From NCBI GenBank assembly GCA_964016885.1, contig CAXHJY010001208.1:1-57165 (forward strand): 57,165 nt of DNA. The letters are read 5' to 3'. The DNA comes from Eledone cirrhosa. Lineage: Eukaryota. Every line of letters begins with the position of its first letter. Positions within the stretch are counted from its first letter, which is position 1. This document shows positions 1 to 57,165 of the stretch, in pieces. The notes beneath the pieces were generated by a model that worked only from the letters and a program-made list of their open reading frames with translations, did not search any database and was not told where the DNA came from. The position numbers were made by a program, and so were the translations under genes.

Positions 1-1091
1 ACAGGTCCAGTTCCATTTGTTGTTTTCCCAGTGAGTCGGGTAAAGTAACAAGATGGAGGTTGTTACGCTTGAAGATCATATACTATAGACAACAACATGT
101 TGGTGTGTGACAAAGAAATGTGTGTGCATATGCAGGCATGTAATACAGCAAAGAAAATGTGTGCGTGCAGTCATATATACAATGATAGAAAAAAAATGAA
201 TTTTAATATTATACAGTTTAAAATAAATAAATGTCCAAACATTGCCTGTAAAAAAAGAAAGAAAGAATTTTTTTTTTTTAACAAAAATTTCACTTTTTCT
301 TTTCTTGGAAATTTCTTTGGGATAATTGTCGCTCTTACTAGGAAGCTAGTAGAATTGTTGTTGTTGTTGTTGCTGCTATCGAAGCGAAGTCACAGTAAAT
401 CTTCAGTAGGATCGAAGTCGAACGTTGAAGAGCTCAGAGTCACCAATATGCAAGTCACGTCTGACGCCATAGGGTGGTAAGAAAAGCTGTGAGTTCGAAT
501 CATGTCGGACGTTAGAAACATCGATGAATCGTGAAGTTTTGTACAGCAGTGAGGATTTGCAAGCGTCGAATTCACCATGCGTTGTTTATGGTTAGCGATA
601 ATATATAATAGATATATCAACACGAATAATTATAATGATGTGTATTTGTTGTAACAGGAAAGGTGTAGTTTTGTTAGACGTGAGATTAGTGAATGTTTGT
701 GGAATTAGTCGTAAAGTCTTCGTTATCATTTTTACATGTTTTATTTACAACTAATTACAAAGAGTTAAAGAGTTGACATGTCAAAGTAAAGAACAAACAT
801 TATTAAGAGTTAAGAAGTGAATGTGGCATTGTGCCAAGCCAAAGGCGGCCGACAGGCGAAAGTAAAAATCTCACCGTCACATGATCGCGTGTTGACCTTT
901 CAGAGTCCAAAGCAGCAAAAGAGAGATTTATGAATAGCCGCGGGAATTTTTCCCTCTGGGCAGAAGTCGAGACACATTCTCCTACGCTGGCGGCGATTGA
1001 CTGAACTGAGCCAAACAACGCACGGAGAATGTATCCATGAGCCCTCGGAATGTAGGTCACTACATAAGTATATACAATTCAAATTATAAGT

Positions 1092-1128
<37 letters not shown>

Positions 1129-1607
1129 CAACTAGAAATAGATTGACATATATATATATAAAATAATCTGAAACAATCACAGGGAATAATTTGTAAAGAA
1201 TGTAACCACACATAACTAGGTAGGTAACTAATTAAAGTTTAACTAGAACTTCAAATATAGATACCGTTTTAAATGATTAATCTCCTTTGTATATATTTAT
1301 TTAAATAAGAAATATATTTCACCTATTAATCCGTAAATCACACATATATATATCAATCTATTTCTAGTTGATATGTAATGCTCGGATCTAATCTTTGAGC
1401 TTATTCTACGGTGGATATGGCGCATGTCTCTCAAATATGACAACCCTTAATTTTAATTTTGGATATATATATATATAAACTTAATGGATTCCGTAAGCAA
1501 CTAATTACATTCTTTCTAACTTGACCACTGCCACGTCACGATTCTTAACCATTTTTAAAATCTATTTCTGTCGTGATCGCTTTGGAAAATTAACTGTCCT
1601 TTGAGTT

Positions 1608-1686
1608 TGTCTCCTGATGAGTTCGATACTCGAGATTTATCCTTAATAGGATATCTCAAAATACGAACGAAACCATGGTAGCGATT
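1608..1686 (+). ncRNA. Type I hammerhead ribozyme motif (weak stem I)
   Basis: CTGATGA (1614-1620), stem II closed by GTTCG/CGAAC, GAAA (1669-1672), palindromic stem III CCATGG, TA site at 1679-1680. Stem I GTCTC/GCGAT has one mismatch. Confidence 0.7.
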
Positions 1687-1984
1687 TAATTCCGGTATGT
1701 GCACATTTCTTCTAACTTTAAATTTATATCTAATTGTGTATGGTTGACGATATATTTGGTCAGTTTCTGCATGCTGTTGAAACGTTGGGTAAATACTCTA
1801 TTGTGGTCAACCGCGAAGAGGCTGCTTTCGGTTAAATATCAAATATTTCTTCATAGAAGCCTTTATTCTTATAGCCTGGTCTAATTAATTTTTATATGGT
1901 TAATTATGCTAATTGGGAGAGGAAATTGTATATATTTTATCTAATAATTCTAGGGACATGATTTATGATATATATATATATATA

Positions 1985-2679
1985 TACGAACAGCAATGTT
2001 GTATGATAGTGAGACCTGGACGCTGTGTGCGTAGATTGGAAAGAAATGAAGTTTGCATGCTCCAATGGATGTGTAACAATAATATATGTGAACAGCAAAG
2101 CATAAATGAACAGAGAAACTAGGCATAAGAGGAATCAAATGCTGTGTGCTGGAGAGGAGATTATGTATGAAGGATGACAGCTGCATTAAAAGGTGTAGAG
2201 CGCTCAAAGACCATAGAAGCCTTGGAGTGGTGAAACGCAGGAAGACTTGGGATGAGGTGATAAAAGCTGCCTTTGCCCAATTGCACCTCTCAAAGGCGAT
2301 GGCACAGGACCGAGATCTCTGGCGTTACGCAGTAATACAGAAGACCCCCTCCCCCACGGGCACAGGCCGAGGCTGAAGCATATATACAGTATGTCCGACA
2401 CCACCCTTCCACTGTAAAGTGGTCGTGTAGATGTCACGACAAAAAGCACCCAGCCCACACTGTAAAGTGGTCATGTAGGCGTCACGACAAAAAGCACCCA
2501 CTACTCACTGTAAATGAGGTTGGCATTAGGAAAGGCACCCAGTTGTAGAAACCAAGCCAAAATCAGTTCTGTATGAGCAAGACATGGTCACCTGACCTGG
2601 CATGACCCTCAACAGGACAACTCATCTAACCCATGCTAGCGTGGAAAAATAGATGTAAAATGGTGATGATGACGATGAT
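1985..2679 (+). mobile_element. RTE LINE 3' fragment (degenerate)
   Basis: Residual peptides RRLERNEVCMLQWMCN and MKDDSCIKRCRAL...RKTWDEVIK match the 33494-35491 ORF; same 3' UTR and (GAT)n tail. Confidence 0.9.
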
Positions 2680-2795
2680 ATATATATATATATATATATA
2701 TATTATTTGTGAGAAAAACGACAGACCCTCCATCTCAACTCTACTTTTGAAAAGCAGAAGACTCCAGTTGCATTTTCGATTTCATCTTTTTTTCT

Positions 2796-2873
<78 letters not shown>

Positions 2874-2926
2874 AGTGAGATGGAAGCCAGTTAGAGTATA
2901 GCTTAAAGCTTTCTCTGTTAATGTGT

Positions 2927-2984
<58 letters not shown>

Positions 2985-2987
<3 letters not shown>

Positions 2988-3478
2988 ATGTATATATAAT
3001 GTATTTTGCAATACACTTTATGCTTAATTAAATTTGTCACTACTCTAAAACAATAGCATACGGTCTTCAAAATGCTTTTAATTAAGCATAAAGTGTATTG
3101 CAAAATACATTATATATACATCCATATATATATTGCTATTTCAGAGCTCCAATTCTAATTTTTAATTTCTGCCTGACCAACAATCGCTCTGTATAATCAG
3201 TTCCTGATTATTTACTAGAATTCTATAAGAATATAACATCAGTAATCTCAGTAGACAGGAGGGGTAGTTAGCCTTGATAAGCTTCAACAAAAGCGAAACA
3301 AGGCCTTGTCGGCTTATCTCCCCTGTTTGCTGAGATTAAAGTAAGTGAATTTGTCACTACTCTAAAACAATAGCATACGGTCTTCAAAATGCTTTTAATT
3401 AAGCATAAAGTGTATTGCAAAATACATTATATATACATCCATATATATATTGCTATTTCAGAGCACCAATTCTAATTT
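2985..3478 (+). mobile_element. Non-autonomous retrozyme-like/PLE-derived unit (~317-nt period, terminal redundancy, 5' inverted segment)
   Basis: About 130 nt at 3031-3161 recur at 3348-3478; 2985-3032 is the reverse complement of part of that repeat; contains a hammerhead; flanked by (TA)n on both sides; no ORF. Confidence 0.7.
3244..3337 (+). ncRNA. Type I hammerhead ribozyme, U3-A8 core variant
   Basis: TTGATAA (3274-3280), stem II GCTT/AAGC, GAAA (3295-3298), palindromic stem III CAAGGCCTTG, TC site at 3309-3310. Long stem I from AATCTCAGTAGACAGG...AGCC pairing with GGCT...CCTGTTTGCTGAGATT. Confidence 0.85.
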
Positions 3479-3485
3479 ATATATG

Positions 3486-3568
<83 letters not shown>

Positions 3569-4150
3569 AGATAAGCAGAACAAGTAAAATTCAACCAATT
3601 TTTCAAAATAAATCACAATTAATATATAATTAAAATTAATCAAAATTAAAAAATATAATATAAATATTTACCTATTCAAATGGCCCTAACTGTACAGTTT
3701 CACGGTGCAAAACATTAAATATCACGAGGATATTAATGGAAAAGCAACGATCATCAGAGAAACATTTTCCTGTCCTAGGGTTAAAAACCCCAGGAACGAC
3801 AAAATATATGACCTCACTCCAACTAATACAGGTCTAAAAGGTCGTGAAAGTGACCCGTAAATACATTGGTGTATAGTGAAGGCGGGAAATCATAGACTAG
3901 CCGTCTATAATCGCTACTAAAAAAGATTTTTAGCAACTAAATAGATCGACAAAGATTTATCTCTACATACTGGAGATTATTGAATAAGGTTAATATATAT
4001 CTGAGGGTACAATGTACCCCCGGAAATATATAGTGTGTCTATGATTTAAGGTGGTTCTATGGTAATAATTTGATATACCAGAACTTAATATCTAGATAAG
4101 CAGAACAAGTAAAATTCAACCAATTTTTCAAAATAAATCAAAATTAATAT

Positions 4151-4152
<2 letters not shown>
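3569..4152 (-). mobile_element. Non-coding unit with ~55-nt terminal direct repeat (525-nt period) carrying a hammerhead
   Basis: AGATAAGCAGAACAAGTAAAATTCAACCAATTTTTCAAAATAAATCA at 3569 and 4094; flanked by (TA)n. Confidence 0.6.
3682..3763 (-). ncRNA. Type I hammerhead ribozyme motif (partly degenerate)
   Basis: Minus strand reads TTTCT-CTGATGA-[TCGTTGC...GCACCGT]-GAAA-CTGTACAG-TT-AGGG; palindromic stem III; stem I relies on G-U pairs. Confidence 0.65.
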
Positions 4153-4205
<53 letters not shown>

Positions 4206-4265
4206 AGCAAGTATGTTTTGAAACAGTGAGCGAGTTTGAAATTAGAAAATATATAGCTTTCACCG

Positions 4266-4421
4266 TATATTTAACTAAAGGAATTTTAGCTTGATAACGG
4301 GGTTTAGAACCCTCAGATAAATGGAAAAAGATGAGTATTGACGTACATGTACGTCAATACTCATCTTTTTCCATTTATCTGAGGGTTCTAAACCCCGTTA
4401 TCAAGCTAAAATTCCTTTAGT

Positions 4422-4429
<8 letters not shown>
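4266..4429. repeat. Perfect 164-bp palindrome (82-bp arms, no spacer)
   Basis: Centre ...GACGTACA|TGTACGTC... at 4347/4348; arms match base for base out to TATATTTAAC/GTTAAATATA. Confidence 0.95.
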
Positions 4430-4516
<87 letters not shown>

Positions 4517-4531
4517 GTATATATATATATA

Positions 4532-4615
4532 TGGCAGCGATAATGAGGGACAGAGACCGCTGGAGAGAACTCGTCCATGGATCTCGGGAATTTTACCCGC
4601 CTTAGAATAGAAAGA
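4532..4615 (+). mobile_element. Short RTE-like 3' end fragment
   Basis: Reads [15 protein letters not shown]..., resembling the DRxxWR C-terminal motif of RTE ORFs; lies between (TA)n tracts. Confidence 0.5.
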
Positions 4616-4637
4616 ATATATATATATATATATATAT

Positions 4638-4910
4638 GTCAGGTCACCAGTTGGTGCTACTGGTAACATGTATCCCAGTACAACCTGTCTCATGGTCGGG
4701 TCGTTGGCGACTAAACTGGCAACCCCACCAAGGTTTCTTGGTGAGGAGGGTGACTTTGGACATCCTGCAGGACTAAAAACAAAACCTGTCAAAGGTCAAA
4801 GGAACTCTTAAGAGTCAATGGCCATCCAAAATCACCGGGAGAGATCACCCCTTAGCCTTTGTCAAGGCAGAATTCTAGGAGAAAGAAAACTCTGATATAA
4901 CACCTGCAAC
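4638..4910 (+). mobile_element. 5' part of an RTE-derived non-autonomous element (copy of 54945-55218)
   Basis: Near-identical to 54945-55218; contains GGCAGAATTCTAGGAGAAAGAAAACTCTGA, resembling the conserved RTE 5' motif. Confidence 0.7.
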
Positions 4911-4912
4911 TC

Positions 4913-5266
4913 TGTGAATTCGGTGAACGTAAGTTCTGTGAAATCGTAGACGAGAGAGAGAAAAAAAGCGACCTGCCTGACCAAAGGTGCGAAAGAAAAG
5001 AATTACGCACAGGTCAAACGGGAAGAAGGAGGAGGAGGAGAGGTAGTAACAGAGAGTGAGTGAGTGAGGGGTGAGGAAGAGGCTAACAGAGAGAGTGACT
5101 GTTAGAGAGGGTAAAGATACAGAGAAAGAGGAAGTAGTAAGAACGAAATAGACGAGTCACAGCGGGGCAAAAATATGTGTAAATATGAGAATAAACGTGC
5201 AGCGTGGTTGCTAATGGGTTACATATGAATAAAGTTAGTCCTTCATCAGTGATCTTCCAACCATCA
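4913..5266 (+). mobile_element. Possible solo LTR-like insertion
   Basis: Starts TGTG just after the preceding element breaks off, is purine-rich, has AATAAA near its end and finishes in CA. No second LTR or target-site duplication found. Confidence 0.25.
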
Positions 5267-5367
5267 TTGGTATTTCATCGCTTTAAAGACCATATACCTC
5301 CGGTCGGTGCGAGCAACGGCTAAAAAAAGTCGTTGGGACACGTAAATAATATATATATATATATGTA

Positions 5368-5424
<57 letters not shown>

Positions 5425-5532
5425 GTATATATGTATAATCAAGGTTTAACCTGCCATTGAACCACATAGGCATATGGTTGGACAATACATGTGTCCCTCT
5501 ACGCTTTTTGCGTGTAGGGATATATACTTTAT

Positions 5533-5706
<174 letters not shown>

Positions 5707-5758
5707 TACATATATATATATTGTTATAATTTGGGAGGGTCATGTTGCCAATAACGAA

Positions 5759-5809
<51 letters not shown>

Positions 5810-5810
<1 letters not shown>

Positions 5811-6213
5811 AAACATAAATTATCGAGATTCGCATTCCGGCCCACGAAATAACGAAAAACAACCTCCGAGATGTGCGGCAAGTGCTCAATGATTCAGATG
5901 AACCAGAGCTATAACAAACGTTAAAGGCCAAACACACTGAGACGATGGTTAAACAATCATTCGTATAGCCAAAAAAAAACGATCAAGTAATTCGGGTATT
6001 GAAAATTTACCCGAAACCCTGGAAGGTTGGTAAAATCCAGTATATGGGTTTCTGCGGCTCCTAAATCAAGTACCGTCCGTCTACATAAATAATGTCAGAC
6101 TTCTGGTAAGATGATTGAACAAGGAAGCCACTTTCTCAACAGGTTTTAGTTCAATGTTAATACAAGGACTGACTATTGCTGACCCCACTATATATATATA
6201 TTGCTGACCCCAC
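5810..6213 (+). mobile_element. Possible internally deleted Tc1/mariner-like remnant
   Basis: Fragmentary peptide TIIRIAKKKRSS resembles a Tc1 HTH region; ends in duplicated ATTGCTGACCCCACTA followed by TA, like a TIR end. Weak. Confidence 0.3.
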
Positions 6214-6453
<240 letters not shown>

Positions 6454-6649
6454 GATAAATCTACTAAGAGTTTACGGTAGTGTCCAATCCATATGAAGAA
6501 CTCAATGTAGTCCGGATATCATGGAAAGAAGAGATGCAATGAAAAATCACTTTCGGTGAAAGATAAACGGAATACAGAGTCAAGATAAAATATTAAAAAA
6601 ATAATGAATAAAACAATGAAACAGTTCCTTATATTAAACAAAAAAAGTT

Positions 6650-6800
6650 CATTATTTAACGATCGTTTCTAGGATATATATGTGTTAGAATTGGCATGCA
6701 TATTCAACAGATCTATGTACAAAATTATACAAAATTATACAAACTATCAAGATTAAATATACATACCAAACACACATATATGCCGTCTTCAGAAATAATC
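6650..6800 (-). ncRNA. Type I hammerhead ribozyme (mirror of 6800-6950)
   Basis: Reverse complement of the + strand copy, with a 7-bp stem I. Confidence 0.8.
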
Positions 6801-6950
6801 ATTATTTCTGAAGACGGCATATATGTGTGTTTGGTATGTATATTTAATCTTGATAGTTTGTATAATTTTGTATAATTTTGTACATAGATCTGTTGAATAT
6901 GCATGCCAATTCTAACACATATATATCCTAGAAACGATCGTTAAATAATG
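6800..6950 (+). ncRNA. Type I hammerhead ribozyme with ~115-nt stem II
   Basis: Stem I CATTATTT/AAATAATG, CTGAAGA (6808-6814), long stem II (ATATATGTGT/ACACATATAT plus an 18-bp G-U-rich helix), GAAA (6931-6934), palindromic stem III CGATCG, TT site at 6941-6942. Confidence 0.85.
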
Positions 6951-7084
6951 AACTTTTTTTGTTTAATATAAGGAACTGTTTCATTGTTTTATTCATTATT
7001 TTTTTAATATTTTATATATATATATATATATTTACATATATTATATACATATATACATATATATATATACATATATATATATAC

Positions 7085-7171
<87 letters not shown>

Positions 7172-7188
7172 CATATATACATATATAC

Positions 7189-7286
<98 letters not shown>

Positions 7287-7391
7287 ATATATATATATGT
7301 ATATATATATATGTATATATATATATACATATAAATGGTCGCATTCTTTGAAGGGTATGTCAATATTTGTTTATAAAACTGATCTATATTA

Positions 7392-7442
7392 TATTTTATC
7401 TGATGAAAGCGCACCATAATTTGAAATATGTATAATGAAATA
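7392..7442 (+). ncRNA. Minimal type I hammerhead ribozyme
   Basis: TATTTTAT-CTGATGA-AAG...TTT-GAAA-TATGTA-TA-ATGAAATA; 8-bp stem I. Confidence 0.75.
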
Positions 7443-7505
7443 AATATGGTTTTATAAATATAGTTTCCATTTATCAATATATTGTATATGTATATATATA
7501 TATAC

Positions 7506-7564
<59 letters not shown>

Positions 7565-7611
7565 TATATACAATATTAAATAAATGGAAACTATATTTAT
7601 AAAACCATATC

Positions 7612-7677
7612 TATTTCATTATATATATTTCGGGGATATCATATTAACAATATGCTATGCCTTCCTCAGACAAAATA
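7612..7677 (-). ncRNA. Type I hammerhead ribozyme at the 3' end of a minus-strand PLE
   Basis: Minus strand: TATTTTGT-CTGAGGA-[AGGCATAGCATATT GTT AATATGATATCCCC]-GAAA-TATATA-TA-ATGAAATA. Confidence 0.75.
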
Positions 7678-9045
7678 CAATATAAACAGTTTTATAGATA
7701 AATAGATTCGACATACCGTAACAACACCGACTTGCATTTGGAGAGGTTGAGCTGGCAGTGAAAAAATTTTACACAGAGAGAAAGAAAGAGAGAAAGAAGA
7801 AAGAAAGACAGAAAACGAAGAAAAGGAAGAAAAAGAAGAAATGCATGGAACAAAGTAGAGAGATGGAGAGATAGATAAGGAGAAGAGCTTCATGTAAAGA
7901 AACAGAAAGGGATATATATATATAGAGAGAGAGGAAATAGAGATAGATACATATATATATAGAAAATTAGGTAGTGGGAGGTCAGTTGAGTAAATGTATC
8001 AATGGTACATTTATTTATTTATTTATTTATTTATTTAGCTCTAGTATTAATGTAAGGGAGATATATATATAGAGAAAGAATATATAGAGAGAAAAAATAG
8101 CGAGAGAAAAAATTTAAAAAATAGCCAGATATATTCGAGGCGTAAAAAACCCTATGTTTTAATGTATTAGTATTTATAAAACTTCCACTATATTGTAAAT
8201 ATCAGTATTCATGAATGAGACAAGTATCCATAGTGTGTGAAAATTAATTATCTTATGTTTAGTTTTTTTAAAAAAATTCATATGTTTATGTGATAGCTAC
8301 AAACATGTGAATCCACATGATCAACTCTGCAAACTCTAAGTTCACGGAAAACATTCTCAATGTGGTATAAAACTTTGAGTATACAAATATGTGTATTATT
8401 ATTCCTGTCTTTACTCTACAAGATTATCTATCAAGCAGAAATAGAGAGCAGATTTCAATATACTAATAAAAGTATATATCAGAAACAAAACTAAAAAAAA
8501 AATAAAAAATAACAATAATAATAATAAGTAATAATAAAATAGAAAACTAAAAAAATAAAAATATTACGAAAGAATATTACATATTAAGAATATTACATAT
8601 TAAAAAATTTACATATTAAAGATATTAAAAATAAAAAATATTAGAAAATACTAGAAAATACTACAATAATAAAAAATAAAAATAAACCACAAAGATCAAC
8701 CCTTCAAAATTAGTTGACAATATATTGCCAAGTTCATTATAAGCATCAGAGTCGAAAAACAGACAAAGCCAAAAATTATCCATCAAATCACATCTAGCAA
8801 AGATCATTTCAAAAAGTTTATGATGCCCAAAATGGTCTACATGTGTACTTATATTTAATATAGAGGTTTATCTAGTGTAAGGTTTATTCAAAATATTTGG
8901 AGCATCAGCTTTTAGGGTAGCTTAATTTTTCATGAGGAGTGTTTAAATAAAAATAAAATAAAAATAAACAATAAAAAGAATAAAAAGAAGGAATCAAAGA
9001 TTTATCGGCTAGTTTCCCATATAAATATAACACAAACTAAATATA

Positions 9046-9945
9046 CTACATTTTAAATTTAAATTTATATTTAAACGTTGAGTTTAATCTATGTTTGCAA
9101 CAACTGAATAAATTTGTCCGTAGATTAAGGGAATTTTTAGATTTTAGTATAAAGAATATCTCCTCTGCGCAGAGGTCACATGTCTCAGAGGATGAATTAA
9201 AAGGAATCCCTCTTGAGACTATATTCCAAGCCGTCGAATATCTAACGTTATCTAGCTTAAGTTGCCAGAGTACGCCTGATAGTGCCGTTGAAGATTTTTT
9301 GCTTGGATCTGTGAAAGAATTCTTGTGGTTATTATAGCGAAGTTTAAATTCCGTCGATGTGGAACCGACGTAGTTAAAAGAATTAGAGTCAGTATTAACA
9401 TTACAATTGTATACTATATTTTTAACTAAGCAGTTGTTATTTAACGGACATTTAGATCTATCTCTACAGTTACATTTGTTAACTTGTATATTATTTATGC
9501 TATTATCACTAGGTTTTAAGTTCCTATTATTTATTCTATTAATATTTTGTGCTAAATTTTTCGTGGATGAGTAGGTTAATTTAATTGTATGCCTATTGAA
9601 AATTGAGTGATACCTATGTGTTCTAGGGAAGCGATTATCAAGAGCTTTGAAAAATAGTTTAGCGATGTGGGTTTTAATGTTTAGTGAGAAAGGGGGGGCA
9701 AACCAAATTATGTTCCTAGTTCTATTTCTTTTTTGGCCTTTGGAATTATTGTAATGCTTTCTATTATAGTTGTTAAGGTTGTTGCCGTAATTAAAAAAGT
9801 TGTTACTTTGTTTAGTTTGTCTATCATTATCTATGTACACAATCTTATCAGCATATCCTGCTCTAGCTAATGCTTCATTATAGTATTGGGCCTTTTCGTC
9901 GAAAATCTTTCTATTCGACGAGATCCTAGAGATACGTTTTTGAAC
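9046..9945 (-). CDS. PLE RT thumb/linker plus GIY-YIG endonuclease (C-terminal fragment)
   Basis: RNIIWFAPPF linker, CNCRDRSKC (CxCx5C), NIVY...YVGST...FKLRYNNH, CDLC and terminal CKH motifs; no true start. Confidence 0.85.
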   Translation of the reverse strand, partial: VQKRISRISSNRKIFDEKAQYYNEALARAGYADKIVYIDNDRQTKQSNNFFNYGNNLNNYNRKHYNNSKGQKRNRTRNIIWFAPPFSLNIKTHIAKLFFKALDNRFPRTHRYHSIFNRHTIKLTYSSTKNLAQNINRINNRNLKPSDNSINNIQVNKCNCRDRSKCPLNNNCLVKNIVYNCNVNTDSNSFNYVGSTSTEFKLRYNNHKNSFTDPSKKSSTALSGVLWQLKLDNVRYSTAWNIVSRGIPFNSSSETCDLCAEEIFFILKSKNSLNLRTNLFSCCKHRLNSTFKYKFKFKM

Positions 9946-9984
9946 AGAGTTCAAAAACGTATCTCTAGGATCTCGTCGAATAGA
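9910..9984. repeat. Perfect hairpin (36-bp arms, AGA loop) at the PLE-PLE junction
   Basis: TCTATTCGACGAGATCCTAGAGATACGTTTTTGAAC-AGA-GTTCAAAAACGTATCTCTAGGATCTCGTCGAATAGA. Confidence 0.95.
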
Positions 9985-11331
9985 GCTAGTATCAAAACTA
10001 CCCTAAAGGGCCACATATTTAAGTTCAATGAGAAAATCTACACCCAAAATGAGGGAGCAGCCATCGGCGTCAGCATAGCTGGTGATGTTGCCAACCTCTT
10101 CATGGTATGGTGGGAAAGGAGACTTAAAGATCTCCTTAATGAAAGCTCCATAGACCTCATCATGTACTCTCGTTATGTAGACGATATCAATATAGTTATA
10201 AGAACACCCCCACTAGAGAGCACTAACAAGTTTGATTTAGAACGTAGCACGATGGAAAGCATCCAGCAGATAGCTAATTCCATACACCAGAGTATAACTG
10301 TAACTATAGACTTCCCTTCCAAACACCCTAACAATAGACTACCTGTATTAGACACAGAACTCTGGATTAACACTATAGACGAGAGAGCCCAAATTCTCCA
10401 CTCACACTATGCTAAACCCATGGCCTCCAAATACCTGATACTCAAAAACTCAGCAATGTCCAGTAGTGCTAAGTTTAATATTCTGATCGCAGATTTGGTA
10501 CGAGTGATGAAGAATGTGTCCAGCATGTGCGACCCAACAGAAATGGAAGGACACATCCAACACTTCATCAACCGCATGCAGTTCTCTGGCTACAACCAAA
10601 GAGACAGAGTCAGAGTATACGAAGGAGCCATGGAAAAGTATAAGACGCTCATAGAACTGGACATGAAAGGAATTTGCCCACTATACAGGAGCAAATCATG
10701 GAATAGCTTAGATAGGGCTAGACATAAGATAGGGAAGGCCACATCATGGTACGACAACCAGAGATATCAGAGTGTCATGTTTGTGGACGTCACCCCTGGA
10801 GGGAAATTAGCTAACCAGTGTAGAAAGGCCCTGAGAAAGACCCACTTAAAAATAAAGGTGGTAGAAAAGCCAGGAACCACCATAAAATCCCTGATCAGCA
10901 AAACCTACCCTTTTAAGAAAACCCACTGTACCAATAGGAAATGTATCATTTGTAAGGTGAACCCCCGGATAAACTGTAAAACTAGAAACGTAGTCTATAG
11001 CATAAGATGTACAGAGGGTACTTGCAGAAACATGACAACAACATACATAGGTGAGACAGCTCGTAGCATAGGTGAAAGGATAGACCAACACTGGGGGGAA
11101 CTAAAAGGACGAAAAAACGGGTCAGTACTATACGAACATGCTAGACAACAACATGACGGTAACATAGACAACATAGAAATTAGAATAATATCTAAACATA
11201 GGAATGACCCAGCAGATAGGCAAATCAGAGAGGCCAGTGAAATAGAAATTAGAAGACCAAAGCTAAACAGAAAGAATGAGTGGAACAACAACAACACCCA
11301 AACAAACAACACTGACCTAAGAGAAGTATAA
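9985..11331 (+). CDS. Penelope-like (Neptune-type) RT C-terminal half plus GIY-YIG endonuclease, 5'-truncated, uninterrupted
   Basis: YTQNEGAAIG, RYVDDI, LPVLD RT motifs; Cys-rich linker CTNRKCIIC; NVVY...C...C...YIGETAR...R...H...H endonuclease motifs. Confidence 0.9.
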   Translation, partial: ASIKTTLKGHIFKFNEKIYTQNEGAAIGVSIAGDVANLFMVWWERRLKDLLNESSIDLIMYSRYVDDINIVIRTPPLESTNKFDLERSTMESIQQIANSIHQSITVTIDFPSKHPNNRLPVLDTELWINTIDERAQILHSHYAKPMASKYLILKNSAMSSSAKFNILIADLVRVMKNVSSMCDPTEMEGHIQHFINRMQFSGYNQRDRVRVYEGAMEKYKTLIELDMKGICPLYRSKSWNSLDRARHKIGKATSWYDNQRYQSVMFVDVTPGGKLANQCRKALRKTHLKIKVVEKPGTTIKSLISKTYPFKKTHCTNRKCIICKVNPRINCKTRNVVYSIRCTEGTCRNMTTTYIGETARSIGERIDQHWGELKGRKNGSVLYEHARQQHDGNIDNIEIRIISKHRNDPADRQIREASEIEIRRPKLNRKNEWNNNNTQTNNTDLREV

Positions 11332-11596
11332 ATAAGTAAATAAAATTAAATAAAATAAGATAAATAAATACATACACAAGCACATAAACACACACTAGTC
11401 ACCCAGCAGACACAACACTATACACACTAGTCACACATCACACATAACACTATACACACACGCAAACGCATGCGCAAAGAAGACAAAATAAAATAAGATA
11501 AACAAACAAGCAAATAAATAAATAAATATATAGACAGACTGAACAAAAAAAAAATGGCGTAGACATACAACACAACAGGAGGAACAATGAATATAA

Positions 11597-11638
11597 CACC
11601 ACTGACGATGTTGCAGATGTGCAACGAAAGATTTATGT
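11597..11638 (+). ncRNA. Minimal hammerhead-like motif in the PLE 3' region (degenerate)
   Basis: CTGACGA-T-GTTGCA GATG TGCAAC-GAAA-GATT-TA; perfect stem II, weak stems I and III. Confidence 0.5.
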
Positions 11639-11897
11639 AAATTATGTAAACTATATATATGTGTTTGTGTCTATATTGTATCTGTATTATTTTTGACCGC
11701 CGGTCAGTCAATGGCAACATTGAGGACCGAGTAAGTTAGATCGCAGATATATATATATAAAAGACAGCGAGAAGCGAAAACCAACCAAACAGTGAGTGTG
11801 TTCTGTTATTAATTCTGGCAATATTACGCAAATATGACCCTCCCCAAATATAACAATATCTGTTTCGACACACGATTTCATATAAAAAACCTCGCAA

Positions 11898-11949
<52 letters not shown>

Positions 11950-11951
<2 letters not shown>

Positions 11952-13321
11952 TATAAAGCTGCCGGCCGTATGTAGGTAACAAACTTTCCGCCAAACGGCT
12001 TGACCAAACAGCACCAAAGATGTAACTTTTTCCAAGTAAAAAAGTGAGGGTATTTTTATCTACTGAATTTTGTTAAAAGATTAAATACATTATTTAAATA
12101 TTCACTTCTTTAAAATTTCAAATGTCAACACTTCCGGTTATACATCACTCCTCATTTTTTCTTATGACGTCGCACAACATTTCCCTCTTTTTCTTAGTCT
12201 GTATGTCTGACTGTCTGCATTAGATAACGTTTTTCGAAATATTTACTTCTGCGTTCACAGACTGATTTTTTTTAGTTTCAGAAGATCCCGTTAAGGGTGA
12301 AAGCAGCGATTCTTTGCTTAAACTTTAATCTGTTATTTTAATATATATATTCGTGTACAGATATTTTTGCATACACAAAAACAAAAACCTATTTATTTCA
12401 CGAAAGCACAGACGGCTTATCGTCATTGTTACTGTTAGAGGTTAGAGGACCACAGTCTTTCCAAGATCTGAGAACCATCAATGGCCATCAATGTTCCACT
12501 TAGCGTTTGGCTTGCCAGATGCGTGGTATGTTACACGATGACAGCCATTGGCACCTCACCCTGCAAGAAGCAGCAACTGCTAATGTCCCTTCTCAGCTGC
12601 GAAAACTTTTTTCTATTATGCTGCCCAACTGCGATCTCGCCGACCCTCTCGCACTGTGGAACAACCACTGCGAAAGTCTAGCTGAGGACATCCTCCACCG
12701 CACACGCAGACACAATCAGAACGTAACATACGACGTCGTTTTCAATGAGGCGCTCATTTGTCTTGAAAACAGTGTCCTGGAGATTGGTGGTAAGCCTCTA
12801 AGTCACTACAGCTCACCTGCTCCTGACAGGAGTGTTCAGAGGTCAACGTCTACAGAGCTTCTCCGCGAGACGAGCTACGAGATCAGTGATTCTCCCATGG
12901 TCAATTGTATATAAGATGCTCTAGGGTGAGCTCACAAACAATCTCTTCATCTTTGCTCCGGAGGGCCAAACAAAAAATATTGTATACTCTGAGGCTATAA
13001 CAATATAATTTAAATATTTTCTGTTACTTAGAATTTCCATTATGGTTTTACAAATTATTGTTTGTTAAAAAATGTGTTCTCTGTTCAGCCTTTATTGTTG
13101 TAACTATCAATTTTCTTTAACGTACTGGCTGCTGAACTGGGGAATCCTAAAAACTATTCAAACCCAACATCAGAGCGCACGTTAACCCCCCCCCCCCCAA
13201 CCACCACCCTCACTGACTTGAGAGGGGGCACGGTGTCTTTGCACTGGAGTGTAGAGGGCAATTCCTGAAAAGATAAAATGCCGGTATACCTATCCGGACG
13301 CCAGCCGGACGGGCCAGCTAG
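11950..13321 (+). mobile_element. Non-autonomous Helitron with RepHel coding remnants
   Basis: VRGPQSFQDLRTING...GMLHDDSHWHLTLQEA...QLRKLF...PLALW (12440-12900) and NLFIFAPEGQTKNIVY (about 12940-12990) are typical RepHel segments; 3' hairpin TCCGG...CCGGA then CTAG at 13318-13321. Confidence 0.85.
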
Positions 13322-13415
13322 TATATATATATATATATATATATAGCGTTAACCTAATATATACCTTCCATATACTGTATACTGTACCGTTGTGGTGTTA
13401 TTTCTGTTTACCTTT

Positions 13416-13477
<62 letters not shown>

Positions 13478-13569
13478 CATACATATATACATATATGATG
13501 ATGATATATACGCAGAAATATATGGTGGAGAAAGCAAGACATTTAATAAACAAATTTATTTCTTACAGT

Positions 13570-16530
13570 GTTTCAGCCAGTATTGCCCCAGGCCATGTCT
13601 AACTTAATAGCCCCACCTGGCAAAGTCTTTCAAATCAAGATTTGTACACCATGGTCCACTCAAGTAGAGAGTTATTGTTTACGGAGACATATCTGGGTGT
13701 AGGAGGTTTATCCGGGATTTCTTGAAGGAATTTGTCCAAAGACTTCTTGAACTTTATGTGGTCTGTTTCCGTTTTAATGTGTTTTGGTGTAATGTTAAAG
13801 AGAGCAGGGCCAATTGAGGTGAAATAATTGTGCCGTATTGTTGTAATCAGATGCGAGTGTGATTTTTGTTGTGGGCGGATAGCACAGGGTCCAAGTCTTG
13901 GGTGTACCTTAAAGGTGATGCCAACATCATTTGGGCAAAGCTGATGGAATATTTTCCACATCATGCAGATAATGTAGCACTCACGGTGACATTGGAGAGA
14001 ATAAAGACTTGTCATGCCATCTATCGTTTTTGTAATTGATCTTTGAGGTGCTTCAGCTTTCATGATACTTTGTTTCGTGTGGGAAGACCACAGTGGACAA
14101 CAGTATTGAAGGTGGTGTCAGGCAAAAGTGGAGAAGAGAAGGACAACAGTGTGGATATCTCTCAACTGGAAGGTTCTGAGAATCCAGGAACACATTCTGT
14201 GGGCCATGTCAACATTGTTGTTTATATGAGTGGCCCAGCTTATGTTGTTGTCCACAATTACTCTCAATTCTCTGATGTTGTTGGATGCCATGAGAGTTTC
14301 ACTTGAAGGAAGGGAGTATGGGAGTTTCAGGGCATCCTCTTTTCTCTTAACTCAAATTTATTCAGCAGCATATTGTTCTTTTCTGCCCATTGGATAACAG
14401 CCAGTAGGCCTGACTGTAAGCATATCCGGTCACCCACTTCATTGATGACCTTCTGGGGCTTGGAATCATCTGCAAAGATTCTTATGTTGCTGTGCTTGAT
14501 GATGTCAGTAATGTCATTAATGTAGATGATTAAAAGAAATGGGCCGAACATAGTGCCTTGTGGGACGCCACTACTGACTTTGACTGGGCTTGATTTTACT
14601 CCTTCGACTACAACATGTTGGGCTCTGTCTGTCAGGAAACATTTGATCCACTGTAGTAACTATCCAGAGACACCAATGCTGAATAGTTTTTTCAATAGAA
14701 TCTTATTATCAACCCTGTCAAAGGCCTTGCTGAAATCAAGGTAGACGACATCAGTGTTGGAGCCCTCTCCCAAAGCTCTCAAAATATTACCAAAGTGATG
14801 CAAGAGTTGTGTTAGGAAGTCCCTTCCATTACATAACCCTTGTTGGTTGGAGTTCAGTAGTCTGTTGCTTTCAAGAAAGTGGGTTATTCGTGATCTCAAA
14901 TACCTTGGTATGAGCGGTGTGTGAGATCGGACGGTAGTTCACTGCAAGGGACTTGTTTCCCTTTTTGAAAACTGAGACAACAGACTGGGACAGAAAGTTT
15001 TCAGGAATATAGCCAGCATCCAGTGAGTTCCTTCACAGATTAGCAAGAGGAGATGCAAGTTGGTGTCAACACACCTTCAGGGCACAAGTAGGGAACCTAT
15101 CGGGGCCTACTGCTGAATTGTGTTTAATTTCTTTTATTGCCGCTAAGACATCAGGGGCGCCAAATGTTATGTCCTATATAGTGTGTTGGGGATTAACATC
15201 ACTGATACGGCCCAGATCAGCTATATCAGGATTGCTGGAAACAGAACCCATTGCTTTAGCTTTGTCTTGGAGGGTGCCATTTCGTGAATTAGAGGGCCAA
15301 CAGTGGAGGCAGTGACCTTGTGTTTTTTTTGCAAATGAAAAGAACACTTTGGGGTTGAGTTTGATTTTCTCAATGGCCCATTTCTCCTCAACTGTTCTTT
15401 GGTTATTGATGATGGTTTTCTTGCATTGTTGGAGGTTATATTTTTTTTTATTCAAGCAGTGCGATAGCAGTCAAATGGTGTGTGATGTTGTTGGCAGTAT
15501 TTTAGTTTGTTAATTTTTTTTGTTTGTTCTTTTTTGTTTTTCTGATAATAGTTTTTCTGCTTTGGGGGATTCTGCATTTAATTTTGTTCACATTTTGTTC
15601 TTGGTGAGATGTGTTTTGCACTTATATTTGTGACAGTGTCTACAAAGATGTCAAGATATTTTGATGTTCGTGGAGATGCGTGCGTGTAAAAGACCAGTCA
15701 ACATGTGATAGCTCATTCATGATTGCATCCCAGTTGGCATTATAGAGATCCATGTTATCAAACTGGAGATAAGTCACTAGGATTAGCTTTCGGCTGGTGG
15801 AATCTCAGGTTACAAAGAACCATGTCATGATCTGAAAGAAAGGTTTTTTCCACTGTAATATTATGTATAGTGTTAGTGTGGTTACTAAACATTAGGTCCC
15901 AAATATTCTTCTGATACCTTGTTGGTGCAAAGACAAGTTAGGACCAGAAAACCTCATTCATTAAGTCGAGAAGTGACTCAACTGCTTCTTTGTCAGAGGT
16001 TGAGGTGGGAGTGCCTGGTTTCAAACTGTTTGTAGACCAATCAACACAGGGTAGATTAAAGTATCCTATCATAAGTATGTTACTAGAATGGCACTATTGA
16101 ATAAAGCACTTAATGCTGTTGAGGCATTATTTGAAGCGTATTATGGGTGTTTGGGGTGGCCTATAGAGCCTAAGTACTATTAGGTCATTGGCTTTGTTGT
16201 GCACGGTGACTGATTCACAGTAGTCATTGAAGAATGTGATATTTCCATCTGCCGTAAAAGAATCATGTAGGAAAATGGCAGTTCTGTCGACATGATCTGC
16301 ACGGATGGTTGTGAAATTCCTCACTTTCACTTCGGCTTCCAAGTGGGTGTTGTCAAGGTGGGTCCCCAGTAAGAATGAAGATGTGGAGTGGATGGTTACC
16401 AATCCAATCCTCAATGAATTGGATCTTCCATTTTTCTGCATTGATGGAAGGGCTGACACCTTGTGCATTGAGTAGAAATCTGGAGGCTAGTGTGGTGGCT
16501 GGTTTTGACTCTTGCAGGGGGCTTGTTTTG
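13570..16530 (-). mobile_element. Decayed CR1-group LINE (APE and RT remnants)
   Basis: APE-like segment ending LYRPP (16127-16468), VYLDFSKAFDRV, GVPQGTMFGP, FADDSK, and a 3' end matching 48015-48384 and 55638-56723; many frameshifts. Confidence 0.85.
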
Positions 16531-16723
16531 TGAGTGTGTGTTAGTGACAGCAATATGTATATAAAACAATATATAGAGAGAAGTACACAAAGAGGTATGT
16601 GTTTAATTATAGGGAATAGAAAACCACCAGAGTGAAGAACATATTGTCTATGAAAGGAAAGGAGAATACAGATCAATTAAAAGAATAAATTAAAATGTAC
16701 TAACCATCCAATAATAACTATTA

Positions 16724-16803
16724 CACCTGGACATGCTCTAATCAGAGTATGTTTCACCACAGAAAGTATAGATTTCATATTGTAGCGGGCTTATCAACGG
16801 GTG
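16724..16803 (-). ncRNA. Type I hammerhead ribozyme motif, U3-A8 variant
   Basis: Minus strand: CACCCG-TTGATAA-[GCCCGC...GTGGT]-GAAA-CATACTCT GATT AGAGCATG-TC-CAGGTG. Confidence 0.65.
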
Positions 16804-17048
16804 GATTACAATATGGTTCACACTTCTAAAATATATCAGATAACTAAAATACGCACACTGTGTACAGAGAAAACGTGCGTTATATAGCCCATGGTGGTGT
16901 GAATTGACCAAAAGATCACAAAAAAAAGCTCTACTCACATATGGAAATAAATTAGGAACCAATACATCAAATATATAAAGAGCCTGGAATCTATTCCTTG
17001 AGCTCATGAAATTATAAGGGATTAATGTGAGTCTTTAACTCGGTTTTT

Positions 17049-17086
<38 letters not shown>

Positions 17087-18032
17087 GAGGGTGTCTGTCT
17101 GTGTGTCTGTTTCCCTAAAACTCGAGAAGTACCCAACCGTTTTTTTTCAAACTTTACACATGTAACCCGTATGGCCCCGGAAGTGTTTTGAGCAACAAAA
17201 AATTTCAAATTATTCTGACCTAGAGATCGAATTAGTGAAGTGGCCAATGTATGTACATAATGAGGGAGTGAGGGGGGAGAGAAAGAAACGGAGAGGCGAA
17301 GTGAAGAAGTGGCTCTCTACTCCTCCTCCTCCTTCTCCCCATTCGTCACAGAGTTTTTCGATAGAGGGGAGAAATGTGAACGAGTTACAGAGAGAAAGAG
17401 TGAGAGTGAAAGAAACAGACAGACTAAAAGAGGGGGATAGCGGGAGAGAGAGAGAGTGACAGACGCCGTCTTTTGAGAGTTGTATGCGTCAAAGATACAT
17501 GACAGTGGAATAACTATTGCGTGTGTGTGTACGTGCGCGCGTGTGTGTGTGAGTTTGTGTGCGTTTGCATGCGTGAGTGTGTATGTGTGCGTGAGTGATT
17601 ATAAACTCTCTCGCATGGTCTGATGGAATTAACCCTTTAGCCTTTACATTACTCTATATATACTATATTATTTTCATGGTAAAGGCTTTATCTCGCATAA
17701 TATAAAAATCTCATAGATTTAATATTATTTATTTTGAGAACAATACCTTAACCCTTTAGTATTAGAACCACCCAACCGATTGTTTTCAAACTTTACACAT
17801 GTAATACTTATGGCCATGTGAGTGTTTTGAGCAAAGAATATTTCAAATTTTCAATGCCCTAGGGACCGCATTAAGCGATTTAGCGATCTCTCTCAATAAT
17901 TTCTAGTCTTTCTTTTTAGATGGATACATAGATATAACGCTGCGCCCTTATAATATCTGTCTGTACGTCTGGCTGTCTGCATTACGACATTATGACGCTA
18001 TATGTGTGTGTATATATGTATATATATATATA

Positions 18033-18070
<38 letters not shown>

Positions 18071-18199
18071 TGTAACGTTTTTCGAAATATTTACTTCTGC
18101 GTTCACAGATTGATTTTTTTAGTTTAAGAAGATCCCGTTAAGGGTGAAAGCAGCGATTCTTTGCTTAAACTTTAATCTGTTATTTTAATATATATATAT

Positions 18200-18826
18200 A
18201 AATCAGTAAAGAAGATTGACATGGTTTGCTATACAAAAAAGGTTTTTAATCTCATTGCTGACAATTGTTTCTCTGAACTGGTAGGTCTAGGGATCGCTAT
18301 TCGTTTGTTTTCACGTTACTCGATCGCCAATACAAAATTATAACCAGTCAGTTCTTCGGAGCATGCGAGAATGAAGAGGATATACAGGCATGAAAGGAAT
18401 ATACAGGCTACTATATGAAGTAGTAATTGCATTCAGTTAGAACAATAACAACAATTACAACAATGCTAGTAATAAATTATTTGAGGAGACCCTGACATTA
18501 CATTAGGTAGGGGGTATAGTGTATCTAAGATTTCGGCGTGTAAAACTAGCTGACATGAAGCAGAAGTATAAGGTTGACATGTAAGGAGTGTCGATGGGTG
18601 TATTATATCAATTTTAAAGATAAGCCGGTGTTTATCAACAATGTAGGTCAGGTGGCCGTAATGTTCAGTATTTATCTGACCGACGAAGTATTTATCATTG
18701 AGTAGAATTTGTGTGGTCTACATTAGATGAGAATACAATCTTTCTTTTCATCTTCAATAACATACATGAATGGGACAACACTGTCAAAGCTAAATAATGG
18801 GCAAGTTAATACAGAGGTTAAGGAGG

Positions 18827-18909
<83 letters not shown>

Positions 18910-19760
18910 TACACACACATATATATATACACACGCACGTGTACATAGACACATACATACACATCAATATACACTCGTACAAATACATACATACATGCAA
19001 AGAGATAAACATGCTGACTGTAATTATGGCAAAAGGAAGGTAAAGTTACATTGTAGTAGTGATTTGAGAAATTCTTGGATTTAGGATCAAGTGATGGCAG
19101 CAACTGAGAAGGAATAAGTTTATGGGTTGATGAGGTACTTACAGACATTTGTGTGGTATAGAACTGTGAAGGCTAGATTGTACTTAATGAGTATATTTCT
19201 GTGGTGATTTATGCAGGGTAGTGGGTATCCTAGTTTAAAGCTATGTTATGTTGGTTCGATTCACGGAGGTTTGAATCTTATGAATTTAGTGGCAATTCTA
19301 TGTCTGCAGAAGATAGATCTTTCTAACTTATTGTTAAGTAGCCTTTTTACATTTTTGAGGATATACATTAGTTCTAGATCACATAGCCCGCAGTGGGACA
19401 TACCTGTACTATAGGTTTTAGCAGCCGACAACTTCGACCAGTTAATACTGTAGTTAGTGTTGTTGTCCTTCAGTTCCCATATTTTTTTGGCGAGGGTTGT
19501 GGAACCCATAAGTGCACGGTTTTTCATCGAGTGCCTGTGCACATACCATCTTTTTTTAAAAGAACCCACGGTGGATCCTATGTAATTCCAGGTGGAGTTA
19601 TCCGAGTTGACCGTGCACATGTATACTAGGCTCGAATCGAGACATCTGTTCGCCAATGGGCACCTATCTGGTAGGTGACAGTTACAGTTTGAGGTGCTAT
19701 TTTGTGCAGCTTCTGGACTACACCTAAGTGGACTGCATATAACTATTATTTGTTACCCCG
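18200..19760 (-). mobile_element. 5'-truncated Penelope-like element (Hydra-like) with terminal hammerhead
   Basis: CNCHLPDRC (CxCx5C), LVY...NYIGST...FKKRWYVH, CGLC and CRH at 19261-19740; ~1-kb 3' region ending in a hammerhead; (TA)n on both sides. Confidence 0.8.
18251..18369 (-). ncRNA. Type I hammerhead motif with long stem II and U4C core change
   Basis: Minus strand: ATGCT-CCGAAGA-[ACTGACTGGT...ACCAGTTCAGA]-GAAA-CAATTG-TC-AGCA. Confidence 0.65.
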
Positions 19761-19944
19761 TATATATATATATATATATATATAAAATTAGATATTCATG
19801 TACAGATATTTTTGCATACACAATAACAAAATATAAACAGACGTATTTATTTCACGAGGCTCGATAAAGATAAATATATATCAAATATATAAGAATCCTA
19901 GAGCAAATCCCGAGCAACGCCGGGCCATTCTGCTAGTATATATA

Positions 19945-20524
19945 TATAACTGAGGATGTCTGTCTGTGTGTGTGTGAGTTTGAATCCCTAAAACTAGAGA
20001 AGCACCCAATCGACTGTTTTCAAACTTTGCACATGTAATACTTATGTTTCAGGGAGTGTTCTGAGAAAAAAAAATTTCAAATTTTCAATGCCCTAGAGAC
20101 CGCATTAGGCAATTTAGCGATCTCTCTCTATAATTCTTAGTCTTTCTCTTTTTAGATAGATACATACATATAACGTCGCGCCCTTATAATATCTGTCTGT
20201 ATGTCTGACTGTCTGCATTACGTCACTTCCTACAATTCTCTCTGCATCCAAAACGCGCCCTTATAATATGTCTGTATGTCTGGCTGTCTGCTGCCTCCGG
20301 TTATTCAGCCACCCTTGCTCAAGACAAATCTCACACTCATTCCCCAAACAGTTGGTAAGTGCACACAACTTCTTCCTCACGTTTTAAACCACAGTGTTGC
20401 TTACTTACGTACCACCAGACCCTTACTTCTATGCCAGCCGTGGTTGTGGCAATACTAAGCTTAGCTATGGCTGTTATATATTTCACAATACCTTATCCCG
20501 TGCAACGCCGGGTACCACTGCTAG
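19945..20524 (+). mobile_element. Non-autonomous Helitron
   Basis: Shared 5' end (AACTGAGGATGTCTG...); 3' CCCGTGCAACGCCGGG hairpin and CTAG at 20521-20524. Confidence 0.8.
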
Positions 20525-20529
20525 CATAT

Positions 20530-21419
20530 ATATAAAACTGAGGATGTCTGTGTGTGTGTGTGAGTTTGAATCCCTAAAACTCGAGAACCACCCAACCGAC
20601 TGTTTTCAAACTTTACACATATAATACTTATGTTTCAGGGAGTGTTCTGAGCAAAATAAATTTCAAATTTTCAATGCCATAGGGACTGCATTATGATTCT
20701 TAGTCTTTCTCTTTTTAGATAGATACATACATATAATGTCGCGCCCTTATAATATCTGTCTGTATGTCTGACTGTCTGCATTACGTCACTTCCCTGAGGA
20801 TGTCTGTGTGTGTGTGTCTGTGAGTTTGAATCCCTAAAACTCGAGAAGTACCCAACCGGCCTTTTTCAAACTTTACATGTGTATTACTTATGTTTAAGGG
20901 AGTGTTATGCACATAAAAGAATTCAACTTTTTGATCCCCTAGGGCCCACATTAGTTGAAAAACTGCGTTTTTTTTCAGGTTTTTTAGGGTTTTTTTGAGT
21001 CGTTACTTCAGACTTATTTCCTTGAAATTGTAATTATGTATTAGCCAGTCTCTTCTTCATACCGTGAGCAAAGAAAATCCAACTTTTTTATGGTCTAGGG
21101 CCCGCATTAGGTGAAAAACTTCATTTTTTCAGCTTTTTAGGGCTTTTTTGAGGCGTTACGTCTAGCCGATTTTCCCGAAATTTCAAGGCATATTATGCAC
21201 GTAAAAAAATTCATCTTGATCCCCTAAAGCCCGCATTAGGTGAAAACCTGCATTTTTCCTGCTTCATCGAGGAAAATCTTAAAGATTATCCAGCCATCAG
21301 AGTATTCATTTTATTTTCTTTACATATTGTCCACGCATGCAGTTTTTCCACGATTAGGTCTGTTGGCAGCCCGCGTTCCAAAATACCTTATCCCGTGCAA
21401 CGCCGGGTACCACTGCTAG
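20530..21419 (+). mobile_element. Non-autonomous Helitron (duplicated 5' segment)
   Basis: 5' motif at 20530 and again at about 20794; same 3' hairpin and CTAG at 21416-21419. Confidence 0.8.
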
Positions 21420-22805
21420 TATATAATGAAATAAAACAAGGACGAGTGGTTACTCCTTCATTACATTTATTGGTTGGTGACACGCCTTTTGCCACTGATC
21501 AGCTCGAGGTTCGATCTCTATCTATCTAGCCTGACTCTGTAATCCACGGCTCGTCAGACCCCTTTTAATGGTAATGAAAAAATTATTATACATGGCGTAT
21601 GAGAGAGTCTGATGTTCCTATACTGGTCAGTGAGATTTGTTTTGATTGGTGGGTTAATTCTGAGGTATATTTCTGCCTGTAGTGTATGTGGGTGGGTGGG
21701 TATGGTGATTAGTTGGTGGTGCAGGACATAGGTTGAGGTGGGTGTCGGTGTATGGCGTGCTGATTGTAGCTATATAGTTTGGCATGTAGATGGGGCTGGT
21801 TTTTGTGTGGGGTGTGGGTGTGGTGGTGGTGCAGTTTATGATACTGGATGAAAGGTTGCGGTGTTTAGGGTGGGGTGTTAGGTGTGGTAGTGGATTGTTA
21901 AAAGGACTCATGTTATAAGGTGTTAATGATCATAGTGCATGTAAAGTCATAGAGATACATATATACATGCAGCCAGACAGACATATTATATACATACATA
22001 TGTGTGTATATATACGCCAGTGGGGACACATGGTGTGGGCGAGGAAAAGACTCAGGATTTTGACAGCTGAGCTCTGGCCGTTTTGACAGCTAGATTCGAA
22101 CTAAAGCGCCAGTATTTGAACGGTGGGAATCTAGCTGAACTTATCAAGGGGTACAGTCCATTTATGGGCATACAGTCAGAGAAAAAAATGTTAAGCCTGT
22201 TTTTTTTTTGGGGGGGGGGGGTCTCTAGGAGTGGTCAGTGATCTAGCGCACTTGGGGATGGGGTGGGGGTGGTTGGTTACCTTAGATCAAATGGCTGGTT
22301 TAGTCCTGCTAAATGTCGTGTATTTCATTTATTACATTCTGTTTAATTTATTTTTTCTCTCTCCTTTTTTTCCTTTCCCAATAACTTTCAAAGGTTATTG
22401 ACGCACTGGAGATAGACATATTGTCTTTAATGCGTTGAAATGTCGGTGACCTCCAACAGACAACTGAAGAGGGGACTGTCCCTTGTTTGTGCTTTCCTTT
22501 TATTCCTAAATACACTTTATCAAGTAACCACAGAGCCTCTTGTTTCTTCTAAATTTTTATTAACTTTTTGCTGTGACCTGTTCTTTCTTTCTTTCCATTT
22601 CTCTTGTTGTTATTATTAACGCTTTCCCTTTCTTTCTTTCCCTCTCTCTCTCTTATAGTCTCTTTCTCTCTGCTCCCTTACTACTTCCATTTTCTCTCGT
22701 CTCTGCCTCTTTTCACCTATTCCTGCCGAGGTTAGACTTGTTTTTCTTCGCTCTCCCTATCTCACTGTCAATAAGGCCTAGGACTTATGTTCAGCCGCTG
22801 GTTTG

Positions 22806-22870
<65 letters not shown>

Positions 22871-23197
22871 GGTTATTTACATACATGTGCTTCTCCTCAT
22901 GTTCCCCCTTTTATCGGTATGTTCTCTGTGTTTTTTTTTCTTTATATATATAAATATAAACAATGACTTATATGGTTTGTTGATTATTATTCAACAGAAT
23001 TAATTTTATAACAGATTTGAAGCACTCTGCAAATTTTATCTGGAGTATTATTAATATTGTTAATATATATACATATATATATATACATATATATATATAT
23101 ACAGATAAATGAAAAGTATAGAAATTATTGTGAGCAAGAAGCCAACAGTATTTCATAATATATAAGTGACTATATATATATATATGTATATATATAT

Positions 23198-23372
23198 TAG
23201 AGGAAGACCACGGAAAACATGGGCGAAGGTGGTGAGAGCAGACCTCAGATCGCTGAAGCTCACGATGGAGATGACGAAGGACCGTGACAAGTGGAGAGAT
23301 GCTGTGCTCTATAGGACCCGTCCCACCCTTGCAAGCAGGAAAAAGCGGATGTAAAATGATGATGATGATGAT
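23198..23372 (+). mobile_element. RTE LINE 3' end (second subfamily)
   Basis: RGRPRKTW...DRDKWRDAV, then GCGGATGTAAAA and a (GAT)n tail. Confidence 0.85.
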
Positions 23373-23382
23373 AATATATATG

Positions 23383-23415
<33 letters not shown>

Positions 23416-23419
23416 GTAT

Positions 23420-23598
23420 AAGTTGATGGAAGCCGCGAAGTGGGGAGACCCAAGAAGACCTGGGATGAGGTGATAAAGGCCGACCTTACCCAATTGCACC
23501 TCTCAAGGGCAATGACACACGACCGTGACCTCTGGCAGTAATATAGAAGACCCCCCCGCACCCCCACAGGAACAAGCCAAAGCTGAAGCATATAGACA
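23420..23598 (+). mobile_element. RTE LINE ORF-end fragment
   Basis: Matches 35329-35500 (GRPKKTWDEVIKADLTQLHLS). Confidence 0.85.
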
Positions 23599-23714
23599 AT
23601 GTTTCCGTTGGTCTTTCCAATTGCTAATACTCTCTATCGGTCGCAACTCCAGTCCAGGAATTCAACTCATAACTTGACTATATATATATGTGTGTGTGTG
23701 AGTGTGTATGCAGA

Positions 23715-24613
23715 AATAAAATCTGCATTTGTAAAGATATATTATACAGAAACGATCTGGGAGAGAGATATTTACACCAATCTCTAACTATACACTGCCA
23801 ACCATCTACAGTAAACTAAATGTGCGCACTCTGAATAGTTGATTGCAGCTGCATAACTGCAATTTCGCCAGATTCATTGAGTGAGCTAGACAATGGCCGG
23901 AGGACACTGTATTTATACCAGCGATCTTCATTGCTTTTTTTTATATTATACTCCCAGCTGCACTGATTTGGAATTCCTGTATGAGGTTAGATGTTTCAAT
24001 TCTTGTTTACGTTTCCTAAAATTTAATTTTGAGTATTGAATATTTGATTTTGTATCACAAATCAGATTTTATTTGCTTGTATATCTGTATATATGCATGA
24101 ACCTATTTAGTATATATACAGATATGCTATGAGGTTGGTTGAGTTCTTCATTTTAGTGCGAATTCCTCTGTTTGAATTCAGCTACCAAAATAACATGTTA
24201 TGGTCTGAGAGAAATTCTTCCGCTTCTCATTAGAGGCAGGGTGGGGGACTGTCTGAATTGCTAGATAGCTTATCCAGTAGTGAAGGCTAACTCACACCGT
24301 ACAAGACTTGTTGGGCAATTGCTGCTGAAGAGTGTAATAGCCCGATTACATAAATATCTGCTGAATTTATGTGATTTTCTGAACATTGCATAAAAAATCT
24401 GCATTTGTAAAGATGTATTACACAGAAATGATCGTCTGGGTGAGATATATTTACACCAATCTCTAACTATACAGTCAACCGTCTACAGTAAACTAAATGT
24501 GTGCACTCTGAATAGTTGATTGCAGCTGCATAACTGCAATTCACCAGATTCATTGAGTGAGCTAGACGATGGCCGGAGGACGGTGTATTTATACCAGTGA
24601 TCTTCGTTACTTT
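23715..24613. repeat. Non-coding unit with ~215-bp imperfect terminal direct repeats (676-nt period)
   Basis: ATCTGCATTTGTAAAGAT...TATTTATACCAG at 23721 and 24397. Confidence 0.8.
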
Positions 24614-24626
24614 TGTTATATATATA

Positions 24627-24958
24627 TCATCATCATCGTCATTTTACGTCCGCTTTTCCCTGCTTGCAAGGGTGGGGCGGAAACTGGCGTGATTTCTACA
24701 GCTGGATGCCCTTCCTAACACCAACCTCATTTACAGTGAGTGCTGGGTGCTTTTTTGCCGTGGCACCTCCACGACCACTTTGCAGTGGAATGATATGGAC
24801 CCCAGTCCCTATCATCTCATTTCTACAGCTGAGTAAACTGGAGCAATGTGAAATAAAGTGTCTTGCTCAAGTAAACAACACATCACCCGGTCTGAGAATT
24901 GAACTCACAACCTATCGATTGCACGCCCAATGCTCTAACCACTAAGCCATGTGCCTCC
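24627..24958 (-). mobile_element. tRNA-derived SINE with CORE-like block and RTE-derived tail
   Basis: A box TGGCTTAGTGG, B box GAGTTCAATT, CTTGAGCAAGACACTT, tail shared with RTE 3' ends, (GAT)n end. Confidence 0.85.
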
Positions 24959-25043
<85 letters not shown>

Positions 25044-25045
<2 letters not shown>

Positions 25046-27531
25046 ATCATCATCATCGTTTAACGTCAATCTTCCACACTAGCATGGGTTAGAAAGGAGT
25101 TGTCCCAATTTGAGGCAAGGTTGGTCGGGTGACTGTATCTCGCTCATATAGGACTATCTGGCAGGTTTTCTACGGCTGGATGCCCTTCCTAACACCAACC
25201 ACATTTACAGTGTGGAACTGGGAACTTTTTACCATATTACCTACACGACCACATTACAGCGTGGACTGTGTGTTTTTTTGTTGTGACTCCTACACGATCT
25301 CGATCTCGATCTCATTATCTCATTAATTTGGACTGGATGTTGTGGTATCAACTTTACAGAGAAAGGGTGGTGTTGGTGGGAGTGGGAGGATGGAGTAGGG
25401 TTAGTGGATTGGGGTGTATATTTGGTTAAGAGGTGCCTACTAACTGTAGGTTTCGCTTTATACATAGGCAAGGCGTGCCTTCTGTATTACTGCATGGCGC
25501 CAAAGATCTCAGCCCAGTGACATTGTCTTAGAGAGTTGCAAGTGTGTAAGGTTGGAATTTATCAAATCGTCCCAGGTTTTTCTGGGTCTACCTACTCCGT
25601 AACTTCCATCAATTTTGATCGCCCTGCACTTTTTATACAACTGTCGTCTTTCATGCGCATCACGTGACTATACCAACGTCAAGTAAACAGCATCTGATAC
25701 CTCTTATTCCTAATTTCTCACTTAGTTCATTTATGTTTTGCCGTTCGTGTATATAACTATTATACATCCAACGGAGCATGCATGCTTCGTTCCTTTCCAG
25801 TCTGTGCAGGTGCACACAATGCCCATGTCCCACTGCCATGTAACATTGCTGTTCGTATACAGGCATCATACAATCTGCCTTTCATTTTTAGAGAGAAACC
25901 TTTTGTGGCCAACAGCTGTATAAGCTCTCTGAACTTTTTCCATCCCGTTCTAACTCTGGCGACTGTACTTTCATAGCACCCTAAACCACTGCTGATTTTA
26001 TCACCCAAGTAATGGAAAGTGTCCACTATTTCTATAGAACCATCTGTGCAATAGAAGGAGCTAGTATCCTGTGGGCACTTGCTACTATTGCACCTGAGCA
26101 TTGGCCACATATAAAATCTACGCTCTTAGATAGCTTACCTGTGATCACGCTACATCTTTTATGTACCCATATTTTGCATTTGGGACATAAAATGGAATTT
26201 CTACCTACTCCTAACCTACACACTGAGCATGGCCATTTCCCAGAGGGCACCTGTGTCCTATTTTCCTTCCTACAAACTAGAACTTTAGTCTTAGACAAGT
26301 TAACTTTAAGGCCTTTTGATTTTAGGCCATGCTTCCATGTTTGGAATTTCTTCTCTAGTTCAGCCATAGATTCAGCTATGAGAGTTAGATCATCTGCGTA
26401 TAGAAGTTCTCATGGGCAGCCGGTCTTAAACTCCTCTGTTATAGCCTGAAGGGCAATAATAAATAGGAGGGGGCTAAGGACAGAACCTTGATGAACACCA
26501 ACTTTTACACCAAATTCTTCACTATATTCATTGTTAATTCTAACCTTACTTACTGTTTCTTTATACATGGCTTGTATAGCTCTCACAAGCCATTCATCTA
26601 CACCTAGTTTTCTAAGAGCCCATCAGATAATGGAGCGGGGGACTCTGTGAAAGGCTTTCTCCAGGTCTACAAAATCTAAGTATAAGGGTTTACTTTTAGC
26701 TAGGTACTTCTCTTGTAGTTGTCGTACAAGGAAAAGAGCGTCTGTGGTACTTTTACCTGACACAAACCCAAACTGTATTTCATCTCGATCAATTCGCTCT
26801 CTGATTAGTTGTGCTATAACTCTTTCTGTGACCTTCTTGACCTGGTCAACTAACTTAATGCCTCTATAGATTCCCCTATCTAGAGCATCCCCTTTACCCT
26901 TGTAGCAGTTAATGATGATACTGCTATGCCAGTCTTTTGGTATGACCCCATTCTGTATTACTTGGTTTACGATCCGGGTCACCATAGTATGTCCTACCAT
27001 TCCAGATGCTTTCAACATCTCAGCAATTACCTCTGAAGACCCAGCCGCCTTGCCTGTCTTCATATCTTTGATTGCCTTACTTATTATACAACCACTAGCT
27101 TGCACCGCTGGTCCCTCTATTGGATCGATTTGGGGCAGACTATCTTTTTCCCATTTATTCTTCTCATTTAGTAATCTCTCATAGTGACACTTCCAAGCTA
27201 CCTTCTTATCAGTATCAGTGAGGGCAAGTACACCATCATCATTATGGACACACTTCTCCCCGACAATATCACGGTTTTCCATGATACATTGTCTAGCAAT
27301 CCTGAAGACCTCATGTTTTTGGTCCTAGCGTTGTAGAACATGCTTGAACTTTCTATCCTCTGCTTCCCTTTTTGCAAAGTACACTTGTCTCCTAGCTTCT
27401 TGCCTGGCCACTTGATAGTCTTCTCTACTTCCCCCATCCTGCCATACTTTCCAAGCCTGCTTTTTGGCCTTGATTGTCTCCTCCACCTTACTGTTCCACC
27501 ACCAAGTTACTTTCCTCCTGCCAATAGGTCT
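25044..27531 (-). mobile_element. RTE LINE, decayed, 5'-truncated
   Basis: RT segments (YKGKGD, FVDLEKAF, YADDL) and PHD-like Cys motif, with stops and frameshifts; 3' UTR and (GAT)n tail. Confidence 0.92.
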
Positions 27532-27737
27532 GTATATATATATATATATATATACTGGATAACAGGTTATCGTATAGGTAGTCCACTTAGATGTAGTCCA
27601 GTTAGAGTACTCTGTGTTGTGGATGGTATTAATGTATGGCTTAGTTTGACTCAACAAGACGTTTCCATAGTGATGCTGCGAGTTGGCGGTGATTTCTATG
27701 TAGTTTATACTTGGAGTAATAATAATTCAAGAAAGAG

Positions 27738-27846
27738 GAGTGACAATTGTTTCTTTGATCTCGTAGGTCTAGAATTCGCTACTCGCTTGATGCTGCATCA
27801 ATCGATCTCCAATACTTTGTTTATAACCAGTCGTTTCATCAGAGCG
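27738..27846 (-). ncRNA. Type I hammerhead motif related to 18251-18369
   Basis: Minus strand: GCT-CTGATGA-[AACGACTGGTTATAA...]-GAAA-CAATTG-TC; stem I disrupted; sits in a PLE-like 3' fragment at about 27554-28078. Confidence 0.6.
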
Positions 27847-28079
27847 TGCGAAAGTGAGGAAGATACTCCAGGCATGGATTTTATAGAGGAGTGGTATTAA
27901 ACCAAAACAATAATATCAATAATAAAATAACTAGATACTGAATAGTTAGAATAATAACATCAATATAAGTAGGAATAGAGTATAATGATAAATCTAGCAT
28001 ATTAAACGCACTGATATAATACAGATGTATGAAATTGACATGTTAAAACTGCTATATGGTACATTAGATTTAGTATTAA

Positions 28080-28372
28080 CTGTGTATAAGAGGAATAAGT
28101 TGTAGTGTGCGGGAGAGAAGACTGTGATGATATGGACATGTGATGCGCATGGAGGATGACCACTGGGTAAAGAAGTGCCAAGAAATCCCAGGAAAACGCA
28201 GTAGAGGAAGACCACGAAAAACATGGGGGGATGTGGTGAGAGCAGACCCCAGATTGCTGAAGCTCACGGAGGAGATGACAAAGGACCGTGACTAGTGGAG
28301 AGATGCTGTGCTGAATAGGACCCGTCCCACCCTTGGAAGCAGGGAAAAGCGGATGTAAAAATGATAATGGTG
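28080..28372 (+). mobile_element. RTE LINE 3' fragment (second subfamily)
   Basis: Matches 23198-23372 and 31270-31525. Confidence 0.85.
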
Positions 28373-28619
28373 ATATATATGTACGTAGGGTTTTGGAAAT
28401 GTATGTATGGATGTAGAGGTATATAGTTACCATTTCCGACCATCCCGCCCCACCTCCACTTCCATCACCTTCCAGTATGCATGCCTGACACCATATGCTA
28501 GCCACTTCCTCGTGCATATAGCACCTTAAACCCACTCACCTAAAACCTCTTCATCACTTTTTCTTCCCTCTATATGATAAATGTAGACTCACTAAGTGTA
28601 TTTTAATATAGTTGAATAA

Positions 28620-31525
28620 TTGCCCAGGGCTGCTCAGATCTGACCTGGGGCGGACGGAGGCTGTGTAAGCTGAAGGGTAGGCAACTCGTCTAGGAGAGTA
28701 ACCACTCCGACTAAATTGGTGTGGGGTGCAGAAGCCCTCTAAGTCCAGTAAGACGACTTCCTTAGTGTTGGTGACACAAATAAAAAGCACCCGGTCCATG
28801 CTATAAAATGGAAGTAATAGAAGTGGCATTCAGCCATTAAAAACCATGCCAAAGTAAGGGATGGAAAGGCCCCTGAGTCCAGTAAGACAACCTCTCTAGT
28901 GCTGGTGGCACGACTAAAAACACCCAGTCCATACTGAAAAGTGGTGCTGGTGATAGGAAGGGCATCCAACCAGTGTATTATTAATGCCAAATTATGAGCA
29001 CAAAAGACAAATATTATAACAATAGCTGTGTAAACAGTAATAACACTAACCATGTTATGGCTGCGCACGGTAGTGGAGTGGCTGGTGCAGCCATGTGCGA
29101 GAACCTCCCCAACTGTCATCAAGCAATTGCACAACAACAACAACAATGATAATGATGATAATGATTTTACATATTTTCTTCCTTGCAGACAAAAAAGGAA
29201 AAATCAACGGAAGATGACACATTTCAGGATTGCCACATTTTATATTGGCGCTCTGAGAGGTAGATCTGCTGAGATAATAGAGATGTTAGAGAGAAGACAT
29301 GTGGATGTGTGCTGGGTGAAAGAGGTGAGATGGAGGGGTGCCTCAGCAAGGCTAATCATAGGCAAACAGCTTAGCTATAAGCTTTTCTGGGTTGGAAACG
29401 ATGATGAGATTGGTGGGGTAGGCATTTTACTAGCCGAGAAGTGGATTAACAAGACAATAGAGGTAGTTAGAGAAAGTAATAGAATCAGTAAGATTAGATA
29501 AGTTGTAGGTAATAGACTGCTGACAATTATCTCTACCTATGCTCCCCAAGTGGGCCTAGGTAAAGAAGAGAAGAACCGCTTTTACAAGCAACTTCTACAG
29601 ACAACCATAGTGACAGAAGACAGCAGGCGACTTTAATGGTCATGTTGGACAGCTCCAGGATGGATACACTGGGGTACATGGTGGTCATGGATCAGAGACG
29701 TGAGGTGTTCTGCATTGCAGGGCAGTGTGTTAGTGTAAATAAGGATATTGTTGGAGATAAGTGTGTCTGAAATGGTGCCGGTGCACTTAGCGTCACTGAT
29801 ACTCAGAAAAAGGAGGCCTGGAAATGTCACTATGAGAGACTGATGAACGGAAGAGAGAGAAACTACCCCTAGCAAACCCAACAGAGGGACCAGCTATTGA
29901 GATTGATGACTAAAGGGTCAAAGAAGCAATTAAAGAAATGAAAAGTGGTAAGGCCACTGGACCATCAGGGATAGTTGCTGAGATGTTAAAGGCATCAGGA
30001 AAAGTAGGAATTAATCTAGTTACATATGGTGGAGTCATATCCAAAGACTGGTGCAGCAGTATATTTGTTAATTGTTACAAAGTTAAAGGGGAGGCTCTGG
30101 AGAGAAGTAATTATAGGGGTATAAAACTGATGGATCAGGTTATGAAAGTGACAGAAAGAGTGCTAGCACAACTACTTAGAGAAAGGGTCAAATTAGATGA
30201 AATGCAGTGTGGTTTTGTGCCTGGGAAAAGTACAAAGGATGCCGTCTTCTTAGTAAAACAACTACAAAAGAGGTTCTTAGGGGAGAATAAGCTACTATAT
30301 TTAGCTTTTGTTGACCTAGAGAAGGCCTTTAATAGGGTACTCCAATCTGTGAACTGGTGGTCCCTAAGGAAACTAGGTGTAGAGGAATGGCTTGTGAGGA
30401 CAGTGCAAGCTATGTACAGAGGAGCTGTCAGTAAAGTGAGAATAGGAATGGGGTTTAGTGAGGAATTCCAGATACAAGTAGGAGTTCATCAGAGTTTGGT
30501 CCTCAGCCCACTTTTATTCATTATAGTCCTCCAAGCGATAACAGAGGAGTTTAAGACTGGCTGCCCATGGGAACTTCTCTATGCTGATGATCTGGTACTT
30601 ATAACAGAATCAGTAGAAGAGCTAGAGAATAAATTCCGGCTGTGGGAGTTGGAACCAAGGGGACTGAGAGTGAACCTAGCAAAGACTAAAGCATTGATAA
30701 GTAGGAAAGAGGACTAGACTCTGATTCCATCAAGGAAATGGCCATGCTCGATATGTAGAAAAGGAGTTGACATAAACTCTATAGAATGTACACATTGCAG
30801 ATCTTGGTTACACAAGAGGTGTAAAGGGATAGCAAGCAAACTAACAGAAAAGGAAAACTTCATATGTAGTAGCTGTTCAGTAAAAATTGATAGTAGAAGT
30901 GTCAGTGATAGGCACATTTTCCAAATGCAGGTTGGATCTATAGAGGTGGTTGATAGCTTCTGATATGTAGGTGATCAGATTAGCAAGGGCGGAGGATGCT
31001 CTGAGGCCATAGTATCTAGAATAAGGACAGGATGGAAGAAGTTTAGGGAGCTGCTTCCTCTGTTGACAAAGAAAGGTTTCTCCCTGTGAATGAAAGGTTG
31101 GTGGTATGATGCCTGTGTGAGATGCGTCGTGCTGCATGGTAGTGAGACATGGGCAGCAGCTGCAGAGGATATGCGAAGGCTGGAGAGAAATGAAGCAAGC
31201 ATGTTCTGATGGATGTGCAATGTCAATGTGCATTAAAGACCAAGTATGGTCAAGTTGAGACTGAAAGAGTAGTGTGTTAATCTGCTGTAGTATGCATGAG
31301 AGAAGATTACATTGGTATGGCCATGTGATATGCATGGATAATGACTGCTGGGTGAAGAAGTGCCAAGAAATCCCAGTGGAAGGAAAACGCAGTAGAAGAA
31401 GATCATGGAAAACATGGACAGAGATGGTAAGAGCTGACCTCAAATCGCTGAGGAGATGATGAAGGACCGTGACAAAGGACCTTGCAAGTAGGGAAAAGCG
31501 GACGTAAAATGATGACGATGATGAT
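28620..31525 (+). mobile_element. Decayed RTE LINE with 5' region, APE and RT remnants
   Basis: 5' motif GGCAACTCGTCTAGGAGA; APE FRIATFYIG...EVRWRG...GVGILL; RT at 29938-30717 (AFVDLEKAF, LYADDL); (GAT)n tail. Confidence 0.88.
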
Positions 31526-31817
31526 ATGTATATATATATGTATATTAATACTTAATATGTTTACTTTTTGCAGAAAAAAGCAAACAAACTCTGTTTTCAA
31601 AACTATCAACAGATTTCTGCTGGGATTGAATTCCAAATCTTAATATTCTTTTCCTCCATTTGTGCTTTTTTAAATACCCTTTACCTGCTAATTGTTTTTA
31701 ATATATGCTCACATGTGCTCTATGGGGTTAAGATCAGGAGACTGTGGTGGCCAGGCTAGTGTTAGGATATTTTCTGCTTCAAGATACTCCTTTACAAGCT
31801 TTAATGTGTGTTTGGGA

Positions 31818-32833
31818 TCATCATCATCATCATCATCATCGTTTAACGTCCATATTCCACGCTTGCATGGGTTTGAACGGGAGTTTTCCCACTTGAGGCA
31901 AGAGTGGATGTCTTGCTCGCATAGGACTGTCTGGTGGGTTTTCTATGGCTGGATGCCCTTCCTAACACCAACCCCATTTACAGTGTGGAACTGGGAGGTT
32001 TTTACCATGTTACATACATGGCCACATTACAGCGTGGACTGTGTGTTTTTTGTCATGACACCTACACGACCTCATTTGTTTCGGGCTGGATGTTGTGGTA
32101 CCAACATAACTTTACATTGAAAGGGGTGGTGTGGATGGGGTGGGGGTAGTGGGACGGGGGTGTATTTTGTTAGAGGTGCCTACTGACTGTAGTAGGTTTC
32201 ACTTTGTACTTAGGTAAGGCGGGTCTTCTCTATTACTGTGTAGCGCCAAAGATCTCGATCCAGTGACATTGTCTTGGAGAGGTGTAAGTGTGTGAGGTCA
32301 CAATTTATCAAGTCGACCCAGGTTTTTCTGGGTCTGCCTACTCCGTGGCTACCGTCTATTTTTATTACCCTGCACTTTTTTATACAGCTGTCGTCTTTCA
32401 TGCGCATCACGTGACCATACCAACGTAGTATGGTGTCCGACGCACTACCAATATATATATATATACATATATACATACTCTCGAGTAAACAACATCTGAT
32501 CCCTCTTATTTCTAATTTTTCCCTTAGTTCGTTTATGCTTTGCCGTTCACGTATATTACTATTACACATCCAGCGGAGCATGCAAGCTTCGTTCCTCTCC
32601 AGTCTGCGTATATCCTCTGCACACAATGCCCAGGTCTCACTGCCATGCAACATTGCTGTTCGTATGCAGGCATCATACAGCCTGCCTTTCATTTTTAGGG
32701 AGAACCCTTTAGCGGCTAATAGTGGTATAAGCTCTCTGAACTTTTTACATCCAGTTCTGACTCTAGCTACTGTACTTTCAGAGCACCCTCCCCCACTGCT
32801 GATTTTGTCACGCAGGTAACGGAAGCTGTCCAC
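31818..32833 (-). mobile_element. RTE LINE 3' fragment
   Basis: VDSFRYL...GRLYDACIRTAMLHGSETW...GRPRKTW; 3' UTR and (GAT)n tail. Confidence 0.92.
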
Positions 32834-33424
32834 TAATAAATATAAATTCATTTTTACCTAATTTCCTCGCTAATTCATTAATATTATTTGCTGATATTTG
32901 CTTATATCTCCCTGCATTCATTGTAGTTTCTATAAACTCCAAATTACTTATGCCTTCATATGATATACAGCCCCATAGCATAACTGAGCTCCTACCATGC
33001 TTTACTGAATGTTTTATATTTTTTGCTTGATACTTTGAATTTGGCATTCTTTTAACACATGATTTCCCATTAGAGCTATAGGGGTTAAACTTGCATTCAT
33101 CTGACCATTTAATGCTTCTAATCTGTGATTTTGTCCATCCAAACATTATTTTAGAAAAGTCAAACCTTCTAGAAATATTTCTTGCAGAGTCTGAATAGTA
33201 GGTTTAAATGATCCAATATTTTTTAGACTTAAAAAACCTGGAAATTGTAGACCTATTCATCTCAACATTAAATTTATCGTTGACCATTTTAATGTATCTG
33301 TATTGTTGGTGAAAAGTTCCTTTTCCACTTTTTCATAATAAACTTTTTAATTTTTAATGAAATTACACTACACCTACCACTTCCTACACAAGGAAACATT
33401 TTCCTCAATCTTTATTACCAATCT

Positions 33425-35790
33425 TGGTGGTGGAACAATAAGGTAGATGAAGCAGTCAAGGCCAAGAGACAGGCATGGAAAGAATGGAAGAACGTGGGGA
33501 GCAGGGTACATTACATAGAGACCAAGAGGGAAGCTAGGCGACAAGTATACTTAGCTAGGAGGGAAGCAGAGGATAGAAAATTCAAGCATGTTTTACAACG
33601 TGAGGACCAGAAACAGGAGGTATTCAAGATTGCGAGGCAGTGTGTCAGAGATAGTTGTGATGTCATTGGAGAGAAGTGTATCCGGAATGATAAAGGTGAG
33701 CTTGCCCTCACAAGTGCTGAGAAGAAAGATGCATGGAAGAGTCATTATGATAGATTACTAAATGAGGAGAATGCATGGGAAGAAGAGACCCTACCCCACG
33801 TAGACCCTATAGAGGGACCAGCAGTACAAGTCAGCGGCAGCGTAGTAAGTAAGGCAATCAGAGATATGAAGATAGGGAAGGCAACCGGTCCATCGGGTAT
33901 AGCTGCCGAGATGCTGAAGGCATCTGGGTCTGTAGGTCACACTATAACCACACGTATCGTTAACCAGGTAATACTAGAGGGGGCCATACCAAAAGATTGG
34001 TGCAGTAGCATCATTGTCAACTGCTACAAAGGTAAAGGCGATGCACTAGATAGAGGAAACTATAGAGGTATAAAGTTGATGGACCAGGTCATGAAAGTAA
34101 CAGAAAGAGTTATAGCACAGCTGATTAGGGACCGGGTGAATATAGACGAGATGCAATTTGGGTTTGTACCAGGGAAAGGCACCACTGATGCCCTCTTCCT
34201 TGTGAGGCAATTACAGGAAAAGTACCTAGCTAAAAGTAAGCCACTCTACTTGGCATTTGTCGACCTTGAGAAAGCCTTTGACAGAGTTCCACGTGCAGTA
34301 ATCTGGTGGGCTCTTAGAAAACTAGGAGTAGATGAATGGCTTGTGAAAGCGGTACAAGCCATGTATAGGGGAGCAGTCAGCAAAGTTAGGATTGGCAATG
34401 AGTATAGCAAGGAATTTAGCGTACAGGTTGGGGTCCACCAGGGCTCTGTTCTTAGCCCTCTCCTGTTCATCATAGTCCTGCAGGCAATAACGGAGGAGTT
34501 TAAGACCGGATGCCCATGGGAACTCCTGTATGCTGATGACCTCGCACTCATAGCTGAATCTATGGTAGAACTAGAGAATAAATTCCAAACCTGGAAGCAG
34601 GGACTAGAGAGAAAGGGCCTCAAAGTCAACATGACAAAGACTAAGGTCCTTATAAGTAGACGAGAAAACAGAACCCAGATCCCCTCAGGGAAATGGCCTT
34701 GCTCAGTATGTAGGAAAGGTGTAGGTAGGAACTCCATTCTCTGCCCCAAATGCAAACAATGGGTACACAAGAGATGTAGCGGGATCTCAGGAAGCTTAAT
34801 TAAGAATGTAGGATTCACATGCAGCAGCTGTGCTGAAACAGCAAGCAAACAGCCACAGGAAACAAGTACCACCAATCTCTGGGAGGGCCCTGTAGAAACA
34901 GTAGACAGCTTCTGCTACCTAGGTGACCGAATTAGCAACGGAGGTGGGTGCTCAGAAAGTACAATAACTAGGGTAAGAACGGGATGGAAGAAGTTTAGGG
35001 AACTACTACCACTGCTAGCTGCAAAAGGCTTCTCCCTCAGAATGAAAGGCAGACTGTATGATGCGTGTATCCGAACAGCGATGTTGCATGGTAGTGAGAC
35101 CTGGGCGCTGAAGGTGGAAGACTTACGTAGATTAGAGAGAAACGAAGCCTGCATGCTCCGATGGATGTGTAACAGTAATATACGTGAACGACAAAGCATA
35201 AAGGAATTGAGAGAGAGACTGAGCATAAGAGGAATCAAATGCTGCGTGCAGGAGAGGCGGTTACGCTGGTATGGACATGTGATGCGTATGAAGGATGACA
35301 GCTGCATAAAAAGGTGCAGAGCACTAGAAGTTGATGGAAACCGCGGAGTGGGGAGACCCAAGATGACTTGGGATGAGGTGATAAAAGCCGACCTTACCCA
35401 ACTACACCTCTCAAAGTCAATGACACACGACCGTGACTTCTGGCGTCACGCAGTAATGCAGGGTACCCGACCTCCCATGGGTACATGCTGAAGCATATAA
35501 ACAATATGCCCCCCCCCCCCCGCAAGGTGGTCGTGGAGGTGCCACGGCAAAAAAGCACCCAGCCCACACTGTAAAGTGGACGTGTAGGCGCCACGAAAAA
35601 GCACCCAGCACTCACTGTAAATGAGGTTGGTGTTAGGAAGGGCATCCAGCTGTAGAAATCAAGCCAGATCAGTTCCTGTATGAGCAAGGCATGGTCAGCC
35701 GACCAGACACTGCCCACAACAGGACAACCCGTCTAACCCATGCTAGCGTGGAAGAATGGACGTAAAACGGTGATGATGATGATGATGATG
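33425..35790 (+). mobile_element. Young 5'-truncated RTE LINE
   Basis: Open frame from 33425 to the stop at 35491, ~270-nt 3' UTR, (GAT)n tail, possible AATCT target duplication (33420-33424 and 35791-35795). Confidence 0.95.
33494..35491 (+). CDS. RTE reverse transcriptase (no APE; truncated) with inserted PHD-like finger
   Basis: NYRGIKL, QFGF, AFVDLEKAFDRV, GVHQGSVLSPLLF, LYADDL, FCYLG, GRPKMTW motifs; uninterrupted 665 aa. Confidence 0.93.
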   Translation: MGSRVHYIETKREARRQVYLARREAEDRKFKHVLQREDQKQEVFKIARQCVRDSCDVIGEKCIRNDKGELALTSAEKKDAWKSHYDRLLNEENAWEEETLPHVDPIEGPAVQVSGSVVSKAIRDMKIGKATGPSGIAAEMLKASGSVGHTITTRIVNQVILEGAIPKDWCSSIIVNCYKGKGDALDRGNYRGIKLMDQVMKVTERVIAQLIRDRVNIDEMQFGFVPGKGTTDALFLVRQLQEKYLAKSKPLYLAFVDLEKAFDRVPRAVIWWALRKLGVDEWLVKAVQAMYRGAVSKVRIGNEYSKEFSVQVGVHQGSVLSPLLFIIVLQAITEEFKTGCPWELLYADDLALIAESMVELENKFQTWKQGLERKGLKVNMTKTKVLISRRENRTQIPSGKWPCSVCRKGVGRNSILCPKCKQWVHKRCSGISGSLIKNVGFTCSSCAETASKQPQETSTTNLWEGPVETVDSFCYLGDRISNGGGCSESTITRVRTGWKKFRELLPLLAAKGFSLRMKGRLYDACIRTAMLHGSETWALKVEDLRRLERNEACMLRWMCNSNIRERQSIKELRERLSIRGIKCCVQERRLRWYGHVMRMKDDSCIKRCRALEVDGNRGVGRPKMTWDEVIKADLTQLHLSKSMTHDRDFWRHAVMQGTRPPMGTC

Positions 35791-36139
35791 AATCTGTGAT
35801 TGCAGCAGGCTTGATTTTTTTCATTAATGTTGTTCAAAATTAGCGATTTTGTCAATTCACTTAAGTGCTTTGCCATTAAGCACTAAAATATGTTTTTATG
35901 TTATTGTTATTGGAGGTGGGGGATTTCAGATTTAATAAGTTTACCCATTTTTTTTAGTATACCCTATTTTTTAATTTAATAAAAATTCTTATTAAAAATG
36001 ATTTTAAACAAGAGTCCAAAAAATAGAAACATTTGTCTAATCAATAAGCAATGATCTAGTTTGTTTGTTTCTTTCTAAACATTTCAATTAAACAGTTTTT
36101 TATAAAATAAAATATTCTCATTTTTTTTGCGCCGTCAAT

Positions 36140-37959
36140 GGTTGATATATTCAACCTCAAAAGATGTGGTATTTTGTTTTTGCTGTAAGTTATTCAGCAA
36201 AAGAAATGGTGCATCATCTCTCTAACAAACATATTCAAAAGACTGGAAGAACATTGGATTAATTCTTTCTTTACATGAGAGGAGTGCTGACCATTTAGAA
36301 AACTATCAAGCTTGGCATGAACTTGAACTGTGCTTAGCTAAAGGAAAAACAATTTATGATATTGACCAAGAGAAAATTAAGCAAGAGGAACATTATTAGC
36401 ATAAAATTTTGCAACACTTAATTGCTTTGGTATGAGTTCTTGGCATGCAAAACTTGGCATTCCGTGGCAGAAATGAAAAGTTGATTTGCCCTGGTAACGG
36501 AAATTTTTCGATGTTTGTAGAATATCTAGCCCTTTTTGATCTTATTATGAATGAACATTTACGTAGAGTTAAGAATCATGAAACTCTGGTTCACTATTTT
36601 GGAAAAGATATCCAAAATAAGCTTATACAGCTTCTAGCTAATGCTATAAAAAGGGAAATTTTAACTCATGTAAACTCTGCTAAATACTATTCCATAATTC
36701 TGGATTGCACACTTGATGTAAGTCATATTGAGCAAATGACAATGATTGTCCATTTTGTTGATGTAATCAGAATACCTGAACCTGAAGTCATCATACAAGA
36801 ACATTTCCTGGGATTTGTTCCACTAAAGGAAACTACAGGTGGCTTTATAGCAGAAACTCTTCTTGAACAGCTTGAGAAAATTGGATTATCAACTGAAAAT
36901 ATGCATGGTCAAAGTTATGATAATAGAAGTAACATGAAAGCAAAGAATATGGCATAAAAAAGAGGATCCTAAACATAAATCCACATGCTTATTTTGTGTC
37001 CTGCAATGCGCACTCTTTAAACTTGGTAGTCAATGATGCTGCTAGGTGTTGTCTTGAAACAACTACATTCTTCAATATTGTTGGACGGATAAGCTTAACA
37101 TATCCCTTTGGCAATAATTCCCAAGATGAAGTCAAGGCCCTTGCTGGTGCAATCAGTAAATTCGAATTTGTAGTGTCACTTGTTACATGGTACAACATCT
37201 TTACAAACAAAGAAGCTGATTTAAATGCAGCTACAATACAGTTACAGACAACTAAGAAATATCTTGTGGATTGCAGGTCTGAAGAAGGATTTCAAAAGGT
37301 TTTGGTTGATGCTATGGAAATTGCAAATGAACTAAAGACAATACCAGACTTTGAATCAGATAAAATTAGAAGGAGAAAGAAATGACATTTTGAATATGAG
37401 GCCCAAGAAGTGGCACCACAAGATCCCAAACAAAAATTTAAAGTAAGTTTTTACTAAGAAGTTCTAGACATATTGATGAGAGATTCCTACAGTTACAACA
37501 TTATAATTCACTCTGGCTTTCTGTATAATATATACAATGTAAAGGATAAATCTACCAATCATATACTTAAGGACTGAAAGAATTTGGAAAAATCTTTCAT
37601 GCATAATAGAAACAAAGATATTGATGCTGAGGATCTATGCTGTGAACTTTTAGTCATAGCTCGAACACTCCCAAATTGTATGCCACCAAAAGAAGCACTT
37701 CTTTTCACACTCTAACAAAATCTTTTGGATAATTTCCCTAATGTTGCTATTGCATTGAGGATCCTTCTCACACTTCCAGTATCAGTGGCAAGTAGTGAAT
37801 GTAGTTTCTTAAAGCTCAAGCTTATGAAATCTTACATTCACTCTACAATGTTGAAAGAGAGATTAGTTGGCTTGGCAACTATATCAATTGAACATGCTCA
37901 GGCTTCATCACTTGAATCTAACCTTGCCTAGGGTGCCAGATAGTCTGGTGCCGGCCCTG
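36140..37959 (+). mobile_element. Decayed hAT transposon (ZMYM1/DUF4371-like transposase)
   Basis: QNLAFRG...GNF, YYSIILDCTLDVSHIEQM, EHFLGF, CNAHSLNLVV, dimerisation motif FPNVAIALRILLTLPVSVASSECSF; ends in TIR-like GCCGGCCCTG; many stops. Confidence 0.88.
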
Positions 37960-38500
37960 ACCACACCTGAATAGTGGTGTTTCCATTGCCCATCAAATTC
38001 TATAATACCAGAGCCATGGAACTTTGTTGAGGAAACCCTGACTCTATCTAACCGGTAGCATCTAGCATCTTCCACTAGTTTCTGCTCCTTATTTGTGAGG
38101 GTTGTGATGTTCCAGGTTCTAATTGTCAAGGTTTGCTCCCTTCCAAACTCTCTTTGGGGTCTTGGGATATGCCAACTTTGTGCATCCATCCCACGCCTCC
38201 CTGGTTCATTGCCAATTTTTACAGCATGAAATGGAGACAGCAATATATTTTTCGAACAGGCCCCTCTCCCAAAGACCTGCACGCATCTCTTGTTAACCCG
38301 CACGATGGATAATGCGGTAAGGTGTTTTCTTACTTCTCACCATATTGCAGTTTCCATAGTCTTATTCGTGCCATTCACCAATCCTGTATTTTCTCAAACT
38401 CACAAAGACTAGTCTTTACTCGTCTCATCATAGATACATCACTGGGTTGTGAGAGTTTTCTTGGGAGCTACAGGTGTTACTCATAGCTCCATTTCCCCTT
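37960..38500 (-). mobile_element. RTE LINE 5' fragment (APE N-terminus)
   Basis: LTIRTWNITTL...LDRVRVSSTK...YSGV; cut off at the hAT end. Confidence 0.7.
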
Positions 38501-38759
38501 GTAGTGTACCGCTCTTGTTCCGGAGTTGCTTATTCCATCATATCTGGTAGCTGTATTGCTATCCTCCACCTCTTTCGCATAACATTTCTACCGGGGAGGA
38601 AAATATATATGTATATATATATATATTATATATATATATAAATGAAAGGTATAGAAAGTATTGTAGCAAGAAGTGATAACAACTCTCTCTCTCTATCTCT
38701 CTAACACACACATATATATGTGAGAGAGAGAGAGAGAGAGAGTTGTTATCATTATAACC

Positions 38760-39088
38760 TTCCGTAGTTTTACAAAATAAATTCTTAACTTCTCAGCAGT
38801 GGCGCTTGGCCTAAATCGAGAACGAGGTTTTTCATTCAATTAACAAGAGGAGTGGGGTGGGGGAATCAGCCGAACTGAGTGAGAAAAGCAAGAAACTCCT
38901 CATGTAGCTTCCTCGACAGATCAGTTAAACAGTCGAAGTGTTTCCTTTGTTTTTCTTCTAGCTATCCGGATTTTACCACACAATAACAAAAGTGGCTAAT
39001 GTGATTAATACGTCAATCAAGAAATAACATTCAACCACACGTATTCAACAGTAATAATAACAACAAATTACTGTATGGGGAAGGCAAG
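38760..39088 (+). promoter_or_regulatory. Probable promoter/5' UTR of the ING gene
   Basis: Non-repetitive sequence directly upstream of the ING start codon; positional inference only. Confidence 0.4.
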
Positions 39089-39230
39089 ATGACGACGTTA
39101 AATCAAGCTGCGGTCGAGGCGTTATGTTCGGCAACCTATCTTCAGAATTATTTAGATATAATGGATAATTTACCTGATGATCTACAACGAAAAGTTACAC
39201 AATTGCGTGAGTTGGATTCGCAGTGTAAAG
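39089..39230 (+). CDS. ING1: Inhibitor of growth protein (ING1/ING2-like), first coding exon
   Basis: MTTLNQAAVEALCSATYLQNYLDIMDNLPDDLQRKVTQLRELDSQCK matches the ING N-terminal pattern (YLxxYLDxxExLPxDLQR...RELD); good start context AAGATGA; donor AAAG|GTACGG, phase 1. No later exon found in the window. ING1 versus ING2 cannot be resolved. Confidence 0.88.
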
Positions 39231-39831
39231 GTACGGGGTTGTTATATTTTATTTGTTTTACTATTTTGTTTTGTTTTTCTTGTCTTTTACATTTTACTAA
39301 ATCGAAGGTAATATATAACTGTCATTCATTTTACTTCGAATTGTTTTGAGAACGAAATTTCCGATTTTAATCAAGACAAAAACTCAAGCCTGTTGTTACC
39401 TTTCACTATAAAAAAAAGGACTCGTCTCGATTGCTCTATTTTCTTATTTTTGAATAGTTAGGAATAGTCAATGTTCATACATAGGGCTTGTCGTATTTTC
39501 CTAATGCGTTTTCTCCCTTCCCTTTTCTCTTTTCGACAATGTTATTTATTACTATTCCCTCAGTTTTTGTGTGGATATATTTCTTTATATTATGTTGCTT
39601 TAATTTATAATCATTAGTATTCGTTTTTAAAAAGTAATTTTTTAGATTTATAATTATCATCGAGCGGGTTCCATTGAAATAAACCTTTTGGTTGTGTATT
39701 TGTTTGATAAAATGCTCGGTATAACATGTCTAAAACCCCTGTCTTTGGAAATGGCGGTATCACATATATACGTACATAGATAACTACCACACACACACAT
39801 ATATAAACTACATGACTACCATGCGCGCACG

Positions 39832-39882
<51 letters not shown>

Positions 39883-40085
39883 TTATAGCTAAGTTAAAAC
39901 TAAACATACAAAACTCAAATGTGTCTAGAGAATTATATATATGATAGTATATGATTGCCACGTCTTTTCAGAGTTAGCTCAATGTGTTTGTATGTTATAT
40001 TGGTCTGAAGAGAAAGTAGATTTTTTAAGGAGGAAAAGGCAGACATAAACAAGGAGCAAATATAATCAAATTTATAGATGGAAAA

Positions 40086-40406
40086 ATTAGCTTTTAAATC
40101 ATTTTTAATTCCTTACACACGTTTCAAGAGAATTGTACATCCAAACCGTTAGTTTTCATATTTTTAGGCACTGACCATGCCAGTGAATCGACTTGTAAGG
40201 TTCCCCGTCCCGTCTAAGGTACGAATTGAATTTCGGATACATTCTGCTTCAATTTAATGTTTGATGGAGAAGTGTAAATATACCTATATATCATTGTGTG
40301 TGTATATATATTGATTATACGAATTTTCACCGAACATTATTCGAATAATTGGATGTATAACTCTCTTGGAACATGTGTGATAAATTAAAATGATTTAAAA
40401 GCTAAT
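40086..40406. mobile_element. MITE-like element with ~60-bp imperfect terminal inverted repeats
   Basis: ATTAGCTTTTAAATCATTTT...TACATCCAA versus TTGGATGTA...AAAATGATTTAAAAGCTAAT. Confidence 0.55.
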
Positions 40407-40788
40407 ATATATAAATATATATATATATAGTCCAACAAGGGAACCTCTACGTTGTCGCTCAACCTGTCGGAAATAATAGCCGAATTTTCCTTTATATTAC
40501 TATCTTTAAACATTGATATATAAGACTACGTCGGATAATGTAGAAATAGATACGATAGCAAAAAGAAATTGAAAAATTGGATGAGGCCCAGGGAAATGTT
40601 TGAGTATACATTGGATTATGCAATATTGGATACATGATTGTTGAAATAAACGTCATGATGGTCATGTAATGCTTTCCATCATAGAACTGCTCAATGAAGG
40701 CTAAACAAAACATCTCACCGCACACACATATATCGCTTATATATTTCGATATTTCGGCATCGTCATTACAATAGTTTTAATCAATTTG

Positions 40789-40901
40789 AAATAATTGTTT
40801 CTACTTTTGGCATAAGTATATAAGGCCAACAATTATCCCAGTGCATTATTTTATCGACCCCGTAAGGATGAAAGGCAAAGTTAACCTCGGCGGGATTTGA
40901 G
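40789..40901 (-). mobile_element. Partial SINE (same family as 41961-42147)
   Basis: Shared TTTATCGACCCCGTAAGGATGAAAGGCAAAGTTAACCTCGG. Confidence 0.75.
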
Positions 40902-41145
40902 TAGAAAGACTAAAATGAAACTCCTCACTCACATGTGTATTTTGTGTTGTCTTCCTTTATTCTTTCTCAAACTCCAAACTATTTTCATCAAGAATACCTT
41001 ATGATGAAAGGCGTTTCAGTCATTATTATTTAATCTTGGTCAAGTAATGTGCATAATCCACATAATCATCATATACGATAGGGTTAGAAGTGTAGTTTAA
41101 GAGGGATTTGACTGTTTTAGCTATCCCACTGGCTGGGCGTAAGTC

Positions 41146-41404
41146 TAAAGTCTGTCTTAAGCCAGAAGACTTATTTGGCCGGTGCTTATCCTGGTTTCAT
41201 GGCGTGAAGCGACTGAGAGTACAAGACTCTCCTGGACAGGACGCCAGTCCATCGCAGAGTTAAACCTCATTTTCAACTGAGTAAACTGAAACGTGAAATA
41301 AAGTGTCTTGTTCAAGGAAACAACGCATCACCCGGTCCGAGAATTGAACTCACAACCTTTCGATTGCAAGCCTACTGCTCTAACCACTAAGCCATGCGCC
41401 TTCA
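41146..41404 (-). mobile_element. tRNA-derived SINE
   Basis: A/B boxes, CORE-like block, 3' half shared with 43466-43730. Confidence 0.85.
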
Positions 41405-41960
41405 CAGTAGGTATACATACACATTTATATATATAAACCTTCATACGGATACACCGATGCTCTAGCATGGCCGGTGAACATGGTCAACATATACAAGCGT
41501 GTTTGAACAATAATACTTGTATATCTTGATCATTTTCTTCCAAACCACGAGAAGACATGGGGAAATCTTTGGAAATGGCGGTATCAACATAGATTATAAG
41601 TTCAGATTGCCCAATAACAAGCAATGTCGGTGGTAAAATCTGCTTTAAAATATAATTTCTTGACACAAGCCTATGAAATTATTAGTGAAGAGTTGGTTAT
41701 TCAATTGAATCTATCCAGAACTTGCCTGCCCGTCTGATGTTTTCCCCTTTACCGGAATTAAATAGTGCAAGTCAATTATTTAATCTGTTTAATGATGATA
41801 ATAGTTTTTATAACATGGACACAAGTGCCCAAATTGACATAACTACATTTTAGTCCGTTTCCCCTGCTTTGTTTCTTGACAACCTTTTGATAATGTAAAT
41901 TTTTAATGGAATTTCAGAGAGATAAGTTTTCCAATGTTTTTTCTTGGTTGTAGAAATAAT

Positions 41961-42147
41961 TGTTTCTACTTTTGGCACAAGGCCAGCAATTATTCCAGTG
42001 CATTACTGGTACTTTATTTTATCGACCCCGTAAGGATGAAAGGCAAAGTTAACCTCGGTGGGATTTGAACTCAGAATGGCAAGGGCCGTAACTCTATGCG
42101 TCAAAGCATGGCGTCCGACCCTTTACCGATATTGCCAATCCACACCA
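41961..42147 (-). mobile_element. tRNA-derived SINE with a 19-bp target-site duplication
   Basis: B box GAGTTCAAATCC on the minus strand; TCTTGGTTGTAGAAATAAT at 41942-41960 and 42148-42166. Confidence 0.85.
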
Positions 42148-43284
42148 TCTTGGTTGTAGAAATAATATCACGTTCCTATATAAAATCTTTGATAATTTTC
42201 ATTAAATTGGAAGGCCTGATGAAAAAACAAGTTACTCAGTTTACGTTTAGCCTACTACAATAAAAAGATCGAAAGTATTCAGTAAATGAAAGCATTAACA
42301 AACAGAAGTATCTTCATTTCCAATAAACTTTCTATTTTTGGAGGATGTGAGGAAACAGTCTATTAACTAGTACTTTATTTTATTGGCTCTGGGTAGCTAA
42401 AAAGTAAGGTCCAGCTCAGCAGGATTTGGAAACAAAATAAATATATGAAGATAAATATATATAACATCTTAACTTTAAAAACAATTCAAACTTCCAATAT
42501 GTTGAAAATACGCATATATTGGTTTGTTTTTACAATATCCATATCCCAATTTGGGTTGGCTTGCGGACTTACCAACAGAGCATATCATTTTCAAAATCTA
42601 ATTGTTTTTGTTTGAATAGGCTATGTAGCCGGTAAACCCTAAAGGGACGCAACACAAATCGCTATAAAGTTTCAACAGCCCCTTCCTTCTGTTGTCTGTA
42701 TCTGTTTATGTATTTACGTGTAGATGTGTGTGTATGCAACTAAAGCATAACGTACGTTACGAATGGACGACTAAATGATTTAAACTTGTATTTTAACAAT
42801 TGATGGTGGAAAAGATTTCAAATTGTCTTAACTCGGGCCGCAACTCATAGTGTTTGACACTCTTACCGGCTTCATAGCTTCTTCCAATTTTGTTTCGACG
42901 AATAAATGGGGATCAATTTATAGAGAAGCACCCGCTGGGGTTCGCTATGAGAATTTGTTTCCTATGATTTTTTTCGTGTTTTCAGCTTATATGACCGCCA
43001 ACATGCTCGCAGCCGACACCCCCGCCCCGAAAACATGAAAAGACCTAGGAAAAAAAATTTCTCTGTGATCCCCAGCGGGTGGTTATCTAACTCCATTTTC
43101 GGAAAAGGGAGTCGGATTTCAGATCGGTTGACAACAAACGAAAAATCCGAAAAAAAAAAGAATTCCCATCGAAGGAATATCCGAGGCTGGGAAAATCTAA
43201 GACCCCCCCCCCCATTTTCAGAAAAAAAATCATATCAAATTAGTTGAAAATATACGGAAAAACAAATACCCCTGCCCAGGTCCT

Positions 43285-43460
43285 TCTTGACACGGCAAAA
43301 AGCACCCAGCACACACTGTAAATGTGGTTGGCGTTAGGAAGGGCATCCAACCCTAGAAACCAAGTCAAAATCAGTTCTGTTTGAGTGAGATGCCTCAAAG
43401 GACAGCCCTCCCTACCCATGCTAGTTTCGAAGATGGACGTTAAACGATGAGGGTGATGTA
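43285..43460 (+). mobile_element. RTE 3' UTR fragment
   Basis: Matches 35540-35790 (AAAAGCACCCAGC...TAGGAAGGGCATCCA...GGACGTTAAACGATG). Confidence 0.75.
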
Positions 43461-43465
43461 TATAT

Positions 43466-43730
43466 ACGTGGCCTAGTGGTAAGGGTGTTGGACTTACGAT
43501 CATAATGTCGTGGGTTCCATTCCTGGGTTGTGTAATGTGTTCTTGAGCAAAACACTTCATTTCACGTTGCTCCAGTATACTCAGCTGAAAATGAGTACCA
43601 ATAGCTGGGGGTTTAACCCTGCGATGGACCGGCGTCCTGTCCAGGGGAGAGTCTTGTACTCTTTCGCTTCATGCCATGAAACCGGGATAAGCACCGGCCA
43701 AATGAGCCTTCTGGCTGAAGACAGACTTTA
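43466..43730 (+). mobile_element. tRNA-derived SINE
   Basis: A box TGGCCTAGTGG, B box GGTTCCATTCC, CTTGAGCAAAACACTT; 3' half shared with 41146-41404. Confidence 0.85.
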
Positions 43731-45268
43731 GATAGATATATATATGTAAGGGCATTAACTCTAATATAGCTTTTGTACATGAAATTATATATCTGGCAAC
43801 ATACGGTATGTTTATAAATAAACATTTTGAAAACTGACAGCATAACACCATCTCGTGTGTTCCAAAAGAAGCTAAGTACCGGCAACCAGTGATGATGTCA
43901 TAATTTCTGACTTTGTTCATTATCAAACTAGTACTGCCGACCACTTACTGTTGGAACATAATATAAACTGTAAATAGCTTCTAAACTATATGTTGTAGGA
44001 TAGAACAAAGTAGAGACACAAAATAAAAACCCTGTTACAGAGGAGGTCACAGAATGCATCTATTCCATGTACATTTCATATAGACTGTTATGAAACACAT
44101 TCTATACATTCCTGATATATTCCATAGATGCGTCCATTCCATGCGCATCTCATACAGAATATGAAAACAATTTTCTAAACATTCACAGTATATGTAACTT
44201 GCTTGTGTCCACACACACACACCATCCCTTGTGTCCACCCATCATGAAACCTGTCTCATGTGCATGTTTGATGTGTAGGTTCGAACCCAGTCCTTTGGAT
44301 AGTCAGTCCTGTATCTTATATAACCCTATACATCACAGTCTTCAAGTATTTTATGCAACTTTATGCAAATCCCAATAATGTCCGGGAGGCGTGAACAGAT
44401 ACCCCCTTTTGCATCTTTTTCATGTATACATTCCTTTTTCCAGTATCTTATTTTATTTTATTTGATGTATATACACGCATTTTTATATATGCCCCCCCCC
44501 CCCCCGCGTTATATGTGACTAGTTAATGGCTAATATGTAGATACTGCATTTATGCATATTGTGTGTGCACTTTCAGCCTAATATGGGTTGAGCCCAAGCC
44601 TCAAGAACGTTGTCTCATAATATTGTATGCGCCATGTGCACAGTTGTGTGGGTATTCATCAAGTATATGCTCTTTTTTGAGAGGTATAGGCATGCCCATG
44701 CGCGGGTACATGTATGCATGTGTGTGCACGCATACAGGCACGTGTATGCATGTCCGGGTGTATCTAATTGTATGCATATCTATGTGTAGATTCTCAATTT
44801 TTTCATCTGTATATGTGCGCAGCGTCATAGGTATATATGATTCACTGAGTACAGTGTGTGGATATGCGTGTACTTATCAAAAATACCTTTGAAATAACTT
44901 TTTTGAAGGGCTCTTCCAAGCATTCTTTTAAAGACGTTCTTTTTATAGGGTTTTCTTTTTGAAATGTGGGTTTTTTAAGGTATTCTGAGGGTGTGTTTTT
45001 ATGAAACGTCTTTTTAAATGTTTCTTTAAATGTGTTTTTTTAAATGGTTTTTCTTTCTAAAGTATTCGCTACACATTTAATATTTTCTGTGGTTGTCGCA
45101 TATAAGAGAGTTGCGGGTGTGTATCTGATTGGTGTGGGTGTATAAGTGCTCATACCAATGACGTGTACAATTCTTGACCACTCATAGAATGAAGACAACA
45201 GAATCTAAGCTGCCGAGGGAAGGCCGTGGGTGTAACTGGACATTTGGAAACTCTGCTTCGTAGAATTG

Positions 45269-45365
45269 AGACATATCTGAGGATCTTGCGACTTCAGAGT
45301 CAGGTTTGATCATTGCATCGATCGTGCTTCAAGCTGGTCGCCAGAGAAATGATTGTAATATGTCT
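45269..45365 (+). ncRNA. Type I hammerhead ribozyme with extended stem II
   Basis: Perfect stem I AGACATAT/ATATGTCT, CTGAGGA (45277-45283), stem II TCTTGCGAC...GTCGCCAGA, GAAA (45346-45349), stem III TGATTG, TA site. Confidence 0.8.
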
Positions 45366-46887
45366 AATAAATCTTATTCGTCGCACCACTGATTCTCCGT
45401 TTCTTATGTGATATATATATATGTATATATATTCACCCTACAGACCCTGAACTCCCTATTCCTTTAGCCCCCCCCCCCCCCCACACACACACACATATCC
45501 CCCACTAACACACTCCTCCTTTTCACCGCCCACCCCGCAACTAACAATACTAACACCCCCACCCTACCCCCGACCGCCCTCCCCAACTAACAATACTAAA
45601 CCCCCCATCCCCCTATCACGCACACACTCACCGGTACATATATACATGCACTCACACTAACCACACACCCTACTACCACCACTAACATCCCCCCGACCCC
45701 ACGCACACGAACACCCACACCCACTTACACCACCCACTCTACACACCCTACCACCACTGACCCCACTAACACACTCGCAATCAACCCTTTCCCCACCACT
45801 AGTATACTAACACCCACTAACACCCCCTTCACCACACACACACTCATCCAAACACGCACATACACACCACTACACTCCCTCCACCGACCTCCACACCTTT
45901 CTCTCCCTATCCACCCACACCCCTTCACATACACACACATCCCACTAACACCTCTACTAATACACCCCCCCCCCCCTCACACCTACCCATCCTGTCCACC
46001 GCACCTCCGCACACACTGACACCGACTTTCTTCACTTACCATTCTCCCCGACTGCTGCTATGCCCTGACCCTCTGACCACCTCTCCGCACACACAGACAC
46101 ACAACCCTCCTCCTGCCTTGACCCTCTGACCACTTCCTGTTGCGCGCGCACCCCACATCTCCCCTCTTCCGACCAACCCAACCATGGATTACACACATTG
46201 GACATCGCCCCCACGAATGTACTCCATCACTAGGAAAATATCCGGCACCCCACCACACCCTCTATGGAACTACCTTAGGAACTTAGCCACTGATGTACAC
46301 TCAAACATTTTTTTTTCCCACACGCCACCTACATCCACAATACGTATAAGCACCACACACACGTGCGTACCCCCACATATTTACACAATCAGCTTCCGGA
46401 ATCCTCTCCCCCTTCCCCCACCCCTCTGACCCCTCACCATCCACACACGTAAACACACCGACATACACCCCACCCTACACACCTTTTCCTGAACATGGAA
46501 CCCCGTTCTTCCCCCAACTCTCACATTCACACACACACACCTTCAGCCCTCCCCGCTCGGACACCCGGCCACTTTCGCCCCACTCCACCCGCCACCACCC
46601 CTACACGCCCCACACCCTTCCTCCACTTGATTATCTACATGTTTCTTTATATTTTTATGTTTTTCTATTTATTTTCATTTGTACCCCTTCCACCATTTCC
46701 TGTCACCCCCTTTTTTCTAAATGTCTCTCCCCCACTCCCCTAAACACCCTTGGAACTCTCTTCCCACACACTTTTCGCCTGAAGAAGGGCTAATGTCAAA
46801 AACGTCCCCGCCCACACTCTCAAGAGCGTGAAACTAATAAACCTTTGTTCGTACTGCCTCTGTTTTGTTCCCGTTCCATTTTTCACT

Positions 46888-48014
<1,127 letters not shown>

Positions 48015-48384
48015 TTCAAGATACACCCAAGGCTTGGGCCCCGTGCTATCCGTCCCATTCAAAAATCTAAATCGCAACTCATAACAACAATACGGCACAA
48101 TTATTTCACCTCAATCGGCCCTGCTCTCTTCAACATCACACCAGGACACGTCAAAACAGAAACTGACCACACAAAATTCAAGAAGTCTTTGGACAAATTC
48201 CTCCAAGTAATCCCGGACAAACCACCCACACCCGGATATGTCTCCGCAAACAGTAATTCTCTTCTCGAATGGGCCATGGTGCCCAAATCCTGAATTGAAA
48301 GACTTCGCCAGGTGGTGCTATTAAGTTAGACATGGCCTGGGCCAATACTGGCCAAAACATTTCAAAGTTATTCAAAGTTATTCA
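48015..48384 (+). mobile_element. CR1-group LINE 3' end
   Basis: [11 protein letters not shown]...FKKSLDKFL...NSLLEW, 3' UTR and TTCAAAGTTA tandem tail; near-identical to 56358-56723. Confidence 0.88.
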
Positions 48385-48390
48385 TATATG

Positions 48391-48445
<55 letters not shown>

Positions 48446-48541
48446 GTATATATATATGTATATATATATATATATGTATATATATATGTATATGTATATA
48501 TATATATATGTATATATGTATATATATATGTGTATATGTAT

Positions 48542-48573
<32 letters not shown>

Positions 48574-48586
48574 GTATATATATATG

Positions 48587-48637
<51 letters not shown>

Positions 48638-48706
48638 GTATATATATGTATATATATATATGTATATATATGTATATATATGTATATATATTTTCATTTT
48701 GTTTCA

Positions 48707-48738
<32 letters not shown>

Positions 48739-48847
48739 GTATATATATGTATATATATGTATATATATGTATATATATATATATATGTATATATATGTAT
48801 ATATATATATATATGTATATATATGTATATATATTTTCATTTTGTTT

Positions 48848-48897
<50 letters not shown>

Positions 48898-48998
48898 GTA
48901 TATATATGTATATATATATATATGTATATATATGTATATATATGTATATATATATATATATATGTATATATATGTATATATATGTATATATATGTATA

Positions 48999-49043
<45 letters not shown>

Positions 49044-49155
49044 GTATATATATGTATATATATATATATATGTATATATATGTATATATATATATATATG
49101 TATATATATGTATATGTATATATATGTATATATATATATATATATATGTATATGT

Positions 49156-49207
<52 letters not shown>

Positions 49208-49212
49208 GTATA

Positions 49213-49251
<39 letters not shown>

Positions 49252-49294
49252 GTATATATATGTATATATATATATATATATATGTATATGTATA

Positions 49295-49359
<65 letters not shown>

Positions 49360-49378
49360 GTATATATGTATATGTATA

Positions 49379-49437
<59 letters not shown>

Positions 49438-49450
49438 ATGTATATGTATA

Positions 49451-49521
<71 letters not shown>

Positions 49522-49526
49522 GTATA

Positions 49527-49597
<71 letters not shown>

Positions 49598-49602
49598 GTA
49601 TA

Positions 49603-49639
<37 letters not shown>

Positions 49640-49660
49640 GTATATATATGTATATGTATA

Positions 49661-49711
<51 letters not shown>
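48385..49711. repeat. Compound (TA)n/(TATG)n microsatellite
   Basis: About 1.3 kb; contains TTTTCATTTTGTTTCAA twice. Confidence 0.98.
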
Positions 49712-49712
<1 letters not shown>

Positions 49713-49772
49713 AAATATTAAAAAAATTATGAATAAAACAATGAAACAGTTTCTTATATTAAACAAAAAAAG

Positions 49773-49927
49773 TTCATTATTTAACGATCGTTTCTAGGAT
49801 ATATATGTGTTAGAATTGGCATGCATATTCAACAGATCTATGTACAAAATTATACAAAATTATACAAACTATCAAGATTAAATATACATACCAAACACAC
49901 ATATATGCCGTCTTCAGAAATAATGAA
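49773..49927 (-). ncRNA. Type I hammerhead ribozyme, near-identical to 6800-6950
   Basis: 10-bp stem I TTCATTATTT/AAATAATGAA, CTGAAGA, long stem II, GAAA-CGATCG-TT; lies within an element spanning about 49712-50178. Confidence 0.85.
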
Positions 49928-50177
49928 ATATATTTATTGATAATAACAACAATTCAAAATTTCAGGTCCGTTTGGGAACAAAGTTCAAATTGACCAATGA
50001 AAATACAAAAAATTTTATGCAGTTTGGTGTGTGTATATACATGTAATTAACTTCGTACACATATTTACATAAAGATATATGCTCACATGCATACGCATGC
50101 CAAAAAGATGTATGCAAATACAAAAATTCAAGGCTAATGTCTCTGTAAGTTTATAATCCACAGATAAAATCCACAGA

Positions 50178-50218
<41 letters not shown>

Positions 50219-50309
50219 GTATATATATATGTATATATATGTATATATATGTATATATATGTATATATATATATATGTATATGTATATATATATGTATAT
50301 ATATATATA

Positions 50310-50640
50310 TCATTTCATTTTACGTCCGCTTTTCCCTGCTTGCAAGGGTGGGACGGGAACTGATTCTGGCTTGATTTCTACAGCTGGATGCCCTTCCTAA
50401 CACCAACCTCATTTACAGTGAGTGCTGGGTGCTTTTTTGCCGTGGCACCTACACGACCACTTTGCAGTGGAATGATAGGGACCTCAGTCCCTATCATCTC
50501 ATTTCTACAGCTGAGTAAACTGGAGCAATTTGAAATAAAGTGTTTTGCTCAAGGAAACAACACACCACCCGGTCTGAGAATTGAACTCACAACCTTTCGA
50601 TTGCAAGGCCAATGCTCTAACCACTAAGCCATGTGCCTCC
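50310..50640 (-). mobile_element. tRNA-derived SINE (family of 24627-24958)
   Basis: High similarity over the full length. Confidence 0.88.
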
Positions 50641-51166
<526 letters not shown>

Positions 51167-51294
51167 AAATGTAGGAGGTGAGTTTTATTGTAGTACAATA
51201 AAGCAATGCAGATATCGGATAAGAAGCACTCTACAGTTTGTGGGACTGGAGTATGCATAATATAAGATCAAAAGATGGTTAAAGGAGTTCAATA

Positions 51295-51365
51295 TATTTT
51301 ATTATGCGCATTTCAAAAACAAACATCATCAAACAATAATATTTGTGTTTTCATCAGATAAAACA
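51295..51365 (-). ncRNA. Type I hammerhead ribozyme (inverted copy of 54661-54731)
   Basis: Reverse complement of 54661-54731. Confidence 0.85.
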
Positions 51366-52621
51366 GGAGAACATGATATGAAGGCTAAAAAAACACTTGT
51401 TGATAGTGCAGTTTTAAATCAACATATGAAAAGTGGTTTTAGATTGATGTGTGATATTGGGAAAAATATTTTATTTAGAGAGGGGGGGAGAGAAAAGGAT
51501 GAAAAGGGAAGGAGATGAGAGGGAGAGATGGGTGATAGAGAGAAAGAGATAGTTTTTATAACAGAGAGGAGATATATTTTATATAGAGGGGTTGAAAACC
51601 GTTGGAAGATACTGTATAAATTAAAAATTTTGAAAATAAACGAAGGGAGGATATGTGCGAGGAAAAAATATATTATATTTAGGGAGGGGTGGGGGTGGAA
51701 AGGATGAAAAAAAGGGAGGAGATGAGAGTGAAGGTGGAAAGGGAGAGATGGGTGATAGAGAGAAAGAGATAGTTTTTATAACTGAGAAAAAGATATAATG
51801 TTTTAATATAGAGAGGTTGGGAACCGTTGGAAGATAATGTATAAATTAAAGGAATTTGAAAATTAACGAAGGGAAATTATGTATGGAGATAGAGAGAAAA
51901 AAATAACGAAGGGAGATTATGTATGGAGATAGAGAGAAAAAAAATAATAATTGTGGGTGAATATTCAAAAGGAGAAATGTAGGAATCTTAAAATTAGCAA
52001 AGAGAAAAAGTTTATGTATAGGATTTGAGAAAAATTTATATTGAATTCATATGTATTAATAATGAGTTCGTTGATGGGGAGAAAAAAATAATAATAATAA
52101 ATTAAGGATGAAATTGAGATTAAAAAGATTTATGATAGAGAGAAAAAAAAAATAATAATGATTGCGGATGAATACTCAAAATGTCAAAAACAAATGTTAT
52201 TGTTTTACGAAGAGATATAATGAGGGTGATGAGTAAACGGGTATTATAGAGTGTATAATGCCCTTTAAAGTAAGGTAGATGGGTATATTTTAAAGAATAT
52301 ATGAGTATATATTAAAAAAAATATATATAATAATAAATTAAGGATGAAATTGAGATTAAAAAGATTTATGATAGAGGGAAAAAAAAAAAAAAATAATAAT
52401 GATTGCGGATGAATATTCAAAATGTCAAAAACAAATGTTATTGTTTTACGAGAAGATAGGATGAGGTAAATGAATAAACGAGTACTATAGAGTGTATAAT
52501 GCCCTTTAAAGTAAGGTAGATGGGTATATTTTAAAGAGGTGTATGTATATGTGCCTTTGAGCACTTAATGGTGTGTTTGTTAAATATTTTACTATAGATA
52601 TGTGAGGGAGGGAAGCATTTA

Positions 52622-53437
52622 TTTATTTTTAGTGCCTTAAATAAATGCTTCCCTCCCTCACATATCTATAGTAAAATATTTAACAAACACACCATTAAAT
52701 TTTCGTATTCTACATCCTCCAATATTTCCAACATCATTTCTAAACACAACAACAAAATATTAAATACTAAATCTCTTCCTTCCAATATTGAATCTCATAA
52801 TAACAATAATAGTACTCCTGACGTCATTGTAAACCCTAGGCTAACTTCTGTAAACCCAAATGCAACGTCAAACACAACTTCGCTAAATGTTCATAATCCA
52901 ACTCTAAATCAAGAAACTATTATTCCTATTATTCCTATCGCAAACAACTTCTCCAATCCAATTCCTTCTATAGATAACACTAGATCACTCATTAATAATC
53001 TCTCTAATTGCAACTGCCGCATTAAAAATAAATGTCCTCTCAACAACCATTGCCTCGATAAAAACTTAATTTATGAATGTAAAATTATAACTAGCACCAA
53101 CTCCTTCACCTATTTTGGCTCCACTTCCACCTCTTTTAAAGCTCGTCTCTATAATCATCATTCATCTTTCAAATACAAACTTAAAAGAACTAACACTGCT
53201 CTCTCAGAACTCATATGGTCCTTAAAAGACAAAAACATTAAATATAACATCTTTTGGAAAAAGATTTCTTCTGCATCCTCGTACTTGAACAGTTCTCTAT
53301 CTAAAATCTGTAATCTCTGCCTAAATGAAAAATTTACCATTATCTCTAACCTAGAATCCATAATAAATAGACGCTCGGATTTGTTTTCCATCTGCCTTCA
53401 TAAATTCCATAGAACTTTTCACAAAGTATACAGTTAA
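52622..53437 (+). CDS. PLE linker plus GIY-YIG endonuclease fragment (no Met, absent from the ORF track)
   Basis: Manual translation: FSALNKCFPPSHIYSKIFNKHTIKFSYS...CNCRIKNKCPLNNHCLDKNLIYEC...TYFGSTSTSFKARLYNH...CNLC...CLH, stop at 53435-53437; homologous to 9046-9945. Confidence 0.85.
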   Translation, partial: FIFSALNKCFPPSHIYSKIFNKHTIKFSYSTSSNISNIISKHNNKILNTKSLPSNIESHNNNNSTPDVIVNPRLTSVNPNATSNTTSLNVHNPTLNQETIIPIIPIANNFSNPIPSIDNTRSLINNLSNCNCRIKNKCPLNNHCLDKNLIYECKIITSTNSFTYFGSTSTSFKARLYNHHSSFKYKLKRTNTALSELIWSLKDKNIKYNIFWKKISSASSYLNSSLSKICNLCLNEKFTIISNLESIINRRSDLFSICLHKFHRTFHKVYS

Positions 53438-54660
53438 TATTCAATTCTTTATCAATTTAGAATCTTTTCTCAAAGGCACATATACATACACCTCTTTAAA
53501 ATATACCCATCTACCTTACTTTAAAGGGCATTATACACTCTATAGTACTCGTTTATTCATTTACCTCATCCTATCTTCTCGTAAAACAATAACATTTGTT
53601 TTTGACATTTTGAATATTCATCCGCAATCATTATTATTTTTTTTTTTCCCTCTATCATAAATCTTTTTAATCTCAATTTCATCCTTAATTTATTATTATA
53701 TATATTTTTTTTAATATATACTCATATATTCTTTAAAATATACCCATCTACCTTACTTTAAAGGGCATTATACACTCTATAATACCCGTTTACTCATCAC
53801 CCTCATTATATCTCTTCGTAAAACAATAACATTTGTTTTTGACATTTTGAGTATTCATCCGCAATCATTATTATTTTTTTTCTCTCTATCATAAATCTTT
53901 TTAATCTCAATTTCATCCTTAATTTATTATTATTATTTTTTTCTCCCCATCAACGAACTCATTATTAATACATATGAATTCAATATAAATTTTTCTCAAA
54001 TCCTATACATAAACTTTTTCTCTTTGCTAATTTTAAGATTCCTACATTTCTCCTTTTGAATATTCACCCACAATTATTATTTTTTTTTCTCTCTATCTCC
54101 ATACATAATCTCCCTTCGTTATTTTTTTCTCTCTATCTCCATACATAATTTCCCTTCGTTAATTTTCAAATTCCTTTAATTTATACATTATCTTCCAACG
54201 GTTCCCAACCTCTCTATATTAAAACATTATATCTTTTTCTCAGTTATAAAAACTATCTCTTTCTCTCTATCACCCATCTCTCCCTTTCCACCTTCACTCT
54301 CATCTCCTCCCTTTTTTTCATCCTTTCCACCCCCACCCCTCCCTAAATATAATATATTTTTTCCTCGCACATATCCTCCCTTCGTTTATTTTCAAAATTT
54401 TTAATTTATACAGTATCTTCCAACGGTTTTCAACCCCTCTATATAAAATATATCTCCTCTCTGTTATAAAAACTATCTCTTTCTCTCTATCACCCATCTC
54501 TCCCTCTCATCTCCTTCCCTTTTCATCCTTTTATCTCCCCCCCTCTCTAAATAAAATATTTTTCCCAATATCACACATCAATCTAAAACCACTTTTCATA
54601 TGTTGATTTAAAACTGCACTATCAACAAGTGTTTTTTTTAGCCTTCATATCATGTTCTCC

Positions 54661-54731
54661 TGTTTTATCTGATGAAAACACAAATATTATTGTTTGATGA
54701 TGTTTGTTTTTGAAATGCGCATAATAAAATA
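54661..54731 (+). ncRNA. Type I hammerhead ribozyme at the PLE 3' end
   Basis: TGTTTTAT-CTGATGA-[AAACACAAATATTATT...GATGATGTTTGTTTTT]-GAAA-TGCGCA-TA-ATAAAATA. Confidence 0.85.
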
Positions 54732-54908
54732 TATTGAACTCCTTTAACCATCTTTTGATCTTATATTATATATATATGTATATATATATGTATATATATA
54801 TATATGTATATATATATGTATATATATATGTATATATATATATATATGTATATATATATGTATATATATGTATATATATATGTATATATATATATATGTA
54901 TATATATG

Positions 54909-54940
<32 letters not shown>

Positions 54941-54944
54941 TTAT

Positions 54945-55552
54945 GTCAGGTCACCAGTTGGTGCTACTGGTAACATGTATCCCAGTACAACCTGTCTCAT
55001 GGTCGGGTCGTTGGCGACTAAACTGGCAACCCCACCAAGGTTTCTTGGTGAGGAGGGTGACTTTGGACATCCTGCAGGACTAAAAACAAAATCTGTCAAA
55101 GGGCAAGGGAGCTCTTAAGACTCAATAGCCATCCAAAATCACCGGGAGAGATGACCCCTTAGCCTTTGTCAAGGCAGAATTCTAGGAGAAGGAAAACTCT
55201 GATATAACACCTGCAACCCTGATGGTATCCAATGATGTTGACTTGTTCTTCTTTTTGGTAAATATCATCTTGGTTAAGAGAGTGGGACTGGCTTTGTGCA
55301 GTGCCTTTGCTCACTATAAAAGCTTCACAGCACAGGCATTGCTTTGTATCTGGAGATCTCTCTGCACTTGTCATCACATGGTACCATGGGCCCTGCACTA
55401 TGTGTCAATAATGGTCACAAGTGTAGTCTTTGTACCAGAGTTTTCAAGTCGCTGGCTGGACTAAAAAGTCACATTCGTTCAGCGCATCGGTAGGGGTTCT
55501 CCTACATGGATATAAAGTAGTGGCCGTACTCGAAAACGAGTTGGCAGCCACC
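54945..55552 (+). mobile_element. Bipartite non-autonomous RTE derivative (5' leader plus 3' end), ~610 bp
   Basis: RTE-like 5' motif TCTAGGAGAAGGAAAACTCTGA; C2H2 remnant CSLCTRVFKSLAGLKSHIRSAHR* (55422-55493); 3' stem-loop GTGGCCGTACTCG AAAA CGAGTTGGCAGCCAC; flanked by (TA)n. Confidence 0.7.
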
Positions 55553-55614
<62 letters not shown>

Positions 55615-55637
55615 GTATATATATATGTATATATATA

Positions 55638-56723
55638 CAGCCAAAGTCAGTAGTGGAGTCCCACAAGGCACTGTGTTGGGCCCACTTCTCTTCATCATCT
55701 ATATTAATGACATCACTGACATCATCAAACACAGCAACATTAAAATTTTCGCTGATGATTCCAAGCTCCAAAAGGTCATCAATGGCGTGGATGACCGGAT
55801 AAGCCTTCAGTCAGACCTACTGGCTGTTACCCAATGGGCAGAAAAGAACAACATGTTACTGAACGAAGACAAATTCGAACTGATCCACTTTGGAAAAGAG
55901 GATGCTCTGAAACTCCCGTACTCCCTTCACTCCGGGGAAACTCTCGTGGCATCTAACAACATCAGAGACTTGGGAGTAACCGTGGACAGCAACATAAGCT
56001 GGACCACGCATATAAGCAGCAAAGTTGACATGGCCCGCAGAATGTGTTCCTGGATCCTCAGAACCTTCCAGTCGAGAGATTCCCGCACCATTATCCTTCT
56101 CTTCTCTACTTTCGCCCGACCACACCTTGAATACTGTTGTCCACTGTGGTCTCCCCACACGAAACAAAGTATCATGAAACTTGAAGCTCCTCAAAGGGCA
56201 ATCACGAAAAAGATAGATGGCATGTCAGACCTTGACTACTGAGGTTGATTAGAAAACCTGAAACTTTACTCACTCCAACGTCGCCGTGAGCGTTATATTA
56301 TCTGCATGATGTGGAAAATGTTCCATCATCACTGCCCAAATGATGTTGGCATCGCCTGCAAGATACACCCAAGGCTTCGGCCCCGTGCTATCCGTCCCAT
56401 TCAAAAATCTAAATCGCAACTCATAACAACAATACGGCACAATTATTTCACCTCAATCGGCCCTGCTCTCTTCAACATCACACCAGGACACGTCAAAACA
56501 GAAACTGACCACACAAAATTCAAGAAGTCTTCGGACAAATTCCTCCAAGTATTCCCGGACAAACCACCCACACCCGGATATGTCTCCGCAAGCAGTAATT
56601 CTCTTCTCGAATGGGCCATGGTGCCCAAATCCTGAATTGAAAGACTTCGCCAGGTGGTGCTATTAAGTTAGATATGGCCTGGGCCAATACTGGCCAAAAC
56701 ATTTCAAAGTGATTCAAAGTTAT
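55638..56723 (+). mobile_element. CR1-group LINE, 5'-truncated within RT
   Basis: GVPQGTVLGPLLFIIYINDI, FADDSK, RDLGV, RPHLEYCCPLWSP; two in-frame TGA stops near 56240; tandem tail. Confidence 0.9.
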
Positions 56724-56948
56724 GTATATATACATATGTTTATATATATAAATACATATGTATATATACATATAGATATATATATATATGTATATATACG
56801 TATATATATATATATATATATATATATGCATGTATATATATGTATATATACATATGTATATATATATGTATATTTATATATGTATATATATGTATGTATA
56901 TATATGTATATATACATATGTATATATATATATGTATATATACATATG

Positions 56949-56979
<31 letters not shown>

Positions 56980-56980
56980 G

Positions 56981-57012
<32 letters not shown>

Positions 57013-57078
57013 CATATGTATATGTATATATATGTATGTATATATATGTATATATATATGTATATATATATATATATG

Positions 57079-57159
<81 letters not shown>

Positions 57160-57165
57160 GTATGT
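56724..57165. repeat. Compound (TA)n/(TATG)n microsatellite
   Basis: Direct reading. Confidence 0.98.

What the first reader, a model, noticed from the sequence alone, without database searches (positions are those of the whole stretch)
7571..11740. Two different PLE types fused head-to-head through a perfect hairpin
A minus-strand Hydra-like PLE and a plus-strand Neptune-like PLE are both 5'-truncated with open frames. They join directly, with no TA or target duplication, via a 36-bp fold-back of the first. Both 3' ends point outward toward TA tracts and carry hammerhead motifs. This mirrors 51170-54769 but uses two unrelated RNAs. Inference: one integration event involving twin priming or template jumping across PLE clades.
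Basis: partly seen in the sequence, partly recalled or inferred. Interest (0 to 1): 0.72.

Follow-up and report, generated by a model that had tools for sequence, protein, structure and literature searches.

The report
Mixed-clade two-armed Penelope insertion
Two unrelated, very young Penelope-type jumping genes sit joined back to back in a TA repeat, and at least six other mixed pairs occur in the same genome; they likely arise when the two ends of one DNA break are each extended from a different element's RNA, a clue to how this poorly understood class inserts.

Summary
A Hydra-clade element (H, minus strand, 7571-9951) meets a second element (N, 9985-11900) head-to-head through a 36-bp hairpin. 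Two corrections: N's endonuclease linker is Nematis-type, not Neptune, and N ends at 11900, not 11740. The hairpin is a 33-nt extension of a native 3-bp stem in H, as in same-family insertions. Two-armed insertion is the norm here: 65 of 86 sampled N-tail insertions are same-family pairs. In 62 measured pairs, 60 have one tail-less and one tailed end, and arms share source variants (16/358 discordant versus 29% at random). The window has that layout with two families. It is not unique: 6 of 86 N-tail insertions have a foreign head-to-head partner (4 ORF-proven); 0 of 68 tail-less N arms and 0 of 60 H insertions do. Best reading (0.6): one break, two RNAs, snap-back, end-joining. Main rival (0.25): later deletion fusing neighbouring insertions. 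No empty site or junction-spanning read was found. Two-RNA inserts are known for L1. The scan noted two-armed insertions, and one mixed repeat pair, on other DNA of this genome.

The parts
7487..7569 (.). Left (TA)n tract, target of the H arm
   Evidence: sequence
7571..9951 (-). H arm: 5'-truncated Hydra-clade PLE, tail-less 3' end
   Evidence: matches H reference 1382 to about 3733; the family's other end lies 70 nt further; 1 private substitution in 906 bp against 29 copies
7628..7669 (-). Hammerhead-like core of H (CUGAGGA...GAAA); about 8-bp helix I and palindromic helix III by eye
   Evidence: pattern hit; sequence; not an Rfam hit
9046..9951 (-). Open frame of H: RT thumb, CxCx5C linker, GIY-YIG endonuclease without CCHH
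9943..9951 (+). Native 3-bp stem with 3-nt loop at the H truncation point; likely snap-back primer
   Evidence: present in the other H copies listed; folds in the modelled cDNA end, -0.4 kcal/mol
9952..9984 (+). 33-nt fold-back copy of H completing the 36-bp hairpin 9910-9984
9985..11900 (+). N arm: 5'-truncated PLE with Nematis-type endonuclease linker, tail-bearing 3' end (reference position 4077)
   Evidence: 99.3% to N reference 2167-4077; 3 private substitutions in 1347 bp against 29 copies
9985..11331 (+). Open frame of N: RT motifs 4-7, thumb, CX4CxxC linker, GIY-YIG with CCHH
   Evidence: (RVT_1 E 0.0039, below cut-off)
11602..11629 (+). Hammerhead-like core of N (CUGACGA, 6-bp helix II, GAAA)
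   Evidence: not an Rfam hit
11860..11900 (+). Tail of N, beyond the tail-less end site (reference 4034 = window 11859)
   Evidence: end positions in 62 pairs and end histogram
11901..11950 (.). Right (TA)n tract, target of the N arm
   Evidence: sequence

Best explanation
This is likely one two-ended insertion in which the left end of a cut (TA)n tract primed reverse transcription of H RNA, the right end primed an unrelated N RNA, the H cDNA snapped back on a native 3-bp stem for 33 nt, and the two cDNA ends were then joined. Shown: the layout, the family-specific ends, the native stem, the same layout in same-family insertions, and other mixed pairs. Inferred: that the arms were made at one time; that each RNA was copied by its own enzyme (each arm stops at its family's usual end); that the join used a near-microhomology (AATAG, 1-2 nt off the break); and that the two flanks were once one tract. 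In ordinary insertions both arms come from one source; when the snap-back strand finds a homologous second cDNA the result would be a perfect palindrome (11 of 62 pairs are truncated within 40 nt of each other), and when it finds a foreign one it would stop short, as here.
For: Same-family N pairs: 60 of 62 have one end at about 4034 and one at 4077-4089 (8 of the 62 come from best-hit loci, the rest from the pattern sample). The window has tail-less H plus tailed N. Short fold-backs between the arms also occur in same-family insertions: L062, L197, L004 and window 52565-52698. Both arms are among the youngest copies: 1/906 and 3/1347 private substitutions; L203 has 1/553 and 2/1985. Recurrence: of 86 insertions behind the first 100 N-tail hits on C1, 6 have a foreign head-to-head partner whose 3' end lies at TA (L122, L146, L151, L203 with PLE ORF evidence; L144, L147 by hammerhead-like motif and TA habit only). 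These are 6 of the 9 resolved 5' joints that are neither same-family nor TA, whereas foreign PLE in that orientation is 5.4% of non-TA flank in 45 control loci (binomial p 2e-6; 1e-4 if the fraction is doubled). N tail arms 6/86 versus N tail-less arms 0/68 (Fisher p 0.035); random deletion should hit both alike. L144 and L203 carry pieces of N antisense between the foreign arm and the N arm, three skipping pieces in L144, as template hopping would leave. A shared 5-mer this close to both breaks has about 1% chance (noticed after the fact). Literature: a purified PLE protein cleaves and extends both strands, has two RT start sites that define the tail, and is predicted to be a dimer (PMC11167929).
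Against: No empty site: the assembly holds no allelic copy of two flanking stretches (best other hits 93% and 87%), and none of six runs laid shows this joint among the joints listed (the lists are cut, the RAD runs cover the spot thinly, and the samples differ from the assembly). The one-tail rule is not kept by the other mixed pairs: L122, L151 and L203 are tail plus tail; the window and L144 are tail-less plus tail; two are unknown. 0 of 60 H insertions had a foreign partner. With only the four ORF-proven cases the tail asymmetry is not significant (p 0.13), and L272, in a diverged sister family, has a foreign tail piece joined to a tail-less arm. L151's arms differ in private substitutions (6/1477 versus 9/674). 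The flank control uses a library built from these loci, so it undercounts foreign PLE.
Confidence: 0.6

Rival explanations
1. Sequential origin: separate H and N insertions in one TA hot spot were fused later by a deletion (or H inserted beside N and deleted N's other arm). The 36-bp arm is then the remnant of a perfect H palindrome.
For: PLE insertions cluster at TA tracts. Perfect palindromes are common (11 of 62; window 4266-4429 and 6585-7015) and long palindromes are deletion-prone (established knowledge, not tested). The mixed tail status of partners (3 tailed, 2 tail-less) is what random fusion gives. The N antisense pieces in L203 and L144 could be remnants of N's lost arm. AATAG could be a deletion microhomology.
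Against: Joints land in head-to-head foreign PLE far more often than flank content predicts; only 1 head-to-tail case (L155). 0 of 68 tail-less N arms are fused. The break would have to fall 36 bp from the H centre. Both arms are equally young. L144 would need three deletions.
Confidence: 0.25
2. Bridge: H and N were inserting at two different TA tracts at one time and their cDNAs were joined, so the composite marks a deletion, inversion or translocation.
For: L1 precedent: a bridge of two 5'-truncated elements joined at their 5' ends at a rearrangement (bioRxiv 10.1101/2024.08.27.596794, passages). Tail plus tail partners suit two independent complexes. Both window flanks are repeats that end at the TA tracts, so continuity cannot be read from them.
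Against: No direct sign of a rearrangement was found. The window keeps the one-of-each end rule of single insertions.
Confidence: 0.1
3. Assembly or library chimera joining two repeat reads through a hairpin.
For: The window is a whole unplaced 57-kb contig; no read support for this joint.
Against: The joint uses a native stem and ends at family-specific sites. The same layout occurs in chromosome-scale contigs, and opposite-strand joints within N and within H appear in Illumina reads of three other samples, several at the same place in all three.
Confidence: 0.05

Closest known systems
EN+ PLE insertions with an inverted 5'-truncated copy, junction palindromes and a one-sided tail (PMC8557442 Fig. 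2 legend; PMC3846280)
   Same: Head-to-head arms, tail at one end, palindrome at the inverted joint read as self-priming, (TA)n target.
   Different: In the passages seen the two arms belong to one family; here they are from clades whose proteins do not align.
Poseidon_Ac in vitro TPRT (PMC11167929)
   Same: Two RT start sites define the tail; both strands are cleaved and extended; predicted dimer. This matches the two end classes counted here.
   Different: One RNA species in vitro; joining of the arms and use of two RNAs were not examined in the parts read.
L1 insertions from two RNAs in opposite orientation (PMC11702581, section 7) and L1 bridges from synchronous insertions (bioRxiv 10.1101/2024.08.27.596794)
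   Same: Opposite DNA ends extended from different templates and then ligated, with microhomology or untemplated bases.
   Different: One enzyme family, somatic or experimental cells, poly(A) priming. Here two PLE clades, family-specific internal start sites, and inherited copies at about 5-7% of one family's tail arms.
L1 twin priming (as described in bioRxiv 10.1101/2024.08.27.596794)
   Same: Both nicks prime, and the cDNAs are joined by microcomplementarity.
   Different: One RNA; the second primer anneals at a chance internal site, so only one true 3' end results. Here both arms carry a true 3' end.

Membership tests
Hydra clade (H) | RWK-type N-terminal motif and DKT in place of DKG | tested here: met
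   RWR at 45 and DKT at 126 of the full-length ORF L074; definition
Hydra clade (H) | CxCX5C linker, C-terminal GIY-YIG, no CCHH, CxxC and CxH around the conserved E and N | tested here: met
   CNCRDRSKC at 604, no CX2-5CxxC; CDLC..EE and NL..CKH in the window ORF
Hydra clade (H) | Insertion into (TA)n; hammerhead motif in the end repeat | tested here: met
   ends at TA; core by pattern and helices by eye; no Rfam hit
Hydra clade (H) | Groups with Hydra RTs in a tree | not testable with these tools
   no labelled reference PLE proteins could be brought into the tree tools
Neptune clade (N) | C-terminal GIY-YIG with CCHH and a CX2-5CxxC linker | tested here: met
   CTNRKCIIC at 1037, two cysteines inside GIY-YIG, two later histidines; shared with Nematis
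Neptune clade (N) | Long spacer (about 25-30 aa) between CxxC and the cysteine before GIY, as in the four Neptune-type rows of Fig. S2 of PMC8557442 | tested here: not met
   7 aa in N against the alignment read; my reading of the figure rows, not a stated criterion
Nematis clade (N) | CX4-5CxxC followed after 7 aa by the cysteine before GIY | tested here: met
   same spacing as the three Nematis rows of Fig. S2
Nematis clade (N) | Short RT3(A)-RT4(B) interval, no insertion in fingers | tested here: not met
   131 aa in N versus 63 aa in H; the C_remanei and Pristionc rows of Fig. S1, which I take to be Nematis, are short. N is Nematis-like in EN only; clade left open
Canonical two-armed PLE insertion | One tail-less and one tail-bearing 3' end pointing outward | tested here: met
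Canonical two-armed PLE insertion | Both arms from one family and source | tested here: not met
   same-family arms share variants
Canonical two-armed PLE insertion | Single target site (empty allele or target duplication) | tested here: inconclusive
   TA tracts hide duplications; no allelic locus and no informative reads

The most novel reading that the evidence does not exclude
Penelope-like elements of different clades routinely share one DNA break: each primes its own RNA at its own start site on opposite ends and the cDNAs are joined. In this genome that yields about 5-7% of N tail arms, roughly 90-140 inherited mixed insertions if the C1 sample is representative, and some may bridge separate TA tracts as germline rearrangements.
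Probability: 0.55. Interest if true: 0.7.

Novelty: new variant of a known kind. Interest (0 to 1): 0.52.

Why it matters
How PLEs make their inverted 5' arm is an open question (PMC8557442 names it; PMC3846280 proposed self-priming on an antisense template). Mixed-clade pairs act as natural tracers: an arm from an unrelated RNA cannot be a copy of the other arm, so, if they form in one event, both DNA ends are primed separately and the arms are joined afterwards. That makes the two-ended model testable in the existing in vitro system, and it suggests a route to chimeric elements and to rearrangements at microsatellites.

Tried and rejected
Simple nesting: no remainder of either element on the far side. 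The composite as a mobile unit or duplication: the whole 9046-11331 query matched across the joint only in the window among 40 scored of 2836 candidates, so other copies are not excluded but none was seen. Single-RT template jump from H RNA to N RNA: wrong polarity. Empty site: none in the assembly. Reads: runs X3-X8 do not list this joint. One H 9079 to N 11261 joint in run X6 (19 reads) was set aside: by my reckoning only about 17 AT-rich bases lie on the H side, and it is not among the rows shown, whose stretch did not reach 11261. An early idea that N's main copies end at 11745 was an artefact of my query end and was dropped. A rule that only tail-less arms fold back: 5 cases (window twice, L061, L062, L197) but 2 tailed arms also do (L078, L171), so rejected. 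Flank continuity at the other mixed pairs: right flanks printed for 7 of 9 loci and none visibly continued the left flank, which is uninformative at TA hot spots. Rfam gave no hammerhead hits. No tree was built for lack of labelled references. No fold, complex or protein-database search was run.
Full report
Observation. The window is a whole unplaced contig of a 3.0-Gb animal genome. Between TA tracts at 7487-7569 and 11901-11950 lie a minus-strand element H (7571-9951), a 33-nt fold-back (9952-9984) and a plus-strand element N (9985-11900). The hairpin has perfect 36-bp arms and an AGA loop. Both frames are open and both elements are 99-100% identical to copies elsewhere. Exact 24-mers count 3216 matches for H's ribozyme region and 2307 for N's tail. 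The full proteins do not align.

Identity. H meets the Hydra motifs that could be tested: RWR, DKT, CxCX5C, no CCHH. N has a C-terminal GIY-YIG with CCHH and CX4CxxC. Its 7-aa spacer to the next cysteine equals the three Nematis rows, not the Neptune-type rows (about 25-30 aa), of Fig. S2 in PMC8557442. Its RT3-RT4 interval is 131 aa, twice H's 63, so its clade stays open. Hammerhead cores are present by pattern; Rfam does not call them.

The joint. Other H copies read AAC-TCT-GTT at the truncation point, a 3-bp stem, so the cDNA end could prime on itself and only 33 nt are new. N begins with no exact overlap, but both native sequences carry AATAG 1-2 nt before the break (about 1% by chance, noticed after the fact). 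L122 and L147 show similar imperfect 2-8 nt overlaps; L151 has 1 nt and L203 none.

The normal insertion. I fetched the DNA behind the first 100 N-tail matches on C1 (86 insertions) and classed the 5' joints by hand: 65 same-family head-to-head, 10 against TA, 6 foreign PLE-type head-to-head, 3 ambiguous (L121 a LINE, L132 an assembly gap, L143 a short TA run between), 1 nested LINE (L111), 1 head-to-tail (L155). In 62 measurable same-family pairs (54 from this sample, 8 from best-hit loci) 60 have one end at about 4034 and one at 4077-4089. In the 51 pairs with 60 bp or more of overlap the arms disagree at 16 of 358 polymorphic sites, against 29% (range 22-36%) for random arms, so both arms usually come from one source; later gene conversion was not excluded. 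The pair at 51170-54769 differs at 1 of 1289 sites. Short fold-backs between arms occur in such pairs too (L004, L062, L197, 52565-52698). The window has this layout, with H tail-less and N tailed.

Recurrence. The six mixed pairs involve three other Hydra-type families (L151, the family of 51170-54769; L122; L203), one family whose EN linker has the long Neptune-type spacer by my reading (L146, also with a fold-back), and two families known only by a hammerhead-like motif and TA habit (L144, L147; the L144 family also lies inside a Helitron-like repeat, so it is the weakest). They are 6 of 9 resolved non-self, non-TA joints, while foreign PLE in that orientation fills 5.4% of non-TA flank in 45 control loci. 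For tail-less N ends (2211 matches) I took the 87 hits in the same interval: 37 lie with a tail hit, and 50 were fetched, of which 19 belong to a diverged sister family and were dropped. None of the 68 N arms had a foreign PLE partner; one of the 19 dropped did (L272). For H, 100 hits gave 60 insertions, 34 paired by position and 26 fetched, none mixed. By hand, 4-6 of 86 scales to about 90-140 mixed N insertions genome-wide if C1 is typical.

Mechanism. Most likely one (TA)n break was primed on both ends, the left from H RNA at H's tail-less site and the right from N RNA at its tail site. Support is the end layout, equal youth (1/906 and 3/1347 private substitutions), the orientation excess, the tail-arm excess (p 0.035, but 0.13 with ORF-proven cases only) and hopping pieces of N in L144 and L203. 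Against: three of the other mixed pairs are tail plus tail, H shows no other case, L151's arms differ in age estimate, and there is no empty site or spanning read. Later deletion between neighbouring palindromes gives the same sequence and keeps 0.25; a bridge between two tracts keeps 0.1; an artefact 0.05.

Literature. Seen: PMC8557442 (passages, section 11, a supplement search and part 54 of 59 of its supplement); PMC11167929 (parts 1-2 of 4 of the text); PMC3846280, PMC4209133, PMC13282606 and bioRxiv 10.1101/2024.08.27.596794 (passages); PMC11702581 (passages and section 7); bioRxiv 10.64898/2026.07.22.740005 (abstract and outline). Inverted arms, junction palindromes and tails are known for PLEs, and opposite-orientation two-RNA inserts are known for L1. 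Seven searches listed no report of cross-clade PLE pairs. The library lacks most subscription papers, and preprint supplements were closed, so absence from print is not established. Earlier scan notes on this genome describe the two-armed layout and one mixed repeat pair; the end rule and the mixed pairs here were counted before those look-ups.

Verdict. Real, recurrent, and a new variant of a known kind. Interest 0.52: useful to specialists as a tracer of the PLE insertion mechanism, limited by the missing empty site and by the L1 precedent.

Noticed in passing
L070:5109-8618 (full N ORF): The N family has a 131-aa RT3-RT4 interval (insertion-in-fingers-like) and a long Asn/His-rich N-terminal insert, with a C-terminal endonuclease; canonical C-terminal EN+ PLEs are described as lacking such an insertion.
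   Followed up: partly
window 6585-7015 and 4266-4429: Perfect mini-palindromes (214-bp and 81-bp arms) between TA tracts; one arm of the first recurs at 49710-49924 at 99%.
   Followed up: partly
window 7336-7486: Solo plus-strand end of a related Hydra-type family with a hammerhead core, tail-to-tail with H across the TA tract.
   Followed up: partly
window 51170-54769: Same-family Hydra pair; tail on the minus arm, about 60-nt fold-back from the tail-less plus arm at a native 6-bp stem; arms differ at 1 of 1289 sites.
   Followed up: yes
window 11951-13320: Older multi-copy repeat (88-94% to other copies) with Helitron-helicase-like residues by eye; it carries the 125-nt piece (12226-12349) of the family that partners N in L144.
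   Followed up: partly
L297: A tail-less N arm is preceded by a 40-nt inverted copy of DNA from the opposite flank of the insertion.
   Followed up: partly
N family, loci L061-L207: No arm in the 62 pairs ends at the internal 12-14-nt TA run (reference about 3920), although it offers the best match to a TA target; end choice is not set by DNA microhomology alone.
   Followed up: partly
L071:4665-5339: A 3'-truncated endonuclease piece of another Hydra-type family is joined tail-to-tail to an inverted H leader; not counted as a mixed pair.
   Followed up: no
window 33293-35491: Open 732-aa RT frame with a PHD finger (RTE-like LINE), with several decayed relatives in the window.
   Followed up: no
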